This document shows, piece after piece, positions 1-64,000 of a stretch of 64,000 bases of DNA; the stretch's first letter is position 1, and each line of letters begins with the position of its first letter. The position numbers and the translations under genes are program-made. The notes under the pieces were generated by a model. It ran no database searches. It was not told the DNA's origin and saw only the letters and a list, made by a program, of their open reading frames with translations. Source of the stretch: Longimicrobiales bacterium (GTDB lineage Bacteria > Gemmatimonadota > Gemmatimonadetes > Longimicrobiales > Gaopeijiaceae); NCBI GenBank assembly GCA_963664435.2, contig CAXXKM010000002.1, positions 672,001-736,000 on the forward strand, in the 5' to 3' direction.

Positions 1-1
1 G

Positions 2-148
2 TGGTTCATGCCGATCTTCATGGTATTCATCTTCTTCCAGTTGGCATCGGGGCTGAACCTCTACTACGCGACGGCCAACATCGCCACATTGCCCCAGCAG
101 TACTGGATCGCCAGGGAGCGACAGAAGGCCAGGAACAAGGCATCCTAG
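2..148 (+). CDS. yidC: Membrane protein insertase YidC, C-terminal fragment (truncated by window edge)
   Basis: Frame 2 reads WFMPIFMVFIFFQLASGLNLYYATANIATLPQQYWIARERQKARNKAS*, matching the YidC C-terminal SGLxLY..N...Q pattern; lies directly upstream of mnmE. Not in the supplied ORF track. Confidence 0.85.
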   Translation, partial: WFMPIFMVFIFFQLASGLNLYYATANIATLPQQYWIARERQKARNKAS

Positions 149-197
149 GGTCGGGAGCCTGCCGACCAGGGTGGCCAGGCGGGGACAGGGAGCAAGA

Positions 198-1634
198 TTG
201 ACGGACACCATCGTGGCAGCGGCGACGCCGCCGGGTCCGGGGGCCCTTGCGGTGGTGCGAATCTCGGGACCGGGCGCGTTTTCCATCCGGCGCGCGCTTG
301 CGGCGGATCTGCGTGACCCGGACGACCGGCGAGCGATGCTGGCGGGCCTGCACGACCCGGAAACCGGAGAGCTCGTCGACCGGGGCATCGTCACCAGCTA
401 TGCGGCGCCGGCCAGCTACACGGGAGAGGACATGGTGGAGATATCCTGCCACGGCGGGTATCTCATCCCGGGCCTCCTGGTCGAGCACGCGCTCGAAGCC
501 GGCGGACGCATGGCCGAACCCGGAGAATTCACCCGGCGGGCCTACCTGAACGGGAAGATGGATCTGCTGCAGGCGGAAGCGGTGTGCGATCTGGTGGCGG
601 GCCGCAGCCGGGCGCTGCACCGGGTGGCGGTGCATCAGATGGAGCGTGGGCTTTCGGCCAGGATGACGGCGGCGCGCGCTTCCCTCGTCAGACTGGAGGC
701 GCTCCTCGTCCACCATCTTGACTTTCCGGACGAGGACGAGCCCCCGACGAGCCTGGAGGCAGTGGCCCACGAGGCGCGCGAGGTGCGTCTCCGGTTGGAG
801 GGCGTGCTGGCCACGGCACCCGAGGGGGAGCTGCTCAGAGAGGGTGCTCTGACCGTTCTGGCGGGGCGTCCCAATTCCGGTAAGTCAAGTATTTTCAATG
901 CGTTAGTAGGATACGAGCGTGCCATTGTGACGGAAGTGCCGGGGACCACGCGAGACGCGCTCGAGGCCACCGTGTCGTTGGGCGGCTATCCATTCCGACT
1001 CGTGGATACCGCCGGGCTCCGGGAAACCGGAGAGCGCGTCGAGGCGTTGGGGATCGAAGTGGCCCGCCGCTATTTGGCGCGGGCGGACCTGGTGCTGTAT
1101 TGCACGGAGCTGGGCGAAGGGGTCTCGGATGCGGATGCGGAATTCCTGGGTGCACGCGATTGCCCGTTCCTGGTTCTGGAAACCAAGGCCGATCTGGCCC
1201 GGCCGGACAACGGCACGCCCGGGTACGTGGACGCCCGGGAGAACGGCGGCTCCAATGCGGAAGGCCGGACCAGGCACCCTCTCGCCGCCGGCACGGTTGA
1301 CGTCGAGGCACTGCCTGACCGGATCGCCACCTCCGTGGTCACGGGCGAGGGACTGGAGGAGATGGGCAGGGTCCTTCCGCGCATGGTTTTCGGAGGGCTG
1401 GTCCAGGCGACTGGAGACCTGCCGGTCGTGACCCGCAGGCGCCACCGACGCTGCCTGGCACGAGCGGTAGAGGAGCTGGACGCGTTCGAACGCGCGCTGG
1501 CGAACGGGGTTCCGGCCGAAGTGGCGGCGACCCATCTGAGGCCGGCGGAGACGGCCCTGGAGGATGTCCTCGGGATCGTTACTCTGGATGAGGTGCTCGA
1601 CCGGGTGTTCCGGGACTTCTGTATCGGAAAATAG
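198..1634 (+). CDS. mnmE: tRNA modification GTPase MnmE
   Basis: DTIVA.ATPPG, SYTGEDMVEISCHGG, GEFTRRAYLNGKMDL, GRPNSGKSS, GTTRD, DTAGLR, C-terminal FCIGK. Start taken at TTG 198 (ORF open from 171). Confidence 0.97.
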   Translation: MTDTIVAAATPPGPGALAVVRISGPGAFSIRRALAADLRDPDDRRAMLAGLHDPETGELVDRGIVTSYAAPASYTGEDMVEISCHGGYLIPGLLVEHALEAGGRMAEPGEFTRRAYLNGKMDLLQAEAVCDLVAGRSRALHRVAVHQMERGLSARMTAARASLVRLEALLVHHLDFPDEDEPPTSLEAVAHEAREVRLRLEGVLATAPEGELLREGALTVLAGRPNSGKSSIFNALVGYERAIVTEVPGTTRDALEATVSLGGYPFRLVDTAGLRETGERVEALGIEVARRYLARADLVLYCTELGEGVSDADAEFLGARDCPFLVLETKADLARPDNGTPGYVDARENGGSNAEGRTRHPLAAGTVDVEALPDRIATSVVTGEGLEEMGRVLPRMVFGGLVQATGDLPVVTRRRHRRCLARAVEELDAFERALANGVPAEVAATHLRPAETALEDVLGIVTLDEVLDRVFRDFCIGK

Positions 1635-1657
1635 GCAGGCGAGACGGGGAACGCGGG

Positions 1658-3613
1658 TTGCAGATCGTGGATCGAGAATTTGACGTCATCGTAGTAGGCG
1701 GAGGCCACGCCGGAGCAGAGGCAGCGGCAGCGGCGGCGCGCCTCGGAACTCGCGTGTTGCTGATTACCCCCGACCTTGGGCGCATCGGACAGATGAGCTG
1801 TAATCCCGCGATCGGGGGCATTGCAAAGGGTGTCGTCGCGCGCGAGGTCGATGCCCTCGGGGGTGTCATGGGCCGGGCTACGGACGCGGCGCGCATTCAC
1901 TTCCGCATGCTCAACCTCTCCAAGGGACCGGCCGTATGGGGTCCGCGCGCGCAATGCGACAGGACCCTGTATGCGCTGGCGGTGCGGCGAGTGCTGGAAG
2001 AACTGCCGACGCTGGAGCTCTTTCAGGACATGGTTTCCGACCTTGTGCTCGGGGGCGACCGGATTGCCGGCGTGCGGACGCGCACGGGGCTGGAGTTCCG
2101 CGCTTCGTCCGTGGTCATCACGACGGGCACGTTTCTTCGCGGACGCATTCATGTTGGCCTTGGAGACGGGGTCGAGGGGGGGCGCGCCGGCGAGGAAGCC
2201 TCGGTCGCGCTGGCCTGTGCGCTCGAGGGTCGGGAGTTGGAGGTGGCGCGTTTCAAGACCGGTACTCCGCCTCGCATCGATGGCCGGTCCGTGGACTACG
2301 GAAGGGTGAAAGAGCAACCGTCGGAACCGGGTGTCGTGCGGTTCTCCGCGTATGTACGTGAGCAATATCCGGGCGAGCGTTCCTGCTGGATTACTTGGAC
2401 GGGGGACGAACTCCGGGACATCGTGCAGGAAAACCTCGAGCGGAGCGCGCGGTTCGGGGGGGCCATCGCGGGCCGGGGGCCGCGATACTGCCCGTCGATC
2501 GAAGACAAGGTCGTACGTTTCCCCGACGCCCGCGGGCACCAGGTCTTCCTGGAGCCGGAGGGGTTGGACACGACCGAGCTCTATGTAAACGGCTTGTCGA
2601 CCTCGTTGCCACCGGAAGTGCAACTCCGATTCCTGCGGACCGTGCCGGGGCTGGAGCGCGTGCGCATGACCCGCAGCGGGTACGCGATCGAGTACGACTA
2701 CTTCCTTCCGCATCAGCTGCGGCACACGCTGGAGGTGAAGTCGATTGAAGGCCTTTTCTTTGCAGGGCAGATCAACGGCACGACCGGCTACGAAGAGGCC
2801 GCCGGGCAGGGGCTGATCGCGGGTGCCAACGCCGGTTTGGCCGCTCTGGGGAAGGCGCCGTTGGTCCTGGAGCGCGACCAGGCGTACATCGGCGTGCTGA
2901 TCGACGATCTGGTCACCAAGGGGGTGGATGAACCCTATAGACTCTTTACCTCGCGCGCAGAGTTCCGTCTTCTGCTCAGACAGGACAACGCGCTCTCCCG
3001 CCTGGGACCGGTAGCGAGCGAGAGGGGTCTGTTGTCGCCCGGCCAGACCAGGGTGCTTGAAGAACGCCTGGAAACCGAAGCGCGGCTGCTCGAGTGGTTC
3101 CGCTCGACGCGCCTGCAACCCGATCAGGTGAACGACGCGCTGGTGGAGGCGGGATCGAGCCCGGTGCGCACTACCGCAAGAGCGGTGGATCTGTTGAGAA
3201 GACCGAAGGTGACGTCAAAAATGCTGATTCAGGCGGCCGGCGCGTCGTTTGTCGAGGTTGGTTGGGAGGATGCCTTGCTGGCTGTCGAGGTAGACCTGAA
3301 GTACAGGGGATATGTGCAGCGCGAGCGGGATCGGGCGGCCGCACTTCGAGCGCGCGCGGAGTTTCGCATTCCCCAGGATCTCGTGTACCAGGACCTGTTG
3401 ACGCTGTCGCAGGAGGCCCGCGAAAAGCTTGGTCAAGTACGTCCCCTCACCCTGGCGCAGGCCTCGAGGGTCTCGGGCGTCTCGCCGGCAGATCTTCAGA
3501 ATCTGGTCCTGGAGATCCGGAAGCAGGGGGGCGTTCCCTCACGACGTTTCACGGGAAACATGACGGTGAAACAACACGGTGGCACGTCGAGCCATGTTTC
3601 ACGGGAAACATGA
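1658..3613 (+). CDS. mnmG: tRNA uridine-5-carboxymethylaminomethyl modification enzyme MnmG (GidA)
   Basis: GGGHAG, MSCNPAIGG, SKGPAVWGPRAQ, FKTGTPPR, GPRYCPSIEDK, AGQINGTTGYEEAA, EPYRLFTSRAE. The C-terminal tail ...VSRET is encoded by the parS repeats. Confidence 0.97.
   Translation: MQIVDREFDVIVVGGGHAGAEAAAAAARLGTRVLLITPDLGRIGQMSCNPAIGGIAKGVVAREVDALGGVMGRATDAARIHFRMLNLSKGPAVWGPRAQCDRTLYALAVRRVLEELPTLELFQDMVSDLVLGGDRIAGVRTRTGLEFRASSVVITTGTFLRGRIHVGLGDGVEGGRAGEEASVALACALEGRELEVARFKTGTPPRIDGRSVDYGRVKEQPSEPGVVRFSAYVREQYPGERSCWITWTGDELRDIVQENLERSARFGGAIAGRGPRYCPSIEDKVVRFPDARGHQVFLEPEGLDTTELYVNGLSTSLPPEVQLRFLRTVPGLERVRMTRSGYAIEYDYFLPHQLRHTLEVKSIEGLFFAGQINGTTGYEEAAGQGLIAGANAGLAALGKAPLVLERDQAYIGVLIDDLVTKGVDEPYRLFTSRAEFRLLLRQDNALSRLGPVASERGLLSPGQTRVLEERLETEARLLEWFRSTRLQPDQVNDALVEAGSSPVRTTARAVDLLRRPKVTSKMLIQAAGASFVEVGWEDALLAVEVDLKYRGYVQRERDRAAALRARAEFRIPQDLVYQDLLTLSQEAREKLGQVRPLTLAQASRVSGVSPADLQNLVLEIRKQGGVPSRRFTGNMTVKQHGGTSSHVSRET
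3545..3560. promoter_or_regulatory. parS site 1 (CGTTTCACGGGAAACA)
   Basis: 2 mismatches to the parS consensus TGTTTCACGTGAAACA; about 670 bp upstream of parA. Confidence 0.8.
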
Positions 3614-3626
3614 CGGTGAAACAACA
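3546..3626 (+). repeat. 31-bp direct repeat x2, 50-bp period (GTTTCACGGGAAACATGACGGTGAAACAACA)
   Basis: Identical copies at 3546-3576 and 3596-3626, read directly. Confidence 0.95.
3595..3610. promoter_or_regulatory. parS site 2 (TGTTTCACGGGAAACA)
   Basis: 1 mismatch to the parS consensus; upstream of parAB. Confidence 0.88.
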
Positions 3627-4014
3627 AGCATCCCGGGACTTCGACGTCGGGTTCCTGGTGGGAGTCCTCGTTGGTGAGGGGCATTTCGGTGGAGATGGGC
3701 GACAGCCGCACGTGACTCTTCGCATGCACACCGACCACAAGGCGCTTTTCGACTGGATCATGGAGAACTTCCCCGGGGGCAAGCTGTACGGTCCCTATCG
3801 GCACGGCGGACGGCATTACTACCAGTGGATGGCTCGCGGAGCCTTCCTCAGAGAACAACTGGTGCCCTTGCTGGACCGTTACCTGGATGAACGGCTGGAC
3901 GGGAAAGCCGCGCGGCGCTTCCAGGAAATGAAGGCGCGTTACCTTACCGATTCGGCCCCTGCCGCAGGTTCGGCGAGCGCTCCCCCGGCCCCGGAGCCGC
4001 CGCGGGACCGCTGA
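3610..4014 (+). CDS. Single-motif LAGLIDADG-fold protein (homing-endonuclease-like), 134 aa
   Basis: ATG overlaps the mnmG stop (ATGA). GFLVGVLVGEGHF resembles the LAGLIDADG helix; the downstream PHVTLRMH / LFDWIMENFPGGKLY / YYQWMA / LREQLVPLLDRY / GK...F segments fit the alpha-beta-beta-alpha-beta-beta-alpha topology. Confidence 0.7.
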   Translation: MTVKQQASRDFDVGFLVGVLVGEGHFGGDGRQPHVTLRMHTDHKALFDWIMENFPGGKLYGPYRHGGRHYYQWMARGAFLREQLVPLLDRYLDERLDGKAARRFQEMKARYLTDSAPAAGSASAPPAPEPPRDR

Positions 4015-4181
4015 CTCGTGTCGGGGCCACCCGGATCCATGTCGGGATGACGTCCAGAAGGGCGCGAATCCAGCCTGCCATCGACGCGCATCCACCTTTT
4101 CTGCAAACCGGGGGTCAGGTAGCTTTCGAGGTGGGATCTCTCTCCCCCTATCCGGAGTTCGATCCCGGGACGGTTCCCTGT

Positions 4182-4190
4182 TGTGGAAAA
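4182..4190 (-). promoter_or_regulatory. DnaA box (TTTTCCACA) upstream of parA
   Basis: Perfect match to TT(A/T)TNCACA on the minus strand, 36 bp before the parA ATG. Confidence 0.5.
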
Positions 4191-4225
4191 CCCCTCACCC
4201 CGGCCCAGGCTGACCGCTGCTTTCC

Positions 4226-5029
4226 ATGTCCAGAGTCATTACCATCGCCAACCAGAAGGGGGGTGTCGGGAAGACGACAACCGCGATCAATCTGGGAGCC
4301 GCGTTGGCTGTGGCCGAACAGCGCACGCTGGTCATCGACATGGATCCACAGGCCAATGCGAGCAGTGGCCTGGGCCTTTGGGGCCATGATCAGGTCTCGG
4401 GCATGTACGACGTCATGATCGGGGGAAGCTCGATCGAGGAATCAAGGGTTCGTCAGCTTCACTTCCCCTACCTGGACATGGTCGGCACCACGCGCGACCT
4501 GGCGGGCGCGGAGATCGAACTGGTAGGCGTGGAGGCCCGCGAATCCGTTCTGCGTACGGCACTTGCGCCGATTCGCGACGAATATGACTACATTCTCGTG
4601 GACTGCCCCCCGTCGCTGGGGCTCCTCACACTCAACACCCTCACGGCGGCCGACTCCGTACTCATCCCGATTCAGTGCGAGTTCTACGCGCTGGAAGGCC
4701 TCAGCCAGCTCCTGAACACGGTTCGAGTAGTACAGCGGGGGCTCAACACGGGCCTGGAGATCGAGGGCGTGCTCCTTACCATGTTCGACAAGCGGCTCAA
4801 CCTGTCGAAACAGGTCGCCCGGGAAGCCCGCGAATACTTTGGAGACAAGGTCTTTACGAACGCGATTCCCAGGAACGTTCGCCTTGCGGAGGCGCCGAGT
4901 TTCGGCAAGCCCATCATCATATACGATGTCCTGTCGGCCGGGGCCCGCTACTACCTCCGTCTGGCGAGGGAAGTCATTCAGCGAACGCAACATAGACTTG
5001 CTACAACGAGAGCTCGCGTACCCTCATGA
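4226..5029 (+). CDS. parA: Chromosome partitioning ATPase ParA/Soj
   Basis: NQKGGVGKTTT deviant Walker A, DMDPQAN, DCPPSLG, PIQCEFYALEG, IPRNVRLAEAPSFG. Confidence 0.97.
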   Translation: MSRVITIANQKGGVGKTTTAINLGAALAVAEQRTLVIDMDPQANASSGLGLWGHDQVSGMYDVMIGGSSIEESRVRQLHFPYLDMVGTTRDLAGAEIELVGVEARESVLRTALAPIRDEYDYILVDCPPSLGLLTLNTLTAADSVLIPIQCEFYALEGLSQLLNTVRVVQRGLNTGLEIEGVLLTMFDKRLNLSKQVAREAREYFGDKVFTNAIPRNVRLAEAPSFGKPIIIYDVLSAGARYYLRLAREVIQRTQHRLATTRARVPS

Positions 5030-5943
5030 GCGTTGCTCCGAACACTCGACTCGGGCGCGGCCTGGGCGCCCTTCTTGGGGATCATCTTGATCGACCGGTG
5101 GAAGGCGAGGTCGCCGGCCTGGCGCTGGATTCCGTGGTGCCCAACCCGTTCCAGCCCCGTCGTGAGTTCAAGGAAGAGGAAATCCGGGAACTCGCGGCGT
5201 CGATCAGGGCAAACGGATTGCTCCAGCCCGTTCTCGTCAGATCCGCGCCGGTGCCCGACCAATGGGAGCTGGTAGCGGGAGAACGCCGATTCCGAGCTGT
5301 CACGAGGCTTGGATGGAGCGAAGTGCCGGCCATCGTGCGCGACGTAGATGACGAAACCATGCTCGTACTGGCGCTTGTCGAGAACCTCCAGCGCCGCGAC
5401 CTCGGCGCGCTGGAGGAGGCTGAGGGCTACAGGGTGCTTGTGGACAAATTCAAGCGCACACAGGAGGATATCGCGCTGGCTGTCGGAAAGAGCCGTGCTG
5501 CGGTGACCAACATCCTCCGTCTTCTGAAGCTTCCCGTTGAAGTCCGGCAGCTGCTTGCGGAAGAAAAGCTCACGCCGGGACATGCGCGGGCACTCCTCGC
5601 CATCGACGACCAGGAATGGGCGGCGGAACTGGCTCGAATGGCGGTCGAAGGCGGTTGGTCGGTCCGCATACTCGAGGAGACCGTGCGCACCAGGCCGACG
5701 CGCCCGGCTCCCAATGAAGATGCACCGGACGACCGAAAGCGCCGGACCCGGCCGTCGCACGCGGTGGACCCGGTGTTGAACGCGTTGCAGGAGGAGTTGC
5801 GGGGCGCGCTCGGGACACGAGTAGTCGTTCGACGGCAGAGGGGAAGCAAAGGCCGCATCGAAATCCCCTTCCACGACGATCAGGATCTTGAACGCGTGTT
5901 TGCCCTGGTGTCCGGCCGGGAGGTCTCGGATGTTCTGGAATAG
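5026..5943 (+). CDS. parB: Chromosome partitioning protein ParB/Spo0J
   Basis: LGRGLGAL, PNPFQPRR, GLLQP, AGERRFRA, ENLQRRDL, HTH TQEDIA..VGKSRAAVTN. Confidence 0.97.
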   Translation: MSVAPNTRLGRGLGALLGDHLDRPVEGEVAGLALDSVVPNPFQPRREFKEEEIRELAASIRANGLLQPVLVRSAPVPDQWELVAGERRFRAVTRLGWSEVPAIVRDVDDETMLVLALVENLQRRDLGALEEAEGYRVLVDKFKRTQEDIALAVGKSRAAVTNILRLLKLPVEVRQLLAEEKLTPGHARALLAIDDQEWAAELARMAVEGGWSVRILEETVRTRPTRPAPNEDAPDDRKRRTRPSHAVDPVLNALQEELRGALGTRVVVRRQRGSKGRIEIPFHDDQDLERVFALVSGREVSDVLE

Positions 5944-6682
5944 GACATCTCGAAACCGCCGACTGCTGACGGTCGTGCTCCTGGCCGAAGGGTCGGCGAA
6001 TGCCCGCAACTATGAGTTGACCGTGACGCATGCCGTGCTGGTTTCGCTTGCCTTCATCGGACTGATTTCCGTGGGCTACGTGGCCGGCGTTGCAGTGACC
6101 ACGCATCGCGTGGACATCCTGTCGGACTCGCTTGCGGTCCAGGCGGAGGGGATTCAGGCGCTGAGCACGCACATCGACACGGTCGAAGCGCGCTATCTGC
6201 GCATCGCCGAACTGTTTGGTGCCCGCGCAAACGCGCTGTCGGACCTTTGGCTTCCTCCGGTGGGGGGTGACGGAAACTCCGGTCGGTCGGTCGCGGACGA
6301 AACCAGGCCCACCAGCTGGCCCCTGACCGAAAGGGGGTTCGTGACCCAGGCCCTGATTGAAGGCGTGGTGGGCGAACACCCGGGCCTGGACATCGCCATA
6401 ACTACGGGCTCGTATATCCGCGCCGCGGGTGGGGGCGTCGTACTCGAAGCAGGAGACGATCCGCTCTACGGGCGGTTTGTTCGCCTTGACCACGGCGACG
6501 GATACGGCAGCTTGTATGCGCATGCATCCGCGACGTTTGTCGAGACCGGGGACCTGGTGCGGCAGAACGAGGTCATCGCGTTGAGCGGTTCGACGGGCAG
6601 ATCGACGGCTCCGCACCTTCACTTTGAAATCCTTCGAAACAATGAACCTGTCGATCCGTTGACAATCCTTGACCAACCTTGA
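5930..6682 (+). CDS. M23 family metallopeptidase with N-terminal TM segment
   Basis: HPGLDIA, YAHA, GSTGRSTAPHLHFEI; ATG 5930 follows GGAGG. Confidence 0.9.
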   Translation: MFWNRTSRNRRLLTVVLLAEGSANARNYELTVTHAVLVSLAFIGLISVGYVAGVAVTTHRVDILSDSLAVQAEGIQALSTHIDTVEARYLRIAELFGARANALSDLWLPPVGGDGNSGRSVADETRPTSWPLTERGFVTQALIEGVVGEHPGLDIAITTGSYIRAAGGGVVLEAGDDPLYGRFVRLDHGDGYGSLYAHASATFVETGDLVRQNEVIALSGSTGRSTAPHLHFEILRNNEPVDPLTILDQP

Positions 6683-6745
6683 AGGGTTGGCGGAACCCCT
6701 CGATTTCCGTGGTTCGTTTCAACTACCAGTAAGGGAAACAACAGG

Positions 6746-7132
6746 ATGAGCAAACAGCGCCTCGCTTCGCCCCCCGCGTCTCCAGACAACACGATTTCGA
6801 TCATCGGACCCGGGATGACCGTAGTGGGTGATTGCAAGACCGAGGGGACCATTCGCATCGAAGGCAGGATCGAGGGGGGAGTGGAGGCCGGAAAGGCTGT
6901 TGTCGTCGGGAAGGACGGAATAGTCGTCGGCGACATCTCCACCCAGGACGCGGTCATCTCGGGAAGGCTCAAGGGTACCCTGAAAATCGGTTCGCGCCTG
7001 GAGCTCCAGTCATCCTGCGATGTCGACGGGAATATCGACACCCGCCGCATCGTGCTCGAAGAGGGCGCAACGGTCAACGGAACCGTCAAGATGGGAAGCC
7101 GAGGCGCCAAGCCGCCCTCTACCCGGGAATGA
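6746..7132 (+). CDS. Bactofilin (polymer-forming cytoskeletal protein)
   Basis: SIIGPGMTVVGD...IRIEGRIEG...VVGKDGIVVGDI...EEGATVNG beta-helix repeats; typical M23-bactofilin pair. Confidence 0.92.
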   Translation: MSKQRLASPPASPDNTISIIGPGMTVVGDCKTEGTIRIEGRIEGGVEAGKAVVVGKDGIVVGDISTQDAVISGRLKGTLKIGSRLELQSSCDVDGNIDTRRIVLEEGATVNGTVKMGSRGAKPPSTRE

Positions 7133-7240
7133 GCGGTGAGCAGGATGTCCACGCCCGGGGAATCGGGTCCTGGCTCCACCGGATTTGGAAGCACCGGGAA
7201 TCTCGGCGGGAGCTGCCTTTCCCCACCTCTCCGCCGTTGT

Positions 7241-7350
7241 CGTGGAAAACCTCTGAAGTCACTATAATATCGACTCTTCGGAAGGTATATCCACGCTCCC
7301 CGCAGAGCGTGTTATCCACGCGTCTGTCGTTTTCCACAGATCGTGGAAAC
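7241..7350. promoter_or_regulatory. DnaA-box cluster, candidate oriC element
   Basis: TTTTCCACA 7330-7338 (perfect), TTATCCACG 7312-7320, TTTTCCACG (minus, 7241-7249), ATATCCACG 7287-7295, GTTTCCACG (minus, 7342-7350); AT-rich ACTATAATAT 7261-7270; intergenic. Confidence 0.6.
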
Positions 7351-7418
7351 CCCTTGCGCGCACGCTTCGGCGCGGGGGAGTTCATATGCAAGGTGCAAGG
7401 ACGAACGAGGGCCGGGGG

Positions 7419-8171
7419 ATGAAGCTGAAAGCGCTCGTTGAGTATGTCGACGAATACCTCCGCGTGCCCGGCTTCCCGGACTACCCCAACGCCTACAACG
7501 GACTCCAGGTTCAGGGGGCGGCCCGGGTTGGCAGCATCTGTGCCGCCGTGGATGCCAGTGAAGCCGCCATCAACGCCGCCGCCGAGCGCGGAAGCGATCT
7601 CCTGCTCGTGCACCACGGGCTCTTCTGGGATGGGGCGGCTCCCGTAACCGGCAGACGTTTTCGGAAGCTGTTCGCCCTCCTCCGCAACGAACTGGGTCTT
7701 TACTCGGCTCATCTGCCGCTGGACGCACACCCCGAGGTCGGCAACTGCGCCTTGCTCGCCCGCGCTCTGGACATCGAAATCGAGAAGGGATTCGGCTCCT
7801 ACCAGGGCGTGGATGTGGGCTGGATCGGGACGACCTCGGAGACACGCAAGGCCCTCGGTGACCGGTTGGCGGAGTCACTACAAGTGACAGTCCGACTTAT
7901 AGATGGCGGACCTGACCAGATACACAGGGTCGCGGTTGTGACGGGTGCGGGCGGGTCCATGATCGCCGAGGCGGCGGCGTCCGGCGCCGATGCCCTCGTG
8001 ACCGGCGAAGGCGCGCATCATACGTACTTCGATGCGATGGAATACGGCATCAACGTTTACTATGCGGGCCATTACGCCACCGAGACGCTCGGGGTGCGCG
8101 CGCTCGCCTCCCATCTGGAGGCGCGCTTCGGCATTCCCTGGGAGTTTCTGGATTTTCCGACGGGCATGTAG
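7419..8171 (+). CDS. Nif3/YbgI-like dinuclear metal-center protein
   Basis: NGLQV, VHHGLFW, HLPLDAHPEVGN, TGE..HH, AGHYATE. Confidence 0.93.
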   Translation: MKLKALVEYVDEYLRVPGFPDYPNAYNGLQVQGAARVGSICAAVDASEAAINAAAERGSDLLLVHHGLFWDGAAPVTGRRFRKLFALLRNELGLYSAHLPLDAHPEVGNCALLARALDIEIEKGFGSYQGVDVGWIGTTSETRKALGDRLAESLQVTVRLIDGGPDQIHRVAVVTGAGGSMIAEAAASGADALVTGEGAHHTYFDAMEYGINVYYAGHYATETLGVRALASHLEARFGIPWEFLDFPTGM

Positions 8172-8369
8172 GCCCCGCCGGTCATGGGCACTGGCCTCGC
8201 CTCGACGGCTCAGGCCGTTGCGCATCGGAGGAGGAGGTACCCATGATCGCACGGGGCCTCAACAGGTGTTTGTCGCAATCCTTCCTGGCGTGCGCCATGC
8301 CCGGGAGGATGGGCGACCCTGTCCAGGGACCCGGCGCCGGAAGCCGATGACCGAGAAGCGAGGCACATC

Positions 8370-9128
8370 ATGAAATGCCCACAATGCGGCGTGAACGCCG
8401 CCGGCAAGTTCTGCGCGGAATGCGGGGCGGCCATCCGTGAGCCGTCGTGCCCCTCCTGTGGGGAGACGGCCCCGGCGGGCGCGTCGTTCTGCATCTTCTG
8501 CGGCACACCCCTCCGGCGCCGCCGGCCGGCGGCGGCCAGCGCGGGCGGCAGGAGGGTGCTGTGGGCCAGCGGCGTGTTCGCCGGCGTATTGATCATCGGC
8601 GCCGGGTACTGGGCGCTGGAACGGGATGATCCGGGCGATGCTCCGCCCCCCGACCCCGCGGCGGGCCTGGTGCCCGCTGCCGGGGCGCCTCCGGATCTGA
8701 GCTCCATGACGCCGCGGGAGGCCGCGGATCGGCTGTACGATCGAATCATGCGGGCCGCGTCCGCCGGGGACACCGCCGAGGCGCTGGCATTCCTGCCGAT
8801 GGCCCTTGACGCCTACGACCTGACGGTCCCTCTGGATGCGGATGGCCACTACCACGTGTCCCTGCTGCACGCTCTGGGCGCGGACTACGAGATGGCGCGG
8901 GAGGCGGCCGAGCGGGCGCTGGCCGACACGCCCAACCACCTGCTCCTCCTGGGCGCGGCGGCGCGGGCGGCCGCCGAACTCGGCGACGATGACCGAGCCA
9001 ACGGCTATTACGCTCGATTCCGGGGGGCGTGGGACAGCGAACAGGCGCGCGGGCTCGAAGAGTACTCCATGCACGCCATCCCGCTCGCGGAGATGAGGGA
9101 GGCGGCAGAGGCGCGAGCCGGTGGGTAG
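8370..9128 (+). CDS. Double zinc-ribbon / TM / TPR-like protein
   Basis: Four CxxC pairs (CPQC, CAEC, CPSC, CIFC), a hydrophobic TM segment and a helical TPR-like C-terminus. Confidence 0.75.
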   Translation: MKCPQCGVNAAGKFCAECGAAIREPSCPSCGETAPAGASFCIFCGTPLRRRRPAAASAGGRRVLWASGVFAGVLIIGAGYWALERDDPGDAPPPDPAAGLVPAAGAPPDLSSMTPREAADRLYDRIMRAASAGDTAEALAFLPMALDAYDLTVPLDADGHYHVSLLHALGADYEMAREAAERALADTPNHLLLLGAAARAAAELGDDDRANGYYARFRGAWDSEQARGLEEYSMHAIPLAEMREAAEARAGG

Positions 9129-9179
9129 TGCCGAAGAACGTCGGCCGGCACTGCAGTCGGGCGGGAGCATCGGCCCCTC

Positions 9180-10355
9180 GTGATCGACTCCCCCCTGGCG
9201 CTGCTCGCGACCATTGCGGGCGTGGTGGTGCTCGCCCTGTGGCTGGAGCGTCGCCGGGTGCCGGGGCTCTGGAAGCTGGGAGCCACCCTGCTCGCGATCG
9301 CCATCGGCGGAGTTCTCTCCAACGTGGGGCTCGTGCCCCCGGCTTCGCCCATCTACCAGGCCATCACGGGCACCGTGACCGACTTGGCCATCGTGTGGCT
9401 GCTCCTCGCGGTCAACCTGGCCGACCTGCGGAAGGCGGGCGGGACCATGCTGGTCGCGTTCGGCATCGCGGTGGTGGGCACGGCCCTGGGGGCGTTTGCG
9501 GGGGCGTTCCTGTTCGGAGGCGCGATCGGCGAGGAGACGTGGAAGCTTGCGGGGGCGCTCACGGGAACGTATTCGGGAGGATCACTGAACTTCACCGCGG
9601 TAAGCCGGGCAGTCGACATGTCCGATGCCCTCTTCGTGGGCGCCACCGCCGCGGACAACGTCGTCACCGGACTCTGGCTGGCGGCGTGCGTGGTGCTGCC
9701 CCGGTGGATCGGGCGGTACTACCCGGCGCCGCCATCATCGCCAGACGCCCCGCCGGCCTCGCCCTCGAACCACCCCGGCCGCGATCCCGATCTTTCCGAC
9801 GACGAATCCGCGCATCCGCTCTTCGCGGGCGCCTCGGTTTCCACTCATCAGCTGGCGATTCTCGTCGCGGCAGGGCTCGCGATCATGATCGCGTCGCGGG
9901 TCCTCGCGACCGTCACCCCCGCAATCAACCCGGTGCTCTGGCTCACCACCCTGGCCCTTGCCACGGGCCACGCCATGCCATCCGGCGCGAAACGGGGCGC
10001 GCTCCAGCTCGGCAACCTCGCACTGCTGTTCTTCTTCGTGGTGATCGGCATCTACTCCCGGATCGCCGAAGTGCTTGCCGTGGGTGTCCAGGTGCTCTTC
10101 TACGCCCTCTTCGTCGTCGCCGTCCACGGCGTGCTGGTCTTCCTGGCGGGCCGCTTCCTGCGCGTGGACATCGGCACGCTGTGCGTGGCTTCCCAGGCCT
10201 CGGTGGGAGGACCCGGAAGCGCGCTGGCGGTAGCGGTAGCCGGGGGCTGGCGATCGCTCATTCTGCCCGGTATTCTGGTGGGTCTGCTGGGCTACGCCCT
10301 GGGCACGTACGCAGGTATGGGCATCGCGCAGGCGTTGCGGGGATTCGGCTTCTAG
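9180..10355 (+). CDS. DUF819 family integral membrane protein
   Basis: About 10 TM segments; GTYSGGSLNF, ADNVV, ASQASVGGP motifs. Confidence 0.85.
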   Translation: MIDSPLALLATIAGVVVLALWLERRRVPGLWKLGATLLAIAIGGVLSNVGLVPPASPIYQAITGTVTDLAIVWLLLAVNLADLRKAGGTMLVAFGIAVVGTALGAFAGAFLFGGAIGEETWKLAGALTGTYSGGSLNFTAVSRAVDMSDALFVGATAADNVVTGLWLAACVVLPRWIGRYYPAPPSSPDAPPASPSNHPGRDPDLSDDESAHPLFAGASVSTHQLAILVAAGLAIMIASRVLATVTPAINPVLWLTTLALATGHAMPSGAKRGALQLGNLALLFFFVVIGIYSRIAEVLAVGVQVLFYALFVVAVHGVLVFLAGRFLRVDIGTLCVASQASVGGPGSALAVAVAGGWRSLILPGILVGLLGYALGTYAGMGIAQALRGFGF

Positions 10356-10566
10356 AGCTGCGCCGCACAGGTGCGCTCCGTTGCCGTAGAAAGCGTCTGG
10401 GTTTTATCATTCCACGCTACGCAACGGGACGCGCGCATCGCGCCGGACCCCGACATAAAGACCCTTCGCGGGCCCGCGTTGCCGGCGGACCCAAACCAGC
10501 CAGGACTGCGATCCCGGGGGCCGATCCGGGTCCGGCTCAAGGGAACGAGCGACGGAGAACTCGAGG

Positions 10567-11688
10567 TTGAGCCAGCCCCTCAAAGCCTGGACAGGATACG
10601 CGCCGGCGCGCAAGGACACGGGCACCGTCACGCCCAAGGGCTCTTCCCGCATCCGCGCGCACGATGGCCTCGCCACCATATCCCCGAGCGACCGCAAGCC
10701 GTCCTGGCTGAAGGTGCGTTCTCCCGGGGGACCGAACTACCTGCGGCTGAAGCGCCTCATGCGCAGCCAGGCGCTTCACACCGTGTGCGAGGAGGCGGGC
10801 TGCCCCAACATCGGCGAATGCTGGGAGGCCGGCACCGCCACCTTCATGATCCTGGGTGATGTCTGCACGCGCGCGTGCAAGTACTGCGCTGTCGCCCACG
10901 GACTGCCGACCGTGCTGGACCGGGACGAACCCCGGCGTGTCGCGGATACCGTGGCCGCAATGGACCTCGAGCACGTCGTGATCACCAGCGTGAACCGCGA
11001 TGAGCTGCCGGACGGCGGGTCCGCCATCTATGCAGAGACCATTCGCCGCATCGGCGACCGCCTTCCCGCATGCTCGGTCGAGGTGCTGATCCCGGACTTC
11101 AAGGGGGACGAAGACGCCCTGGCGACGGTTCTGGCCGCTCGACCGGCGATCCTCGGGCACAACCTGGAGACCGTCGAACGGCTCCACCCGGAGGTGCGCC
11201 CGGGAGGCCGCTACTGGCGCTCGATCTCCTTCCTCGGAGCTTCCAAGCGCCTCGCGCCGCACATCCTGACGAAGACGGGCATCATTCTGGGGATGGGGGA
11301 GCGCGCATCCGAGATCCGGCAGGCGATGAGCGACCTTCGCGAGGCCGGTGTCGACATTCTCACCCTGGGCCAGTATCTCCGTCCGTCGCTTCAGCACATC
11401 CCCGTTGCCCGCTGGGTTACGCCGCAGGAATTCGAAGACTGGAAGCGGATCGGCGAGGAAGGATTCGGCTTCCGCCACGTGGAGTCGGGTCCCCTGGTCC
11501 GCTCCAGTTATCATGCCAAGGACCAGGCGCGCCAGGTATCCGCCGGCGCAGCGGGTTCGATTCGGCACGTGCAGGAGGCCGATCTTCCCGCGCCCGCTGA
11601 GGTGCCGGGGCTCAGGCTGGTGCAGATCGAGACGAGGCGTTCCGCGAGAGACGGAACGGAGGGAGGGGAGGTGGCACATGCCCGATAG
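10567..11688 (+). CDS. lipA: Lipoyl synthase
   Basis: CEEAGCPNIGECW, CTRACKYC radical SAM motif, HNLETV, GPLVRSSYHA. Confidence 0.96.
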   Translation: MSQPLKAWTGYAPARKDTGTVTPKGSSRIRAHDGLATISPSDRKPSWLKVRSPGGPNYLRLKRLMRSQALHTVCEEAGCPNIGECWEAGTATFMILGDVCTRACKYCAVAHGLPTVLDRDEPRRVADTVAAMDLEHVVITSVNRDELPDGGSAIYAETIRRIGDRLPACSVEVLIPDFKGDEDALATVLAARPAILGHNLETVERLHPEVRPGGRYWRSISFLGASKRLAPHILTKTGIILGMGERASEIRQAMSDLREAGVDILTLGQYLRPSLQHIPVARWVTPQEFEDWKRIGEEGFGFRHVESGPLVRSSYHAKDQARQVSAGAAGSIRHVQEADLPAPAEVPGLRLVQIETRRSARDGTEGGEVAHAR

Positions 11689-12742
11689 CGCCGTGCGGGA
11701 CGCATCCAGGTCCGCCGCTCCGCCTTTCATCGAAGGCTTTCCGGCCGAACAGGTGCTTGGCTTCCTGCGCGAGATGCTCATATACCGGCGATTCGAGCAG
11801 GAGGCGGAGGAGGCATACGCGATCGGCAAGATCGGGGGCTTCTGCCACCTGCATACCGGGCAGGAAGGGGTGGCGCTGGGCTTCATCGGGCCGCTCCGCC
11901 CCGACGACTATGCCCTTTCGGCCTACCGGGAACACACCCTGGCGCTCGCCAAGGGCATCTCCGCGCGCGCGGCCATGGCCGAGTTGTACGGGCGGGCGGG
12001 CGGCTGTTCCGGCGGCAAGGGCGGCTCGATGCACCTCTTCTCGGCGAAGCACAACTTCATGGGCGGATGGGGCATCGTCGGGGGCCAGATTCCGCTGGCG
12101 ACCGGTCTGGGCTGGGCGATCCGCTACCGCGGGGAAGACCGGGTCTGCGTCTGCTTCCTGGGCGACGCGGCCGTCAACCAGGGCTCATTCCACGAGTCGC
12201 TCAACATGGCGGCCATCTGGAAGCTGCCGGTCATCTACGTCGTCGAGAACAACGGGTATGGCATGGGGACGGCGTTCAACCGCGTGACCACGACCCCCAT
12301 GGTCGAAAAATCGCGGGCGCACGGTATTCCCGCGCACTACGTTGACGGCCAGGATGTGCTTGCGGTCTGGCGGCTGATGGAAGACCTGCTGGAGCAGGTG
12401 CGCGACGGCGCCGGACCCCAGTTCGTGGACGCCGAAACGTATCGCTTCAAGGGCCATTCGATGTCCGATCCGGTGTCGGGCACGTACCGCAGCAAGGAGG
12501 AGGTCGAGTCGCGGGTCCGCGAAGACGACCCCATCGCCCATGTGCGCGATCTCCTGATCCAGAGCGGGCATCTCACGCGCGAGGGCCTCGAGCGCATGGA
12601 CGAGGAAGTGCGCGAGCTGGTCGCTGACGCCGCCGACTTCGCGGACCGCTCGCCGCTCCCCTCCGACGACAGCCTCCACGAATTCGTCTACAGCGACATG
12701 GACGTGCACGGCAGGCTCTTCTTCGATGGGCGGGGAGGCTGA
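11678..12742 (+). CDS. pdhA: Pyruvate dehydrogenase E1 alpha
   Basis: KIGGFCHL..GQE, GKGGSMH, GDAAVNQG..HESLN, YRFKGHSMSDP; ATG 11678 follows GGAGG. Confidence 0.93.
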   Translation: MPDSAVRDASRSAAPPFIEGFPAEQVLGFLREMLIYRRFEQEAEEAYAIGKIGGFCHLHTGQEGVALGFIGPLRPDDYALSAYREHTLALAKGISARAAMAELYGRAGGCSGGKGGSMHLFSAKHNFMGGWGIVGGQIPLATGLGWAIRYRGEDRVCVCFLGDAAVNQGSFHESLNMAAIWKLPVIYVVENNGYGMGTAFNRVTTTPMVEKSRAHGIPAHYVDGQDVLAVWRLMEDLLEQVRDGAGPQFVDAETYRFKGHSMSDPVSGTYRSKEEVESRVREDDPIAHVRDLLIQSGHLTREGLERMDEEVRELVADAADFADRSPLPSDDSLHEFVYSDMDVHGRLFFDGRGG

Positions 12743-12743
12743 G

Positions 12744-13724
12744 ATGGCGGTCATGACCTACCGGGACGCCCTCAACGAGGCGCTCGCGGAGGAGATGGAG
12801 CGCGACGACTCCGTTTTCCTCATGGGCGAGGAAGTCGCCGAGTACGATGGCGCCTACAAGGTGTCCCGGGGCCTGCTCGAGCGCTTCGGCGACGCACGGG
12901 TGGTGGACACGCCGATCAGCGAACTCGGCTTCGCCGGACTGGGCGTGGGCGCGGCCATGGCCGGGCTCCGGCCCGTCATCGAGTTCATGACCTTCAACTT
13001 CGCGTTCCTGGCCCTCGACCAGGTCATCAACAACGCGGCCAAGACCCACTACATGACCAACGGGCAGCTGCACGTGCCCATCGTCTTTCGCGGACCCAAC
13101 GGGGCGGCCCTGCAGCTCGCCGCGCAGCACTCGCAGGCGTGCGAGTCCTACTATGTTCACGCCCCGGGGGTCAAGCTGGTGAATCCGGCGACGCCGTCGG
13201 ATGCCAAGGGCCTGCTCAAGGCCGCGATTCGCGACGACGATCCGGTGGTCGTGATGGAATCCGAGATGCTCTACAACGCCCGCGGCGACGTTCCCGAGGG
13301 CGAGCACTTCGTACCTCTGGGCGTAGCCGATGTGAAGATGGAGGGTACGGACGTCACGATCGTCTCGCACGGGCAGATGGTCCATGTGGCGCTTCAGGCG
13401 GCCCGCATGCTCGAGAAGGAAGATGTTTCCGCCGAGGTGCTCGACTTGCGCTCGCTGCGTCCCCTGGACATGGAGGCGATTCTGCGCTCCGTCCACAAGA
13501 CCAATCGCGCGGTCTACGTGGAGGAAAGCTGGCCGTTCGTGGGCGTCGGCGCACAGATCGTCGCGCTGATCCAGGACGAGGGTTTCGACGATCTGGACGC
13601 GCCGGTGCAGCGGATCACCCAGGCGGACGTGCCCATGCCCTACGCCAGGAATCTGGAGAAGCAGTCGAAACCGGACGCGGCGCGGGTCGTGGACGCGTGC
13701 AGGAAGGTTCTCTACCGCAACTGA
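12744..13724 (+). CDS. pdhB: Pyruvate dehydrogenase E1 beta
   Basis: GEEVAEYDGAYKVS, DTPISELGFAG, EFMTFNF, AQHSQ, DLRSLRPLD. Confidence 0.95.
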   Translation: MAVMTYRDALNEALAEEMERDDSVFLMGEEVAEYDGAYKVSRGLLERFGDARVVDTPISELGFAGLGVGAAMAGLRPVIEFMTFNFAFLALDQVINNAAKTHYMTNGQLHVPIVFRGPNGAALQLAAQHSQACESYYVHAPGVKLVNPATPSDAKGLLKAAIRDDDPVVVMESEMLYNARGDVPEGEHFVPLGVADVKMEGTDVTIVSHGQMVHVALQAARMLEKEDVSAEVLDLRSLRPLDMEAILRSVHKTNRAVYVEESWPFVGVGAQIVALIQDEGFDDLDAPVQRITQADVPMPYARNLEKQSKPDAARVVDACRKVLYRN

Positions 13725-13782
13725 CCCTGGTCGCTCCATCCGACGCGTGGCAAACACCGATCCGACCACCCGAGGCTAGTCG

Positions 13783-15111
13783 ATGGCCACCAAAGTGCAC
13801 ATGGAAGCCCTCTCGCCCACCATGGAAGAGGGGCAGGTCGTCAGGTGGCTCAAGGCGGAGGGTGACCGGATCGCGGCCGGCGAACTGCTGGCCGAGATCG
13901 AGACCGACAAGGCGACCATGGAACTCGTTGCGCGCGGCGACGGCGTGTTGCGGGCCATCCTGCTGAACCAGGGACAGACGGCGCCCGTGGGAGACGTGAT
14001 CGCCGTCATCGCGGCCGATGACGAAGATGTGTCGGACCTGGTGGCGGCGGCGGCCCCGGCTTCGACGGCATCCCCGGCCACGGAGACCGAGGAGGAGCCT
14101 GTTCGGGCGGCAGCGCCTTCATCAACGGCTCCCACCAGCACGCCACCTCCCGGCACACCGCCTCCAACAACGCCGCCAGGTGGCCCGCAGCCCGCACCGC
14201 CGGTGGTCCAGGCGACCCTTCCGGCAGAGCCGGCTGCCGAGGCCCGCAAGGACGGTGAACGGCTGAGGGCGTCACCCCTCGCCCGCCGCCTGGCCCGGGA
14301 GGCCGGGCTCCGCCTGGAGGCGGTCGTAGGGTCCGGGCCCCGGGGCAGAATCGTCAAGCGGGACATCGAGGCCGCGCTGGCCGCCGGGACGGCGACGGCT
14401 CCCGCGCCCAGGCCGGACGTCCCGGGCGAGGATTTCGTGGACGTCCCGCTCACGCAGATACGCAAGACGATCGCGCGCCGGCTGGTCGAGTCCCTGGGGC
14501 CGGTGCCGCACTTCTTCCTCACGGCCGATGTCGACATGGCCCGGGCAACCGAGCTGCGCCAGCAGTTCAACGAGCTCGAGCTTGGCGCGCGCATCTCCTT
14601 CAACGACATCGTCATCAAGGCGACGGCGCTTGCGCTGGCCCGCCATCCCGAGTGCAACGCGTGGTGGGGTGGCGATCACGTCCGCAGACACAACCGCGTG
14701 CACATCGGCGTCGCGGTGGCCATCGACGACGGTCTCATTACTCCGGTGGTGCGGGATGCCCATGCGCGCCGGATCGCCGAAATGTCGAACGAGGTGAAGG
14801 AGCTGGCGGCCCTGGCGCGAGCGAAGCGGCTGACGCCGGAGCAGTACACGGGATCCACCTTCTCCCTCTCCAACCTGGGGATGTTCGGGATCGAGCAGTT
14901 CACCGGGGTCATCAACCCGCCCGAGGCCGGAATCCTGGCCGTGGGCGCGGTCGAGGATCGGCCGGTGGCGGCCGACGGTCAGGTCGTGGTGCGTCGTCGC
15001 ATGCGCATGACGATGAGCTGCGACCACCGGATCATCGACGGGGCCCAGGGCGCGCGCTTCCTCGCCACGCTGAAGGACATCCTGGAGAAACCGTTGAGCG
15101 TGCTGCTCTAG
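13783..15111 (+). CDS. pdhC: Dihydrolipoamide acetyltransferase (E2)
   Basis: Lipoyl domain EIETDKATME, E3-binding ASPLARRLA, catalytic SCDHRIIDG. Confidence 0.95.
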   Translation: MATKVHMEALSPTMEEGQVVRWLKAEGDRIAAGELLAEIETDKATMELVARGDGVLRAILLNQGQTAPVGDVIAVIAADDEDVSDLVAAAAPASTASPATETEEEPVRAAAPSSTAPTSTPPPGTPPPTTPPGGPQPAPPVVQATLPAEPAAEARKDGERLRASPLARRLAREAGLRLEAVVGSGPRGRIVKRDIEAALAAGTATAPAPRPDVPGEDFVDVPLTQIRKTIARRLVESLGPVPHFFLTADVDMARATELRQQFNELELGARISFNDIVIKATALALARHPECNAWWGGDHVRRHNRVHIGVAVAIDDGLITPVVRDAHARRIAEMSNEVKELAALARAKRLTPEQYTGSTFSLSNLGMFGIEQFTGVINPPEAGILAVGAVEDRPVAADGQVVVRRRMRMTMSCDHRIIDGAQGARFLATLKDILEKPLSVLL

Positions 15112-15177
15112 CAGGCCCGCAGACGAACTCCGCCCGGCGTTTGCGCGGGTCCGTCCCAGGAGCCGCCAGAGTTCCCG

Positions 15178-15738
15178 TCAGCCGGAGGCGGGTGCCTTCT
15201 TCAACCTGTCGAAGAACTTCGCCCGCGCTTTCGCGACCTTGGGCGCCACCACCGCGCGACAGTATCCCTGGCCCGGATTGCGAGCGAAGTAGTTGCGGTG
15301 ATAGGCCTCGGCGGGGAAGAACCGACCGGCCGGAACCAGCTCGGTCACGATCGGCGAACGCCACACTCCCTCGTCCTCGAGCCCCGCGATCACCTCGCGT
15401 GCCACCCCTTCCTGCTTCGCTGAATGATGGAAGATGGCCGAACGGTACTGGCTGCCCACGTCGGCTCCCTGGCGGTTCAGGGTGGTGGGATCGTGAATCG
15501 TGAAAAAGACCTGGAGCAGCTCCCGGAACGAGATCTCGTCCGGCGAGAACATGATGCGGACCACTTCGGCGTGCCCGGTGGAACCGGTGCAGACCTGCTG
15601 GTAGGTCGGCTGGCGCACGTGTCCGCCGGCGTACCCCGATTCCACCCGCCGCACGCCCCGCAACTCCAGGTATACCGCCTCCAGGCACCAGAAACATCCC
15701 CCGGCCAGCGTCGCGGTCTCGAGCCCCTTCTCGCTCAT
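15178..15738 (-). CDS. msrA: Peptide-methionine (S)-S-oxide reductase
   Basis: GGCFWC, GYAGG, GHAEVV, HDPTTLNRQG.DVG.QYRS, AEAYH.NY. Confidence 0.96.
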   Translation of the reverse strand: MSEKGLETATLAGGCFWCLEAVYLELRGVRRVESGYAGGHVRQPTYQQVCTGSTGHAEVVRIMFSPDEISFRELLQVFFTIHDPTTLNRQGADVGSQYRSAIFHHSAKQEGVAREVIAGLEDEGVWRSPIVTELVPAGRFFPAEAYHRNYFARNPGQGYCRAVVAPKVAKARAKFFDRLKKAPASG

Positions 15739-15923
15739 CTCGATCGGTCGCCTCCTTCAAGAGCCGTCTGCTTGCAGCTATTATTCGCCGCACTCGTTCC
15801 CCTCCCCGCGCCCGTGATCGCGGACGGATCCTTCCTGGAGAGGTTGCCGTGCTGCCGGAAGCCGTGAAGATGACCGCAGAGCGTCAGCGCTACAAGGGGA
15901 CTTGTGCGCGGGGAGGATTGTGG

Positions 15924-17249
15924 ATGGGCGGAGGACGCCTGCGCGCCCCGTGCCTGATGGCGGCGGCCATCGTCATTCCGGTGCTCTGGCTGGTTGGCTG
16001 CGCCGCCGTGCAACAGCCCCCCGCAGGCGGCGGATCGGTTGGGGCGGCCACGACCGTCGAATCGGGCCCGGCCGGCGGCCGCAACGACCCCCGCCATCTC
16101 GACAAGCCCTACGTGGTGGTGGTGTCGTTCGATGGTTTTCGGCACGACTACATCGAGAGGTTCGACACGCCCAACTTCGACCGCGTGGCGGCCGGGGGCG
16201 CTCGCGCCGATGGGCTGATCCCGGTTTTCCCTTCGCTGACCTTCCCCGCACACTACTCCATCGCAACCGGGCTCTATCCGGGAACCCATGGGCTGGTCGC
16301 CAACACCTTCCATGACCGGGAACTCGATCGCACCTATTCCCTCTCGGACCGGGAGACCGTGGAGGACGGGGAATGGTACGGAGGAGAGCCGATCTGGGTG
16401 ACCGCGGAGAAGCAGGGCATGGTGAGCGCGGCCTTCTATTTCGTCGGATCCGAAGCCGACGTACAGGACCTTCAGCCCAGTTACTGGAAGCGCTTCGACC
16501 CGATCATTCCCAACGAAGTGCGCGTCGATACGGTCCTGACCTGGCTTGCCCTTGCCGAGGAGGAGCGACCCCATCTCGTCTCCCTGTATTTCGCCGAAGC
16601 CGACTACGCCGGACACCGGTTCGGCCCCGGCGAGAGCCCGGAACTGGCACAGGCGGTCGCGCAGGTGGACCAGGCGCTCGGACGTCTCCTGGACGGTCTG
16701 GATGAACTTCCCCACGGCGACCAGGTCTTCGTCCTGCTGGTCTCCGACCACGGTATGAGCGAGGTCCTTTCCGAGGGGCACTACGCGGTCGACGAAATCG
16801 CGGACCTGTCCGGGGTTCGGCTGACGTCCGACGGAACCGTGGGCATTCTGTTCGTGGAGGGGGGCGAGGAGCGCATCGAGGAACTGCGCACACAACTCGA
16901 CGAGGGGATGCCGGAGGCGGAGGTCTACCGGCCCGGCGCAGCTCCAGAGCGACTTCGCCTCAAAGGTCATCCTCGCTTCGGGGATCTGGTGATCGTTCCG
17001 GAGGAGGGGTACACGATCGGCATCGGACCTCGCCGGGGCAGCAGCCGGGGGATGCACGGATGGGATCCCCGGGTCCGGTCCATGCACGGCATCTTCCTTG
17101 TTAAGGGGCCCGGCATCGAGGGGGGCACGCGGCTTCCCCCGATCGAAGGAGTGGACATCTATCCCTTCATGGCCCGGGTGCTCGGTCTCCAGCCTGCCGA
17201 CGGAATCGAGGGCGATCCGGAGGCGCTGGCGGGGTTGGGTCGCCGTTAG
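15924..17249 (+). CDS. Ectonucleotide pyrophosphatase/phosphodiesterase family lipoprotein
   Basis: SFDGFR, FPSLTFPAHYSIATGLYP..HG, D..GH, SDHGM, GMHGWD; LVGC lipobox; ATG 15924 follows GGAGG. Confidence 0.9.
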   Translation: MGGGRLRAPCLMAAAIVIPVLWLVGCAAVQQPPAGGGSVGAATTVESGPAGGRNDPRHLDKPYVVVVSFDGFRHDYIERFDTPNFDRVAAGGARADGLIPVFPSLTFPAHYSIATGLYPGTHGLVANTFHDRELDRTYSLSDRETVEDGEWYGGEPIWVTAEKQGMVSAAFYFVGSEADVQDLQPSYWKRFDPIIPNEVRVDTVLTWLALAEEERPHLVSLYFAEADYAGHRFGPGESPELAQAVAQVDQALGRLLDGLDELPHGDQVFVLLVSDHGMSEVLSEGHYAVDEIADLSGVRLTSDGTVGILFVEGGEERIEELRTQLDEGMPEAEVYRPGAAPERLRLKGHPRFGDLVIVPEEGYTIGIGPRRGSSRGMHGWDPRVRSMHGIFLVKGPGIEGGTRLPPIEGVDIYPFMARVLGLQPADGIEGDPEALAGLGRR

Positions 17250-17359
17250 GCGCAGCCTCCGAGCCGCTTTCGGGGGCACCTCGGAGGTGTGAGAATTCGG
17301 GCCGTGGCACCACGGGGCCGAGGGGCCGGTGGAGGTCCGTTTTTTCTGCCGACCTCCGC

Positions 17360-17389
17360 TTGACACGCTTCGCGGGATTGCTTTACCTT
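17360..17389 (+). promoter_or_regulatory. Sigma70-type promoter of the tRNA array
   Basis: TTGACA (17360-17365), 18-nt spacer, TACCTT (17384-17389), 11 nt before tRNA-fMet. Confidence 0.65.
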
Positions 17390-17400
17390 TCGCTTCTCGT

Positions 17401-17474
<74 letters not shown>

Positions 17475-17482
17475 CTTGAAAG

Positions 17483-17504
17483 CGCCGCCGAATGGCGGCG
17501 TTTT
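17483..17504 (+). terminator. Hairpin plus short U-tract after tRNA-fMet
   Basis: CGCCGCC-GAAT-GGCGGCG-TTTT; the U4 tail is weak. Confidence 0.5.
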
Positions 17505-17560
17505 CCACGTAGCAGGACGGTTTGACGCAGGCAACAACACAGGAGACCGAGGCGAAGATC

Positions 17561-17689
17561 ATGCCGGAAGCGACCGAAATCCGTCGGCCGTGGGCCTTCC
17601 AGAGGCCGGGCCGCGCGCGGGCGCTTCGCTGGTTTCCGTCCGATACGTGGTCGAGCCCTCGCGGGCGGGGAAGCGGGACTCGCCGGTAG
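17561..17689 (+). CDS. Putative leader peptide (42 aa) MPEATEIRRPWAFQRPGRARALRWFPSDTWSSPRGRGSGTRR
   Basis: AGGAG (17541-17545) and GAGG (17549-17552) upstream of the ATG; stop lies in the loop of an anti-terminator hairpin; codons match downstream tRNAs. Below the ORF-track size cutoff. Confidence 0.5.
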   Translation: MPEATEIRRPWAFQRPGRARALRWFPSDTWSSPRGRGSGTRR

Positions 17690-17713
17690 CCCCCGGCAGA
17701 CTCCCGACCCAGC

Positions 17714-17745
17714 CGCCCGCACCGAAAAGGTTCGGGCGTTTTTTT
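17714..17745 (+). terminator. Intrinsic terminator abutting tRNA-Phe (candidate attenuator)
   Basis: CGCCCG-c-ACC-GAAAA-GGT-t-CGGGCG followed by T7 (17739-17745). Confidence 0.8.
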
Positions 17746-17818
17746 GGCCAGGTAGCTCAGTTGGTAGAGCACGCGACTGAAAATCGCGGTGTCGGCGGTT
17801 CGATTCCGCCCCTGGCCA
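17746..17818 (+). tRNA. tRNA-Phe (GAA)
   Basis: Cloverleaf; CGCGA CTGAAAA TCGCG. Confidence 0.96.
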
Positions 17819-17861
17819 TCTACCGGCTCACCGGCCGGAGGATGGCCGGGTGTGTGCGCGG

Positions 17862-17934
17862 GGGTCCGTAGCTCAACTGGTAGAGCACCGGTCTCCAAAA
17901 CCGGGGGTTGGGGGTTCGAGTCCCTCCGGGCCTG
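17862..17934 (+). tRNA. tRNA-Trp (CCA)
   Basis: CCGGT CTCCAAA ACCGG; G73. Confidence 0.95.
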
Positions 17935-17950
17935 TACAACTGGGGGGAGA

Positions 17951-18022
17951 GCCCTCATCGTCTAACGGCTAGGACACCACTCTTTCAAGGTGGCGGTCGG
18001 GGTTCGATTCCCCGTGAGGGCG
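17951..18022 (+). tRNA. tRNA-Glu (TTC)
   Basis: CCACT CTTTCAA GGTGG. Confidence 0.95.
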
Positions 18023-18052
18023 TTTGGAAGGACGCGCCAAGAGCGCGAAACA

Positions 18053-18126
18053 GGGGCTGTAGCTCAGTTGGTTAGAGTGCCGGTCTGTCACACCGGAGGC
18101 CGCGGGTTCGAGTCCCGTCAGCCCCG
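18053..18126 (+). tRNA. tRNA-Asp (GTC)
   Basis: CCGGT CTGTCAC ACCGG; G73. Confidence 0.96.
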
Positions 18127-18167
18127 CTTGTTTGTTTCTTGACAAATCGGGTCATCGGCGAAGGATC

Positions 18168-18240
18168 GGGGCCGTAGCTCAGTTGGGAGAGCGCCTGAAT
18201 GGCATTCAGGAGGTCAGGGGTTCGATTCCCCTCGGCTCCA
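18168..18240 (+). tRNA. tRNA-Ala (GGC)
   Basis: CCTGA ATGGCAT TCAGG; G3:U70. Confidence 0.96.
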
Positions 18241-18269
18241 TGGCGCAGTCTGTTCGCGAAGGCGAGCGA

Positions 18270-18354
18270 GCTCGGATGGCGGAATTGGTAGACGCGCAGG
18301 ATTCAGGATCCTGTGGGGGTTAACCCCGTGAGGGTTCGAGTCCCTCTCCGAGCA
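18270..18354 (+). tRNA. tRNA-Leu (CAG)
   Basis: CAGGA TTCAGGA TCCTG; long variable arm. Confidence 0.96.
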
Positions 18355-18403
18355 TGACAGGCCGCGGCGGCAAGCGGCGGCAGCGTTTCGATGGAGGACA
18401 TTT

Positions 18404-18487
18404 GCCCACGTGCTGGAATTGGTAGACAGGCTGGTTTGAGGGACCAGTGTCGGAAACGGCGTACAGGTTCGAGTCCTGTCGTGGGCA
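18404..18487 (+). tRNA. tRNA-Leu (GAG)
   Basis: CTGGT TTGAGGG ACCAG; long variable arm. Confidence 0.95.
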
Positions 18488-18539
18488 CTTGCCGGCCATC
18501 AACGGTCGGCCTTCCTTGCCGAAGGCGGTCGGCAAATCA

Positions 18540-18613
18540 GCGCCCGTAGCTCAATTGGACAGAGCGCTTGACTACGGATCAAGAGGTTGGGGGTTCGAGT
18601 CCTCCCGGGCGTA
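18540..18613 (+). tRNA. tRNA-Arg (ACG)
   Basis: CTTGA CTACGGA TCAAG. Confidence 0.96.
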
Positions 18614-18658
18614 TTCCCCTCCGGGGGAGGTGAAGGCCAGGACCTGTTTTCCGGCCGA

Positions 18659-18732
18659 GGGCGCGTAGCTCAGCTGGTTAGAGCGCTACGTTGACATCGT
18701 AGAGGTCAGAGGTTCGAGTCCTCTCGCGCCCA
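18659..18732 (+). tRNA. tRNA-Val (GAC)
   Basis: CTACG TTGACAT CGTAG. Confidence 0.96.
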
Positions 18733-18769
18733 TGCGCCGACGCGGCATCCGTGGAGGCGAGCAGGGGCA

Positions 18770-18842
18770 GGGGCCGTAGCTCAGTTGGGAGAGCGCAGCG
18801 TTCGCAACGCTGAGGTCAGGGGTTCGATTCCCCTCGGCTCCA
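18770..18842 (+). tRNA. tRNA-Ala (CGC)
   Basis: CAGCG TTCGCAA CGCTG; G3:U70; body identical to Ala(GGC) outside the anticodon arm. Confidence 0.96.
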
Positions 18843-18885
18843 TTCCCGGTTGGCCGGCGAGATTCGCGAGGCGGTCGGTATGGTC

Positions 18886-18958
18886 GCCACCATAGCTCAG
18901 CTGGTAGAGCACGTCACTCGTAATGACGGGGTCGTCGGTTCGAATCCGACTGGTGGCT
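18886..18958 (+). tRNA. tRNA-Thr (CGT)
   Basis: CGTCA CTCGTAA TGACG. Confidence 0.96.
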
Positions 18959-18964
18959 TGCCGC

Positions 18965-18992
18965 TTGCCAGCCGGCCTGGCGAGCGTAAAAT
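18965..18992 (+). promoter_or_regulatory. Possible internal sigma70 promoter before tRNA-Gln
   Basis: TTGCCA-N16-TAAAAT, 10 nt before tRNA-Gln. Confidence 0.5.
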
Positions 18993-19002
18993 TGGGATTG
19001 GA

Positions 19003-19075
19003 TGCCCCGTGGTGTAACTGGCAACACGTCTGACTCTGGATCAGAAGAGTCCTGGTTCGATCCCAGGCGGGGCAA
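19003..19075 (+). tRNA. tRNA-Gln (CTG)
   Basis: TCTGA CTCTGGA TCAGA; U1-A72. Confidence 0.95.
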
Positions 19076-19079
19076 TATC

Positions 19080-19165
19080 GGAGGGGTGGCCGAGTGGCTT
19101 AAGGCGGCGCCCTGCTAAGGCGTTGACCCGAGAGGGTCTCGTGGGTTCGAATCCCACCCCCTCCG
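19080..19165 (+). tRNA. tRNA-Ser (GCT)
   Basis: GCGCC CTGCTAA GGCGT; long variable arm; G73. Confidence 0.96.
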
Positions 19166-19188
19166 CTTGCGGGCGAAGCCCGCGATCA

Positions 19189-19350
19189 GAGGGGGCGTGA
19201 TTCGAACCCGGGGTTCGAGCCTCCGGTGCTTCGCATCCTCGGCTCACCTTCGGCCCGGCTGGCGCCGGCCTCGGTTGCGAATCCCGCGGGCAGATATCAC
19301 CGGGCACGGTCGCGGGCCGCTATCCGAGTCCAGGATTGAGGTTGCCGGTC
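19189..19350. repeat. tRNA-Ser(GCT)-linked repeat block (unit 1, spacer, degenerate start of a further unit)
   Basis: 19189-19209 is the reverse complement of tRNA 19143-19163 (19/21); 36-bp core 19222-19257 is identical to 19640-19675. Confidence 0.85.
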
Positions 19351-19501
19351 GGGCATCTCGTCCTGGGTTCTGAGGCCCCGGCTTCACTTCGTTCCTTGGG
19401 CGGGTTGCTTCTGACCTCGCGTCAGATATGCTCCGCTGCGGTCAAGCCGGCCGTGCTTCTCTCACCGGTTTCCCTGCAGGTTGTAGTGGCCACAATTGTT
19501 C

Positions 19502-19585
19502 GGACGGGTGGCCGAGTGGCTTAAGGCGCACGATTGGAAATCGTGTGGGCTCACGCCCACGTGGGTTCGAATCCCACCCCGTCCG
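19502..19585 (+). tRNA. tRNA-Ser (GGA)
   Basis: CACGA TTGGAAA TCGTG; long variable arm; G73. Confidence 0.96.
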
Positions 19586-19604
19586 CTGACGGCGGAGCCG
19601 CCCT

Positions 19605-19835
19605 CGGACGGGGTGGGCTTCGAACCCAGGGTTGAGCCTTCCGGTGCTTCGCATCCTCGGCTCACCTTCGGCCCGCTGGCGCGGGCCTCGGTTGCGAATC
19701 CCACCCCGGGTAGATACAACGGACACGGTAGGCGGCCGGTCTTCGAACCTAGAGTTGAGGTTGCGGGCGCTTTGCGTCCCCGGCCCGCCTTCGGCACCGC
19801 TGCGCGGCCTCTCGGCTGCGAATCCCACCCCGTCC
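19605..19835. repeat. tRNA-Ser(GGA)-linked repeat block (units 2 and 3, 123-bp period)
   Basis: 19605-19628 is the reverse complement of tRNA 19562-19585 (23/24); direct copies of the tRNA 3' end at 19695-19708 and 19819-19835. Confidence 0.88.
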
Positions 19836-19964
19836 TTGGTTCGGACGAGCTGGAGGCTTGGGAGGGCGAATCCTAGGCGCTTTCCGCCGGGGGAATCACC
19901 TTGCCGGGTGGGTGGAGCACCTGCCAATTGTTTGCATCGCCGTCTACGGGCGGTACCCACATTT

Positions 19965-20038
19965 CGGGGCGTGGCTCAGTCCGGTAGAGCGCTGCGTTCG
20001 GGTCGCAGAGGTCCCCGGTTCAAATCCGGGCGCCCCGA
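19965..20038 (+). tRNA. tRNA-Pro (CGG)
   Basis: CTGCG TTCGGGT CGCAG; C1-G72, A73. Confidence 0.96.
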
Positions 20039-20094
20039 TTTTGACAGCAGGTGGAGAGGTTTCCGTCCTCAAGCCGATCGGCCCGGTTTCGTCC

Positions 20095-20177
20095 GGAGGC
20101 GTAGTCTAATTGGTAAGGCACCGCACTCGAAATGCGGCGGGCGAAAGCCCTTGGGGGTTCGAGTCCCCCCGCCTCCG
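20095..20177 (+). tRNA. tRNA-Ser (CGA)
   Basis: CCGCA CTCGAAA TGCGG; long variable arm; G73. Confidence 0.93.
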
Positions 20178-20283
20178 CTTCCATTCCGGTGTCCGTCCCC
20201 GCGCCCTCCCATGACCAGTCGGGGCGACGATCATCACGGTCGCAGCTGGCACATGGGCATCTGATCGCCGGGAGGTCCAGGCC

Positions 20284-21141
20284 ATGCTCGGGCTCGATTT
20301 CATCGCCCATCCCCTGTCAGGCACGCCGTTCGGGACCGCGCTCGAGTTGTGCCTCGTCCTCGCGCTGGTGGCCTGGCTCCTGTCCCTGATCACCCGCGAA
20401 GTCTCCTGGATCGACCGCCTCTGGTCCATCTGCCCGCCGATCTATTGCCTGATCGTCGCGGCTGCGGCGGGCTTCGACTCCCCACGCGTGACGCTCATGA
20501 CGACGCTCGTGGTCGCGTGGGGCATCCGCCTGACGTACAACTTCGCCCGCAAGGGCGGGTACCGGCCGGGCGGGGAGGACTACCGGTGGGCGCACGTCCG
20601 CAAACAGTACGGTCCGGTGGGCTTCCAGCTGCTCAGCGTCACCTTCGTCCATCCCGGCCAGATGCTGCTCATCTGGCTGTTCACCTCCCCGATCCACCGC
20701 GCCTGGCAGTTCCCCGACGCGACGCTCGGCTGGCTGGACTACCTGGCGGCGGCTCTGTTCCTGACCCTGCTGGTCGGCGAAACCGTTGCCGACAGGCAGA
20801 TGTGGGACTTCCAGCAGGACAAGAAGCGACGGATTGCCAACGGCGAAGACGTCCGGCAGCCGTTCATGACCAACGGGCTCTATCGCTACTCCCGGCACCC
20901 CAACTACTTCTGCGAAATCGCCATCTGGTGGGTTTTCTACCTGTTCGCGGTTGCGGCGTCCGGTGAGTGGCTGCACTGGACGGGACTCGGGTTCATCGGC
21001 CTTACGCTGCTGTTCATTCCGTCCCTCCGCATGACTGAAGCGATCTCTGCGGAAAAGTATCCCGGCTACCGTGACTACCAGGCGGCCGTCCCGGCGTTGA
21101 TCCCGCTGCCTCGGAAGGACAGGGCAAAGGCTGCCGGCTGA
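20284..21141 (+). CDS. DUF1295 (steroid 5-alpha-reductase-like) membrane protein
   Basis: WGIRLTYNF, GEDYRW, ETVADRQMW.F, GLYRYSRHPNYF.E, YP.Y..YQ. Confidence 0.9.
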   Translation: MLGLDFIAHPLSGTPFGTALELCLVLALVAWLLSLITREVSWIDRLWSICPPIYCLIVAAAAGFDSPRVTLMTTLVVAWGIRLTYNFARKGGYRPGGEDYRWAHVRKQYGPVGFQLLSVTFVHPGQMLLIWLFTSPIHRAWQFPDATLGWLDYLAAALFLTLLVGETVADRQMWDFQQDKKRRIANGEDVRQPFMTNGLYRYSRHPNYFCEIAIWWVFYLFAVAASGEWLHWTGLGFIGLTLLFIPSLRMTEAISAEKYPGYRDYQAAVPALIPLPRKDRAKAAG

Positions 21142-21258
21142 GCTGAAACCGGCGACGTCCCGGGATCAATCTTCCGCCCGGTGCCCCCTCCGCTCGCCCC
21201 GCCCCTGCTCCCGGCATAACTTGCCTGTTCGGGTCAATTCGTTACCGGGAGGTGCCTC

Positions 21259-22398
21259 ATGTTCGTGACCGACGACTCCAAGCTTGCCATCAGCCTCGCC
21301 ATGGCCCTCGTTCTCGCAGCAGGGGCGTGTGCTCCGGCCGACAGCGGAGGAGATGAATCAGCGGAGGCCGAAATGGCCAACGCTGCCGAAGTGACCGATC
21401 CTGCCATGGCGGGCCTGCCCAATCCCACATCCGAGGTGATCACCGGCTTCGGACCGCTTCCGGATGACAGGGAGTGGGGGTCCACCGCAGGCGTGGACAT
21501 CGGGCCCGACGGGCAGCTGTGGGCCTACGATCGCTGCGGCGGCAACGCACTCACGGACGGCTGCGGCACCTCCGATGTGGATCCCATCCTCAAGTTCGAC
21601 CGTGAAACCGGCGAGGTGCTGACCAGCTTCGGGGCCGGGCTCTTCATCCTCCCCCATGGACTGCACGTGGATCAGGACGGGAACGTCTGGGTCACCGACT
21701 CATCGGGTGACGCGGAGCAGACCAAGGGCCATCAGGTCTTCAAGTTCAGCCCCGAGGGCGAGATCCTCATGACGCTGGGGACGCGCGGTGTCGCCGGGGA
21801 TGGTCCGGATCACTTCAACCAACCCTGCGACGTCATCACCACGCCCGAAGGCTACATCTTCGTCTCCGACGGCCACAGCGGCCAGAACGAGAACGTTCCT
21901 CCCGGCGCGACCGGTCGCATCGTGAAGTTCAGCCCCGAGGGCGAGTACATGATGGAATGGGGCCAGATCGGGACCGGACCCGGGGAATTCCGGACGCCGC
22001 ACGCGTTGGAGATGGACTCCCAGGGTCGCCTCTTCGTGGCGGACCGCGGCAACCACCGCATCCAGATCTTCGACCAGGAAGGCAACCTCCTCGACACGTA
22101 CCACCAGTTCAGCCGCATCAGCGGGCTCTTCATCGACGACAACGACATGCTCTACGCGATCGACTCGGAGTCGAACCCGGGTAACCATCCGGATTGGATG
22201 ACCGGCATCCGCGTCGGTCACGCCAGCGAAGACAGGGTCACCGCGTTCATTCCCCCGCACCCGGTGGACGACCGGCCGCATGGCGCGGCTGGAGAGGGTG
22301 TGGCGGTCGACGCTGACGGCAACGTCTACGCTGCCGAGGGTCCGATTTCCCGCCCGTTCGCGGGTGGAGGGCTGACGAAGTACGTGCGGTCTCCCTGA
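21259..22398 (+). CDS. NHL-repeat lipoprotein (peptidyl-alpha-hydroxyglycine lyase-like beta-propeller)
   Basis: LAAGAC lipobox; PHGLHVDQDGNVWVTD, HFNQPCDV, FRTPHAL...LFVADRGNHRIQIFD. Confidence 0.85.
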   Translation: MFVTDDSKLAISLAMALVLAAGACAPADSGGDESAEAEMANAAEVTDPAMAGLPNPTSEVITGFGPLPDDREWGSTAGVDIGPDGQLWAYDRCGGNALTDGCGTSDVDPILKFDRETGEVLTSFGAGLFILPHGLHVDQDGNVWVTDSSGDAEQTKGHQVFKFSPEGEILMTLGTRGVAGDGPDHFNQPCDVITTPEGYIFVSDGHSGQNENVPPGATGRIVKFSPEGEYMMEWGQIGTGPGEFRTPHALEMDSQGRLFVADRGNHRIQIFDQEGNLLDTYHQFSRISGLFIDDNDMLYAIDSESNPGNHPDWMTGIRVGHASEDRVTAFIPPHPVDDRPHGAAGEGVAVDADGNVYAAEGPISRPFAGGGLTKYVRSP

Positions 22399-22411
22399 GC
22401 GGGAAGCTGCT

Positions 22412-24082
22412 TCAGCGTCCGCCGGAACCAGCCGTCCGCGGCACATTCTCCCCCGGCAACGGCGGCGTGTGGACCGGATCCCGGCGCGCGCGCGTGGCCT
22501 GCTCGAAGGCGTAGCCGAGGGCGAACAGCCTGGGCTCGCTGAAGGCGCGTCCGAGGAAGGAAATCCCCACGGGCAACCCCCTTGGGGTGAACCCGGCCGG
22601 AACGATGAGGTCGGGGACGCCCGCCAGGCTCGCGATGTTGGTGCCGAGCATGCCGCCGAAGTGATTGACGGCGGAGCGCAGGGTCGGCGGGTTGGCCGAG
22701 GGAGGATAGACGATGGCGTCCAGGTCGTGGGCGTCCAGCATCCCGTGCACGATCGCCTGCACCATCGGGAAGCCGTGCTCCCGCATGGCTACGTACTCGA
22801 AGTCGGTGAGTTCGCCGCTGGCCTCCTCCTGCCTGAAGATGTTCCAGCGGACCGGGTTCGGGCGGGAACCGTCCGGCATCAGCGCGACGATCTCGTCCGA
22901 CCGCTCGATCATCTCCTGCAGCGTCTTGGGGTATTCGGGCCCGAGAGTCGCGAGATAGTCTTCGATCTGGGACCGGAACTCCGGATAGCGAACCGTAGTG
23001 TACCAATCGCCCTTCACGGCCAGAAGCCACGGCGGATAACGCACGTCCACGACAGTCGCCCCCTGGGCCCGCATGGTCTCGAGCGCCGCCTCCATGACCC
23101 AGGTGACGGATTCGTCGTCCCCCATCAGGTCGCGCGCGATCCCGATGCGGGCGCCCTCCAGTGCGCCGGCGTCCAGGAACTGCGTGTAGTCGGTCTCGAA
23201 TCGGCCGTCGCTCTTCTGCGTCGTAGGGTCGGCCGGATCGACGCCGGTCATGACCCCGAGCATCGCCGCGACATCGTACACGTGACGACCCATCGGACCG
23301 GCCATGTCGAGGGTGATGGACAACGGAATTACCCCGTCGTGACTCAACAGTCCGTGGGAGGGGCGGAGCGCGACGATGCCGTTGTCCGTCGCAGGTCCGC
23401 GAATGGAGCCGCCCGTGTCGGTTCCGACGCCCAGCTGGGCCATGGCCGCGGCGACGGCGATGCCGGCCCCGGTCGATGATCCGGAAGGCGTTCGCGCCGG
23501 GTCGTGGGGATTCTTGGGGAAGAAGTTGCCCACGGAGCTGAGGATGCCGCCGGACGCGAGCTCGCTCAGGGCGGTCTTGGCGAGCATGATCGCCCCGGCG
23601 TCGCGGAGCTTCTTCACGATGAACGCATCGTCGGGGGGGATGGCGCCGGCCAGCAGGGCCGATCCACCAGTGGTGGGCATGTCTCCCGTGTCGACGTTGT
23701 CCTTGAGCGCCACGGGGATGCCGTGGAGCGGGGACCGGGGCCCGCTCCGCCTGCGTTCCTCATCGAGCTCCCGGGCCCGGGCGAGCGCGTTCTCGTTCAG
23801 CCACAGCATGGCGTGAAGTTCGGGGCCGGCCTGGTCGTAGGCTTCGATTCGCGCCAGGCTCATCTCGATGAGCCGTTCCGAAGTCAGCTCGCCGGCATCG
23901 AACGCCGCGTTCAGGTCCTCGATGGTGGCCCATCCGATCCCGCTCGGCTCTGCGGGTGTCTGGGCCTGGGCCGGCATCACCGAGAAGAGAAGGGCAAGCA
24001 GCGCCGATCCGCGGCGGTGGACGAGCGACTGCGCGATGTGCGGCCGGGGGAGTATCAGGGCGAGCATCTCGTGAACCTCCAT
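22412..24082 (-). CDS. Amidase signature family protein, exported
   Basis: LHGIPVALKDN, SGSSTG, GTDTGGSIRGP (Lys/Ser-cisSer triad); AQA signal-peptide-like region; start uncertain (24082 or 24067). Confidence 0.9.
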   Translation of the reverse strand: MEVHEMLALILPRPHIAQSLVHRRGSALLALLFSVMPAQAQTPAEPSGIGWATIEDLNAAFDAGELTSERLIEMSLARIEAYDQAGPELHAMLWLNENALARARELDEERRRSGPRSPLHGIPVALKDNVDTGDMPTTGGSALLAGAIPPDDAFIVKKLRDAGAIMLAKTALSELASGGILSSVGNFFPKNPHDPARTPSGSSTGAGIAVAAAMAQLGVGTDTGGSIRGPATDNGIVALRPSHGLLSHDGVIPLSITLDMAGPMGRHVYDVAAMLGVMTGVDPADPTTQKSDGRFETDYTQFLDAGALEGARIGIARDLMGDDESVTWVMEAALETMRAQGATVVDVRYPPWLLAVKGDWYTTVRYPEFRSQIEDYLATLGPEYPKTLQEMIERSDEIVALMPDGSRPNPVRWNIFRQEEASGELTDFEYVAMREHGFPMVQAIVHGMLDAHDLDAIVYPPSANPPTLRSAVNHFGGMLGTNIASLAGVPDLIVPAGFTPRGLPVGISFLGRAFSEPRLFALGYAFEQATRARRDPVHTPPLPGENVPRTAGSGGR

Positions 24083-24154
24083 TCATGGGCGTCCAAAGGC
24101 GTATCGCTAGAGGTACGCGGGCCTCCGCACGGCTGCAAGCGCCGACCCTGCGCG

Positions 24155-25567
24155 CTACCCCAGCCCCCAGGGACCCGGATCGGGAACCGGACGCCCCGCG
24201 CCGAGCGCGCGCTCCAGCCCGCCGGCGACCGTGAGCAGCGATGCGTCCCGGCCTTGGGGCGCGAGCAGTTGAAGCCCGAGAGGCATGCCTTCCGCGTCCC
24301 GGCTGGTGGGGAGGGCGATCGCCGCTGCGCCGAGGAAGTTGGCGGGCCGGAGGAAGGCCCCCAGTCCCGCGTGGCGCTCATCCTCCGGATCGAGGACTCC
24401 AGCGCTCTGATCCGAGCCGGGCATCAGCAGTCCGTCGGTGGCACCCATCTCCCGGGCGAAGCGCGTCCTGACCGCCCGTCTTCGGTCGAGCGCGGCCTCG
24501 TAGTCGGGTCTGGAGATGTCGCCGCCGGCCCGGATCCGTTCACGTATGACGCTCCACAGCGGCGTGGTCTCGTCCACGGCCAGCGCACCGTAGTGCCGCC
24601 AGGCCTCGAAGGCGAGGACAGTGGAGTTGTCCCGTCCCAGGCCAGTGAAGTCGAGGATGTGGGGTGGAGACCAGGCCTCCAGCGTCCAGCCCGAACCAGC
24701 GATGCGCTCCAGCGCCAGCCGCCAGTGCTCCGCCGCCTCCGGATTCATCGGGAAAGGCCACGCGTCCTCGGCCAGGACCGCGAGCGTGCGCGTGCCGGCG
24801 GGCATCGAGGGCCGCTGCGCGGTCAGCGTTACGGGATCGCCGAAGTCGGGTCCCGTGAGAACGTCGGTCATCACGCGAGCATCCTCCACCGTCCGCGCAA
24901 TGGGGCCCGGCACATCCAGCGTTGAGCTGAGCGGCAGGCAGCCGGCCCGGCTGATCAGGCCGGAGGAGGGCTTGTATCCCACCAGGTGGTTCAGGAGCGC
25001 CGGCGCGCGCACCGAGCCTCCCGTGTCTCCCCCGATCGCGATCGGCGCCAGACCCGCGGCGACGGCCACCGCGGAACCGCTGGACGACCCGCCGGGCGCT
25101 CGAACGTGCAGCGGATCCCACGGATTGCGGGCGGTCCCGCAGGTCGGGTTCTGTCCGGAGAGACCGAAGGCAAACTCGGTCATGGAGGTCTTTCCGAGGA
25201 CGACCATGCCGGTCGCGATCAGGCGCCGGACCACGGCGCTGGTGTGATCGCTGATGCAATCGGCGCGAGCCAGCGATCCCCCGGAAAGCGGCGTTCCCGC
25301 CCAGGCGAGGCTGTCCTTGACGGCCACCGGGACGCCGTGGAACGGTCCCAGGATGATTCCGGCGGAGGCAAGGGCGTCCGCCGCTTCTGCCAGAGCTTCG
25401 GCCCGCTCCGACGCCACGTGCGTGAAGGCCTTCAGCTCCGAGGCGCGTTCGATCCGGTCGAGAAAGAGGCGCGTGATGGTGCGGGAATCGGTCTCGCCGG
25501 CCCGGATGGCTCGGGCGAGTTCCCGGGCGCTGCGGAGGTGCAGCGGCGTCTCCGGCTCTGTCACCAT
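24155..25567 (-). CDS. Amidase signature family protein (cytoplasmic)
   Basis: FHGVPVAVKD, PGGSSSGSA, GGDTGGSVRAPA. Confidence 0.9.
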   Translation of the reverse strand: MVTEPETPLHLRSARELARAIRAGETDSRTITRLFLDRIERASELKAFTHVASERAEALAEAADALASAGIILGPFHGVPVAVKDSLAWAGTPLSGGSLARADCISDHTSAVVRRLIATGMVVLGKTSMTEFAFGLSGQNPTCGTARNPWDPLHVRAPGGSSSGSAVAVAAGLAPIAIGGDTGGSVRAPALLNHLVGYKPSSGLISRAGCLPLSSTLDVPGPIARTVEDARVMTDVLTGPDFGDPVTLTAQRPSMPAGTRTLAVLAEDAWPFPMNPEAAEHWRLALERIAGSGWTLEAWSPPHILDFTGLGRDNSTVLAFEAWRHYGALAVDETTPLWSVIRERIRAGGDISRPDYEAALDRRRAVRTRFAREMGATDGLLMPGSDQSAGVLDPEDERHAGLGAFLRPANFLGAAAIALPTSRDAEGMPLGLQLLAPQGRDASLLTVAGGLERALGAGRPVPDPGPWGLG

Positions 25568-25580
25568 ACGCGAGGAATCG

Positions 25581-26858
25581 TCAGTCCAGCGGCTGGCCGA
25601 CCTTCTCGGGCATCTGGACGAAGGTCACGAGCGAGACGACCGCGCCTGCCAGCACCACGAGAAAGAACGACTGCTCCCTGCCGATGCTCTGCAGCCAGGT
25701 GAGGAGGTAGGGCGTGAGCCCCCCCAGCAGAGCGACCGTCAGGTTATAGGGGATGCCGATGCCGACGGCCCGCACGTTGGCGGGGAACTGCTCCGACATG
25801 ATCGCCGGCGCGATGGAGGAATACATCGCGTAGAGCCCCAGGCCGAACAGTTCCAGCATGAGAATCGAACCGAAGGTCGGCTGGATCGCGGACATCAGGG
25901 GATAGAAGAGGACGAGGTAGCCGAGGGCGAAGAAGATGAGCTGGGGTTTGCGTCCGATCCGGTCGGAGAGTGCGCCGAAGACCGGCTGCAGGAGCATGAA
26001 CACGATGAGGCCGACGGTGTTGGCCGCGAAGGCCACCGAGGCTTCAGCGCCGACGGCGCGGATCGCGTATGTGGGCAAATAGGGGACGAAGATGTAGAAG
26101 GCGAAGGTCGTCAGCGTGGCGAACCCCACGATGCGCAGCAGCGCGACCGGATGCTCGCGCAGAAGAACCTGCAGCGGGCGCTTCACGACGTCCTTGCCGG
26201 ACGCGGCCGGCGATGCCTCGGGTTCGGGGACCGCCGCTCGAATCCAGAGGCCGATCAGCCCGCCGACCCCGCCGAGTATGAAGGGAACGCGCCATCCCCA
26301 GGTTCGCATCGCTTCTTCGGTCAAGGCCGTCGTGAGCCCCCAGCCGAGCGCCGAAGCCACGAGGATGCCGGCGGCCAGGCTGAAGAACACGAAGCTCGAG
26401 AAAAAGCCGCGACGGCTGGCGGGCGCGATTTCGGCGAGCAGGGTGGTGGCCGAGGCGTAGAGTCCGCCCAGCGACAGTCCCTGTACCAGACGCGCCGCGG
26501 TCAGGATGACGGGCGCGAGGATTCCCACCGAGGCGAACGTCGGGGACAGGCCGATCACCAGTGAACCGCCCGCCATCATGAGGATGCTCAGAACGAGCGC
26601 CGCCTTGCGGCCCCTGCGGTCCGCGAAGACGCCGATGATCCAGCCGCCGAGCGGGCGCATGATGAAGCCCACGGCGAAGATGCCGTAAGCGGCCAGCAGC
26701 GCGGTCGTCTCGTTCCCCGGCGGGAAGAACTGGCTGCTGAAGAAGATCGCGAACGTGGCGTACACGGTCCAATCGAACCACTCGAGCGCGTTCCCTACGC
26801 TCGCGGCTACGATGGCGCGGCGGCGCGAGGGAATTGAGGCGGGAGAGGAAGCGACCAT
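25581..26858 (-). CDS. MFS transporter, metabolite:H+ symporter family
   Basis: GNALEWFDW, FIMRPLGG, DRRGRK, RLVQGLSLGG, SDRIGRK; about 12 TM segments. Confidence 0.92.
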   Translation of the reverse strand: MVASSPASIPSRRRAIVAASVGNALEWFDWTVYATFAIFFSSQFFPPGNETTALLAAYGIFAVGFIMRPLGGWIIGVFADRRGRKAALVLSILMMAGGSLVIGLSPTFASVGILAPVILTAARLVQGLSLGGLYASATTLLAEIAPASRRGFFSSFVFFSLAAGILVASALGWGLTTALTEEAMRTWGWRVPFILGGVGGLIGLWIRAAVPEPEASPAASGKDVVKRPLQVLLREHPVALLRIVGFATLTTFAFYIFVPYLPTYAIRAVGAEASVAFAANTVGLIVFMLLQPVFGALSDRIGRKPQLIFFALGYLVLFYPLMSAIQPTFGSILMLELFGLGLYAMYSSIAPAIMSEQFPANVRAVGIGIPYNLTVALLGGLTPYLLTWLQSIGREQSFFLVVLAGAVVSLVTFVQMPEKVGQPLD

Positions 26859-26878
26859 GGGCGCGCCTGTCAAGGGAC

Positions 26879-26968
26879 CTGGTATGTCACAACAAACTGG
26901 TACGTCACAACAAACTGGTACGTCACAACAAACTGGTACGTCACAACAAACTGGTATGTCACAACAAA
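26879..26968. repeat. Tandem array 5 x 18 bp CTGGTA(T/C)GTCACAACAAA
   Basis: Units 1 and 5 carry T, units 2-4 carry C; ends 20 bp upstream of the MFS ATG. Confidence 0.97.
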
Positions 26969-27038
26969 GACGGCCCGTTCGCGGATGGTGGCACGAACGG
27001 GCCGCTTGTTCCTTCCCACGCGCAAGCGCGCGCGAGAA

Positions 27039-28823
27039 TCAGCAGAATACGCAGAGATGGTTGTTGATGGCGCCCATGCTATCGAGCAACTCGATCGTGT
27101 CGTAGAAAGGCGTCAGGCCATTCGCGGGACCGTTGGCCAGGTCGATGGTCGTTCGTCCCGACCGTCCCACGATAAGGGGATCGGCGCCGTGCTCGACGAG
27201 ATAGAGGATCACGTCGTTCATGCCGCGCCCCGCCGCGCCGTGGATGGTCCCGTAGCCGAGGTGGTCGCGAAGCGTGACGTCGGCGCCCAGTTCCTCGACC
27301 AGGTACTTCAGCGCGGGCAGCCATCCGTCCGGAACGTGCCGGTGGAAGTTGCCGGCGCGCCCCGCGCCTTCGCCGGAGTTTCCGGACGCCGCGTGAATCG
27401 GGTAGGTGCCGGGACCGCCCGGGGGAATGGGCGGAATTCCGGACTGGTCTTCCTCGGGTGCTTCGATTTCGAGGCCCACGTAGAGGTTTCCGGCCGGCGC
27501 CCTGGTCGGCATGTGAGGATCTGCTCCGTATTCCACCAGGAGCTTCATCGCGGGAACGTCGAGCCCGTGTGCCGCCCGCCAGAAGGGCGTGGCGCCCCAG
27601 GTGTTGACGCCGATCCCGCCGAAGTTGTACGCAAGAAACCAGTAGTCGAGGGTGAGCCGGGCATTGACATCGGCTCCGGCCTCCAGCAGGGCCCTCATCG
27701 TTTCGATGTGGCTCGACTCCTGCTGTTCGAATGCACGCTGCTGCGGATATCGGGACTTGGATGCCCAGCGGGTGTTGATGACCGCGTAGAGCGGCGTGAT
27801 GCCCGACGGATAGTTGGCGGTGTTCGGGTCGGCTCCGCGCTTCAGCAGCTCCAGGCCCAGGTCGTAGTGCCCGTTGATCATGGCGCTGTTGATGGGCGTG
27901 TTCAGGTCGCCGCCGCTGGGCTGATTGATGTCCGCGCCGCCTTCGAGAAGCGTGATGACAGCCTCGCGGTGACCCTCCCGCACCGCGTGCAGAAGGGCGG
28001 TCAGGCCGCCGTGGTAGCCGGCCCGCTCCTGTGAGGTCGGGGCTCTGCCGGCCGCCTGCGCCGAATCCCAGTCGATGCGCACCACCTCCGACGCCTCCAC
28101 CGGCGCTACCGCCTCATGGGCGCGCGTGGCCCGCAACGCTTCCTGGGTCTGGGCCAGGGTGGGTGCCCAGGTGTCCGGATCCGGTGACTTCGCCCTGTAG
28201 ATCTCGAGCACCGAGTCTCGCACCGCGGCCGTGAGCTTCTCCCGGTCCGCGAGATCCTGGAAGAGGACGACCTTGCTGGTGATGCCTGCGTCAGCTCCCC
28301 GGTCGATCAACGCCTCGATCACGGGAACGCGGTTGCGGGAGGCCGCGAACATCAGCGGGGTCTGGCCCCACCTGGCCTCTCGGGCGTTGACATCCGCCCC
28401 GTGATCGGCAATTGCGGCCACGGTTTCCACGCTCCCGGACATCGCCGCGAAGTGGAGAGGGGTGGTCCCGTTGGCGTTGCGCGACTCCGCGTTCGCGCCG
28501 GCTTCCAGCAGGGCGCGCACGGTACTGCTCCGGCCCAGCTCCGCGCCAATATGCAGCGGAGTGAGGTAGCCGATGCGGGTAGGGGCCTCAAGGTCGGCTC
28601 CCGCGTCGACGAGCAGCCTGACCACCTCCAGGTTGCCCAGTTCGGTGGCCCAGTGGAGCGCGGTCATGCCGTCGCTCTGGGCCATGTTCACCTCGGCGCC
28701 TTCTTGCAGCAGTGAACGCACTGCGTCGACGTCGTCGCGCATGGCGGCATCGGCGACGGGCGAGTCCGGCGGTGGCGTCGCCCAGAGGAGGGCGAGCATC
28801 GCCGCCGGCAGCCACACGTTCAC
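27039..28823 (-). CDS. Ankyrin-repeat protein, exported
   Basis: GMTALHWA, LTPLHIGA, GTTPLHFAA, GQTPLMFAA, GLTALLHA; GTG start about 28823 with signal peptide; ends NNHLCVFC. Confidence 0.88.
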   Translation of the reverse strand: MNVWLPAAMLALLWATPPPDSPVADAAMRDDVDAVRSLLQEGAEVNMAQSDGMTALHWATELGNLEVVRLLVDAGADLEAPTRIGYLTPLHIGAELGRSSTVRALLEAGANAESRNANGTTPLHFAAMSGSVETVAAIADHGADVNAREARWGQTPLMFAASRNRVPVIEALIDRGADAGITSKVVLFQDLADREKLTAAVRDSVLEIYRAKSPDPDTWAPTLAQTQEALRATRAHEAVAPVEASEVVRIDWDSAQAAGRAPTSQERAGYHGGLTALLHAVREGHREAVITLLEGGADINQPSGGDLNTPINSAMINGHYDLGLELLKRGADPNTANYPSGITPLYAVINTRWASKSRYPQQRAFEQQESSHIETMRALLEAGADVNARLTLDYWFLAYNFGGIGVNTWGATPFWRAAHGLDVPAMKLLVEYGADPHMPTRAPAGNLYVGLEIEAPEEDQSGIPPIPPGGPGTYPIHAASGNSGEGAGRAGNFHRHVPDGWLPALKYLVEELGADVTLRDHLGYGTIHGAAGRGMNDVILYLVEHGADPLIVGRSGRTTIDLANGPANGLTPFYDTIELLDSMGAINNHLCVFC

Positions 28824-28849
28824 ATGAGCCCTGGCCTTCACCGGACGCC

Positions 28850-30274
28850 TCAGCTCGAGGAAGCGGCGTCGGCGGCCAACCCGCCCGAGTATCCCAGGCT
28901 GAAGGCTCCGGTGCTGTCGCCGAAACTGGTGAGGTCGGTGTGCCCCAGCTTGTGCAGCAGGGTGAGCATGACGTTCGCCAGAGGCGTGCCTTCGGGCGCG
29001 TGCAGGTGCGCGTTGCCGTCCATCTGCCCGTTGGCCCCGCCCAGAACGATGAACGGCACCCTGAGGTGGTTGTGCACGTTCGGATCGCCCATCGGCGAGC
29101 CGTAGATGATCATGCTCTTGTCGAGCAGAGTTCCGTCGACTTCCTCGACCTTGTGCAGCTTCTCCATGAGGTAGGGGAGCATGCTGACGTGATAGTTGTT
29201 GATTACTGCGAAGTCGGCGATCGCCTCTTCGCTGTCCCCGTGGTGGGAAGCCGGGTGGAACGGGGTGTCGACGCCGCTCTCGGGGAAGGTGCGCGCCGAG
29301 GAGTCGCGCGACAGCTTGAAGGAGAACACGCGCGTCATGTCGGTCTGGAAGGCCAGCACCTGCAGGTCGAACATCATCTGCATGTGCTCGGTGAAGGAAT
29401 CCGGCACCCCGGCGGGCGCCTCCGGCATGTCGCGCGGATCGCCGCTGGTGTTGCGTTCCTCGACCATCTGGATGCGCCGCTCGATCTCGCGCACGTTCTC
29501 CAGATACTGGTCCATGCGCTGCCGGTCGCCGGGTCCGAGCGTTTGCCGCATCTGTGCCACCCGCTCCGCGATCCAGTCGAGGATGCTGCGGTTGGTGGAG
29601 CGTCGCGCGAGCCGCTCTTCCGCCGTCGATCCGGCCCCGAACAATTGTTCGAAGGCGACGCGCGGGTCGCGAATCACAGGGAGCGGCTCCGTCGGGGAGG
29701 CCCAGCTCAGCGAGTCCGTGTACACGCACGTATAACCGTACGCGCAGCCGCCGGCCTGGTTGATGTTCTCAATGCACAGCTGCATCGAGGGGATGGGCGT
29801 GTCCTGGCCGAAGCGGTCCGCGTAGATCTGGTCCAGCGAAGCGCCCACGTAGACGTCCGAGCCTTCCGTCTGCTTGACGTGCGCCTGCGTCAGGAAGGTG
29901 GCCGTGGAGCGGAAATGGTCGCCCCCGATCTCCTCGGGGATGAAGGCCTCGGCCATCTTTACGTCGGTGTTGCTGACGATGGTGAGGTACTTGCGCCACG
30001 GCTCCAGGCTGCGGAGGGAGGTGGGCGACAGGTCGAAGTCGCGGCCGATCGTGGAAGGGCTCCAGAAGTTCTGCTTCGCCCCCCACGTGGTGCAGCCGGC
30101 GGCCCCGTGCGACATCTCCATCGCGATCAGGCGCGTGGCGTCCAGCGCCCGAACCGCCTCCGCCCCTCCAAGACCCGCCGGGATCATGGAGTCCAGAAGC
30201 GGCAGGGCCACGGTCGCTCCCATGCCCTTCAGGAAGATGCGGCGCGGAATGTGCTTGCCCGTGATCAGTCTCAT
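28850..30274 (-). CDS. DUF1552 (HXXSHH) family protein with Tat signal
   Basis: RRIFLKG...ALPLLDSM, SLDQIYA, CAYGYTCVY, FHPASHH, GS.MGDPNVHNH. Confidence 0.9.
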   Translation of the reverse strand: MRLITGKHIPRRIFLKGMGATVALPLLDSMIPAGLGGAEAVRALDATRLIAMEMSHGAAGCTTWGAKQNFWSPSTIGRDFDLSPTSLRSLEPWRKYLTIVSNTDVKMAEAFIPEEIGGDHFRSTATFLTQAHVKQTEGSDVYVGASLDQIYADRFGQDTPIPSMQLCIENINQAGGCAYGYTCVYTDSLSWASPTEPLPVIRDPRVAFEQLFGAGSTAEERLARRSTNRSILDWIAERVAQMRQTLGPGDRQRMDQYLENVREIERRIQMVEERNTSGDPRDMPEAPAGVPDSFTEHMQMMFDLQVLAFQTDMTRVFSFKLSRDSSARTFPESGVDTPFHPASHHGDSEEAIADFAVINNYHVSMLPYLMEKLHKVEEVDGTLLDKSMIIYGSPMGDPNVHNHLRVPFIVLGGANGQMDGNAHLHAPEGTPLANVMLTLLHKLGHTDLTSFGDSTGAFSLGYSGGLAADAASSS

Positions 30275-30403
30275 CGTCTTTCTCCCTCGGTACTGCGATG
30301 TGAGCTTCGCGTTCGGCGAAGCGACTCTGCTTGCTGTATCCGTCTCGCGCGATCCGGTGGTTGGGGCCTCTTGAGGGCTCGTTTCCCGGGATCGCGATCG
30401 CGG

Positions 30404-32854
30404 CTATCTGCTCTGCGCCTCCTCGACGACGACATCCGGCACCTGGCTGTAGCGAAAGGCGTCGCTCTCGATGACGCCCGTCAGGAAAGAGGACATCCGG
30501 TAGTCGTTGGCTTCGGCGGCCGCTACGATCGACCGGATCTCGGGCATGTCGTAGTACTCGACCCGCCGGCCGAGCGCGTAGGCCATCAGGTTCACCGTGA
30601 AGTTGCGAATCAGAGGAATGGGGCGCTTGAGGAGCGCTTCCTGGAGCGCAGCCGGGCTCTCCACCGGGGTGCCGTCCCAGAGAGTGCCCCGCGTGTCCAG
30701 CGGCATGCTGTTCTCGCGGATGCGCCACTTGCCGGTCACGTCGTAGTTGTCCAGCGCGAGGCCGATCGGGTCCATGAACTGGTGGCAGGCGGCGCACACC
30801 GGGCTGGCCCGGTGACGCTCCATGCGCTCGCGCGTAGTCAGCATGCGGCCGCCATCGCTGCTCTCGGTCTGATCGAGATCCGGAACGCCGGGCGGCGGTG
30901 GCGGCGGCGGCGTGCCCAGCATCACCTCCATCACCCACTTGCCGCGCAGCACCGGGGAAGTGCGGTTGGCGTGGGAGGTGAGGGTGAGGATGCTTCCGTG
31001 TCCGAACAGGCCGCGGCGCTTGTCGTCGGGGTACTGGACCCGCTGGAAGGCCTCGCCCGCGACGCCGGGAATGCCGTAGTGTCGGGCGAGCCTCTCGTTG
31101 ACGAACGTGTAGTCCGCCGTGAAGAGCTCGATGACGCTGCGGTCCTCCTGGACGATGTTGTTGAAGAAGAGTTCGGTCTCGGCGAGCATCGCATTGCCGA
31201 GCTGTTCATGATAATCGGGGAACAGCAGGCGGTCGGGGTTGACCTTCTCCAGGTCCTCGAGCCGCAGCCACTGGGCGGCGAAGCGCGAGCCGAGCGCCTG
31301 CGCGCGCGGATCGGCGAGCATGCGCCCCAGCTGTGCACGCAACGTGGCCGGATCGGAGAGCTGGCCCCGGTCGGCCAGTTCAACCAGGGTCTCGTCGGGC
31401 AGGGTCCCCCACAGGAAGTAGGAGAGCCGCGAAGCCAGATCGAGATCGGCGATGGGATACAGGTCGCCCGCCCTTGCCCCGGCTGGCGTTTCCTCGACCC
31501 GGAACACGAAGTCGGGGCTGGCCAGAATCGCCTGGAGCGCCGTGCGAACGCCGTCCTCGAACCCCTCTTCGGCCTTCAGGTCGTAGAAGGCCATCAGCGA
31601 CTCGACCTTGGAGGTATCCAGCGGACGCCGGAACGCTTTGCCGCCGAGGCGCTCCACGATTGCGCGGGCGCAGGGGCGTGCTTCGGCCGGAGACGACGGC
31701 ATGCAGCTGAAGATGGCGCGGCGGCTGGGCGTGTCCGAGATCCCGGTCGGGTTCTCGGGGCCCAGAATGACCAGGTCCTTGAGATGCGCCAGCACGGTGA
31801 TGCCGTAGCCGCTCCCGCTCCCGATTTTCCGGTCGCTGAGCGACCAGTCGTGGGGCGAGAGGATGTCCTCGACCGGTCCGTCCGTCTGTCGAATGAAGAC
31901 GGCGCTCACCCGATGCGGTCCCGCGGTCACATGGAAGGGCTCGGTCGTGAAGCTCATGCCGTTGGGATCGGCGACGTGCATCCAGCGATCCACCTCGAGC
32001 AGGGCGAGAGGCTCGCCGTCGAGGGAGACCTCGATCTGCTCGCCGGGGGTGACGCCGCCGGTGATCTCGCCGGTCGTGGTGTGCTCGAACCAGAGCTGGA
32101 AGTTGTATTCGCCGTCGGCCGGGAAGTTGTGCACCACGCTCACGCCCCCGCGGGTGCCGCGGGGCGCGCCGGGCACCCTGTCCCACTGCGAGGCATAGCC
32201 CGAGTTGGTGTAGGTCACCGAGTTGCTGGGGGCGTCGGGTATACCCACCGCAAGCCGGCTGATCTCGTCGGCGGCGCGCAGGTAGGCGTCCAGGTTGGTC
32301 GGGGAGAGCATCTGAACGTCGGCGATGTTGTCGAAGTTCGCGCTCTTGGTGTCGAGCGGCAGATAGTCGCCGCCATCGATTTCGAGGTCGAGCAGGTCGC
32401 GGATGGATGCCGCGTATTCGGCCCGGTTCAGCCGCTGGAAGGAACGGTTGCCCGGCATCGGGTTGCCCGCGGCGGCATCGTCGATGAGCTGTTCGAGAGT
32501 CTCGACCAGCATGACCAGGGTGTCGCCCGCGGGCCTCGGCATTCCTGGCGGAGGCATCATGCCCGCGCGCAGCTTGCGGATCATCTTCTCTGCCGTCTCG
32601 GCAGACTCCGGGGCGTTTTCGACGTGGAAGGCGGCGAGGCTGAGATTGCCCGTCAGGAGCGCGTCGTTGTGGCACACCTGGCAGTACATGCGCACGACGC
32701 CCGTCAGGTCTTCGGGGGAGATGTCGCGGGAGGCTTCCGCTGCTGAGGAGAGAGCGACGAGTTCGGGGTTCCGGTCGGGGATCGACCCGGACTGATGCCC
32801 GACTGCCGCGGTCAGGCCTGCGAGCGCCATCGCGCTGGCGAAGTGGAGTCTCAT
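30404..32854 (-). CDS. DUF1592/PSD-domain c-type cytochrome protein
   Basis: CQVCH and CAACH heme-binding motifs, RLNRAEY, LASRLSYFLW..LPD, RTSPVLRGKWV, DPIGLALDNYD; ATG 32854. Confidence 0.9.
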   Translation of the reverse strand: MRLHFASAMALAGLTAAVGHQSGSIPDRNPELVALSSAAEASRDISPEDLTGVVRMYCQVCHNDALLTGNLSLAAFHVENAPESAETAEKMIRKLRAGMMPPPGMPRPAGDTLVMLVETLEQLIDDAAAGNPMPGNRSFQRLNRAEYAASIRDLLDLEIDGGDYLPLDTKSANFDNIADVQMLSPTNLDAYLRAADEISRLAVGIPDAPSNSVTYTNSGYASQWDRVPGAPRGTRGGVSVVHNFPADGEYNFQLWFEHTTTGEITGGVTPGEQIEVSLDGEPLALLEVDRWMHVADPNGMSFTTEPFHVTAGPHRVSAVFIRQTDGPVEDILSPHDWSLSDRKIGSGSGYGITVLAHLKDLVILGPENPTGISDTPSRRAIFSCMPSSPAEARPCARAIVERLGGKAFRRPLDTSKVESLMAFYDLKAEEGFEDGVRTALQAILASPDFVFRVEETPAGARAGDLYPIADLDLASRLSYFLWGTLPDETLVELADRGQLSDPATLRAQLGRMLADPRAQALGSRFAAQWLRLEDLEKVNPDRLLFPDYHEQLGNAMLAETELFFNNIVQEDRSVIELFTADYTFVNERLARHYGIPGVAGEAFQRVQYPDDKRRGLFGHGSILTLTSHANRTSPVLRGKWVMEVMLGTPPPPPPPGVPDLDQTESSDGGRMLTTRERMERHRASPVCAACHQFMDPIGLALDNYDVTGKWRIRENSMPLDTRGTLWDGTPVESPAALQEALLKRPIPLIRNFTVNLMAYALGRRVEYYDMPEIRSIVAAAEANDYRMSSFLTGVIESDAFRYSQVPDVVVEEAQSR

Positions 32855-33168
32855 GGCGTCTGCCCTTCCGGATGTGCGTCGCGGTGACTCGGACCTGAGT
32901 CCCTGGCTGGCCGGAAGATCCGGCGCCGGCCCGCCAAGGGCGGAAACCTGGCACCAGGAGACGGCTAGCCAGCATACACTGTACTGCCTGCGGACACGGT
33001 TCCGCAATATTCGCGCAAGAGAGAATCTACGCGTGTACGCGCACGTGGGAGCATCTCGCACGGATGAGGGCCGTGTGCTAACGTGGCGGTACGCCCCTCC
33101 GGCACCAGGGGCGGCCGGGCCCGACCGGACGTGGCCCGGCATGCCTTCCGAGTACAAGGAGCATCAAG

Positions 33169-34071
33169 ATGAAAGCATGGTCCGCTCTATCCGTTCTCAT
33201 CCTAGCGGCGGTCGGGTTTCTCGTCATGCGTCCCGGCCAGGACCCGGACTCGCAGGCACCCACCGCGATGCAGGCGCCGACGCCCGAGGAGCGGGAGGCC
33301 GCCTTCCAGGCCGAGATCCGCATGGAAAACCCGATCGCTCCGCTGAACTCGGTCTGGATCGAGGAGCTGACCTGGATCGAGGTCCGGGACGCGATGGCCG
33401 CCGGCAAGACCACTGCCATCATTCCCACGGGCGGCATCGAGCAGAACGGTCCCTACGTCGCCCTCGGGAAGCACAACTACGTGCTCGAGGGGGCCTGCGA
33501 CGCCATTGCGCGTGAGTTGGGCAACGCCCTCTGCACGCCCATCATCAAGCTGGTGCCCGAGGGCGGATTCGAGCCCAGGACCGGGCACATGCGCTATCCC
33601 GGAACCCTTACCGTGCGCGACGAGACCTTCCGGATGATGCTGGAAGACGTGGGGCACAGCCTGCATGTGCACGGCTTCGAGCACATCATCTACATCGGCG
33701 ACAGCGGCGGGAACCAGGCCGGCATGGCTGCCGCGGCAGCCGCCCTCAACGAGCGCTGGGGCGAGACCAAGGCGCACCACATCGCGGGCTACTACGACAA
33801 CGCCGGCGTCGTGGCGCGCATGAGCGAGCTGGGGGTGGAGGAAGGCCCCAGCGACGGCTACCACGACACGTACTGGCTGACCTCCATGCAGATGACGGTC
33901 GATCCCTCGTCGGTGCGCTACGACGAGCGCGTCGCCGCCGGGAAGGCCACCATCAACGGCGTCTCGATCGCTCCCATGGAGGAGACCATCGCGCTCGGCG
34001 AGCAGCTGATGGAGTGGCGCAACAACAAGACGGTGGAGCTGATCCGGGAAGCGATCGCGGGAAGCTCTTAG
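33169..34071 (+). CDS. Creatininase-family protein, exported or anchored, non-canonical active site
   Basis: EELTWIEV, IPTGGIEQNGP, YPGTLTV, IGDSGGN. Confidence 0.85.
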   Translation: MKAWSALSVLILAAVGFLVMRPGQDPDSQAPTAMQAPTPEEREAAFQAEIRMENPIAPLNSVWIEELTWIEVRDAMAAGKTTAIIPTGGIEQNGPYVALGKHNYVLEGACDAIARELGNALCTPIIKLVPEGGFEPRTGHMRYPGTLTVRDETFRMMLEDVGHSLHVHGFEHIIYIGDSGGNQAGMAAAAAALNERWGETKAHHIAGYYDNAGVVARMSELGVEEGPSDGYHDTYWLTSMQMTVDPSSVRYDERVAAGKATINGVSIAPMEETIALGEQLMEWRNNKTVELIREAIAGSS

Positions 34072-34092
34072 CTTAGTTCATCCGACTAAGTC
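34072..34092. repeat. AT-rich palindrome, copy A (minus strand GACTTAGTC-GGAT-GAACTAAG)
   Basis: Between convergent genes; 17/21 identical to 59752-59772. Confidence 0.6.
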
Positions 34093-34117
34093 AGGAACTC
34101 CTGGCGCACGCCGCGGG

Positions 34118-36016
34118 TCAGAACGCGAACCCTCCCCTCTGGAAGGCAGGGTTTCCGTCCACCAGCGTGAGCAGGACCCGGTCGCCCATCTCCAGGATCC
34201 GGTCCGGCTCGCGCTCCAGCTCCCACAGGTCCTCGAGGTCGAGCACCACCAGGTCGGCGACCTTGCCGGGCTCCAAGCTGCCGGTCCAGTCATCCGAGTA
34301 GGTCAGGTAGGCGTTGTCGATGGTCATCCCGCGTAGCGCCTCCTCGAGCGTGATGATCTGCTCCGGTCCATGCTGGTCTCCCCAGAGATCCGTGCGCGTG
34401 AGCATGGCGTAGAGTCCGATCCAGGGACTGTACGGCGAGGTGCCGTAGTCGGAGCCCACCGCGATGCGCACCCCGGAGTCCAGGTAGCTGCGCATCGGCT
34501 TCAGGCGGGCCATGCGCCCGGGGCTCAGGTTGGCGGAGAAGGAGCGGCCCTGGTGGTAGATGAACGACGGGTTGACGGCTGCGATGATGCCGTAGTCGGC
34601 CATCTTCTCGAGGACGCTGGTCTCCTCTTCCATGGGCAGGTAGGCGTGGATGACGCTCCAGCGCAGATCGGCGTCCGGGTCCTCGGCCCGGATGGAGTCC
34701 ATCAGCTTCGCGAAGATGTCGACCGTCTGCTTCATGCCCAGATCGCCGGTCGAGTGGATGTGCGGTTCCCAGCCGCGGTCGACGGTCGGGCGCAGCTGCG
34801 CCTCGCGCACATCGTCCTCCACCCAGTGGTAGCCGTGGTTGGGCTCGCCCTCGATGCTCTCCCAGTCCACGAAGGGCACGGACACCCATGAACTGCGTGT
34901 GCCGGCCCCGCCGTCGATCTGCCACTTGGTGCCGCGCCAGCGCAGGAAGCGGTCGCCCAGGTTGTTGAAGGGGAGGGCGGCGAAGTGGGCGTCGATCTCC
35001 TCCGGGGACTGGGTGTTCCACATGCCCTCGTATACCTGCAGGATGCGGAAGTGCAGCAGGCCGCGGTCGCGGGCGTCCTGGTAGGGGCGCATCACCCGGC
35101 CGCCTCCACCGGGGTCCACGATGGCGGTCACGCCCAGGCTGGTCATCTCGCGGCTGCCGTAGTCGATGGCGCGCAGCTGGGCCTCGTAGTCGCGCTGGGG
35201 CGGGTTCACCGTCACCAGCCGCGTCGCGTTCCCGAGGAACATCCCGGTGGGCACTTCCACCTCGCGGGTCTGCCCGTCCACCGTCAGCGTGCGCATCTCG
35301 CGGAAGACCCTGTCCTCGTAGTTGAACCAGTCCAGGTCCTGGAGCCACCAGTCGGGCCAGGTGGAGGAGTCGGAGTCGTCGATGCCCATCAGGCGGAAGG
35401 CGGCCGTGTTGACCGCGACGCCGCGATAAACCCGGCCCAGCCGGAGCGGATTGTCGGGCGTGTGCTCGTCGAGTTGCCAGCGGGTGAAGGGCCTCTCGTA
35501 CTTGTGCTCGTCCCATCCGCGGCTCGTGACCCACTCGCCGGGCTCGGGGTCGAGGCGCTCCATCAGGTCGGCGATCAGCTGCACGATCTCTTCGGTGCTC
35601 ATGGCGTAGCGGAGGTCGTTCTCGAATTCCGCCTCGATCCCCAATTGTGAGAAATGGAGGTGGGAGTCGATCAGGCCGGGCAGGACGACGCGTCCCCCCA
35701 GGTCGGTCACGCGCGTGTCCGGGCCGGCAAGGGCGAGAACCTCCTCGTCGGTGCCGACCCGCATGATCTCGGACCCGCCTGGACTCCGGCGCCAGGCGAT
35801 GGCCTGGGCGACCGAGAAGTCGTCGTCGACGGCGGCGACCTGTCCGTTGTGCAGGATGCGGTCGGGCGTCGCCGCGCCCGTGGACGCACCCTGCCCGCAC
35901 GCGGCCGCCCCGAGCAGCAGGACGCTGGCGAGGAGCGCGGCAAGAGGGCTGCCCCGGTCGAGGGGGAGGCGGATGTCCGGGCGCCCGGGCGAGCGGTCGG
36001 GTCTGGATGCGTGCAT
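34118..36016 (-). CDS. Amidohydrolase 3 (YtcJ-like) lipoprotein
   Basis: PGLIDSHLH, KWQIDG, HIHSTGD, HAY, GSD, GSLEPGKVADLVVLD; GAAAC lipobox-like. Confidence 0.88.
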   Translation of the reverse strand: MHASRPDRSPGRPDIRLPLDRGSPLAALLASVLLLGAAACGQGASTGAATPDRILHNGQVAAVDDDFSVAQAIAWRRSPGGSEIMRVGTDEEVLALAGPDTRVTDLGGRVVLPGLIDSHLHFSQLGIEAEFENDLRYAMSTEEIVQLIADLMERLDPEPGEWVTSRGWDEHKYERPFTRWQLDEHTPDNPLRLGRVYRGVAVNTAAFRLMGIDDSDSSTWPDWWLQDLDWFNYEDRVFREMRTLTVDGQTREVEVPTGMFLGNATRLVTVNPPQRDYEAQLRAIDYGSREMTSLGVTAIVDPGGGGRVMRPYQDARDRGLLHFRILQVYEGMWNTQSPEEIDAHFAALPFNNLGDRFLRWRGTKWQIDGGAGTRSSWVSVPFVDWESIEGEPNHGYHWVEDDVREAQLRPTVDRGWEPHIHSTGDLGMKQTVDIFAKLMDSIRAEDPDADLRWSVIHAYLPMEEETSVLEKMADYGIIAAVNPSFIYHQGRSFSANLSPGRMARLKPMRSYLDSGVRIAVGSDYGTSPYSPWIGLYAMLTRTDLWGDQHGPEQIITLEEALRGMTIDNAYLTYSDDWTGSLEPGKVADLVVLDLEDLWELEREPDRILEMGDRVLLTLVDGNPAFQRGGFAF

Positions 36017-36208
36017 CTGTCAATCCGGGGTTCGGGGTCGGCGTGGGGGTTGTCCCGTCATTGTAGCGCGCGAACGCGCGTTCCGCCCGACTCCCGCGGC
36101 GTCCATCCGCTGCCGACCCGGTCGGGCAGAAGAAGCCCCGGCCCATCCCTGCCGGGCAGCAGGAGACCGGGATCCGAGGCGAAGGTGAACCCCGTGTCGG
36201 GAGCAATA

Positions 36209-36247
36209 GCGAACCCTCCCCGGAGATTGCTCCCGGGGAGGGTTCGC
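36209..36247. terminator. 15-bp GC hairpin downstream of the TonB/lipoprotein operon
   Basis: GCGAACCCTCCCCGG-N9-CCGGGGAGGGTTCGC; no strong U-tract. Confidence 0.55.
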
Positions 36248-36274
36248 AGTACTGCCTGGACTGGCTGAGTCCTG

Positions 36275-36754
36275 CTAGCCGTCGTCGTGCTCGTGTACGT
36301 GAATGTGGAGTGGTTCGGTCACGAAGTCCGCGTGTCCGGACCCGACCGCGCCGTGCATCAGGCTGAAGGTGATCTCGGTGTCGCCTTCCGCCTGTCCGTG
36401 CAGGTGTCCGCCGAACTCCCCAGGGGTGTCCTGCTCGAATTCGGCGATGGCTTCGTCCTCGACTTCCGCTTGGAGGTAGTAGTCGTCATCAAGTACCACC
36501 GCCGCTCCGTTGTGGTCCAGGAAGCGTACGCTGATGTGGGCGGTCTCCTCGCCCGGCTCGACCTCCAGCTCTCCGGTCCACTCACCGTCGTGTCCATCGT
36601 AGGACGCGATGGTCTGGCCGCTCAGCACCAGCGCCACGCCCTCGACTTCCTCTGCATGGTCTTCTTCGGGTTCGGTCGCACTCTCGCATGCCGAGAGAGC
36701 CAGGATGCCTGCGGTCAGCAGGGCGAACGGTAGTCTCAGTCTCGAATGTCTCAT
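36275..36754 (-). CDS. His-rich lipoprotein, putative metal-binding partner of the TonB receptor
   Basis: LSAC lipobox; GHLHG, MHG...GHADF, HIHVHEH. Confidence 0.8.
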   Translation of the reverse strand: MRHSRLRLPFALLTAGILALSACESATEPEEDHAEEVEGVALVLSGQTIASYDGHDGEWTGELEVEPGEETAHISVRFLDHNGAAVVLDDDYYLQAEVEDEAIAEFEQDTPGEFGGHLHGQAEGDTEITFSLMHGAVGSGHADFVTEPLHIHVHEHDDG

Positions 36755-36831
36755 CTTTCATTTTACCTCGTTGATGTTGTTCCCTGGCCGTCCCTGTCGC
36801 GAAGCGTCTCCGCAACTGCCGGGACCTCGCT

Positions 36832-39048
36832 CTAGAAGACGACCCTGTATGCCACGCTGATGGATCTCCCCGCTTCGGGCATGATTTCCTTTACGCGCGA
36901 CAGGTGGTTCCTGTACTCGGCATTGCCAAGATTCTCTCCCCGCACGGTGATCACGTTCAGCCGCCCCCTGACCGTGATCCGAATTCCGGCGGAGAGATCG
37001 AAAACAGCATATCCGTCCGTTGCGCTCTCGAAGGGGCCGGTCCGGTCCTGGCGAGCGGCAACCCGGGTTTCGGCCTCCACGAACCAGGCGCGCGGCGCGT
37101 AGCCGACGGCGAAACGCCCTTGCAGTGGCGGGATCAGGGGAAGCGGCTCATCGGTCGCCTTGATCCTGCCGCGGACGTGGGAAGCCACCGCTTCCACGGT
37201 CAGATCGCCGACCACTACCCATTCCAGGGCGCTCTCGAAACCGTTGAGCACGGCGTCGTCTCCGTGAAACTGGAAGATGGGCAGCCGCACTCGGCTCAAC
37301 TCTCCCGTTTCCAGGGGGAAGACATACCCCGAGATTGCGTTGTGGAACACGGTCATCTCGGCGTTGAGCCGGTCCCCCGTAAAGCGCACGAACATGTCGA
37401 TGCCGGTGCCGCGTTCGGTTTCGAGCGACGGGTTTCCCACTTCGAAGGCATAGGCCGCCAGGTGCGGACCCTCGGAGAAGAGTTCGTTGACGCTCGGGGT
37501 GCGGAAGGCCCGGGCGACGGAGGCGCCCACCGTGAAGTTCCGGGTCAACCGTCCGAGTGCCCCCAGCGATCCGGATGCCGCGCCGAACGATCGCGCGCGG
37601 ATGTGGCCTATATCGGATGAGGGATCCTCCCGATCCGGCCGCACGCGCGCCCAGTCGTAGCGAAGGCCGGCTTCCACGCGTATCGGATCCAGATCGATTT
37701 CTTCCAGCGCGTAGGCGGCGAAGGAGGCGTGGGTGGAGTTCGGGGTGTACAATCCGCCGCCGAAGCCGAAGCTCTCCCAGGAAGCCCGCGTTCCCACTCC
37801 CCCCGAAGTGAACGGTCCCCAGTCCGCGTGGCGGGCCAGGATCTCGCCGCTGACCGTCTGGCGCTCAAAGAGCGTCCCCAGAATATCGGGGGGTTCGATC
37901 TCCTTGTGCCGGTACCAGGTGTAGCCTGCGTCGATCTCGATGGTCTCGAAGACCCCATCGGACCTGACCAGGCTCCTGAGCCGGGTTGCGGTCCGCTCCA
38001 TTTCGACGCGAACCCCGGCTTCGTGACCCCCGATGAATCCTCCAGGGATGCCGTAGTCGTTGTCGTAGTAGCGGAAGGTGGCGCCGGCGTGGCCCCAGTC
38101 GTCCACCCAGGATGTTCCACCCGAGAACTCCAGGACATCGGTGCCGGTGTTCCGGAGCACTCCGGCCGGGGTCTTCAGGTCGCCGCTGGTGCGGCGCGCG
38201 AACTCCAGCCGCACGGGGATATGGTCGGTCAGGCCATACGTGGCACTCAGGCTACCGCCGGCCGCGTTGCTGACGCTTTGTCCCTGGAGGGTGAAGGCCC
38301 CGGTGAGGTGGTGGGGCACAGAGGCGGGCACGTCGTCGCGCACGACGTTGATGATGCCCCCGAGGGCGTTGCTCCCGTAGAGGATCGCGCCCGGTCCGCG
38401 GATGACCTCGACCCGGCGCGCCGACGAGGCGTCGATTGCCGTGGCGTGGTCGGGACCGCTCGCGAACTGGTCGCCCACCCTCTGTCCATCCTCGAGCATG
38501 AGGATGCGGTCCCCGCTGAGGCCCCGGATCACCGGGTGCGCGGAACCCGGTCCCATGCTGCTCACGGCGAGCCCGGGTTCGGAGGCCAGCGTTTCCGCCA
38601 GGGTCCCGGCCAGGCGACGCTGCAGCTCTTCTCCCGCGAATACGCTGGCCGGCCGCAACACCTCGTTGGCCGCGCGCGCCACCAGCGACCCGGTGACCAC
38701 GACGGGCGGCAGCGAGATGGGGTTGGCTTCCATCTCCACCACCACGATCTCATCGCTCGACGCGTCCACTTCAAGCGAAATCGTGCGATAGCCCAGGCGC
38801 TCGACCCGCACCGTGTAGATGCGCAGACCCGGCACGGGCACGTGGAACGTGCCGTCGCCATGGGAGACTGCCATGGCGGCCGCGGCGCCGATCGACACTA
38901 CGGCGCCGGCGAGGGGCTCGTTCGAGTCGACGTCGCGTACGACGCCCTCGATCTCGCCCTCGTGCTCGACCTGCGCGGACGAGCCTGCGGCCCCGAGAGC
39001 CATTGCCAGAACTGCCGGAATGGAACCGGTCAGTCGCCTCAGTTTCAT
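36832..39048 (-). CDS. TonB-dependent receptor (metal-uptake type)
   Basis: Signal peptide, PVIRGLSGDR, EVIRGPGAILYGSNALGG, EGPHLA loop, C-terminal F. Confidence 0.93.
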   Translation of the reverse strand: MKLRRLTGSIPAVLAMALGAAGSSAQVEHEGEIEGVVRDVDSNEPLAGAVVSIGAAAAMAVSHGDGTFHVPVPGLRIYTVRVERLGYRTISLEVDASSDEIVVVEMEANPISLPPVVVTGSLVARAANEVLRPASVFAGEELQRRLAGTLAETLASEPGLAVSSMGPGSAHPVIRGLSGDRILMLEDGQRVGDQFASGPDHATAIDASSARRVEVIRGPGAILYGSNALGGIINVVRDDVPASVPHHLTGAFTLQGQSVSNAAGGSLSATYGLTDHIPVRLEFARRTSGDLKTPAGVLRNTGTDVLEFSGGTSWVDDWGHAGATFRYYDNDYGIPGGFIGGHEAGVRVEMERTATRLRSLVRSDGVFETIEIDAGYTWYRHKEIEPPDILGTLFERQTVSGEILARHADWGPFTSGGVGTRASWESFGFGGGLYTPNSTHASFAAYALEEIDLDPIRVEAGLRYDWARVRPDREDPSSDIGHIRARSFGAASGSLGALGRLTRNFTVGASVARAFRTPSVNELFSEGPHLAAYAFEVGNPSLETERGTGIDMFVRFTGDRLNAEMTVFHNAISGYVFPLETGELSRVRLPIFQFHGDDAVLNGFESALEWVVVGDLTVEAVASHVRGRIKATDEPLPLIPPLQGRFAVGYAPRAWFVEAETRVAARQDRTGPFESATDGYAVFDLSAGIRITVRGRLNVITVRGENLGNAEYRNHLSRVKEIMPEAGRSISVAYRVVF

Positions 39049-39209
39049 GGACAGCCTTCTTCCAGCCGCACCGACGTGCCTCTCGCTCCTTGCGCCAGGC
39101 TCCGCGGTGCGACTCGCCGAAATGCTTCAGCGGTTAGCGCGAATTACGGGATGGGTTGTTGCCGCGTAATGAGCGGACTGGGGTTCCGGGACAACCAGCC
39201 CGGAAGGCG

Positions 39210-39584
39210 TCAGGCCCGGGGAGGGGCCCTCGGACCGCTGCCGCCGGGCGGAATCGGGCGGTTTTGCCAGGCGGATGCGGTCGGGGTGTCCATGCTGGTT
39301 TCGAATACCAGCGGGAGGTCGATCAGAACGAGGGGGGGAACCCTCGACGACAACGTGCGCGTCAGCTGGCACAGCAGGTGGCTGTGTCCCGTATCGCAGT
39401 GCTCGCTGTTCTCCCCTTCAATATGCACACCGGTGCTCAGCCCTCTGGCTTCGAGCACCGCATCCGCCGAAGGAAGACCGGCGAACGCGGCGAACTGAAC
39501 CAGCGAGAGGGAGAGAACGCCGAAGCGGCGAAGGTCCCGCGATCGAGGAGAAATCGGCTTCACAACTATGCCGGCTGGGTACAT
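39210..39584 (-). CDS. Upstream ORF with His/Cys motif and C-terminal RAPP (DUF2946/CruR-like arrest peptide)
   Basis: Hydrophobic N-terminal segment, HCDTGHSHLLC, ends GPRAPPRA*; lies directly upstream of the TonB receptor; start ATG 39584 or GTG 39563. Confidence 0.7.
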   Translation of the reverse strand: MYPAGIVVKPISPRSRDLRRFGVLSLSLVQFAAFAGLPSADAVLEARGLSTGVHIEGENSEHCDTGHSHLLCQLTRTLSSRVPPLVLIDLPLVFETSMDTPTASAWQNRPIPPGGSGPRAPPRA

Positions 39585-39753
39585 CCGGGTGCGGCAGGAG
39601 AGCACTCCGGCCTGATGCAGCAAGCTGCGTTCGGCGGCGGAAGGTGTCAAGACGACAACGCGTGGTTTGACCCCCGCCGGCATCCGGCCCACAATACCCG
39701 GATCCCCGCCTTCGGGGACGGGGGGACGGAGTCACCTGAGAGGAGCGGACGAA

Positions 39754-40650
39754 ATGAAACCGGCGAAATGGATACTCGGACTACTGGTGGTCATCCTGCT
39801 TCCGGCTTCACCGGCGGAGGCCCAGGGGCGCCGCAACCTGACCCCGGAGCAGCAGGCCGAACGGCAGCGGCGCATGGAGGAGATGAGAGTTGCCGCGCGG
39901 CCCATCGAGGGCATCAACTCCATCTGGATCGACGAGTTGACGTGGATGGAGGTGCGCGACGAGATCGCCTCCGGGAAGACCATCGGCATCATCGCCACCG
40001 GCGGCGTCGAGCAGAACGGCCCCTATATGGCGGGCGGAAAGCACAACTACGTGCTCGAGGCGATGTGCGATGCGATCGCGCGCGAACTTGGCAACGCGCT
40101 GTGCGCACCGGTCATGAAGTACGTACCCGAGGGCGACCCCGAGAACATCCGGTATCCGGGCACCCTCAGCGTGCGCCAGGAAACCTTCCGCATGGTGCTC
40201 GAGGATGTGGCCAACAGCCTGAAGAGCCAGGGGTTCACCGATGTCGTCTTCATCGGGGACAGCGGCGGCAACCAGAACGGCATGTCGGACACGGCGGAGA
40301 AACTCAACGAGTACTGGGGCGGCACGGCGCGGGCCCACTACATCGAGGAGTATTATCGGGAAGACATCTGGAGCTGCGTATTCCTCGAGGAGGAGCTCGG
40401 GATCTTCCAGAAGCCCGATTTCTGCTCCGCCACGCGCGACATTTACCACGACGACGTGCACTACTCGTCGATCGTGGCCACCACCGACCCGGATCGCATC
40501 CGCGCGCGGCAGCGCATGGAGGAGGGGCTCTACTCGATCAACGAGGTGGAGCTGGGGCCGGTGGAGCGGACCATCGAGATCGGCGAGAGGCTGATCGAAT
40601 ACCGGACGGAGATCACCGTGCGGGCGATTCGCGAGAGCATGGGGCGGTAG
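39754..40650 (+). CDS. Creatininase-family protein, exported
   Basis: Signal peptide (AEA-Q); DELTWMEV, ATGGVEQNGP, YPGTLSV, IGDSGGN; ATG follows AGGAG. Confidence 0.85.
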   Translation: MKPAKWILGLLVVILLPASPAEAQGRRNLTPEQQAERQRRMEEMRVAARPIEGINSIWIDELTWMEVRDEIASGKTIGIIATGGVEQNGPYMAGGKHNYVLEAMCDAIARELGNALCAPVMKYVPEGDPENIRYPGTLSVRQETFRMVLEDVANSLKSQGFTDVVFIGDSGGNQNGMSDTAEKLNEYWGGTARAHYIEEYYREDIWSCVFLEEELGIFQKPDFCSATRDIYHDDVHYSSIVATTDPDRIRARQRMEEGLYSINEVELGPVERTIEIGERLIEYRTEITVRAIRESMGR

Positions 40651-40667
40651 TCCGCCGGGCTCGGCTC

Positions 40668-42290
40668 CTATCCGAGCGAGGGCGCGAAGGTCGGCGCCCG
40701 GCGGTGCTGCGTGGCCTGCTCGAAGGCGTAGGCGATGCGGATCAGCACGGGCTCGCTCCACGCGCGTCCGAAGAAGGAGACGCCCGCCGGCAGCCCCGAC
40801 ACGAACCCCATGGGCACGCTTATGTCCGGGTACCCCGCGATGGCGGCCGGCCCGGCGCTGCTCCCGCCGTCCAGGCGGTCCCCCTTGATGTGGTCGGTGG
40901 TCCAGGGGAGGTCGCGTGTGGGAGCCACGATGGCGTCCAGCTGGTGCTCGTTCATCAGGGCATCGATGCCCTCTTCCCGGTTGCCGAGCTGGATGGTGCG
41001 CACCGCGTTCAGGTAGACCTCGTCAGTGAGGGGGCCGCGCGCCTGTGACGCGATCATGCGCTGCTGGCCGAAGTACGGCATCTCCAGCTCGGCATTCTGC
41101 TCGTTGAACTCGATGATCTCCGCCAGCGTGCGCATCGGCGCGTCCGGTCCCAGCGTCGCCAGGTAGGCGTTTAAGTCGGCCTTGAACTCGTATTCAAGAA
41201 CGATGAGGGGGAGTTCGTCTCTCCAGTTGGCCACGGGGAGGTTGGCGGGGTCCACGATCACGGCGCCCGCGTCCCGCATCGCCAGGATGGCATCCTCGAA
41301 GAGCGCCATGACGCGCGGATCGAAGCCGGTGAAGGAGCGCGCCACGCCGATGCGGGCTCCCTGGAGGCCGGCGGGGTCGAGAAAGCGGGTGTAGTCGGTC
41401 TGGAAGTTCCCTTCGCTGCGGGAGGTGGCCTCGTCGCGCGGGTCGACCCCCACGGCTCCCCCCAGGAGGATGGCGGCGTCGCGCACCGTGCGGGTCATGG
41501 GCCCCGCGGTATCCTGGGAGTGGGAGATGGGGATGATGCCGGAGCGGCTCCACAGGCCCACCGTGGGCTTGATGCCCACAATGCCGTTGCTGGAGGAGGG
41601 GCACATGATGGAGCCGCCGGTCTCGGTGCCGACGGTGAGGGCGCACAGGCTGGCCGACGCCGCCACCCCGGATCCGGAGCTGGAGCCGCAGGGGTTGCGG
41701 TTGAGGGCGTAGGGGTTCACGCATTGACCGCCGCGCGCGCTCCAGCCGCTGGTGGCCCGCTCGCCCCGGAAGTAGGCCCACTCGCTCATGTTGGCCTTGC
41801 CCAGCAGGATGGCTCCCGCGGCGCGCAGGCGCTCGGCCACGAAGGAGTCGCGCGGCGGGATGGATCCCTCGAGCGCGAGCGACCCGGCCGTGGTGGTCAT
41901 GCGGTCATGGGTGTCGAGGTTGTCCTTGAGGGCGACCGGGATCCCGTGCAGCGGCCCGCGCGCCCCGTTGGCGCGGCGCTCGGCGTCGAGTTCGTCGGCG
42001 ATCTCGAGCGCGTCCGGGTTGATTTCGATCATCGAGCGCAGTTCCGGGCCCTGCCGGTCCATGGCCTCGATGCGATCGATGTATGCCTGCGCGATGGAGC
42101 GCGCGGTGTGCTCCCCCGACTCCATCATGCGCTGCAGGTCGTCGACCGTGACTTCGTCGAACTCGAAGGGTGGGACCTCGCTTCCACCGGAGGCGGCGGG
42201 CGCATCGGGGGCGGGCGGCGAACACGCGGAGGTCATCGCCAGGCCCGCGCTGCCGGCTGCTGTCGTGCCAATGAATGTTCTACGGTCCAT
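40668..42290 (-). CDS. Amidase signature family, Tat lipoprotein
   Basis: MDRRTFIG...TSAC; LHGIPVALKDN, CGSSSGS, GTETGGSI. Confidence 0.92.
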   Translation of the reverse strand: MDRRTFIGTTAAGSAGLAMTSACSPPAPDAPAASGGSEVPPFEFDEVTVDDLQRMMESGEHTARSIAQAYIDRIEAMDRQGPELRSMIEINPDALEIADELDAERRANGARGPLHGIPVALKDNLDTHDRMTTTAGSLALEGSIPPRDSFVAERLRAAGAILLGKANMSEWAYFRGERATSGWSARGGQCVNPYALNRNPCGSSSGSGVAASASLCALTVGTETGGSIMCPSSSNGIVGIKPTVGLWSRSGIIPISHSQDTAGPMTRTVRDAAILLGGAVGVDPRDEATSRSEGNFQTDYTRFLDPAGLQGARIGVARSFTGFDPRVMALFEDAILAMRDAGAVIVDPANLPVANWRDELPLIVLEYEFKADLNAYLATLGPDAPMRTLAEIIEFNEQNAELEMPYFGQQRMIASQARGPLTDEVYLNAVRTIQLGNREEGIDALMNEHQLDAIVAPTRDLPWTTDHIKGDRLDGGSSAGPAAIAGYPDISVPMGFVSGLPAGVSFFGRAWSEPVLIRIAYAFEQATQHRRAPTFAPSLG

Positions 42291-42480
42291 TCTCGATCTC
42301 CTCGTCGGTGGCTGGCGTTGGCGCGTGGCGTTGGAAGCCGCCCGGGAAACGGGACGGGCCGGCCCCGAGGCCGGGATTACCCCCGGTCCAGGCCCGGCCG
42401 CGTCGCCGATGGATGTCGCGTCTGGGTGTGTTCCTCCGCCCGCCGCTCGCGACCCGGCGGCGGCTGGCGGACACTCGCCG

Positions 42481-44268
42481 CTATCGGTTTCCGATCCTCT
42501 CCTCGATGAGGCGCGCGGTGCGTTCGGCGCGGGCGTCGGAAATCTGGCGTGCGACCTCGAGCGACGCGCCCAGATCGGCGATCGAGACCCCGTTGATGAC
42601 CGCCTGTCCCGTCTTCACGCGTTCGGCCCAGCGCACCGAGGCCGGGTCGTCGAGCATCATGTTCAGCGTAATTCCGGGGCTGTCGTGCAGCCCGTCGCGC
42701 GGCATGTCGTCGGTTACGATGCCCAGGTCGCGCAGCACGTTGGGCGTGCCCGGCGGGGTCCGGTAGTACTCCGGGATGAAGTGGACGGCCGCCTCATCGC
42801 CCCAGGCCTGGTTCAGCGCGTTGGCCACGTTGTCCATGCCGCGCTGGTTGCCGCCGCTGTCGCCGATCAGGACGATGTTCTCGAAGCCGTGCATCTTCAG
42901 GCTGTGGGCAACGTCGGTCAGCACCGCCTCGAAGGTCTCCTGGCGCAGGCTGATGGTGCCCGGGCTGGTCATGTGGCCGCTGGGCGGCTCGATGTTGCCT
43001 TCGGGAACGGTCTCGATCACGGGGGCGCAAAGCGCGTTGCCGAGCTTCTTCGCGATCGCGGGGCAGTTGGCGCGCAGCACGTAGTTGTGCTTGCCGGTGA
43101 CCAGCCAGGGGCCGTTGGGCTCCACGCCGCCGGTCGAGATGATGGCCGTCGTCTTGCCGCCGGCGAGCGCGTCGCGGACGTCCATCCACGTCATCTCCTC
43201 GATCCAGAGCGTGCTCGTCTCGGGGAGCGGGTTGGGGGTGTCCGCGCAGTTGTAGGTGTTGGCGCGGCAGTCGCCTCCGCCCATGGAGCGCGGATCGGGT
43301 TCCGGGCGCTGCGCCGGCCCACCACCGGCGGCCCGCATGGCCTCGAAGCGGGCACGCATCGCGGACCGGTCGGGCGCGGGCAGGGTGCCCCGGTTGGCGA
43401 TGGCCTTGCGGATGGCGTCCGAGGTGTGTTCGGCGCGGAACTCCACGACCTCGCGGGCCCACTCGAGCGACTGGACCCGGTCCTCGAGGGAGACGCCGTT
43501 GATGGTCGCCTTGCCCGCCGCCACCCGCTCCTCGTAGCGCACCGAGAAGGGGTCGTCGTACAACATGTTCAGGGTGATGATCGGGTCGTCGTGCAGCCCG
43601 TCGCCTTCGCCGTCCTCGAGCCCCCGGAAGGCCATGTAGCGGGTTACGGAGTTGTAGTCGTAGTACTCCTGCACGTGCGCCACGACGGCGGCGCCCGCGA
43701 ACTGTTCGTTGAGCTTCTCGGCCACGGCGCGCTGACCGCCCTGATTCCCGCCGCTGTCGCCGATGAAGATGATGTTGCGGAAGCCGTGCATCTTCAGGCT
43801 GTGCGCGACATCGGTGAGCAGCGCCTCGAAGGTCTCCTGCTGCAGGCTGAGGGTGCCGGGGCTGGTCATGTGGCCGCTGGGCGGGTCGATGCTGCCCTCG
43901 GGCACCAGCTTGATGATCGGAGCGCACAGGGCATCGCCCAGCTCCCGGGCGATGGCGTCGCAGTTGGCGCGCAGCACGAAGTTGTGCTTGCCGGTGGCCA
44001 GCCAGGGGCCGTTGGGCTCGACGCCACCGGTCGGGATGATGGCCGTGGTCTTGCCGTCGGCGAGGGCGTCGCGGACGTCCATCCACGTCATCTCCTCGAT
44101 CCACACCGTGTTCGCCGCGGGAAGCGGGTTGGGCGTGTCGCGGCAGTTGTAGACGTTGGCGGCGCAGTCACCGCCGCCCATGCTGTTCGGATCGCGCTCG
44201 GGGCGCTGCTGGGCCATGGCGGCGGTCGAGGTGAGGAGCAGGGCTCCGGCGAGCAGGGCGGTCTTCAT
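42481..44268 (-). CDS. Tandem two-domain creatininase-family protein, exported
   Basis: Signal peptide (AMA-Q); two highly similar units, each with MGGGDC.AN.YNC.DTPNPLP, EEMTWMDV, TGGVEPNGPW, IGDSGGN. Confidence 0.88.
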   Translation of the reverse strand: MKTALLAGALLLTSTAAMAQQRPERDPNSMGGGDCAANVYNCRDTPNPLPAANTVWIEEMTWMDVRDALADGKTTAIIPTGGVEPNGPWLATGKHNFVLRANCDAIARELGDALCAPIIKLVPEGSIDPPSGHMTSPGTLSLQQETFEALLTDVAHSLKMHGFRNIIFIGDSGGNQGGQRAVAEKLNEQFAGAAVVAHVQEYYDYNSVTRYMAFRGLEDGEGDGLHDDPIITLNMLYDDPFSVRYEERVAAGKATINGVSLEDRVQSLEWAREVVEFRAEHTSDAIRKAIANRGTLPAPDRSAMRARFEAMRAAGGGPAQRPEPDPRSMGGGDCRANTYNCADTPNPLPETSTLWIEEMTWMDVRDALAGGKTTAIISTGGVEPNGPWLVTGKHNYVLRANCPAIAKKLGNALCAPVIETVPEGNIEPPSGHMTSPGTISLRQETFEAVLTDVAHSLKMHGFENIVLIGDSGGNQRGMDNVANALNQAWGDEAAVHFIPEYYRTPPGTPNVLRDLGIVTDDMPRDGLHDSPGITLNMMLDDPASVRWAERVKTGQAVINGVSIADLGASLEVARQISDARAERTARLIEERIGNR

Positions 44269-44435
44269 GATCCTTCCTCCTGGTTCCGATGGGTGCACGA
44301 GCATGAACGAACCGCGTGCACGCAGAAGCACATCGTACATCATGGGTGGTTTCGGTGCGAGTTCCCCGCGTAACCAGGGACAGGGGAAAACCGCATAACG
44401 TTCGTTGGTGGCCCGTCGGGAGACGGATCGTCGGA

Positions 44436-45608
44436 TCACCCCTCGTGAATCTCCGCCGCGGCGCGGAGACCCGACTCGAGTGCGCCGTTCATCCATCCGC
44501 GCGCACCGGAAAGGTGCTCGCCCGCGAAATGGATCGGCCCCTCGGGCAAGGCGAGCGCGCTGCCGAGTTCGCGATCCTGGTCCGGCGTGGGCTCGGCCCA
44601 GGCGCCCCGGCTCCAGCGGTCCTGCTGCCAGGAGTGGGATGTGCCGGAGGCGAAGTGGCTGGAGGCACCCGGAAGGAGCGGTTCCCAGTGGGAGAGCACG
44701 CGGGCGACGCGGGCGGGGTCGTCCAGTCCATCGAGTTCCCGGGCGCGCGCGCCGCGGACGTAGGTAAGCAGGACGCCTTCGGGGCCGGCGGTATCCCAGG
44801 TGGGATGCCAGAGTTCTTCCGGCCAATCGGTCGTCCCCCACCCGTTCAGTCCTTCGGCCTCCCAGAACCGCGTCCGGAAGCGGACGAAGACCCGGGTCGC
44901 GCTCTGGTAGCGGAAGCCGCCACCCATCGCCTCGGATTTCGCAGCCGAGAGGGCCGGCGAGAAGTGGATGTTCGAGAGAAGCGGCACCGGGACGGTCACG
45001 AGCACACGGTCCGACTCCCGGGTCCGGCCGTCCATGGAAGTGGTGCGGACCGGGGTGCCCGCCGTGATGTCGACTACGGGCGATCCCAGGACCACCCGCT
45101 CGCCCAGCGCTGATCGGAAGGCGTCGGGAAGGCGATCGCTCCCGCCGTGGATCTTGACGTAATCCGGGCGCTCGGAAAGGAAGGAGGATGCGGGAACGAT
45201 TGCCCGATCTCCGCTTCGGACTTGAAGATAGAGCCCGTCGTCGGGGTAGAGGCGGTCCAGCTCCAGCCCGAAGTGGCGGGCGTATCCGAGGGTCAGGCCG
45301 TGTTCGGGGGGGATGCGCGCGGCGCCCGCCTCGGCCGATTGCCCGGGCGCGAACGGGGTGCGCAGCGTCAGCACCCGCCCGCCGACGCGGTCACGGGCTT
45401 CCAGCACGGTCACGTCGTGGCCTGCCCGGACGAGTTCGTAGGCCGCGCCGAGGCCGGAAATGCCGGCGCCGACCACGACGACGCGCAGAGGCCGGGCCGC
45501 GGGGGTCAGTACTCCGGGCGATTCCTCCGGCCCGACGAGATCCGTGCAGGAGACCAGGCCGAGCCCCGCCAGGCCGCCGGCGCGGAGAAGGAAGTCGCGT
45601 CGATTCAT
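44436..45608 (-). CDS. Flavin-dependent amine oxidase family, Tat lipoprotein
   Basis: MNRRDFLL...[44 protein letters not shown]. Confidence 0.9.
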
Positions 45609-45699
45609 GCGTTGCATCTGCGCTCTATGCGCGTTCACTTCATGAGTTCCGCCGCTCGCCGTCCGTTTCGTCCGCGAACTCCCTCCAGGAAGACATCAG

Positions 45700-48600
45700 A
45701 TGCACAGCTGTCGCCTCCTTCCGCTCGCTCGGGCAGTCCTCCTCGCTCTCGGCTTCGCCGGCGTCTCGTCCATCGCCCCGCAAGGTGCGCAGGCTCAGGA
45801 GCCTCCGGCCGCGGAAAACGACGACGACACCCCTGAGAACGAGGACCTTCCCCTCCCCGTCGACCGGACCGTTTCCATCGACATGACGGAGGGCAGCTGG
45901 ATCTCGCTGGACGTCAGCCCCGATGGACAGACCATCGTCTTCGACTTCCTGGGCGACCTCTTCACCATCCCCATCGAGGGCGGCACCGCGACCCGGCTCA
46001 CCTCCGGAATGGCCTTCGACGCCCAGCCGCGCTTCTCGCCGGACGGGACGCGCATCGTCTACACCTCGGACTACGACGGGGGCCAGAACGTCTGGATCAT
46101 GTCGCTGGACGGCTCGGACACGGTGCAGGTGTCCCGCGGCGCCTCGAACCGCACCGAATCGCCCGAGTGGATGCCGGACGGGGACTACGTGGTCGCGGCG
46201 GTGGGCAACTTCCGGGGCGGGAATCTGCCCAAGCTCAAGATGTTCCACGTGGACGGCGGCGGCGGCATCGAACTGGTCTCCGAGCCCGACAACATGAAGG
46301 TGACCGGGCCGGCGGTCTCACCCGACGGACGCCACGTGTGGTACGCGCGCCGTACCGGCGACTGGCAGTACAATGCACAGTTCCCGCAGTACCAGCTCGA
46401 GGCCTACGACCGCGAGGACGGCGAACGCTACCCAAAGTCGTCGCGCTACGGTTCGGCGGTGCGGCCCACGCTCTCGCCCGACGGACGCTGGCTGGTGTTC
46501 GGGACCCGCCACGACGACCAGACCGGGCTCCTGATCCGCGACCTGGAGACGAGCGAGGAGCGCTGGCTCGCGCATCCGGTGCAGCACGACGACCAGGAGT
46601 CGCGGGCGACGCTGGATGTCCTGCCGGGCATGTCCTTCACACCGGATTCGCGCTTCCTGGTGGTTTCCTACGGGGGCAGGATGTGGAAGCTGCCGGTCGA
46701 AGGGGGGGACGCCGAGGAGATTCCGTTCCGGGTGCAGATGGAGCTGACGCTGGGGCCGCGGGTCGATTTCGACTACCCCATCGAGGACACGCCCACCTTC
46801 ACCGTGCGCCAGATTCGCGACGCGGTGCCGTCGCCCGACGGCGGGATGCTCGCGTTCACCGCACTCGACCGGCTTTGGGTTTCCGACGCTGATGGCTCCA
46901 ACGCGAGGCGGATCACCGATGCCGACCGCTCCGAGCACTTCCCGGCCTGGTCGCCGGACGGGGAGTGGATCGCCTACTCGACGTGGGACGGTGAGGTGGG
47001 GCACATGTACAAGTCCCGGGCGGACGGCGGGGGGGATCCGGAGCGCCTGACCAGCGAGCCCGCGGCCTACTTCTCTCCCGCGTGGGGGCCGGGCAACCGC
47101 CTGGTTGCGCTGAGGGGCTTCATCCGCGCCTACGAAAGCCAGGGCGAGGCCGGTACCCCCGGTAACGAGATCGTCCTGGTGTCGACGGAGCCCGACGGCG
47201 ATGACGGAGGCCCCGTGACCGTGATCGCGCCAAGCGACGGGCGGCGCGACCTGCACTTCGTGGAGGGCGAAGAGGACCGCATTCATATGTTCCGCCCGCC
47301 CGACCTGCTGGTGTCGATCCGGTGGGACGGCAGCGACGAGAAGGAGCACGTGCGGGTGCGGGGCGCCACCCTGACCGGAGCGACCCAGGGACTCGCGCCC
47401 ACGACCGTGCAGATGGCGCCGCGCGGGGACCAGGCGCTGGTGGAGCTTCAGCGCGAGATCTACAGCGTGACCGTGCCCCGGATCGGGATCACGCCCACCA
47501 TCAACGTCTCCAACCCGGACAACGCGGCCTTCCCGGCGCGCCAGCTGACCGACATCGGCGGCGAGTTCCCGGCCTGGAGCGGCGACGGCCGCTCGGTGCA
47601 CTGGTCGCTGGGCAACGCGCACTTCATCTACGACCTGGATGCCGCCGAAGCGTTCGAGGACAGCGTTGCGGCAGCGGAAGAATCGGAGGAGGAAGAAGAG
47701 GAGGAGGCGGAAGAGGAAGCCGGGGAGCAGGAGGAAGCGGAGGACGAAGACGACGAAGAGTACCAAGCGGCGGAGTTCCGGGTGCTCATCGATGCGCCCC
47801 GTGACATCCCCGAGGGCCTGGCCGTGCTGCGGGGCGCGCGCGCGATCACCATGAACGGCGACGAGGTCATCGAAAACGCCGACATCGTGGTGCGCGACAA
47901 CCGGATCGAGGCGGTGGGCGCGAGCGGGTCGGTGATGGTACCGGAGGGCGCGACCGTGATCGACGTGTCCGGCCGCACCATCGTGCCCGGATACGTGGAC
48001 ACGCACGCCCACCTGCGGGCGCGCGACCAGCTGCACCGGACCGACGTGTGGCCCTACCTGGCCAACCTGGCCTACGGCGTGACCACCACCCGCGACCCCC
48101 AGACCGGCAACACCGAGGTGCTCTCGTACGCCGACATGGTGCGCACCGGGTCGATCCTCGGGCCGCGCGTCTACTCGACGGGTCCGGGCGTCTTCTGGCA
48201 GGACCAGATCGACACGGCCGAGGAGGCGCACGACGTCCTGAAGCGGTATTCCGACTACTTCGACACCAAGACCATCAAGATGTACGTGGCCGCCGCCCGA
48301 AAGGGCCGCCAGCACATCATCATGGCCGCGCGCGAGCTGGGGCTCATGCCCACCACCGAGGGCTCGCTCAACATCCGCCAGAACCTGACCGAGACCATCG
48401 ACGGATATCCGGGCCTCGAGCATTCGATCCCGATCTTCCCGGTGTACGACGACTACGTCCGCCTGTTCGCCGAAACCGGCCGGGTCTACACCCCGACGCT
48501 GCTGGTCTCGTACGGCGGTCCCTGGGCGGAGAACTACTTCTACAGCCGCGAGAACCCGCACGACGACGCCAAGCTTCGGCGCTTCACCCCGCATGACGAG

Positions 48601-49068
48601 ATCGACAGCCGGACCCTGCGCCGCCCGCAGTGGTTCCGCGGCGACCAGCACACCTTCTCGCGCCACGGCGAGTTCGTGAAGGACCTCGTCGAGGGCGGAG
48701 GCAAGGCGGGCGTCGGCAGCCACGGCCAGCTCCAGGGGCTCGGGTACCACTGGGAACTGTGGGCGATGGCGGCCGCGGACATGGACGAGCACGACGCGCT
48801 GCGCACGGCCACCATCTTCGGGGCCGAGGCGATCGGGCTGGACCAGGACCTGGGCACCATCGAGGCCGGCAAACTGGCCGACCTGGTCATCCTGGAGGGC
48901 AACCCGCTCGACGACCTGCGCAACACCAACACCGTGGACCGGGTGATGCTCAACGGCCGCCTGTACGATGGCGACACGCTGGACGAGGTCTATCCGCGCG
49001 AGCGGCCGCTGGCGCCGCTCTGGTGGTGGGACGACGAGCCGGAGGGGGTGCCGGGGGTGGGGCGGTAG
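45700..49068 (+). CDS. PD40/TolB beta-propeller plus amidohydrolase fusion, exported
   Basis: Multiple P.FSPDG repeats; PGYVDTHAH, IKMY, GSHGQLQG, GTIEAGKLADL; acidic linker. Confidence 0.9.
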   Translation: MHSCRLLPLARAVLLALGFAGVSSIAPQGAQAQEPPAAENDDDTPENEDLPLPVDRTVSIDMTEGSWISLDVSPDGQTIVFDFLGDLFTIPIEGGTATRLTSGMAFDAQPRFSPDGTRIVYTSDYDGGQNVWIMSLDGSDTVQVSRGASNRTESPEWMPDGDYVVAAVGNFRGGNLPKLKMFHVDGGGGIELVSEPDNMKVTGPAVSPDGRHVWYARRTGDWQYNAQFPQYQLEAYDREDGERYPKSSRYGSAVRPTLSPDGRWLVFGTRHDDQTGLLIRDLETSEERWLAHPVQHDDQESRATLDVLPGMSFTPDSRFLVVSYGGRMWKLPVEGGDAEEIPFRVQMELTLGPRVDFDYPIEDTPTFTVRQIRDAVPSPDGGMLAFTALDRLWVSDADGSNARRITDADRSEHFPAWSPDGEWIAYSTWDGEVGHMYKSRADGGGDPERLTSEPAAYFSPAWGPGNRLVALRGFIRAYESQGEAGTPGNEIVLVSTEPDGDDGGPVTVIAPSDGRRDLHFVEGEEDRIHMFRPPDLLVSIRWDGSDEKEHVRVRGATLTGATQGLAPTTVQMAPRGDQALVELQREIYSVTVPRIGITPTINVSNPDNAAFPARQLTDIGGEFPAWSGDGRSVHWSLGNAHFIYDLDAAEAFEDSVAAAEESEEEEEEEAEEEAGEQEEAEDEDDEEYQAAEFRVLIDAPRDIPEGLAVLRGARAITMNGDEVIENADIVVRDNRIEAVGASGSVMVPEGATVIDVSGRTIVPGYVDTHAHLRARDQLHRTDVWPYLANLAYGVTTTRDPQTGNTEVLSYADMVRTGSILGPRVYSTGPGVFWQDQIDTAEEAHDVLKRYSDYFDTKTIKMYVAAARKGRQHIIMAARELGLMPTTEGSLNIRQNLTETIDGYPGLEHSIPIFPVYDDYVRLFAETGRVYTPTLLVSYGGPWAENYFYSRENPHDDAKLRRFTPHDEIDSRTLRRPQWFRGDQHTFSRHGEFVKDLVEGGGKAGVGSHGQLQGLGYHWELWAMAAADMDEHDALRTATIFGAEAIGLDQDLGTIEAGKLADLVILEGNPLDDLRNTNTVDRVMLNGRLYDGDTLDEVYPRERPLAPLWWWDDEPEGVPGVGR

Positions 49069-49139
49069 GAGCAGGACGTCCGGCTGGAGTCCGTGCGTCG
49101 GACCCTGGCGGGCCAATCGGGAAAGGGGTCTGTTGGCCC

Positions 49140-49733
49140 CTAACCCTTTTGCTTCTCCATCCAGCGCATCGGCGGAATGACCTTGCCGGCGGCGCACGAC
49201 TCGATGAGGATCCCCAGCCGGCGCAGGCGCGTCTCCTCCCGCTTGGCGCCGACCACCCAGCGGGTTACGTGCTTGCGGTACGAGGGTGTCGCGTTCCTGA
49301 AGTACGCCCATGCGCCCGGCCGCGCCTTGATCAGGCGCTCGTACGCTGCCGGCATCACCACGGCATCCCTCGCGCCCGGTTGCTCGTCCTTGGCGGGGTC
49401 GCGCCTTCGATATGCGGCGAGTCCGGGTTCAGCCACGACCCCCTGCGCGAGGAGCAATTCCATGCGCGCGAGGTTGCGCGCGCTCCAGCGGCTGCGCTTC
49501 CGGCGCGGGGTGAAGCGGATCTTGTAGGCCTTGTCGTCGACCGAGCGCTTCAGCCCGTCGATCCAGCCGTAGCAGAGGGCCAGGTCAACCGATTCGGGCA
49601 CGGTGACGCTGGGCAGCTTCGTTGCCTTCTTGTAGTAGCCCACCCACATCACGTCGACCTTGTCATGGTTCGCCTCGAACCAGGCGCGCAGGTCGGCCGG
49701 GGTGGGAAAGAAGTGGGGGGTGGCGTCTTCCAT
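49140..49733 (-). CDS. YdeI/OmpD-associated family protein
   Basis: LRAWF..NH, ALCYGWIDG, FTPRRKRS.WS..N, AKREETR.RR. Confidence 0.9.
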   Translation of the reverse strand: MEDATPHFFPTPADLRAWFEANHDKVDVMWVGYYKKATKLPSVTVPESVDLALCYGWIDGLKRSVDDKAYKIRFTPRRKRSRWSARNLARMELLLAQGVVAEPGLAAYRRRDPAKDEQPGARDAVVMPAAYERLIKARPGAWAYFRNATPSYRKHVTRWVVGAKREETRLRRLGILIESCAAGKVIPPMRWMEKQKG

Positions 49734-49764
49734 TGGGATGTCCGATTCCGACCGAGCGACTGAT

Positions 49765-49779
49765 TACGTAAATTACGTA
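49765..49779. promoter_or_regulatory. 7-1-7 inverted repeat TACGTAA-A-TTACGTA, putative operator
   Basis: Perfect palindrome in an AT-rich patch about 30 bp upstream of the YdeI ATG. Confidence 0.55.
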
Positions 49780-49875
49780 TTTTGTGTAATTGGGCCGAAA
49801 GGCAACGCAGAGCAACACGATCCAACGAGGATGCATCGCCGCTCGAATGGCGGGAGGAGTTTGGCCACGAGCTCC

Positions 49876-51573
49876 TTAGATCTCTCCCCGCCTCGACGCC
49901 CACACCGCGTAGTGGCTCGCCCGGGCCGCGAGCGCCATGTAGGTCAGCGACGGGTTCTGGCATCCGGACGAGGTCATGGCCGCGCCGTCGATGACGAAGA
50001 GGTTGGGCACGTCCCAGGCCTGGTTGAAGGCGTTGAGCACGGACGTCGCCGGGTCGCGGCCCATGCGCGCGGTGCCCATTTCGTGGATGGCGAGCCCGGG
50101 CGGCGAGACCACTGGCTGGGGGATGATGTCCCGCGCGCCCGCAGCCTCCAGCATTTCGGCGGCCTGTTCCACCGCTTCCCGCATCATCGCGCGCTCGTTC
50201 TCGCTCCAGTCACAGCGGATGCGCAGCGTGGGGACGCCCCAGGCGTCGACCTGCTCCGGGTCGAGGGCCACGTGGTTCTCCTCGCGCGGGAGGCACTCGC
50301 CGAAGGCGTGCAGCCGGAACTCCCAGGGGCCCGGGCGGGTGAGCTCGCGCTTGAAGTCGGCTCCGAAGCCCGGCATCGAGGTTCCGCGTCCCCATCCCAG
50401 GCGCTCGGCGGCGCCCTGGAACCCGTAGCCGCGCACGAAATCGGAGGAAGGCTCGGTGACGTTGGCGAAGCGGGCGATGTAGATGCCGTTGGGCCGCCGG
50501 CCGCGCGTGGTGCGGTCGTCCCAGCCGTCGAAGGTGGCGCGCGTGTCGTCGCACATGGCGTGGTCCATGAGGTACTTGCCGAGCACGCCGCTCGAGTTGG
50601 CCAGGCCATCGGGGAAGTCGGATGACGTCGAGTTGAGGAGGATGCGGGTCGATTCCAGGGCGGAGGCCCCCAGGAAGACGGTGCGCGCGTGGTACTCCAG
50701 CTCTTCGTGGGTCTCGCGGTCGATGACACGCACGCCGGTCACGCGTCCCCTCGCCGGGTCCCAGATGACGCTGGGCACCACGCTGTTGGGGCGCAGGGTC
50801 AGGCGGCCGGTCGCTTCAGCCGCGGGAAGGGTCGCGTTGATGGAGCTGAAATAGCTGCGGGTGCGGCAGCCGCGGTGACACGGGCCGCAGTAGTGGCAGG
50901 CGCGGCGGCCCTTGTGGTCGCGGGTGAGCACGGCGGTGCGCCCGATGGTCATGCGCCGGGTGCCGCCGTACGCACGTTCGATCGAATCGCGCATGTGCTC
51001 CTCGACGCAGGACATCGGCATCGGCGGCAGAAAGACTCCGTCCGGTACCTGGGCCAGCCCCTCGGCCTGTCCGCTGATGCCGACGAAGGCCTCGACGTGG
51101 TCGTACCAGGGGGCGATGTCGGCGTGGCGGATGGGCCAGTCGATGCCGTGGCCGTCGCGGGCGTTGGCCTCGAAGTCGAGGTCGCTCAGCCGGTAGCACT
51201 GCCGCGCCCACATGATCGAGCGGCCCCCGACCTGGCGTCCGCGGATCCACAGGAAAGGCTCCTCGGAGTCGCTGGTGTAGGGGTGCTCGTTGTCGTTGAC
51301 GAAGAACTTGCGCGCCACTTCGTCACAGGCGTAGCACTGGCTCTGGATGGGCTGGTCGGTGGCCAGGGCCTTGCGGTCGTTCCAGCCCCGGTAGGGCATC
51401 TCCGATGGGCGGGTGTGCTCGCCGTAGTCCCGCTCGGGGTCGATGGCGGGCCCGGCTTCGAGGACGAGGACGGTGGCGCCCAGTTCGGTGAGTTCCTTGG
51501 CCGCCCATCCGCCGGACATGCCCGAGCCGACGACGATGGCGTCGTATTCCTGGCGGCGTCGGCGGATGTTCAT
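49876..51573 (-). CDS. GMC oxidoreductase (glycoside 3-dehydrogenase large-subunit type)
   Basis: GSGMSGGWAAKEL, VGGRSIMW, CHYCGPC..GC cluster, HEMGTARMG, QNPSLTYMA. Confidence 0.92.
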   Translation of the reverse strand: MNIRRRRQEYDAIVVGSGMSGGWAAKELTELGATVLVLEAGPAIDPERDYGEHTRPSEMPYRGWNDRKALATDQPIQSQCYACDEVARKFFVNDNEHPYTSDSEEPFLWIRGRQVGGRSIMWARQCYRLSDLDFEANARDGHGIDWPIRHADIAPWYDHVEAFVGISGQAEGLAQVPDGVFLPPMPMSCVEEHMRDSIERAYGGTRRMTIGRTAVLTRDHKGRRACHYCGPCHRGCRTRSYFSSINATLPAAEATGRLTLRPNSVVPSVIWDPARGRVTGVRVIDRETHEELEYHARTVFLGASALESTRILLNSTSSDFPDGLANSSGVLGKYLMDHAMCDDTRATFDGWDDRTTRGRRPNGIYIARFANVTEPSSDFVRGYGFQGAAERLGWGRGTSMPGFGADFKRELTRPGPWEFRLHAFGECLPREENHVALDPEQVDAWGVPTLRIRCDWSENERAMMREAVEQAAEMLEAAGARDIIPQPVVSPPGLAIHEMGTARMGRDPATSVLNAFNQAWDVPNLFVIDGAAMTSSGCQNPSLTYMALAARASHYAVWASRRGEI

Positions 51574-52256
51574 GGGCCGAGTTCCGCAGTGGGGGCGGAC
51601 GCCGCGTGGGGCGCCGGGCTGCCGGATTGGACATCCTCAGCCCCGGTCGAGCCGCTTTCTGCGGCCGTCAGCGGCGCGCACCCCTCGAAGGCGGGGAAGG
51701 TGGTGCGGTAGCCGATGGCCTCCAGGCCCACCTCCGAGGTGAAGTACGCGGTCAGGGTGAAGCGCTTCACGTCGTGGAAGAAGTGCCGGGTCTCGTCGGT
51801 GGCGGGGTCGTCGCGGAGGCGGGTCAGTTCGGCGTCGAGGTCGCCCACCAGCGCCGCCTGCTGGGCCGGCGGGCAATCGGCGAAGTCGCTGCCGAAGCGG
51901 TCGCGGGCCGCCGGGTCCACCGTGTCGAGGCCCGCCAGGAACCGGTCGCGGTCGTCGTCGTCCAGCCACCCGTCCACCAAAGCAGCCACGAATTCCGTCA
52001 CACCGGCCTCCGATGCACCCGGGGTGTCGGTCGCGGGGATGATCACCTCGGCCAGGGCGGCCATTGCGCGCGCGCGGGGAGGGGTGAGGAGGCTGGCGGC
52101 CACCTGCGCCGCAGCGGCGTCGGTTCCCGCGGGCGCTCCGGCGGACGCGCGCACCCGCTCCGCCCAGGCGACCAGCTCCGCGAAGGCGCCTTCGGGCGCG
52201 AGCAGGGGACCGCCCACGATCCCGCCCAGCACGCCGATGGCCCGCCTTCGCTTCAT
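51570..52256 (-). CDS. Gluconate 2-dehydrogenase subunit 3 family (Tat small subunit)
   Basis: MKRRRAI; IIPATDTPGA, F..........Q, YFTSE.G. Confidence 0.88.
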   Translation of the reverse strand: MKRRRAIGVLGGIVGGPLLAPEGAFAELVAWAERVRASAGAPAGTDAAAAQVAASLLTPPRARAMAALAEVIIPATDTPGASEAGVTEFVAALVDGWLDDDDRDRFLAGLDTVDPAARDRFGSDFADCPPAQQAALVGDLDAELTRLRDDPATDETRHFFHDVKRFTLTAYFTSEVGLEAIGYRTTFPAFEGCAPLTAAESGSTGAEDVQSGSPAPHAASAPTAELGP

Positions 52257-52331
52257 GGGTTACCGTTTCCGCCGCCTGACGCGGCCGTGTCGGGACGAGG
52301 TTTCTCCGAACGAATTGGAGGCTCGGAAAAG

Positions 52332-53210
52332 ATGCCCAACCTTACACGTCGCCAAGTCCTGAAAGCAACCGGCGCCGCTTCGCTGGGGTTGATCGTCCCG
52401 GGGGCCGCCCAGGCGGACATCACCAGCCCCGTCGCCGCCTCCCAGACCGGCATCATCCAGTCCGTGGCCCGCTGGTGCTTCGAGGACATCCCCCTGCGCC
52501 CCTTCTGCGGCGCGGTCGCGGAGATGGGGCTGCCCGCCATCGATCTCCTGCTCGTGGAGGAATGGGCGGTCGCGCACGACCACGGCCTGGTCGTCTCGTG
52601 CGGCGACGTTGGTGCGGGCACCATCGAGGACGGCCTGAACGAGCCCCGCAATCACAGCACCATCATCCGCGCCTTCGAGGAGCACATCCCGCGAGCCGCG
52701 CGCGAGGGCGTACCCAACGTGATCTGCTTCTTCGGCAACCGCCGCGGCATGCCGGATGCGCCGGCCATCGACAACTCGATCCAATGCCTCCGGGAATGCG
52801 CGCCGATCGCCGAAGCCGAAGGCGTGACGATCCTGGTCGAGGCGCTCAACTCCAAGCCGGGCGGCCACGTTGACTACATCGGCGACCACATGTCCTATGC
52901 CCTCGAGGTGATCCGCGCCGTCAACTCCTCCCGCGTGCGCATCCTCTACGACGTCTACCACATGCAGATCATGGAGGGGGACATCATCCGCACGCTCACC
53001 GACTCCAGCGACTGGATCGGCCACTACCACACCGGCGGCGTCCCCGGGCGCGCGGAGATCGACGAGTCCCAGGAACTCAACTATCCCGCAATCGTGCGCG
53101 CCATCCGCGACACGGGATTCAGCGGCTACATGGCCCACGAGTTCATCCCGCAGAGCGGCGATCCCCTGCGCTCGCTGAGGGAGGCCGTGGAGATGTGCGC
53201 GCAGGCGTAG
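52332..53210 (+). CDS. Hydroxypyruvate-isomerase-like TIM barrel protein with Tat signal
   Basis: TRRQVLK; E.LNSK, LYDVYHMQIMEGD, HYHTGGVPGR.E, HEF. Confidence 0.88.
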   Translation: MPNLTRRQVLKATGAASLGLIVPGAAQADITSPVAASQTGIIQSVARWCFEDIPLRPFCGAVAEMGLPAIDLLLVEEWAVAHDHGLVVSCGDVGAGTIEDGLNEPRNHSTIIRAFEEHIPRAAREGVPNVICFFGNRRGMPDAPAIDNSIQCLRECAPIAEAEGVTILVEALNSKPGGHVDYIGDHMSYALEVIRAVNSSRVRILYDVYHMQIMEGDIIRTLTDSSDWIGHYHTGGVPGRAEIDESQELNYPAIVRAIRDTGFSGYMAHEFIPQSGDPLRSLREAVEMCAQA

Positions 53211-53376
53211 GGTTGATCGAATCCGCAAGTCCATGAAATGGAAGAAAGAAGCGGTCAAGAACGCGGTCACCCAACCTGCCAAATAACGTATCAGACATCG
53301 GATTACTACTTCCCTATCTACCTGTAATACATTATCTTGTTCTGTCACATAACGTGTCAAACAAGGTGCACTAAAC

Positions 53377-54573
53377 ATGGATTGGTCGCGGTTCAGCTTC
53401 CAGTACCTTCTGGATCTGAAGGGCTTCATGCGCCTGCTCATCCGGATTGAGGGACGAAAAGAAGCGGCGATGAGCCTTCTACTGCCTTCCGAGTGGAAGG
53501 AAAGGCTAGACCTCCTGAACCGAATCAGAACGATCCACGGGTCGACCGCTCTAGAGGGCAACCCTCTGTCAGAGACCCAGGTCGGCAGGTTCCTTGAGGG
53601 GAAGGCAGAGCTTGATCCCATGAGCAGGGACATGCGTCAGATCCAGAACGCCGACGCCGCTCAAGAGTGGGTTAGAGCTCGGTTCGGTCCGGACAGGGCA
53701 CCGATCAGGCTCGAAGACATCCTACAGATGCACGAGCTGATGACGAGGCACTCCGACGAAACCAACAACGTTCCCGGCCGATTTCGCTCCCACGACGTTC
53801 AGGTCGGGACGCCAGACCTGGGTGGCATCCACGTGGGAGCGCCTTACGAGGGACTTAGCGGGTTCATGGCCGATTTCATATGCTTCGTGAATTCACCTCA
53901 GCTCAAGAACGAACACCCCGTGGTCAAGGCGCTGCTGGCCCACTTCTTTCTGGTCACGATCCATCCGTTCGGGGATGGAAACGGTCGTGTCTCGCGTCTC
54001 GTCGAAGCGGCCATCCTCTACGAGGGAGGCTACAACATCCACGGATTCTACGGGCTCTCGAACTACTTCTACCGAAACGGAGACGAATACAAGAGGCGGC
54101 TGCAGGAATGCCGCCGGCAACAGCCGTTTGATCTGGCGCCCTTTGTGGCCTTCGGGCTGCGCGGCTTCGAGGCCGAGCTGGAAGGAATAAACAACTTCAT
54201 CAAGACGAAGCTGAACCGCCTGGTCTACCGCGACACCATCACCAGCGCGCTCGCTCAGCGCGTGAGCAAGCGCCGGCGACTGCTAAATGTCCGAGAGTAT
54301 CAGCTTCTCGCCTTCCTTCTGGAAGAAACCGAGCCGCAGGATCCCTTCTCAGAGGATCCGTCCGAAAAGATCCGTTTGAGCGACCTGGTCAACTCGCCCT
54401 ACGTGAGAAGCGCCTATCATGATGTGACCAACAGGACCTTCAGGCGGGAACTGACGCGGCTGGCTGAACTGGGGTTCATCGTTTTCGACCATCTGCCCGA
54501 GTCCGGCGAATACACCGTCGAGATCGATTTCGGAGTCATCGAGAAGAATTTCGCCGAATTCAGCAGCGGTTAA
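53377..54573 (+). CDS. Fic-domain protein (class II-like) with C-terminal wHTH
   Basis: Canonical HPFGDGNGRVSR; N-terminal GSTALEGN inhibitory-helix motif; NRTFRRELTRLAELGFI. Confidence 0.92.
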   Translation: MDWSRFSFQYLLDLKGFMRLLIRIEGRKEAAMSLLLPSEWKERLDLLNRIRTIHGSTALEGNPLSETQVGRFLEGKAELDPMSRDMRQIQNADAAQEWVRARFGPDRAPIRLEDILQMHELMTRHSDETNNVPGRFRSHDVQVGTPDLGGIHVGAPYEGLSGFMADFICFVNSPQLKNEHPVVKALLAHFFLVTIHPFGDGNGRVSRLVEAAILYEGGYNIHGFYGLSNYFYRNGDEYKRRLQECRRQQPFDLAPFVAFGLRGFEAELEGINNFIKTKLNRLVYRDTITSALAQRVSKRRRLLNVREYQLLAFLLEETEPQDPFSEDPSEKIRLSDLVNSPYVRSAYHDVTNRTFRRELTRLAELGFIVFDHLPESGEYTVEIDFGVIEKNFAEFSSG

Positions 54574-54654
54574 CGCCGGGCCGGGGCGTGTCGACCGCGC
54601 CCTCGGTATTTCTTCCTCCTGGCCTCGCGATGCCGGAGCAGTCGCCCTGAGTAC

Positions 54655-55713
54655 CTAATACATCCGCTCCCCCTGGAAGACGTTGCGCATGTCTTCGTAA
54701 CGCCCGTCCAGGTAGCAGCGGAGGTTGTGGCGGAAGATGTCGGTGATCTTGCGGTTCTCGCTTGCGGCGTTCGCCGAGGAGTGGGGGCTGACGATCACGT
54801 TGGGCAGGTCCCAGAAGGGGCTGTCGGGCGGGAGCGGCTCGTCCGCGAACACGTCCAGGCCCGCGAGTGCGATGCGGCCGTCGCGCAGCGCTTCCAGGAG
54901 GGGCGCCTCGTCGACGACTCCGCCGCGGGCCACGTTGACCAGGACCGTCCCCGGCTTGAGCGCTCGCAACGCGGCGGCATCCAGCAGCCCGTCCGTTTCC
55001 GGCGTGTGGGGGACGCTGAGGACCAGGGCGTCGGCTTCGGCGAGCATTTCGTGCATGGCGTCGTTCGGATGGAGCGCGTCCACGCCGAGTTCCGCGGCTG
55101 AGCGGCGCGATCCCGGGCTGGCGAGAGCGACGACGCGCATCCCGAAGCAACGAGCCACCCGTGCCACCTGGCGCCCGACCTCCCCTGCCCCGACAATCGC
55201 GAGCGTCCTGCCCTCCAACTCCTCTCCGCAGAAGCGCTCCCACAGGTGCCGACGCTGAAGGTCGGCGAGATGGGAGAGCCTGCGCACGTGCGCAAGGAGG
55301 ACCAGGAAGACGAACTCGGCCAGAGGGCCGCCGTGCACGCCGCGCGCGGTCGTGATCAGCAGATCCGAGTCGAGCAGGCCCAACGCTTCGACTGTCCGGC
55401 CCACCCCTGAACTGGTCGCCTGGATCCAGCGCACATTCGGCGCGTAGGCGAGCCCCCCGCTGCCGTCCGGGTTGCGTGGCGGGAAGTCCCAGAGGATGTC
55501 GGCGCGCTCGAGATGCGCTCGCCAGCGCGCCTGTTGCTCGGGTGTGCGGCGGAAGTCGGCGGGACCGGTGTGGTCGGCCTCGTAGCGTTTGGGGGGCAGA
55601 ACATCCGGGTCGTAGACGACTTCGAGCCGCTCGGTGTCGACGGCTCGGATACGCTCCACCTGTTCTGACTCGAGCGGGCTGGCGATGAAGATGTTGAGGC
55701 GTTTCGGGGTCAT
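54655..55713 (-). CDS. D-2-hydroxyacid dehydrogenase family protein
   Basis: GAGEVG, VPHTPET, NVARG, LDVFADEP, SPHSS. Confidence 0.92.
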   Translation of the reverse strand: MTPKRLNIFIASPLESEQVERIRAVDTERLEVVYDPDVLPPKRYEADHTGPADFRRTPEQQARWRAHLERADILWDFPPRNPDGSGGLAYAPNVRWIQATSSGVGRTVEALGLLDSDLLITTARGVHGGPLAEFVFLVLLAHVRRLSHLADLQRRHLWERFCGEELEGRTLAIVGAGEVGRQVARVARCFGMRVVALASPGSRRSAAELGVDALHPNDAMHEMLAEADALVLSVPHTPETDGLLDAAALRALKPGTVLVNVARGGVVDEAPLLEALRDGRIALAGLDVFADEPLPPDSPFWDLPNVIVSPHSSANAASENRKITDIFRHNLRCYLDGRYEDMRNVFQGERMY

Positions 55714-55796
55714 GGGGGGCTGTGGCAGGCGGGGGTCGATGGAATGCGAGGAGGCTGGGAGCCTGTGCGCTCGTCCCGGCCGTTGGGGAGCGCACC

Positions 55797-55820
55797 TCGG
55801 ATAACCTATCGGATAACCTA
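55797..55820. repeat. Tandem 12-bp direct repeat TCGGATAACCTA x2 in divergent intergenic region
   Basis: Copies at 55797-55808 and 55809-55820. Confidence 0.8.
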
Positions 55821-56014
55821 CTCGTCAAGGCCTCACGTGCGGATGGGCGGCATCATGGCGGATGTCCCGAGCGGCCGCCATCCGCCCCCGCGCATCCGTC
55901 ACTCGGGCTCGCGCATGTTCCGGTAAGCCCGCCGCCTCCTTAGTATCATCCGGTTCCGGTCCCCGCATCCTCCGGTGCTGAACGCCGTTCGTTCCCCCAT
56001 CCTCTACGAGAATC

Positions 56015-58636
56015 ATGCTTGCCACCATCGCCCTCGCCGCGCTGCTGCAGCTTCCCGGACCCCAGGCCCCCGCCTCGCCGGGCGAGTTCGTTCCCGGTAC
56101 GACGTACGACCCGGCCATCCCCACGATAGCGTCCGTGGTGGGGCACGAGGTCTGGGAGGTGGTCACGCCTCCGGACCAGGTCGTGCGCTACTTCGAGGCG
56201 CTGGCCGAGGCGGCCCCGGAACGCACACACATGATCCAGTACGCCGACAGCTGGGAGGGGCGGCCGCTGGTGATCATGGTGATCGGATCGCCCGAGCGGA
56301 TCGGGTCGCTGGACGAGGTGAAGGCCGGGCTGGCGCGCCTGGCCTATCCGGATGGGCTGTCGGACGCCGAGGCCGCGGAACTCATCGCCGGGCTGCCGGT
56401 CGTAACCGCGCTCATGCACGGCATCCATGGCAACGAGATCAGCTCGAGCGGGGCGGCCATGATGGAGGCGTACCACCTGCTCGCGGCCGAGAACGACCCC
56501 GACGTCGACCTCATCTTCGCCGAATCGCTGGTGCTCGTCGATCCGGTGGAGAACCCCGACGGGCGCAATCGCTTCGTTCAGGAGAACACCATGGCGGCGG
56601 CGGTTCGGCCCAACGTCGAGTCCTGGTCGGCGGAGCACGACGAGCGCTGGCCGGGCGGGCGCGTCAACCACTACCTGTTCGACCTGAACCGCGACCTGTT
56701 CATCCAGAGCCAGTCGGAGACGCAGGGGAAGGTGGAGGTCTTCCTGGAATACTGGCCGCATATCGTTGCCGATCTGCACGAGATGGGCGGCGACGCCACC
56801 TACTTCTTCCCGCCCACCGCACCCCCGGAAAACCCCTGGTACGGGGAGCGCCAGATCGCGCTCATGGACGTGTTCGGACGCGCCAACGCGGCCGCCTTCG
56901 ACGCACGGGGCTTCGCCTACTTCAACCGCGACGTCTACGACGCCTTCTATCCGGGCTACGTGGACATGTGGCCGATGAACCACGGCGCGCTCGGCATGAC
57001 CTACGAGCAGGCGTCGGCGCGCGCGCTGGTGCTCGAGCAGTCCGACGGCGACATGCTGACCTATGGGGACGGGGTGCTGCACCACTTCACCGCCGCGATG
57101 GCCACGGCGCACACCTCGGCCGTGAACCGGGAGCGCATCCTCACCGACTATCTGGAATTCCGGCGCGAGGGGATCGAGCTGGGCGGCCAGGGCGTCGCCG
57201 AGTACGTGCTTCACTCGGCGCACGACGCGGGGATGGCGGAGCGGCTCGCTCGCATGCTGGTGCGCAACGGCATCGAAGTGCGTGAGGCGAGCGGGCCTGT
57301 GAACGTAGCCGGCCGCCAGCTTCCCTCCGAGGGCACCTTCATCGTCCCCATGGACCAGCCGGCGCACCGCTTTGCGCGCAACCTGCTCGACGCGCACGTG
57401 CCCATGGCGGAGGACTTCGTTCAGGAGCAGATCGAACGCCGCGCCCGGCGCGAGCCCGACCAGATCTACGACCTGACCGCCTGGAGCCAGTCGCTGCTCT
57501 GGGATGTGGAGGCCATCACCGTCGAGCGGCCCACCGGGGCGGCCGGGGCGGCCGTCACGGCCACGCGCGAGCCGGAGGCGCTGGCGCTTCCGGAGGCCAC
57601 CGTCGGCTACCTCCTCCCGTGGGGAACGAGCGCGGCCGGAGCCGTGACCGAGGCCCTGAGCGAAGGCGTGCGCGTTCGGGCCGCCGGCGCCCGCTTCACG
57701 CTGGACGGACGCGAGTACCCGATGGGGACCGCGATCGTGCGCACCGCCGAAAACGGGCCGGACCTGCGCGCGACGCTGGGGCGCATCGCCGGGGCGCACG
57801 GAGCCGAAGTGGTTCCGATCGACGGCGCCTACGTGACCGAAGGGGCGTCGCTGGGGAGCCGGTCCACGAGAGGGCTGCGCGAGCCGAGGGTGCTGCTGGT
57901 CTACGACGAGCCCGGCCAGACATACTCGGTGGGCTGGACCCGCTACGTTCTGGAGCGCCGCTACGGTCAGGCCACCACGGTCGTGCGCGCGTCCAGTCTG
58001 GGCGGCGCGGACCTGAACCGCTACGACGTGATCGTCTTCCCGAGCGGCAACTACTCGGGCGCCGTCGGTGGCGGCCTGCAGGACCGGCTGAGCGAGTGGA
58101 TGCGGGGCGGCGGCACTCTCATCACCATGGCCGAGTCGACCCGCTGGGCCACGCGGGCCGGCTTGCTTGCCACCACGGCCGAACGCCGCGGTGGCCGCGC
58201 CGAGGCCGACGATCCCCCGGATCCAGGCACGCCCGAACAGCCCATCGAATACCTGGATGCCATCGCGCCGACGGACGAGGCTCCGGAATCCGTGCCGGGC
58301 GCCATCCTCCGGGTGCTGCTCGACGACGAGCACTGGCTCGCCTCCGGGACCGACGGCGAGATCGGGGTTCTGGTGGAGGGATCGCGGGTATTCCGCCCGG
58401 TGACCCTGAATGACGGCACCAACGTCGGACGCTACGCCGGCGAGGAAGACCTGGTGCTCTCGGGCATCGTCTGGGAGGAATCGCGTCCGCAGCTGGCCAA
58501 CAAGGCCTTCCTCATCCATCAGCCGGTCGGATCCGGCCAGATCGTCGCCTTCGCCGAGGATCCCAACTATCGTGCGTACGCGGAAGCGACCCAGCTCCTG
58601 TTCATGAACGCCGTCCTGCTCGGACCGGGGCGCTGA
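56015..58636 (+). CDS. M14 zinc carboxypeptidase family protein, exported
   Basis: IHGNE, NPDGR, NHYLFDLNRD, DLHEMG, YEQ. Confidence 0.9.
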   Translation: MLATIALAALLQLPGPQAPASPGEFVPGTTYDPAIPTIASVVGHEVWEVVTPPDQVVRYFEALAEAAPERTHMIQYADSWEGRPLVIMVIGSPERIGSLDEVKAGLARLAYPDGLSDAEAAELIAGLPVVTALMHGIHGNEISSSGAAMMEAYHLLAAENDPDVDLIFAESLVLVDPVENPDGRNRFVQENTMAAAVRPNVESWSAEHDERWPGGRVNHYLFDLNRDLFIQSQSETQGKVEVFLEYWPHIVADLHEMGGDATYFFPPTAPPENPWYGERQIALMDVFGRANAAAFDARGFAYFNRDVYDAFYPGYVDMWPMNHGALGMTYEQASARALVLEQSDGDMLTYGDGVLHHFTAAMATAHTSAVNRERILTDYLEFRREGIELGGQGVAEYVLHSAHDAGMAERLARMLVRNGIEVREASGPVNVAGRQLPSEGTFIVPMDQPAHRFARNLLDAHVPMAEDFVQEQIERRARREPDQIYDLTAWSQSLLWDVEAITVERPTGAAGAAVTATREPEALALPEATVGYLLPWGTSAAGAVTEALSEGVRVRAAGARFTLDGREYPMGTAIVRTAENGPDLRATLGRIAGAHGAEVVPIDGAYVTEGASLGSRSTRGLREPRVLLVYDEPGQTYSVGWTRYVLERRYGQATTVVRASSLGGADLNRYDVIVFPSGNYSGAVGGGLQDRLSEWMRGGGTLITMAESTRWATRAGLLATTAERRGGRAEADDPPDPGTPEQPIEYLDAIAPTDEAPESVPGAILRVLLDDEHWLASGTDGEIGVLVEGSRVFRPVTLNDGTNVGRYAGEEDLVLSGIVWEESRPQLANKAFLIHQPVGSGQIVAFAEDPNYRAYAEATQLLFMNAVLLGPGR

Positions 58637-58761
58637 GAAGTGAAGGAGGAGGCATCGAGCATCGAGGCTCGGGGGCGGCAGCCTCGTTCCGGCCTCCGCG
58701 AGGCAAGAGCGCGCATCGGCAGCGCGCGGAACCCGAACCTGACTGACCGGAGAACGACCGA

Positions 58762-59745
58762 ATGAAGATCTGCGTGGTGGGCGCGGGAGCCATCGGCGGA
58801 CTGCTCGCCGTGAAGCTTGCGAATGCGGGGGAGGACGTGACGGTGATCGACCAGGGTCCGCACCTGGAGGCCATCCAGCGTAGCGGGCTCAGGCTGATCA
58901 TGGCCGACGGATCCGAGCACCAGGCCGCGCTCGACGCCCGGGACGACATGGAGGGCGTGGGCGAGCAGGACCTCGTCATTCTGGCGGTGAAGGCGCAGGT
59001 GCTGCCGCTGGTGGCCCCAGGGGTCCGCGGCATGCTCGGTCCCGGGACCATGGTGGTGCCGGTTCAGAACGGGCTTCCCTGGTGGTACTTCGAGAAGCAC
59101 GGCGGCCCGTTCGCCGGGCACCGGCTGCAGTCGCTCGACCCCGACGGCATCCTCGCCGACAGCATCGACGTCGATCACATCGTGGGCACCGTGACCTTCC
59201 CCGCGGGCGAGATCGCCGCGCCCGGGGTGGTGCGCCACACCGAGGGCAACCGCTTCCCCATCGGCGAGCTGGACGGGTCGCGCACGGAGCGCGCCCAGCT
59301 GCTCGTTGACACCCTCACCCGCGCCGGCTTCAAGTCGTTCGTCATCGAGGACATCCGCGCGGAGATGTGGCTCAAGCTGTGGGGCAACCTCTCCTTCAAC
59401 CCGATCAGCGCCCTCACCCGCGCCACGCTCGTGGACATCTGCCAGTACCCGCTCACTCGGCAGCTGGCGCGCACGCTGATGGAGGAGGCCCAGGAGGTGG
59501 CGGGCAAGCTGGGGATCACCTTCCGGGTCGGGATCGACCGGCGCATCGCGGGCGCGGAGCGCGTGGGCGCGCACAAGACGTCGATGCTCCAGGACGTCGA
59601 GGCGGGCCGCTCGCTCGAGATCGACGCCATCATAGGCGTTGTCGGCGAGCTCGGCCGGCTGGTGGGGGTGCCCACCCCGAGCGTGGATGCCATCCAGGCC
59701 CTGGTCGCGCTGCTCGACAAGGGGGTGCGGGAGGGAACGGTCTAG
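58762..59745 (+). CDS. Ketopantoate reductase (PanE/ApbA) family oxidoreductase
   Basis: GAGAIG, LAVKA, QNG, WLKLWGN..FN, HKTSMLQD...GR.LE. Confidence 0.9.
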   Translation: MKICVVGAGAIGGLLAVKLANAGEDVTVIDQGPHLEAIQRSGLRLIMADGSEHQAALDARDDMEGVGEQDLVILAVKAQVLPLVAPGVRGMLGPGTMVVPVQNGLPWWYFEKHGGPFAGHRLQSLDPDGILADSIDVDHIVGTVTFPAGEIAAPGVVRHTEGNRFPIGELDGSRTERAQLLVDTLTRAGFKSFVIEDIRAEMWLKLWGNLSFNPISALTRATLVDICQYPLTRQLARTLMEEAQEVAGKLGITFRVGIDRRIAGAERVGAHKTSMLQDVEAGRSLEIDAIIGVVGELGRLVGVPTPSVDAIQALVALLDKGVREGTV

Positions 59746-59751
59746 AGGCTG

Positions 59752-59775
59752 GACTTAGTCAACAGAACTAAGTCC
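59752..59775. repeat. AT-rich palindrome, copy B (GACTTAGTC-AACA-GAACTAAGTCC)
   Basis: Between convergent genes; GGACTTAGT/ACTAAGTCC inverted arms; matches copy A. Confidence 0.6.
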
Positions 59776-59781
59776 GCCAAT

Positions 59782-62052
59782 CTAAAGCCCCAGCTCGTTC
59801 CAGGCCTCCATTCGCCGCAGCATCATGTCGGCGGTTGCCGTGTCGCCGCGCAGGCCGGCTTCGCGGTAGAGGGCGAAGTAGGCGAGGGCGTAGTAGGTGG
59901 GAATCCCCAGGCTGCTGGGGTCGCGCCAGTAGTCCCACCCTTCCGGCAGGCCGCTCCGGTGCACGTACACCTCGTCCACCAGCGTGCGGGTGCGCTCGGT
60001 ATCCACCCAGACTCCGACCCCGGACACCCGGTTCGGGTCGCCTACCTGGGCGATCCCCCGGGCCTGCAGGGGCGCCGGGTCACCGGGCCAGAGTCGATAG
60101 GCCACCCCTTGCCGGACGATGTACCTGCGCAGCCCCATGTCCTCCGGGGCTCCGACGGCGGAGGCGAAGTAGATGGGCCGGTCCTCGATGGAGTTGGCGA
60201 TGAACGACAGCGCGAACTGCATCCACGGCTGCATCTGGCGCCCCTGCGCGACCGCGGCCGTGACCGGGCCCAGGCGAAAACGGCGCTCCTCGGGCAGCGG
60301 CGCGACGCCGGTGACGACGACCCGGTCGATCATCTCGTCGGTCAGCTCGGTGCTCACCACCGATCGCGTCGGGGGCGAAAGCGGCTCGCGCAGGACCAGC
60401 GGCACCAGTCCCGCGGCCTGCGCCGAGGCCGGGTCGTCGGTGTACAGCGCCGCCGTTCCCACCGGGGTGTAGGGACGCTGGCACAGGATCCGGGTGGGGT
60501 CCGCGTCCGGATCCTCTCCGGGACCGCAGGGACGGCTCAGGCCCCTCAGCTGCTTCACGTACCAGTCGGTGTTCAGGTACGACGTCACCGCCACGACGAC
60601 ATCGCGCCGGATGCCCTCCACCTCCTGCAGATACCAGAGCGGGAAGGTGTCGTTGTCGCCGTTCGTGAAGATGAGCGCGTAGGGCTCCACGCTCATGAGC
60701 AGATTGTAGGCCCAGTCGCGCGCGGAATAGTCGCCCGTCCGGCTCGCCCGCTGGAAGTTGAAAAACAGCGGTACCAGCGCCAGCAGGAGCACCGGCGAGG
60801 CCATCCTCAGCGAACCCAGTTTTCTCGACAGCGATTTCCACAGGCCCGCGAGACCGATCCCCGAGATGAGGCCCCAGACGGAGAAGCCGACGATGAAGAA
60901 GTAGTCGCGCTCGCGCACTTCCTTTTCGATTCCCTGGTCGGGGAAGGAATAGCCGAGCCTGAAGTTCAGATAGTAGACCAGCCCGATGGAGAGAATGCCG
61001 AAGAGCGATGCCAGATAGAGCCAGCTGGCCCGGTCCCTCCGGTAATGCTCGCGCAGGCCGAGAGCGCCCAGTGCCAGGAAGAGCATCGTGAAGAGGAGCC
61101 GGCCGGGCGGAAACCGGTTGTCCGCGAAGGCCACGCCTCGCGCCCACTGCCAGTCGAAGTACTGCATCCAGTTGCCGTACTGGGCGAAGAGCGGTGCCTG
61201 GCGCGGGACGAGCGGCGGCTTGGCGTACTGCTCCCGCTTGAGCGCCGACGACAGCTCCTCGCATCCCGCGTTGCCGTAGGTGGCGATGCTCACCAGCGCG
61301 TCGGAGACCCCTTCGCAGGTCGGCTGCGCCTCGTTGATGACCGGGTCCAGCCCGGAGCGGATCGGGAGGAAGAGGTGGATGCTCAGCCCCAGGAGGACCG
61401 CCACCAGCGAAGTCGCGTAGAGGCGCGGGCTGAGGAGCGTGCGCCCGCGCACCGCGAGGATGAAGACGAAAAGGGAGGGCAGCACCAGCAGCGCCATGAG
61501 GTGGTTGCCCACCGAGAGCGCCATGATGAACGCCATCAGCACCAGGAGGTTGTCTTCCCTTCCCTTCCCGAGGTTTTCCTGCCAGCGGAAGGTGAGCCAG
61601 GTAAGGAGGGCGATGGTCAGGAGGGATACGGTGTAGACCTTCTCGTTGACGTTCGACTGGTTCCAGACCGTGAACGCCGTTGCGCTGATCAGAACCGCCG
61701 CGCACGCGCCCACCAGCCGGAAGCGGCGGTCGGAGGAGAAGAAGCGCAGGATGTGGTGGACGACGAGGAACCAGAATCCGTGCGCGGCCGCGCTCACCGC
61801 CGCCGAAAACAGGTTGATGCGGACCGCGGTCGAGATACCGAGCGGCGCCAGCAGGATGTCCCAGGCGCGCGCCAACACGACGAAGAGCGGGTTCCCCGGG
61901 GGATGCGGGATGCCGAGCATGTGCCCGGTGGCGATGTATTCGCTCGTGTCCCAGAACGCCGTGGTGGGGGCCACCGTCGCCGCATAGAGGAGGAATACGG
62001 CACCCGCTACGCCGGCTGCCCAGCGGTAGGGAGGTGAGTTGTTGTGGGCCAC
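59782..62052 (-). CDS. DUF2723 (TMEM260-like GT-C protein O-mannosyltransferase) membrane protein
   Basis: FWDTSEYI, GIPHPPGNP, EKVY, RERDYFF, FTNGDNDTFPLWY.QEVEG.R; GTG start overlaps the upstream TAG. Confidence 0.9.
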   Translation of the reverse strand: MAHNNSPPYRWAAGVAGAVFLLYAATVAPTTAFWDTSEYIATGHMLGIPHPPGNPLFVVLARAWDILLAPLGISTAVRINLFSAAVSAAAHGFWFLVVHHILRFFSSDRRFRLVGACAAVLISATAFTVWNQSNVNEKVYTVSLLTIALLTWLTFRWQENLGKGREDNLLVLMAFIMALSVGNHLMALLVLPSLFVFILAVRGRTLLSPRLYATSLVAVLLGLSIHLFLPIRSGLDPVINEAQPTCEGVSDALVSIATYGNAGCEELSSALKREQYAKPPLVPRQAPLFAQYGNWMQYFDWQWARGVAFADNRFPPGRLLFTMLFLALGALGLREHYRRDRASWLYLASLFGILSIGLVYYLNFRLGYSFPDQGIEKEVRERDYFFIVGFSVWGLISGIGLAGLWKSLSRKLGSLRMASPVLLLALVPLFFNFQRASRTGDYSARDWAYNLLMSVEPYALIFTNGDNDTFPLWYLQEVEGIRRDVVVAVTSYLNTDWYVKQLRGLSRPCGPGEDPDADPTRILCQRPYTPVGTAALYTDDPASAQAAGLVPLVLREPLSPPTRSVVSTELTDEMIDRVVVTGVAPLPEERRFRLGPVTAAVAQGRQMQPWMQFALSFIANSIEDRPIYFASAVGAPEDMGLRRYIVRQGVAYRLWPGDPAPLQARGIAQVGDPNRVSGVGVWVDTERTRTLVDEVYVHRSGLPEGWDYWRDPSSLGIPTYYALAYFALYREAGLRGDTATADMMLRRMEAWNELGL

Positions 62053-63245
62053 TAGCCGGCTCCCGGCACGAGCGTGATGCCTCCGGCCTGTTTGCCCACT
62101 TCCGCCACCCCGACGCGGGCGTAGATCGCGAGGTCGATGACCTCGACGATGCCGGGCTGCCCTCCGATACCTTCGACGGTGACGAAGGCGAAACGGTTGT
62201 CCGAGGTCACGGCGACTCCGTGCGTAACCTTCCGCGTGCTCTCGATCTTCGCCAGCTGCTCGCCGGTCGCGAGGTCCCACACGGCCAGGTGGCCGCTGCC
62301 CTTGAGGGTCGCGAGCAGGCGCGAGCCGTCGCGGGTGAGGGCCAGGTTGTAGGGCGCGCCTTCGGCCGGGATGCGCCGGGTCACGCTCCACGACTCGATG
62401 TCCACCTGGACGATCTCGTTGCCCCGGTTGCACGCCACGTACACGAAGCGCCCGTCGCCGGAGAGGGTTGTCCAGGTGGGCGAGCAGGCGGCCATGCCGG
62501 AGCTGGCCATGTCCCCGGCCATGTCCCTGGCCATGTCCCCGGCCATCGCACCGCCCGCGCCACCGGCCATCTCGCCGCCCGCGCCACCGGCCATTGCACC
62601 GCCCGCCATGGCCCCGTGCACGACCGGATCGGTGACCGGCTCACCCGTCACCAGGTTCAATCGCCGTGTCACCTCGAGCGAAAAGGTGGACATCTCCACC
62701 AGCTGGTCGTCCATCATGCAGGCGGAGTAGTTGTGCATGCCGTCCGGCGACATGCGCGACCCGTGCGGCATGGTGCATGTGGTGACCTGTTCGATCTCGT
62801 ACATCTCCTCGGTGTCGACGATGGACACCGTGCTCGGGACGTGGTCGCCGTAGAAGTTCGAGTTTACCGCGAAGGCCAGCACGCCGTCGGGCGTGAGTGA
62901 GATGGTCGCGGGGAAGAACCCGAGTTCCGTCGCGGCCACCACGGTGTCCGGGCCGGTCTCGTACTTGAGCAGATAGCCGTTCGGGAAGCCGTGCCCGAGC
63001 GTCAGGTACCAGTATTCGCCGGACGGATCGAAGAACATGCCGTGCGGGCCCTCGATCTCGGCGGGCCAGCGCCCCACCCGGATGACCTTCTCGACTGAGA
63101 GCCCGGTTTCTGGCGTGAACTCGAGCACCGCGACCTCGTCTTCCGACTCCGCGGCGACATAGGCCCGGTAGGATTGCGCCTGGGCGGGGCTGGCGGCCAC
63201 GAGCACGGCCAGCAGGGCGACGGCGGCGAGTCTGCGAGGCATCAT
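62052..63245 (-). CDS. YncE/YVTN beta-propeller protein with Met-rich insertion
   Basis: Signal peptide (AQA-Q); GPHG, MPHG, SPTW, APYN, THGV blade repeats; MAGG/MAGD repeats. Confidence 0.85.
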   Translation of the reverse strand: MMPRRLAAVALLAVLVAASPAQAQSYRAYVAAESEDEVAVLEFTPETGLSVEKVIRVGRWPAEIEGPHGMFFDPSGEYWYLTLGHGFPNGYLLKYETGPDTVVAATELGFFPATISLTPDGVLAFAVNSNFYGDHVPSTVSIVDTEEMYEIEQVTTCTMPHGSRMSPDGMHNYSACMMDDQLVEMSTFSLEVTRRLNLVTGEPVTDPVVHGAMAGGAMAGGAGGEMAGGAGGAMAGDMARDMAGDMASSGMAACSPTWTTLSGDGRFVYVACNRGNEIVQVDIESWSVTRRIPAEGAPYNLALTRDGSRLLATLKGSGHLAVWDLATGEQLAKIESTRKVTHGVAVTSDNRFAFVTVEGIGGQPGIVEVIDLAIYARVGVAEVGKQAGGITLVPGAG

Positions 63246-63393
63246 GCCGGCCTCACCGGCAAGTCTGCCGCCCGGCGCGGGAATCCGACGCATTCCGTGG
63301 ACGCGCCGCAACGCAACGGCATCGCGGTCGAGCTGCGTGCCATACCCGGGCAGCGAACAGGCACGGGGCTGCGGCGATGCTCCGGCTCGTCGC

Positions 63394-64000
63394 TCACGGA
63401 ACCAGCGTCCTCCTCGGCTGCAGCCTCACCGACCAGAGTCCGGAGTGGTGTTCGGCGATGAACAGGTGTCCCTTGTGGACCTGTGGGCCCCAGCTGAAGG
63501 GCGCGTTGGGCACGAAGGCGTCGGGGTCGTTGGCGGCGTAGTGCGCGATTTCGCGGCCCTGGAGGCCCAGGTTGCCCTTGAGCTCGCCGGAGATGTCGAT
63601 GACGCGGGTGCCGCCGTTGTAGAAGGCCGCGTAGAGGCGGTCTCCGTCGATCCACATGTTGTGCGACCCCGCCTCGGGGATCTCGTAGCGCGCGACTTCC
63701 TCGGGGTTGTTCGGGTCGGTGAAGTCGACGACATGGATGTAGCCGGCCATGCGCGGGGGCGTGCGCTCGGCGTCCAGGTCGTTGAAGCCCGGGCGGCCGA
63801 TCTCGTCGCCCATGAAGATGTAGAAGCGCCCGGTCGGGCTCCAGTACGGGAAGGCCGCGTGGGTCGCCCCGCCGATGTCGGCGAATTGGCTCATGAGCAC
63901 CGGGTTGGAGGGGCTGCCGCCCCGGTCGCCGCCGCCCACGTCGATGACCGCCACGCCGTCGGCCCAGTTGGAGGTGTAGGCGATCCCGTCCACGATCCAG
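63394..64000 (-). CDS. LVIVD-repeat protein, C-terminal part (truncated by window edge)
   Basis: GVAVIDV, YIHVVDFTDP..P, GSHN.WI, YNGGTRVIDIS, SGLWSV. Confidence 0.75.
   Translation of the reverse strand, partial: WIVDGIAYTSNWADGVAVIDVGGGDRGGSPSNPVLMSQFADIGGATHAAFPYWSPTGRFYIFMGDEIGRPGFNDLDAERTPPRMAGYIHVVDFTDPNNPEEVARYEIPEAGSHNMWIDGDRLYAAFYNGGTRVIDISGELKGNLGLQGREIAHYAANDPDAFVPNAPFSWGPQVHKGHLFIAEHHSGLWSVRLQPRRTLVP

What the first reader, a model, noticed from the sequence alone, without database searches (positions are those of the whole stretch)
17541..17818. Candidate ribosome-mediated attenuator gating a 16-tRNA array, with a leader peptide that samples the array's own codons
Seen in sequence: (i) a U7 intrinsic terminator (17714-17745) ends one base before tRNA-Phe, so the downstream tRNAs (at least up to the possible internal promoter at 18965) need read-through. 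(ii) A long competing hairpin can form: GCGGGCGG 17661-17668 pairs with CCGCCCGC 17713-17720 (the terminator's 5' strand), with inner helices CGGGA 17674-17678/TCCCG 17702-17706 and GCCGG 17682-17686/CCGGC 17693-17697. (iii) An SD-led 42-codon ORF (17561-17689) runs through the 5' arm, and its TAG lies in that hairpin's apical loop. (iv) Codons 21-32 (GCG CTT CGC TGG TTT CCG TCC GAT ACG TGG TCG AGC) are twelve consecutive codons all read by tRNAs of this array, including one codon for each of the three Ser isoacceptors and ACG for Thr(CGT). Over codons 2-32, 25 of 31 are array-decoded and 14 of the 16 downstream tRNA species are sampled; only Leu-CAG and Val-GAC are missing. Established: this is the geometry of trp/his/phe-type attenuators, which control amino-acid biosynthesis and synthetase genes. 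Inference: a ribosome reaching the stop codon melts the anti-terminator and allows termination, while slow decoding upstream of about 17645 lets it form and transcribes more tRNA. That would be a feedback loop on tRNA supply, which I do not know to be described. Caveat: the array reads about 26 of 61 codons, mostly GC-rich ones, so some enrichment is expected by chance.
Basis: partly seen in the sequence, partly recalled or inferred. Interest (0 to 1): 0.9.

Follow-up and report, generated by a model that had tools for sequence, protein, structure and literature searches.

The report
Leader-peptide switch before tRNA operon
A tiny translated gene and a stop/go RNA hairpin sit between the initiator tRNA gene and sixteen other tRNA genes in many Gemmatimonadota, and they probably let the pace of translation set how much of these tRNAs is made.

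Summary
The element is not peculiar to this genome. A covariance model built from it matched 65 of 151 genomes (41 of 81 genera) of the same family. Record titles place that family in Gemmatimonadota. Every strong match that I fetched lies in the tRNA-fMet to tRNA-Phe spacer.

The ORF is kept as a gene. Its length is constant within classes (24, 30 or 42 codons). ATG/GTG/TTG and TAG/TAA/TGA interchange at fixed places. Synonymous changes are about twice as frequent in its frame as in the other two. The core is W-x-x-x-D-T-W-S-(S)-P.

A single conserved promoter lies upstream of tRNA-fMet, and the terminator abuts tRNA-Phe. Sole-copy tRNAs therefore depend on read-through.

The claim that the leader samples the array's own codons is weak in this genome alone (P=0.18, 0.03 and 0.08). 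It is suggestive across the family (86% against a 59% background).

No expression or bench data exist. What the switch senses is open. This scan has noted similar leader-plus-terminator elements before tRNA arrays on other DNA, mostly phages; I did not check those notes. I found no published description.

The parts
17360..17389 (+). Promoter of the operon: -35 TTGACA (17360-65), 18-nt spacer, -10 TACCTT (17384-89), about 11 nt before tRNA-fMet
   Evidence: Read. TTGAC(A/C) plus a TAnnnT-type -10 sits at the same place in nearly all of the 60 relatives listed, by my reading and not counted. The consensus scan covered this stretch and did not report it, because its -10 falls short of that scan's TATAAT threshold.
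17401..17475 (+). tRNA-Met(CAT) with initiator features: a 1:72 mismatch and three G-C pairs in the anticodon stem
   Evidence: The initiator features were read and rest on recalled criteria.
17482..17504 (+). T1: a G+C hairpin with a short U run directly after tRNA-fMet. It is a weak terminator or a processing or pause hairpin.
   Evidence: It is conserved and predicted by RNAalifold in 17 genera with 2 compensatory pairs. Transcription must pass it, because in the 24-codon class only 55-78 nt lie between T1 and the conserved Trp codon.
17505..17520 (+). CCACGU (17505-10) and GGACGG (17515-20): possible 5' arm of a long-range helix with leader codons 26-30
   Evidence: The hexamer is conserved and complementary to ACGUGG. 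The evidence for real pairing is mixed.
17541..17552 (+). Shine-Dalgarno region (AGGAG 17541-45, GAGG 17549-52)
   Evidence: Most relatives have an SD-like motif before the in-frame start.
17561..17689 (+). Leader ORF, 42 codons: MPEATEIRRPWAFQRPGRARALRWFPSDTWSSPRGRGSGTRR, stop TAG
   Evidence: constant length, interchange of start and stop codons, and an excess of synonymous changes in this frame.
17624..17659 (+). Candidate sensor window, codons 22-33 (L R W F P S D T W S S P), with the conserved Trp 17630-32, Asp 17642-44, Thr 17645-47 and Trp 17648-50
   Evidence: W at -6 in 58 of 65, D in 64 of 65, T in 59 of 65, W in 65 of 65. The window is 86% array-decoded. The rare codons GAT, TTT and TCT are over-used relative.
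17655..17666 (+). Local 1:2 hairpin: GCCC 17655-58 with GGGC 17663-66
   Evidence: 99.3% of cells are paired in 23 genomes, with one compensatory U-A in L065. The pause role is inferred.
17661..17720 (+). Antiterminator: arm 2 17661-68 pairs with arm 3 17713-20 and encloses the inner hairpin 17674-17706, which has TAG 17687-89 in its loop
17714..17745 (+). T2: an intrinsic terminator (stem 17714-38, U7 17739-45) that abuts tRNA-Phe
   Evidence: 60 of 61 relatives. Compensatory pairs are shown. The distance to tRNA-Phe has a median of 3 nt.
17745..20178 (+). Array of 16 tRNA genes: Phe, Trp, Glu, Asp, Ala, Leu, Leu, Arg, Val, Ala, Thr, Gln, Ser, Ser, Pro, Ser
   Evidence: The order is conserved across the order of bacteria.

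Best explanation
This is a ribosome-mediated (leader-peptide) transcription attenuator inside a tRNA operon.

Shown by sequence and comparison. One conserved promoter drives tRNA-fMet. The transcript continues through a weak hairpin (T1) into a short leader ORF with a ribosome-binding site. The second half of that ORF forms arm 2 of an antiterminator, and its stop codon lies inside the antiterminator. Arm 3 of the antiterminator is also the 5' arm of a strong U-rich terminator (T2). T2 ends 0-8 nt before tRNA-Phe in most relatives.

Inferred. If no ribosome has passed arm 2 when arm 3 is made, 2:3 forms, T2 cannot form, and RNA polymerase reads into the 16 tRNA genes. This happens when the leader is untranslated, or when the ribosome is slowed at the conserved W-x-x-x-D-T-W-S-P codons just upstream. 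If a ribosome keeps pace and is on or beyond arm 2, or sits at the stop inside the loop, 2:3 cannot close. Then 3:4 forms and transcription stops.

The sensor codons are read by tRNAs of the array. Trp and Asp are read by sole-copy genes, and several of the codons are rare wobble codons. So the most likely signal is the decoding speed supplied by the operon's own tRNAs. That would make a negative feedback of tRNA supply, or of translational capacity, on the transcription of about a third of the cell's tRNA genes. The initiator tRNA upstream would escape this control.
For: Anatomy. The antiterminator state is -48.5 kcal/mol and the terminator state -48.1 kcal/mol over 17651-17746, so the switch is iso-energetic.

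Conservation. Model R1 matched 65 of 151 family genomes, in 41 of 81 genera. All 24 new loci that came with that call lie between tRNA-Met and tRNA-Phe, as do 27 of 31 further regions. The 4 misses were the weakest hits.

The ORF is kept. All 24 and 25 of 27 carry an in-frame ORF with the D-x-W core. Class lengths are 24 codons (12 of 12), 30 (7 of 7) and 42 (10 of 10). The start is ATG x3, GTG x6 and TTG x3 at one position, and stops are TAG, TAA or TGA. Synonymous shares of codon differences are 29%, 45% and 37% in frame, against 12-26% in the other two frames.

Terminator: a hairpin plus at least 4 U in 60 of 61. Compensatory pairs are 77:100 U-A x3 and 78:99 U-A x2.

Antiterminator: the nascent-RNA MFE pairs at least 5 of 7 terminator-core bases with ORF bases in 54 of 60, and in 56 of 60 when the upstream RNA is included. 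87% of cells are paired, and L065 has linked changes in arms 1, 2 and 3.

Footprint folds. With the stop in the A site the terminator forms in 58 of 60. With Asp in the A site the antiterminator forms in 39 of 60.

Dependence on read-through. The U run ends a median of 3 nt before tRNA-Phe. The only conserved promoter is upstream of tRNA-fMet. 13 of the 16 array anticodons occur once in the genome.

Sensor. W, D, T and W are near-invariant. Positions -8 to +2 are 86% array-decoded (618 of 715), against 49% downstream and 59% in genes. GAT is used in 44 of 64 Asp codons against 21% in genes, TCT in 18 of 62 against 3%, and ACG in 50 of 59 against 37%.

Weak hint of co-transcription. In two RNA libraries of one study, contigs from a relative that differs at 15 positions and 5 gaps over about 375 nt bridge 17422-17795.
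Against: There is no transcript-end, ribosome-profiling or genetic evidence. The RNA-library contigs could be DNA carry-over.

In this genome alone the codon match to the array is not significant. Family-wide counts are not independent. The same bases are constrained by the helices and by a peptide conserved at the amino-acid level, which a pure codon sensor does not need.

A 30-nt footprint with the stop in the A site (17672-17701) leaves arm 2 (17661-68) uncovered. Blocking of 2:3 then rests on the ribosome sitting inside the loop, which is an assumption.

With Trp30 in the A site the equilibrium fold gives the terminator in 38 of 60. For the window's own sequence the fold gives the terminator at every stall position tried. 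The case therefore rests on kinetics that I cannot compute.

One genome of the same genus (G006, L015) has lost the ORF but keeps T2. Genus g65 (0 of 20 by R2) and family f2 have terminator-like hairpins in the same spacer without any ORF. So read-through can happen without a leader, and the leader is dispensable.
Confidence: 0.6

Rival explanations
1. Same switch, different signal. It reads general transcription-translation coupling, such as ribosome or initiation capacity or growth state, and not the supply of particular tRNAs. The conserved codons are there for the peptide or the RNA, not as sensors.
For: The default (untranslated) fold is the antiterminator in 56 of 60. The Shine-Dalgarno and start lie between the conserved CCACGU and its complement ACGUGG and may be occluded. 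The codon match is not significant in the window.
Against: Two near-invariant Trp codons in a 24-codon peptide, against 1.6% Trp in genes. Rare wobble codons are over-used exactly in the window before arm 2.
Confidence: 0.15
2. The conserved peptide is an arrest peptide. The nascent chain W-x-x-x-D-T-W-S-P-R-x-R-A-G stalls the ribosome in response to a small molecule or a ribosome-targeting compound, as TnaC or Erm leaders do, and the stall sets terminator or antiterminator choice.
For: Amino-acid conservation along the whole 24-residue peptide. Thr is kept through ACG, ACC and ACA. The invariant Trp lies 11-12 residues before the C-terminus in 56 of 60 (W0-to-stop 39 or 36 nt). A W-x-x-x-D spacing and an R-x-R motif recall TnaC and macrolide-arrest motifs; this is recollection, not tested.
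Against: No Pfam or NCBIfam leader family matches. S-P-R-x-R-A-G is encoded by the 1:2 and 2:3 helix arms, so RNA can explain it. A stall at the stop would favour termination, which is an odd logic for tRNA genes. TnaC works through Rho, whereas this terminator is intrinsic.
Confidence: 0.12
3. It is a small-protein gene with its own leaky terminator lodged in the tRNA operon. The peptide acts in trans or not at all. T2 simply sets a fixed ratio of initiator tRNA to elongator tRNAs.
For: Relatives without any ORF also carry terminator-like hairpins between tRNA-Met and tRNA-Phe. The ORF was lost in G006 while T2 was kept.
Against: This does not explain why arm 2 inside the ORF is complementary to the terminator's 5' arm in 54-56 of 60. 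It does not explain why the stop always lies between arms 2 and 3, or why the two states are iso-energetic.
Confidence: 0.08
4. It is an RNA-only element, such as a processing platform or structured spacer of the tRNA precursor. The ORF is a by-product of G+C-rich sequence.
For: Open frames are common at 67% G+C. Third codon positions are highly conserved in the core. Helices overlap most conserved codons.
Against: Start codons interchange among ATG, GTG and TTG, and stops among TAG, TAA and TGA, at fixed positions. Length differences come in multiples of 3 between classes. Synonymous changes are about twice as frequent in the ORF frame. An SD-like motif precedes the in-frame start in most relatives.
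Confidence: 0.05

Closest known systems
Leader-peptide attenuators of amino-acid operons (trp, his, pheA, thr, leu, ilv) and of pheST
   Same: A short translated leader, mutually exclusive antiterminator and terminator hairpins, a local 1:2 hairpin, candidate control codons just upstream of arm 2, and an intrinsic terminator directly before the regulated genes. pheST shows that a gene of the translation apparatus can be controlled this way (recalled).
   Different: The regulated genes here are tRNAs, not enzymes or a synthetase. The leader is the 3' trailer of an initiator-tRNA precursor. The candidate control codons are mixed (Trp, Asp, Thr, Ser, Pro, Phe) and not a run of one amino acid. The stop lies inside the 2:3 loop and not before arm 2. 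The untranslated default looks like read-through and not super-attenuation. No Rfam leader family matches.
T-box riboswitches
   Same: They are terminator/antiterminator switches that report on tRNA status.
   Different: A T-box binds uncharged tRNA directly, has no ORF, and controls synthetase and amino-acid genes. No T-box match was found.
TnaC and other regulatory arrest peptides
   Same: A short conserved leader peptide with key Trp and Asp residues. The 24-codon class has the same length as TnaC (recalled).
   Different: No family match. The terminator is intrinsic and not Rho-dependent. Spacing to the C-terminus differs. Arrest is untested.
Promoter-level growth-rate and stringent control of rRNA and tRNA operons (ribosome feedback idea; recalled)
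   Same: It links translational capacity to tRNA synthesis.
   Different: That control acts at initiation through ppGpp and NTP levels. Here a cis-encoded leader would couple a translating ribosome directly to elongation of the tRNA transcript.
Leader-plus-terminator elements before tRNA arrays noted earlier in this scan (mostly phages)
   Same: The same idea: a short ORF, a switchable terminator and a tRNA array.
   Different: Those are unrelated sequences (one search found no look-alike) and unchecked AI notes. This one is chromosomal, heads the main housekeeping tRNA operon, and is conserved across dozens of genera.

Membership tests
Ribosome-mediated (leader-peptide) transcription attenuator | A short ORF with a ribosome-binding site in the transcribed leader, kept by selection | tested here: met
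Ribosome-mediated (leader-peptide) transcription attenuator | An intrinsic terminator between the leader and the regulated genes, with no promoter after it | tested here: met
   The U run ends 0-8 nt before tRNA-Phe in most relatives.
Ribosome-mediated (leader-peptide) transcription attenuator | An antiterminator that uses the terminator's 5' arm and a segment that the ribosome occupies | tested here: met
Ribosome-mediated (leader-peptide) transcription attenuator | Control codons cognate to the product of the regulated genes, placed so that a stall frees arm 2 | tested here: inconclusive
   weak in the window; suggestive family-wide; Asp stall gives the antiterminator in 39 of 60; Trp stall in 19 of 60
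Ribosome-mediated (leader-peptide) transcription attenuator | Read-through responds to translation of the leader | not testable with these tools
   Needs Term-seq, reporters or coupled in vitro assays
Rfam leader and riboswitch families (Trp, His, Thr, Leu leaders; T-box) | Match to the covariance model | tested here: not met
   Searches (gathering thresholds; E up to 10): only three chance-level matches to unrelated small RNAs
TnaC-type leader peptide | Match to the Tna_leader family, and a W...D...P-stop motif followed by a Rho-dependent spacer | tested here: not met
   Searches found no Pfam match. The peptides end mostly in Arg, and an intrinsic terminator follows.

The most novel reading that the evidence does not exclude
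The main housekeeping tRNA operon of a large part of the Gemmatimonadota measures its own output. A leader peptide written in codons read by the operon's own, mostly single-copy tRNAs (Trp, Asp, Thr, Ser, Pro, Phe, partly as slow wobble codons) is translated from the trailer of the initiator-tRNA precursor. The speed of that translation decides, at a bistable antiterminator/terminator, how many polymerases go on to make 16 elongator tRNAs. This would be a direct cis-acting homeostat of tRNA supply. It would also set the ratio of elongator to initiator tRNA.
Probability: 0.35. Interest if true: 0.9.

Novelty: new variant of a known kind. Interest (0 to 1): 0.8.

Why it matters
How bacteria match tRNA supply to translational demand is usually explained by promoter-level control through ppGpp, NTP levels and growth rate. 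A conserved leader-peptide attenuator inside a tRNA operon would be a direct, cis-encoded link from decoding speed to tRNA transcription. It would extend a textbook mechanism from amino-acid supply to the supply of the adaptors themselves. It is directly testable with reporters, coupled in vitro systems and Term-seq. It is present in dozens of genera, which gives natural variants to work with: ORF-less relatives and three peptide classes. It would also show an mRNA function for the trailer of a tRNA precursor.

Tried and rejected
1. Phage origin of the array. blastn against phage records found only single-tRNA similarities. The flanking genes are ordinary chromosomal enzymes.

2. Known RNA families. 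There were none at gathering thresholds. At E up to 10 there were only three chance-level matches.

3. Known protein families for the peptides. There were none in Pfam or NCBIfam.

4. My recollection that E. coli pheU and pheV carry an attenuator-like leader. The K-12 sequences show plain promoters directly upstream and no leader ORF. I dropped this.

5. A second long-range helix ('b') next to CCACGU:ACGUGG. By eye it seemed to covary in several genera. But cognate 5'/3' segments are no more stable than non-cognate ones overall: mean -10.4 against -9.7 kcal/mol, and the cognate is better than its non-cognate mean in 30 of 56. The ACCUGG class keeps CCACGU without a compensating change. The long-range pairing is therefore not established.

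6. A second copy of the element next to tRNA-Lys in related records. These were chance matches inside a coding region.

7. Weak R2 matches in families f2 and f3 and a second match in this genome. 10 of the 12 that I fetched are ordinary gene ends or coding DNA. That leaves f2 at 0 of 50 and f3 at 2 of 50 true.

8. The search for related loci with the peptide alignment or the 42-residue peptide was not possible, because the alignment was too little conserved and the peptide too short.

9. Parts of the laid stretch without cover in runs X22 and X23, and the small word shares of the other RNA runs, say nothing.

10. Literature. Seven searches turned up no paper on a leader-peptide attenuator of tRNA genes. 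I saw only listings and abstracts, plus passages of PMC3082878, which were not relevant.
Full report
WHAT IS THERE. The window is part of a 4.5-Mb, 67% G+C bacterial chromosome. Ordinary metabolic genes flank the site. From 17401 to 20178 lie 17 tRNA genes on one strand. The first is tRNA-Met(CAT) with initiator features. Then comes a 269-nt spacer, then Phe, Trp, Glu, Asp, Ala, Leu, Leu, Arg, Val, Ala, Thr, Gln, Ser, Ser, Pro, Ser.

In the whole genome ARAGORN finds 55 tRNA genes. 13 of the 16 array anticodons occur only here, among them Phe, Asp, Glu-TTC and Arg-ACG. The second 'Trp' at 34103-34172 is 70 nt long and Rfam does not call it. The array is therefore essential housekeeping equipment.

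THE OBSERVATION.
- The terminator stem 17714-17738 folds at -16.7 kcal/mol (z -2.6).
- U7 (17739-45) abuts tRNA-Phe.
- The competing hairpin 17661-17720, with two inner helices and TAG 17687-89 in its apical loop, is the minimum-energy fold of 17655-17746 (-48.8 kcal/mol, z -2.6).
- When each state is forced in turn, the antiterminator state (-48.5) and the terminator state (-48.1) are iso-energetic. That is what a kinetic switch needs.
- The ORF 17561-17689 has GAGG 8 nt upstream of its ATG.
- The codon counts (25 of 31, a run of 12, 14 of 16 tRNAs) reproduce.

CHANCE. The array reads 26 codons that make up 59.3% of codon usage in 1548 long high-GC3 ORFs of this genome. Against 20,000 windows of 41 codons taken from those ORFs, 28 of 41 gives P=0.18, the run of 12 gives P=0.03, and 14 species gives P=0.08. 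Taken alone, the 'samples its own codons' pattern is close to what any gene here would show.

COMPARISON.
- The same array order holds across the order of bacteria.
- In the same genus, 13 of 14 complete spacers keep a 42-codon ORF of identical length, with the stop 54-55 nt from tRNA-Phe. One genome (G006, L015) has lost the ORF but keeps the terminator.
- A covariance model of the 3' half (R1) matched 65 of 151 genomes of the family, in 41 of 81 genera.
- All 24 new loci returned with that call lie between tRNA-Met and tRNA-Phe.
- Of 31 further matches that I fetched, 27 do as well. The 4 that do not were the weakest.
- A broader model (R2) on an order-level sample matched 20 of 50 in the family, 4 of 50 in f2 and 5 of 50 in f3. 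On inspection, the f2 matches and three f3 matches were ordinary gene ends. That leaves 0 of 50 in f2 and 2 of 50 in f3.
- One well-sampled genus of the family (g65) had 0 of 20. Four of five g65 spacers checked carry terminator-like hairpins, and none carries this ORF.
- Six f2 spacers are 55-57 nt long, a hairpin with a U run and about 20 nt. One of them, L022, is from G025, which is marked unpublished.
Nearly all of those whose titles were listed are labelled Gemmatimonadota, Gemmatimonadales, Longimicrobiales or Gemmatimonadaceae. Two carry other labels.

THE ORF IS A GENE.
- All 24 and 25 of 27 spacers have an in-frame ORF, most with an SD-like motif, around a shared core W-x-x-[A/S/T]-D-T-W-S-(S)-P-R-x-R-A-G...stop. 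The two exceptions have S-M-W and D-T-R in its place.
- Three classes have fixed lengths: 24 codons (12 of 12), 30 (7 of 7) and 42 (10 of 10).
- In the 24-codon class the start is ATG x3, GTG x6 and TTG x3 at one position. Stops are TAG, TAA or TGA.
- Synonymous shares of pairwise codon differences are 29%, 45% and 37% in the ORF frame. In the other two frames they are 15% and 14%, 26% and 12%, and 17% and 18%.
- Thr before the invariant Trp is kept through ACG (50), ACC (7) and ACA (2).
- No Pfam or NCBIfam family matches.

THE SWITCH IS CONSERVED.
- A G+C hairpin plus a run of 4-9 U is present in 60 of 61 spacers. L016 has a poor U run. I dropped four near-identical rows before this count.
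- The U run ends a median of 3 nt (range 0-33) before tRNA-Phe.
- In the 23-genome alignment A6, terminator cells are 92.6% paired, with compensatory U-A at two pairs. Antiterminator cells are 87% paired. The local 1:2 hairpin is 99.3% paired. Sliding the partners by 1-3 columns drops overall pairing from 79-86% to 35-60%. Most columns never vary, so covariation proper is modest. L065 carries linked changes in arms 1, 2 and 3.
- The MFE of the nascent RNA, before arm 4 exists, pairs at least 5 of 7 terminator-core bases with bases inside the ORF in 54 of 60. With the upstream RNA included the figure is 56 of 60.
- The stop always lies between arms 2 and 3. It is strictly in a hairpin loop in 34 of 60.

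HOW IT MOST LIKELY WORKS.
- Shown: one conserved promoter (TTGAC-N17/18-TAnnnT) lies just upstream of tRNA-fMet in nearly all relatives listed. The consensus scan does not report it.
- In the 24-codon class only 55-78 nt separate T1 from the invariant Trp, and these hold the Shine-Dalgarno and the first 12 codons. The leader must therefore be transcribed through T1 as the trailer of the initiator-tRNA precursor.
- No room for a promoter exists between T2 and tRNA-Phe.
- Inferred: an untranslated or slowly translated leader folds 2:3 and polymerase reads on. A ribosome that keeps pace occupies arm 2 or the interior of the 2:3 loop, so 3:4 forms.
- Footprint-constrained folds agree in direction. 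With the stop in the A site the terminator forms in 58 of 60. With Asp in the A site the antiterminator forms in 39 of 60. With Trp in the A site the antiterminator forms in only 19 of 60, because a +14 footprint already touches arm 2.
- The 1:2 hairpin may act as a pause that synchronises ribosome and polymerase, as in trp (recalled; untested).

WHAT IS SENSED. The 11 codons from -8 to +2 around the invariant Trp are 86% array-decoded (618 of 715 in 65 sequences). The rest of the ORF is 49% and genes are 59%. Trp at -6 (58 of 65), Asp (64 of 65), Thr (59 of 65) and Trp (65 of 65) are near-invariant, while Trp makes up 1.6% of residues in genes. Rare wobble codons are over-used there: GAT in 44 of 64 against 21%, TCT in 18 of 62 against 3%, and TTT against 8%. 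This fits a sensor tuned to the operon's own tRNAs. But the rows are related, and RNA and peptide constraints act on the same bases.

AGAINST, AND OPEN.
- There are no expression data. Two RNA-library contigs of one study, from a relative that differs at 15 positions and 5 gaps over about 375 nt, bridge 17422-17795. That span runs from tRNA-Met through T1, the leader and T2 into tRNA-Phe. It is only a weak hint, because DNA carry-over is possible.
- With the stop in the A site a 30-nt footprint (17672-17701) does not cover arm 2. Equilibrium folds of the window's own leader give the terminator at every stall position tried. The model therefore rests on kinetics and sterics that I could not compute.
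- The conserved CCACGU after T1 is complementary to the Thr-Trp codons ACGUGG, and RNAalifold predicts the pair. But the ACCUGG class shows no compensating change, and the flanking helix fails a cognate-against-non-cognate test. The long-range pairing is unproven, and so is my idea that it makes read-through the fail-safe default.
- ORF-less relatives show that the leader is dispensable.

KNOWN OR NEW. It works like the trp, his, pheA and pheST attenuators. It is not a member of any Rfam leader family, of the T-box family or of the TnaC family. Seven literature searches (listings and abstracts only, plus passages of PMC3082878) found no account of a leader-peptide attenuator of tRNA genes. My recollection of one at E. 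coli pheU/pheV was wrong.

Earlier notes of this scan describe the same idea before tRNA arrays of other genomes, mostly phages. They are unchecked, and their sequences are unrelated to this one.

VERDICT. This is a new variant of a known kind of control. The interest is high because it is conserved, because it gates a third of the cell's tRNA genes, and because it can be tested directly.

Noticed in passing
window 19167-19501 (and the same gap in L004, L009, L010, L012-L014): The gap between tRNA-Ser(GCT) and tRNA-Ser(GGA) holds one or two copies of a roughly 100-nt unit with T-arm-like strings (TTCGAACCC, GCGAATCCC). Its length varies from 164 to 430 nt among genomes of the genus and is 45 nt in another genus. 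It may be a decayed or unusual tRNA-like repeat. Rfam gave only a weak mascRNA-like match at 19175-19232 (E 0.38).
   Followed up: partly
window 18965-18992: There is a promoter-like TTGCCA-16-TAAAAT between tRNA-Thr and tRNA-Gln. TTGCCA is kept in the genus but the -10 drifts. In other genera the two tRNA genes are 0-8 nt apart, so an internal promoter, if real, is specific to this genus.
   Followed up: partly
window 34103-34172 (-): ARAGORN calls a 70-nt tRNA-Trp(CCA) here, which Rfam does not report at its gathering score. It is probably a false call or a pseudogene.
   Followed up: no
L103-L107 (genus g65) and L021, L022, L028-L031 (family f2): Relatives that lack the leader ORF mostly keep one or two terminator-like hairpins with U runs between tRNA-fMet and tRNA-Phe, some only about 20 nt before tRNA-Phe (one of the five g65 spacers, L104, shows none by eye). 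Partial termination between the initiator tRNA and the elongator tRNAs may be the older, general feature.
   Followed up: partly
L015 (G006, same genus): This is a natural ORF-loss variant. There is no start and no D-T-W, and the frame stays open into tRNA-Phe, but the terminator is kept. The post-T1 hexamer and its partner changed together: CCGCGU with GCGCGG in place of CCACGU with ACGUGG.
   Followed up: partly
window 19555-19637: A long, nearly perfect palindrome overlaps the 3' end of tRNA-Ser(GGA) and runs about 50 nt beyond it. It shows up as weak matches to unrelated hairpin families on both strands.
   Followed up: no
L024, L226 (family f3): More distant leaders in the same spacer keep a D-S-W core. 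L024 has Tyr and Gly right after the Trp. The f3 arrays seen (L018, L023, L024, L027) include Gly and Tyr tRNAs that the f1 arrays lack. L226's array was seen only as far as Glu.
   Followed up: no
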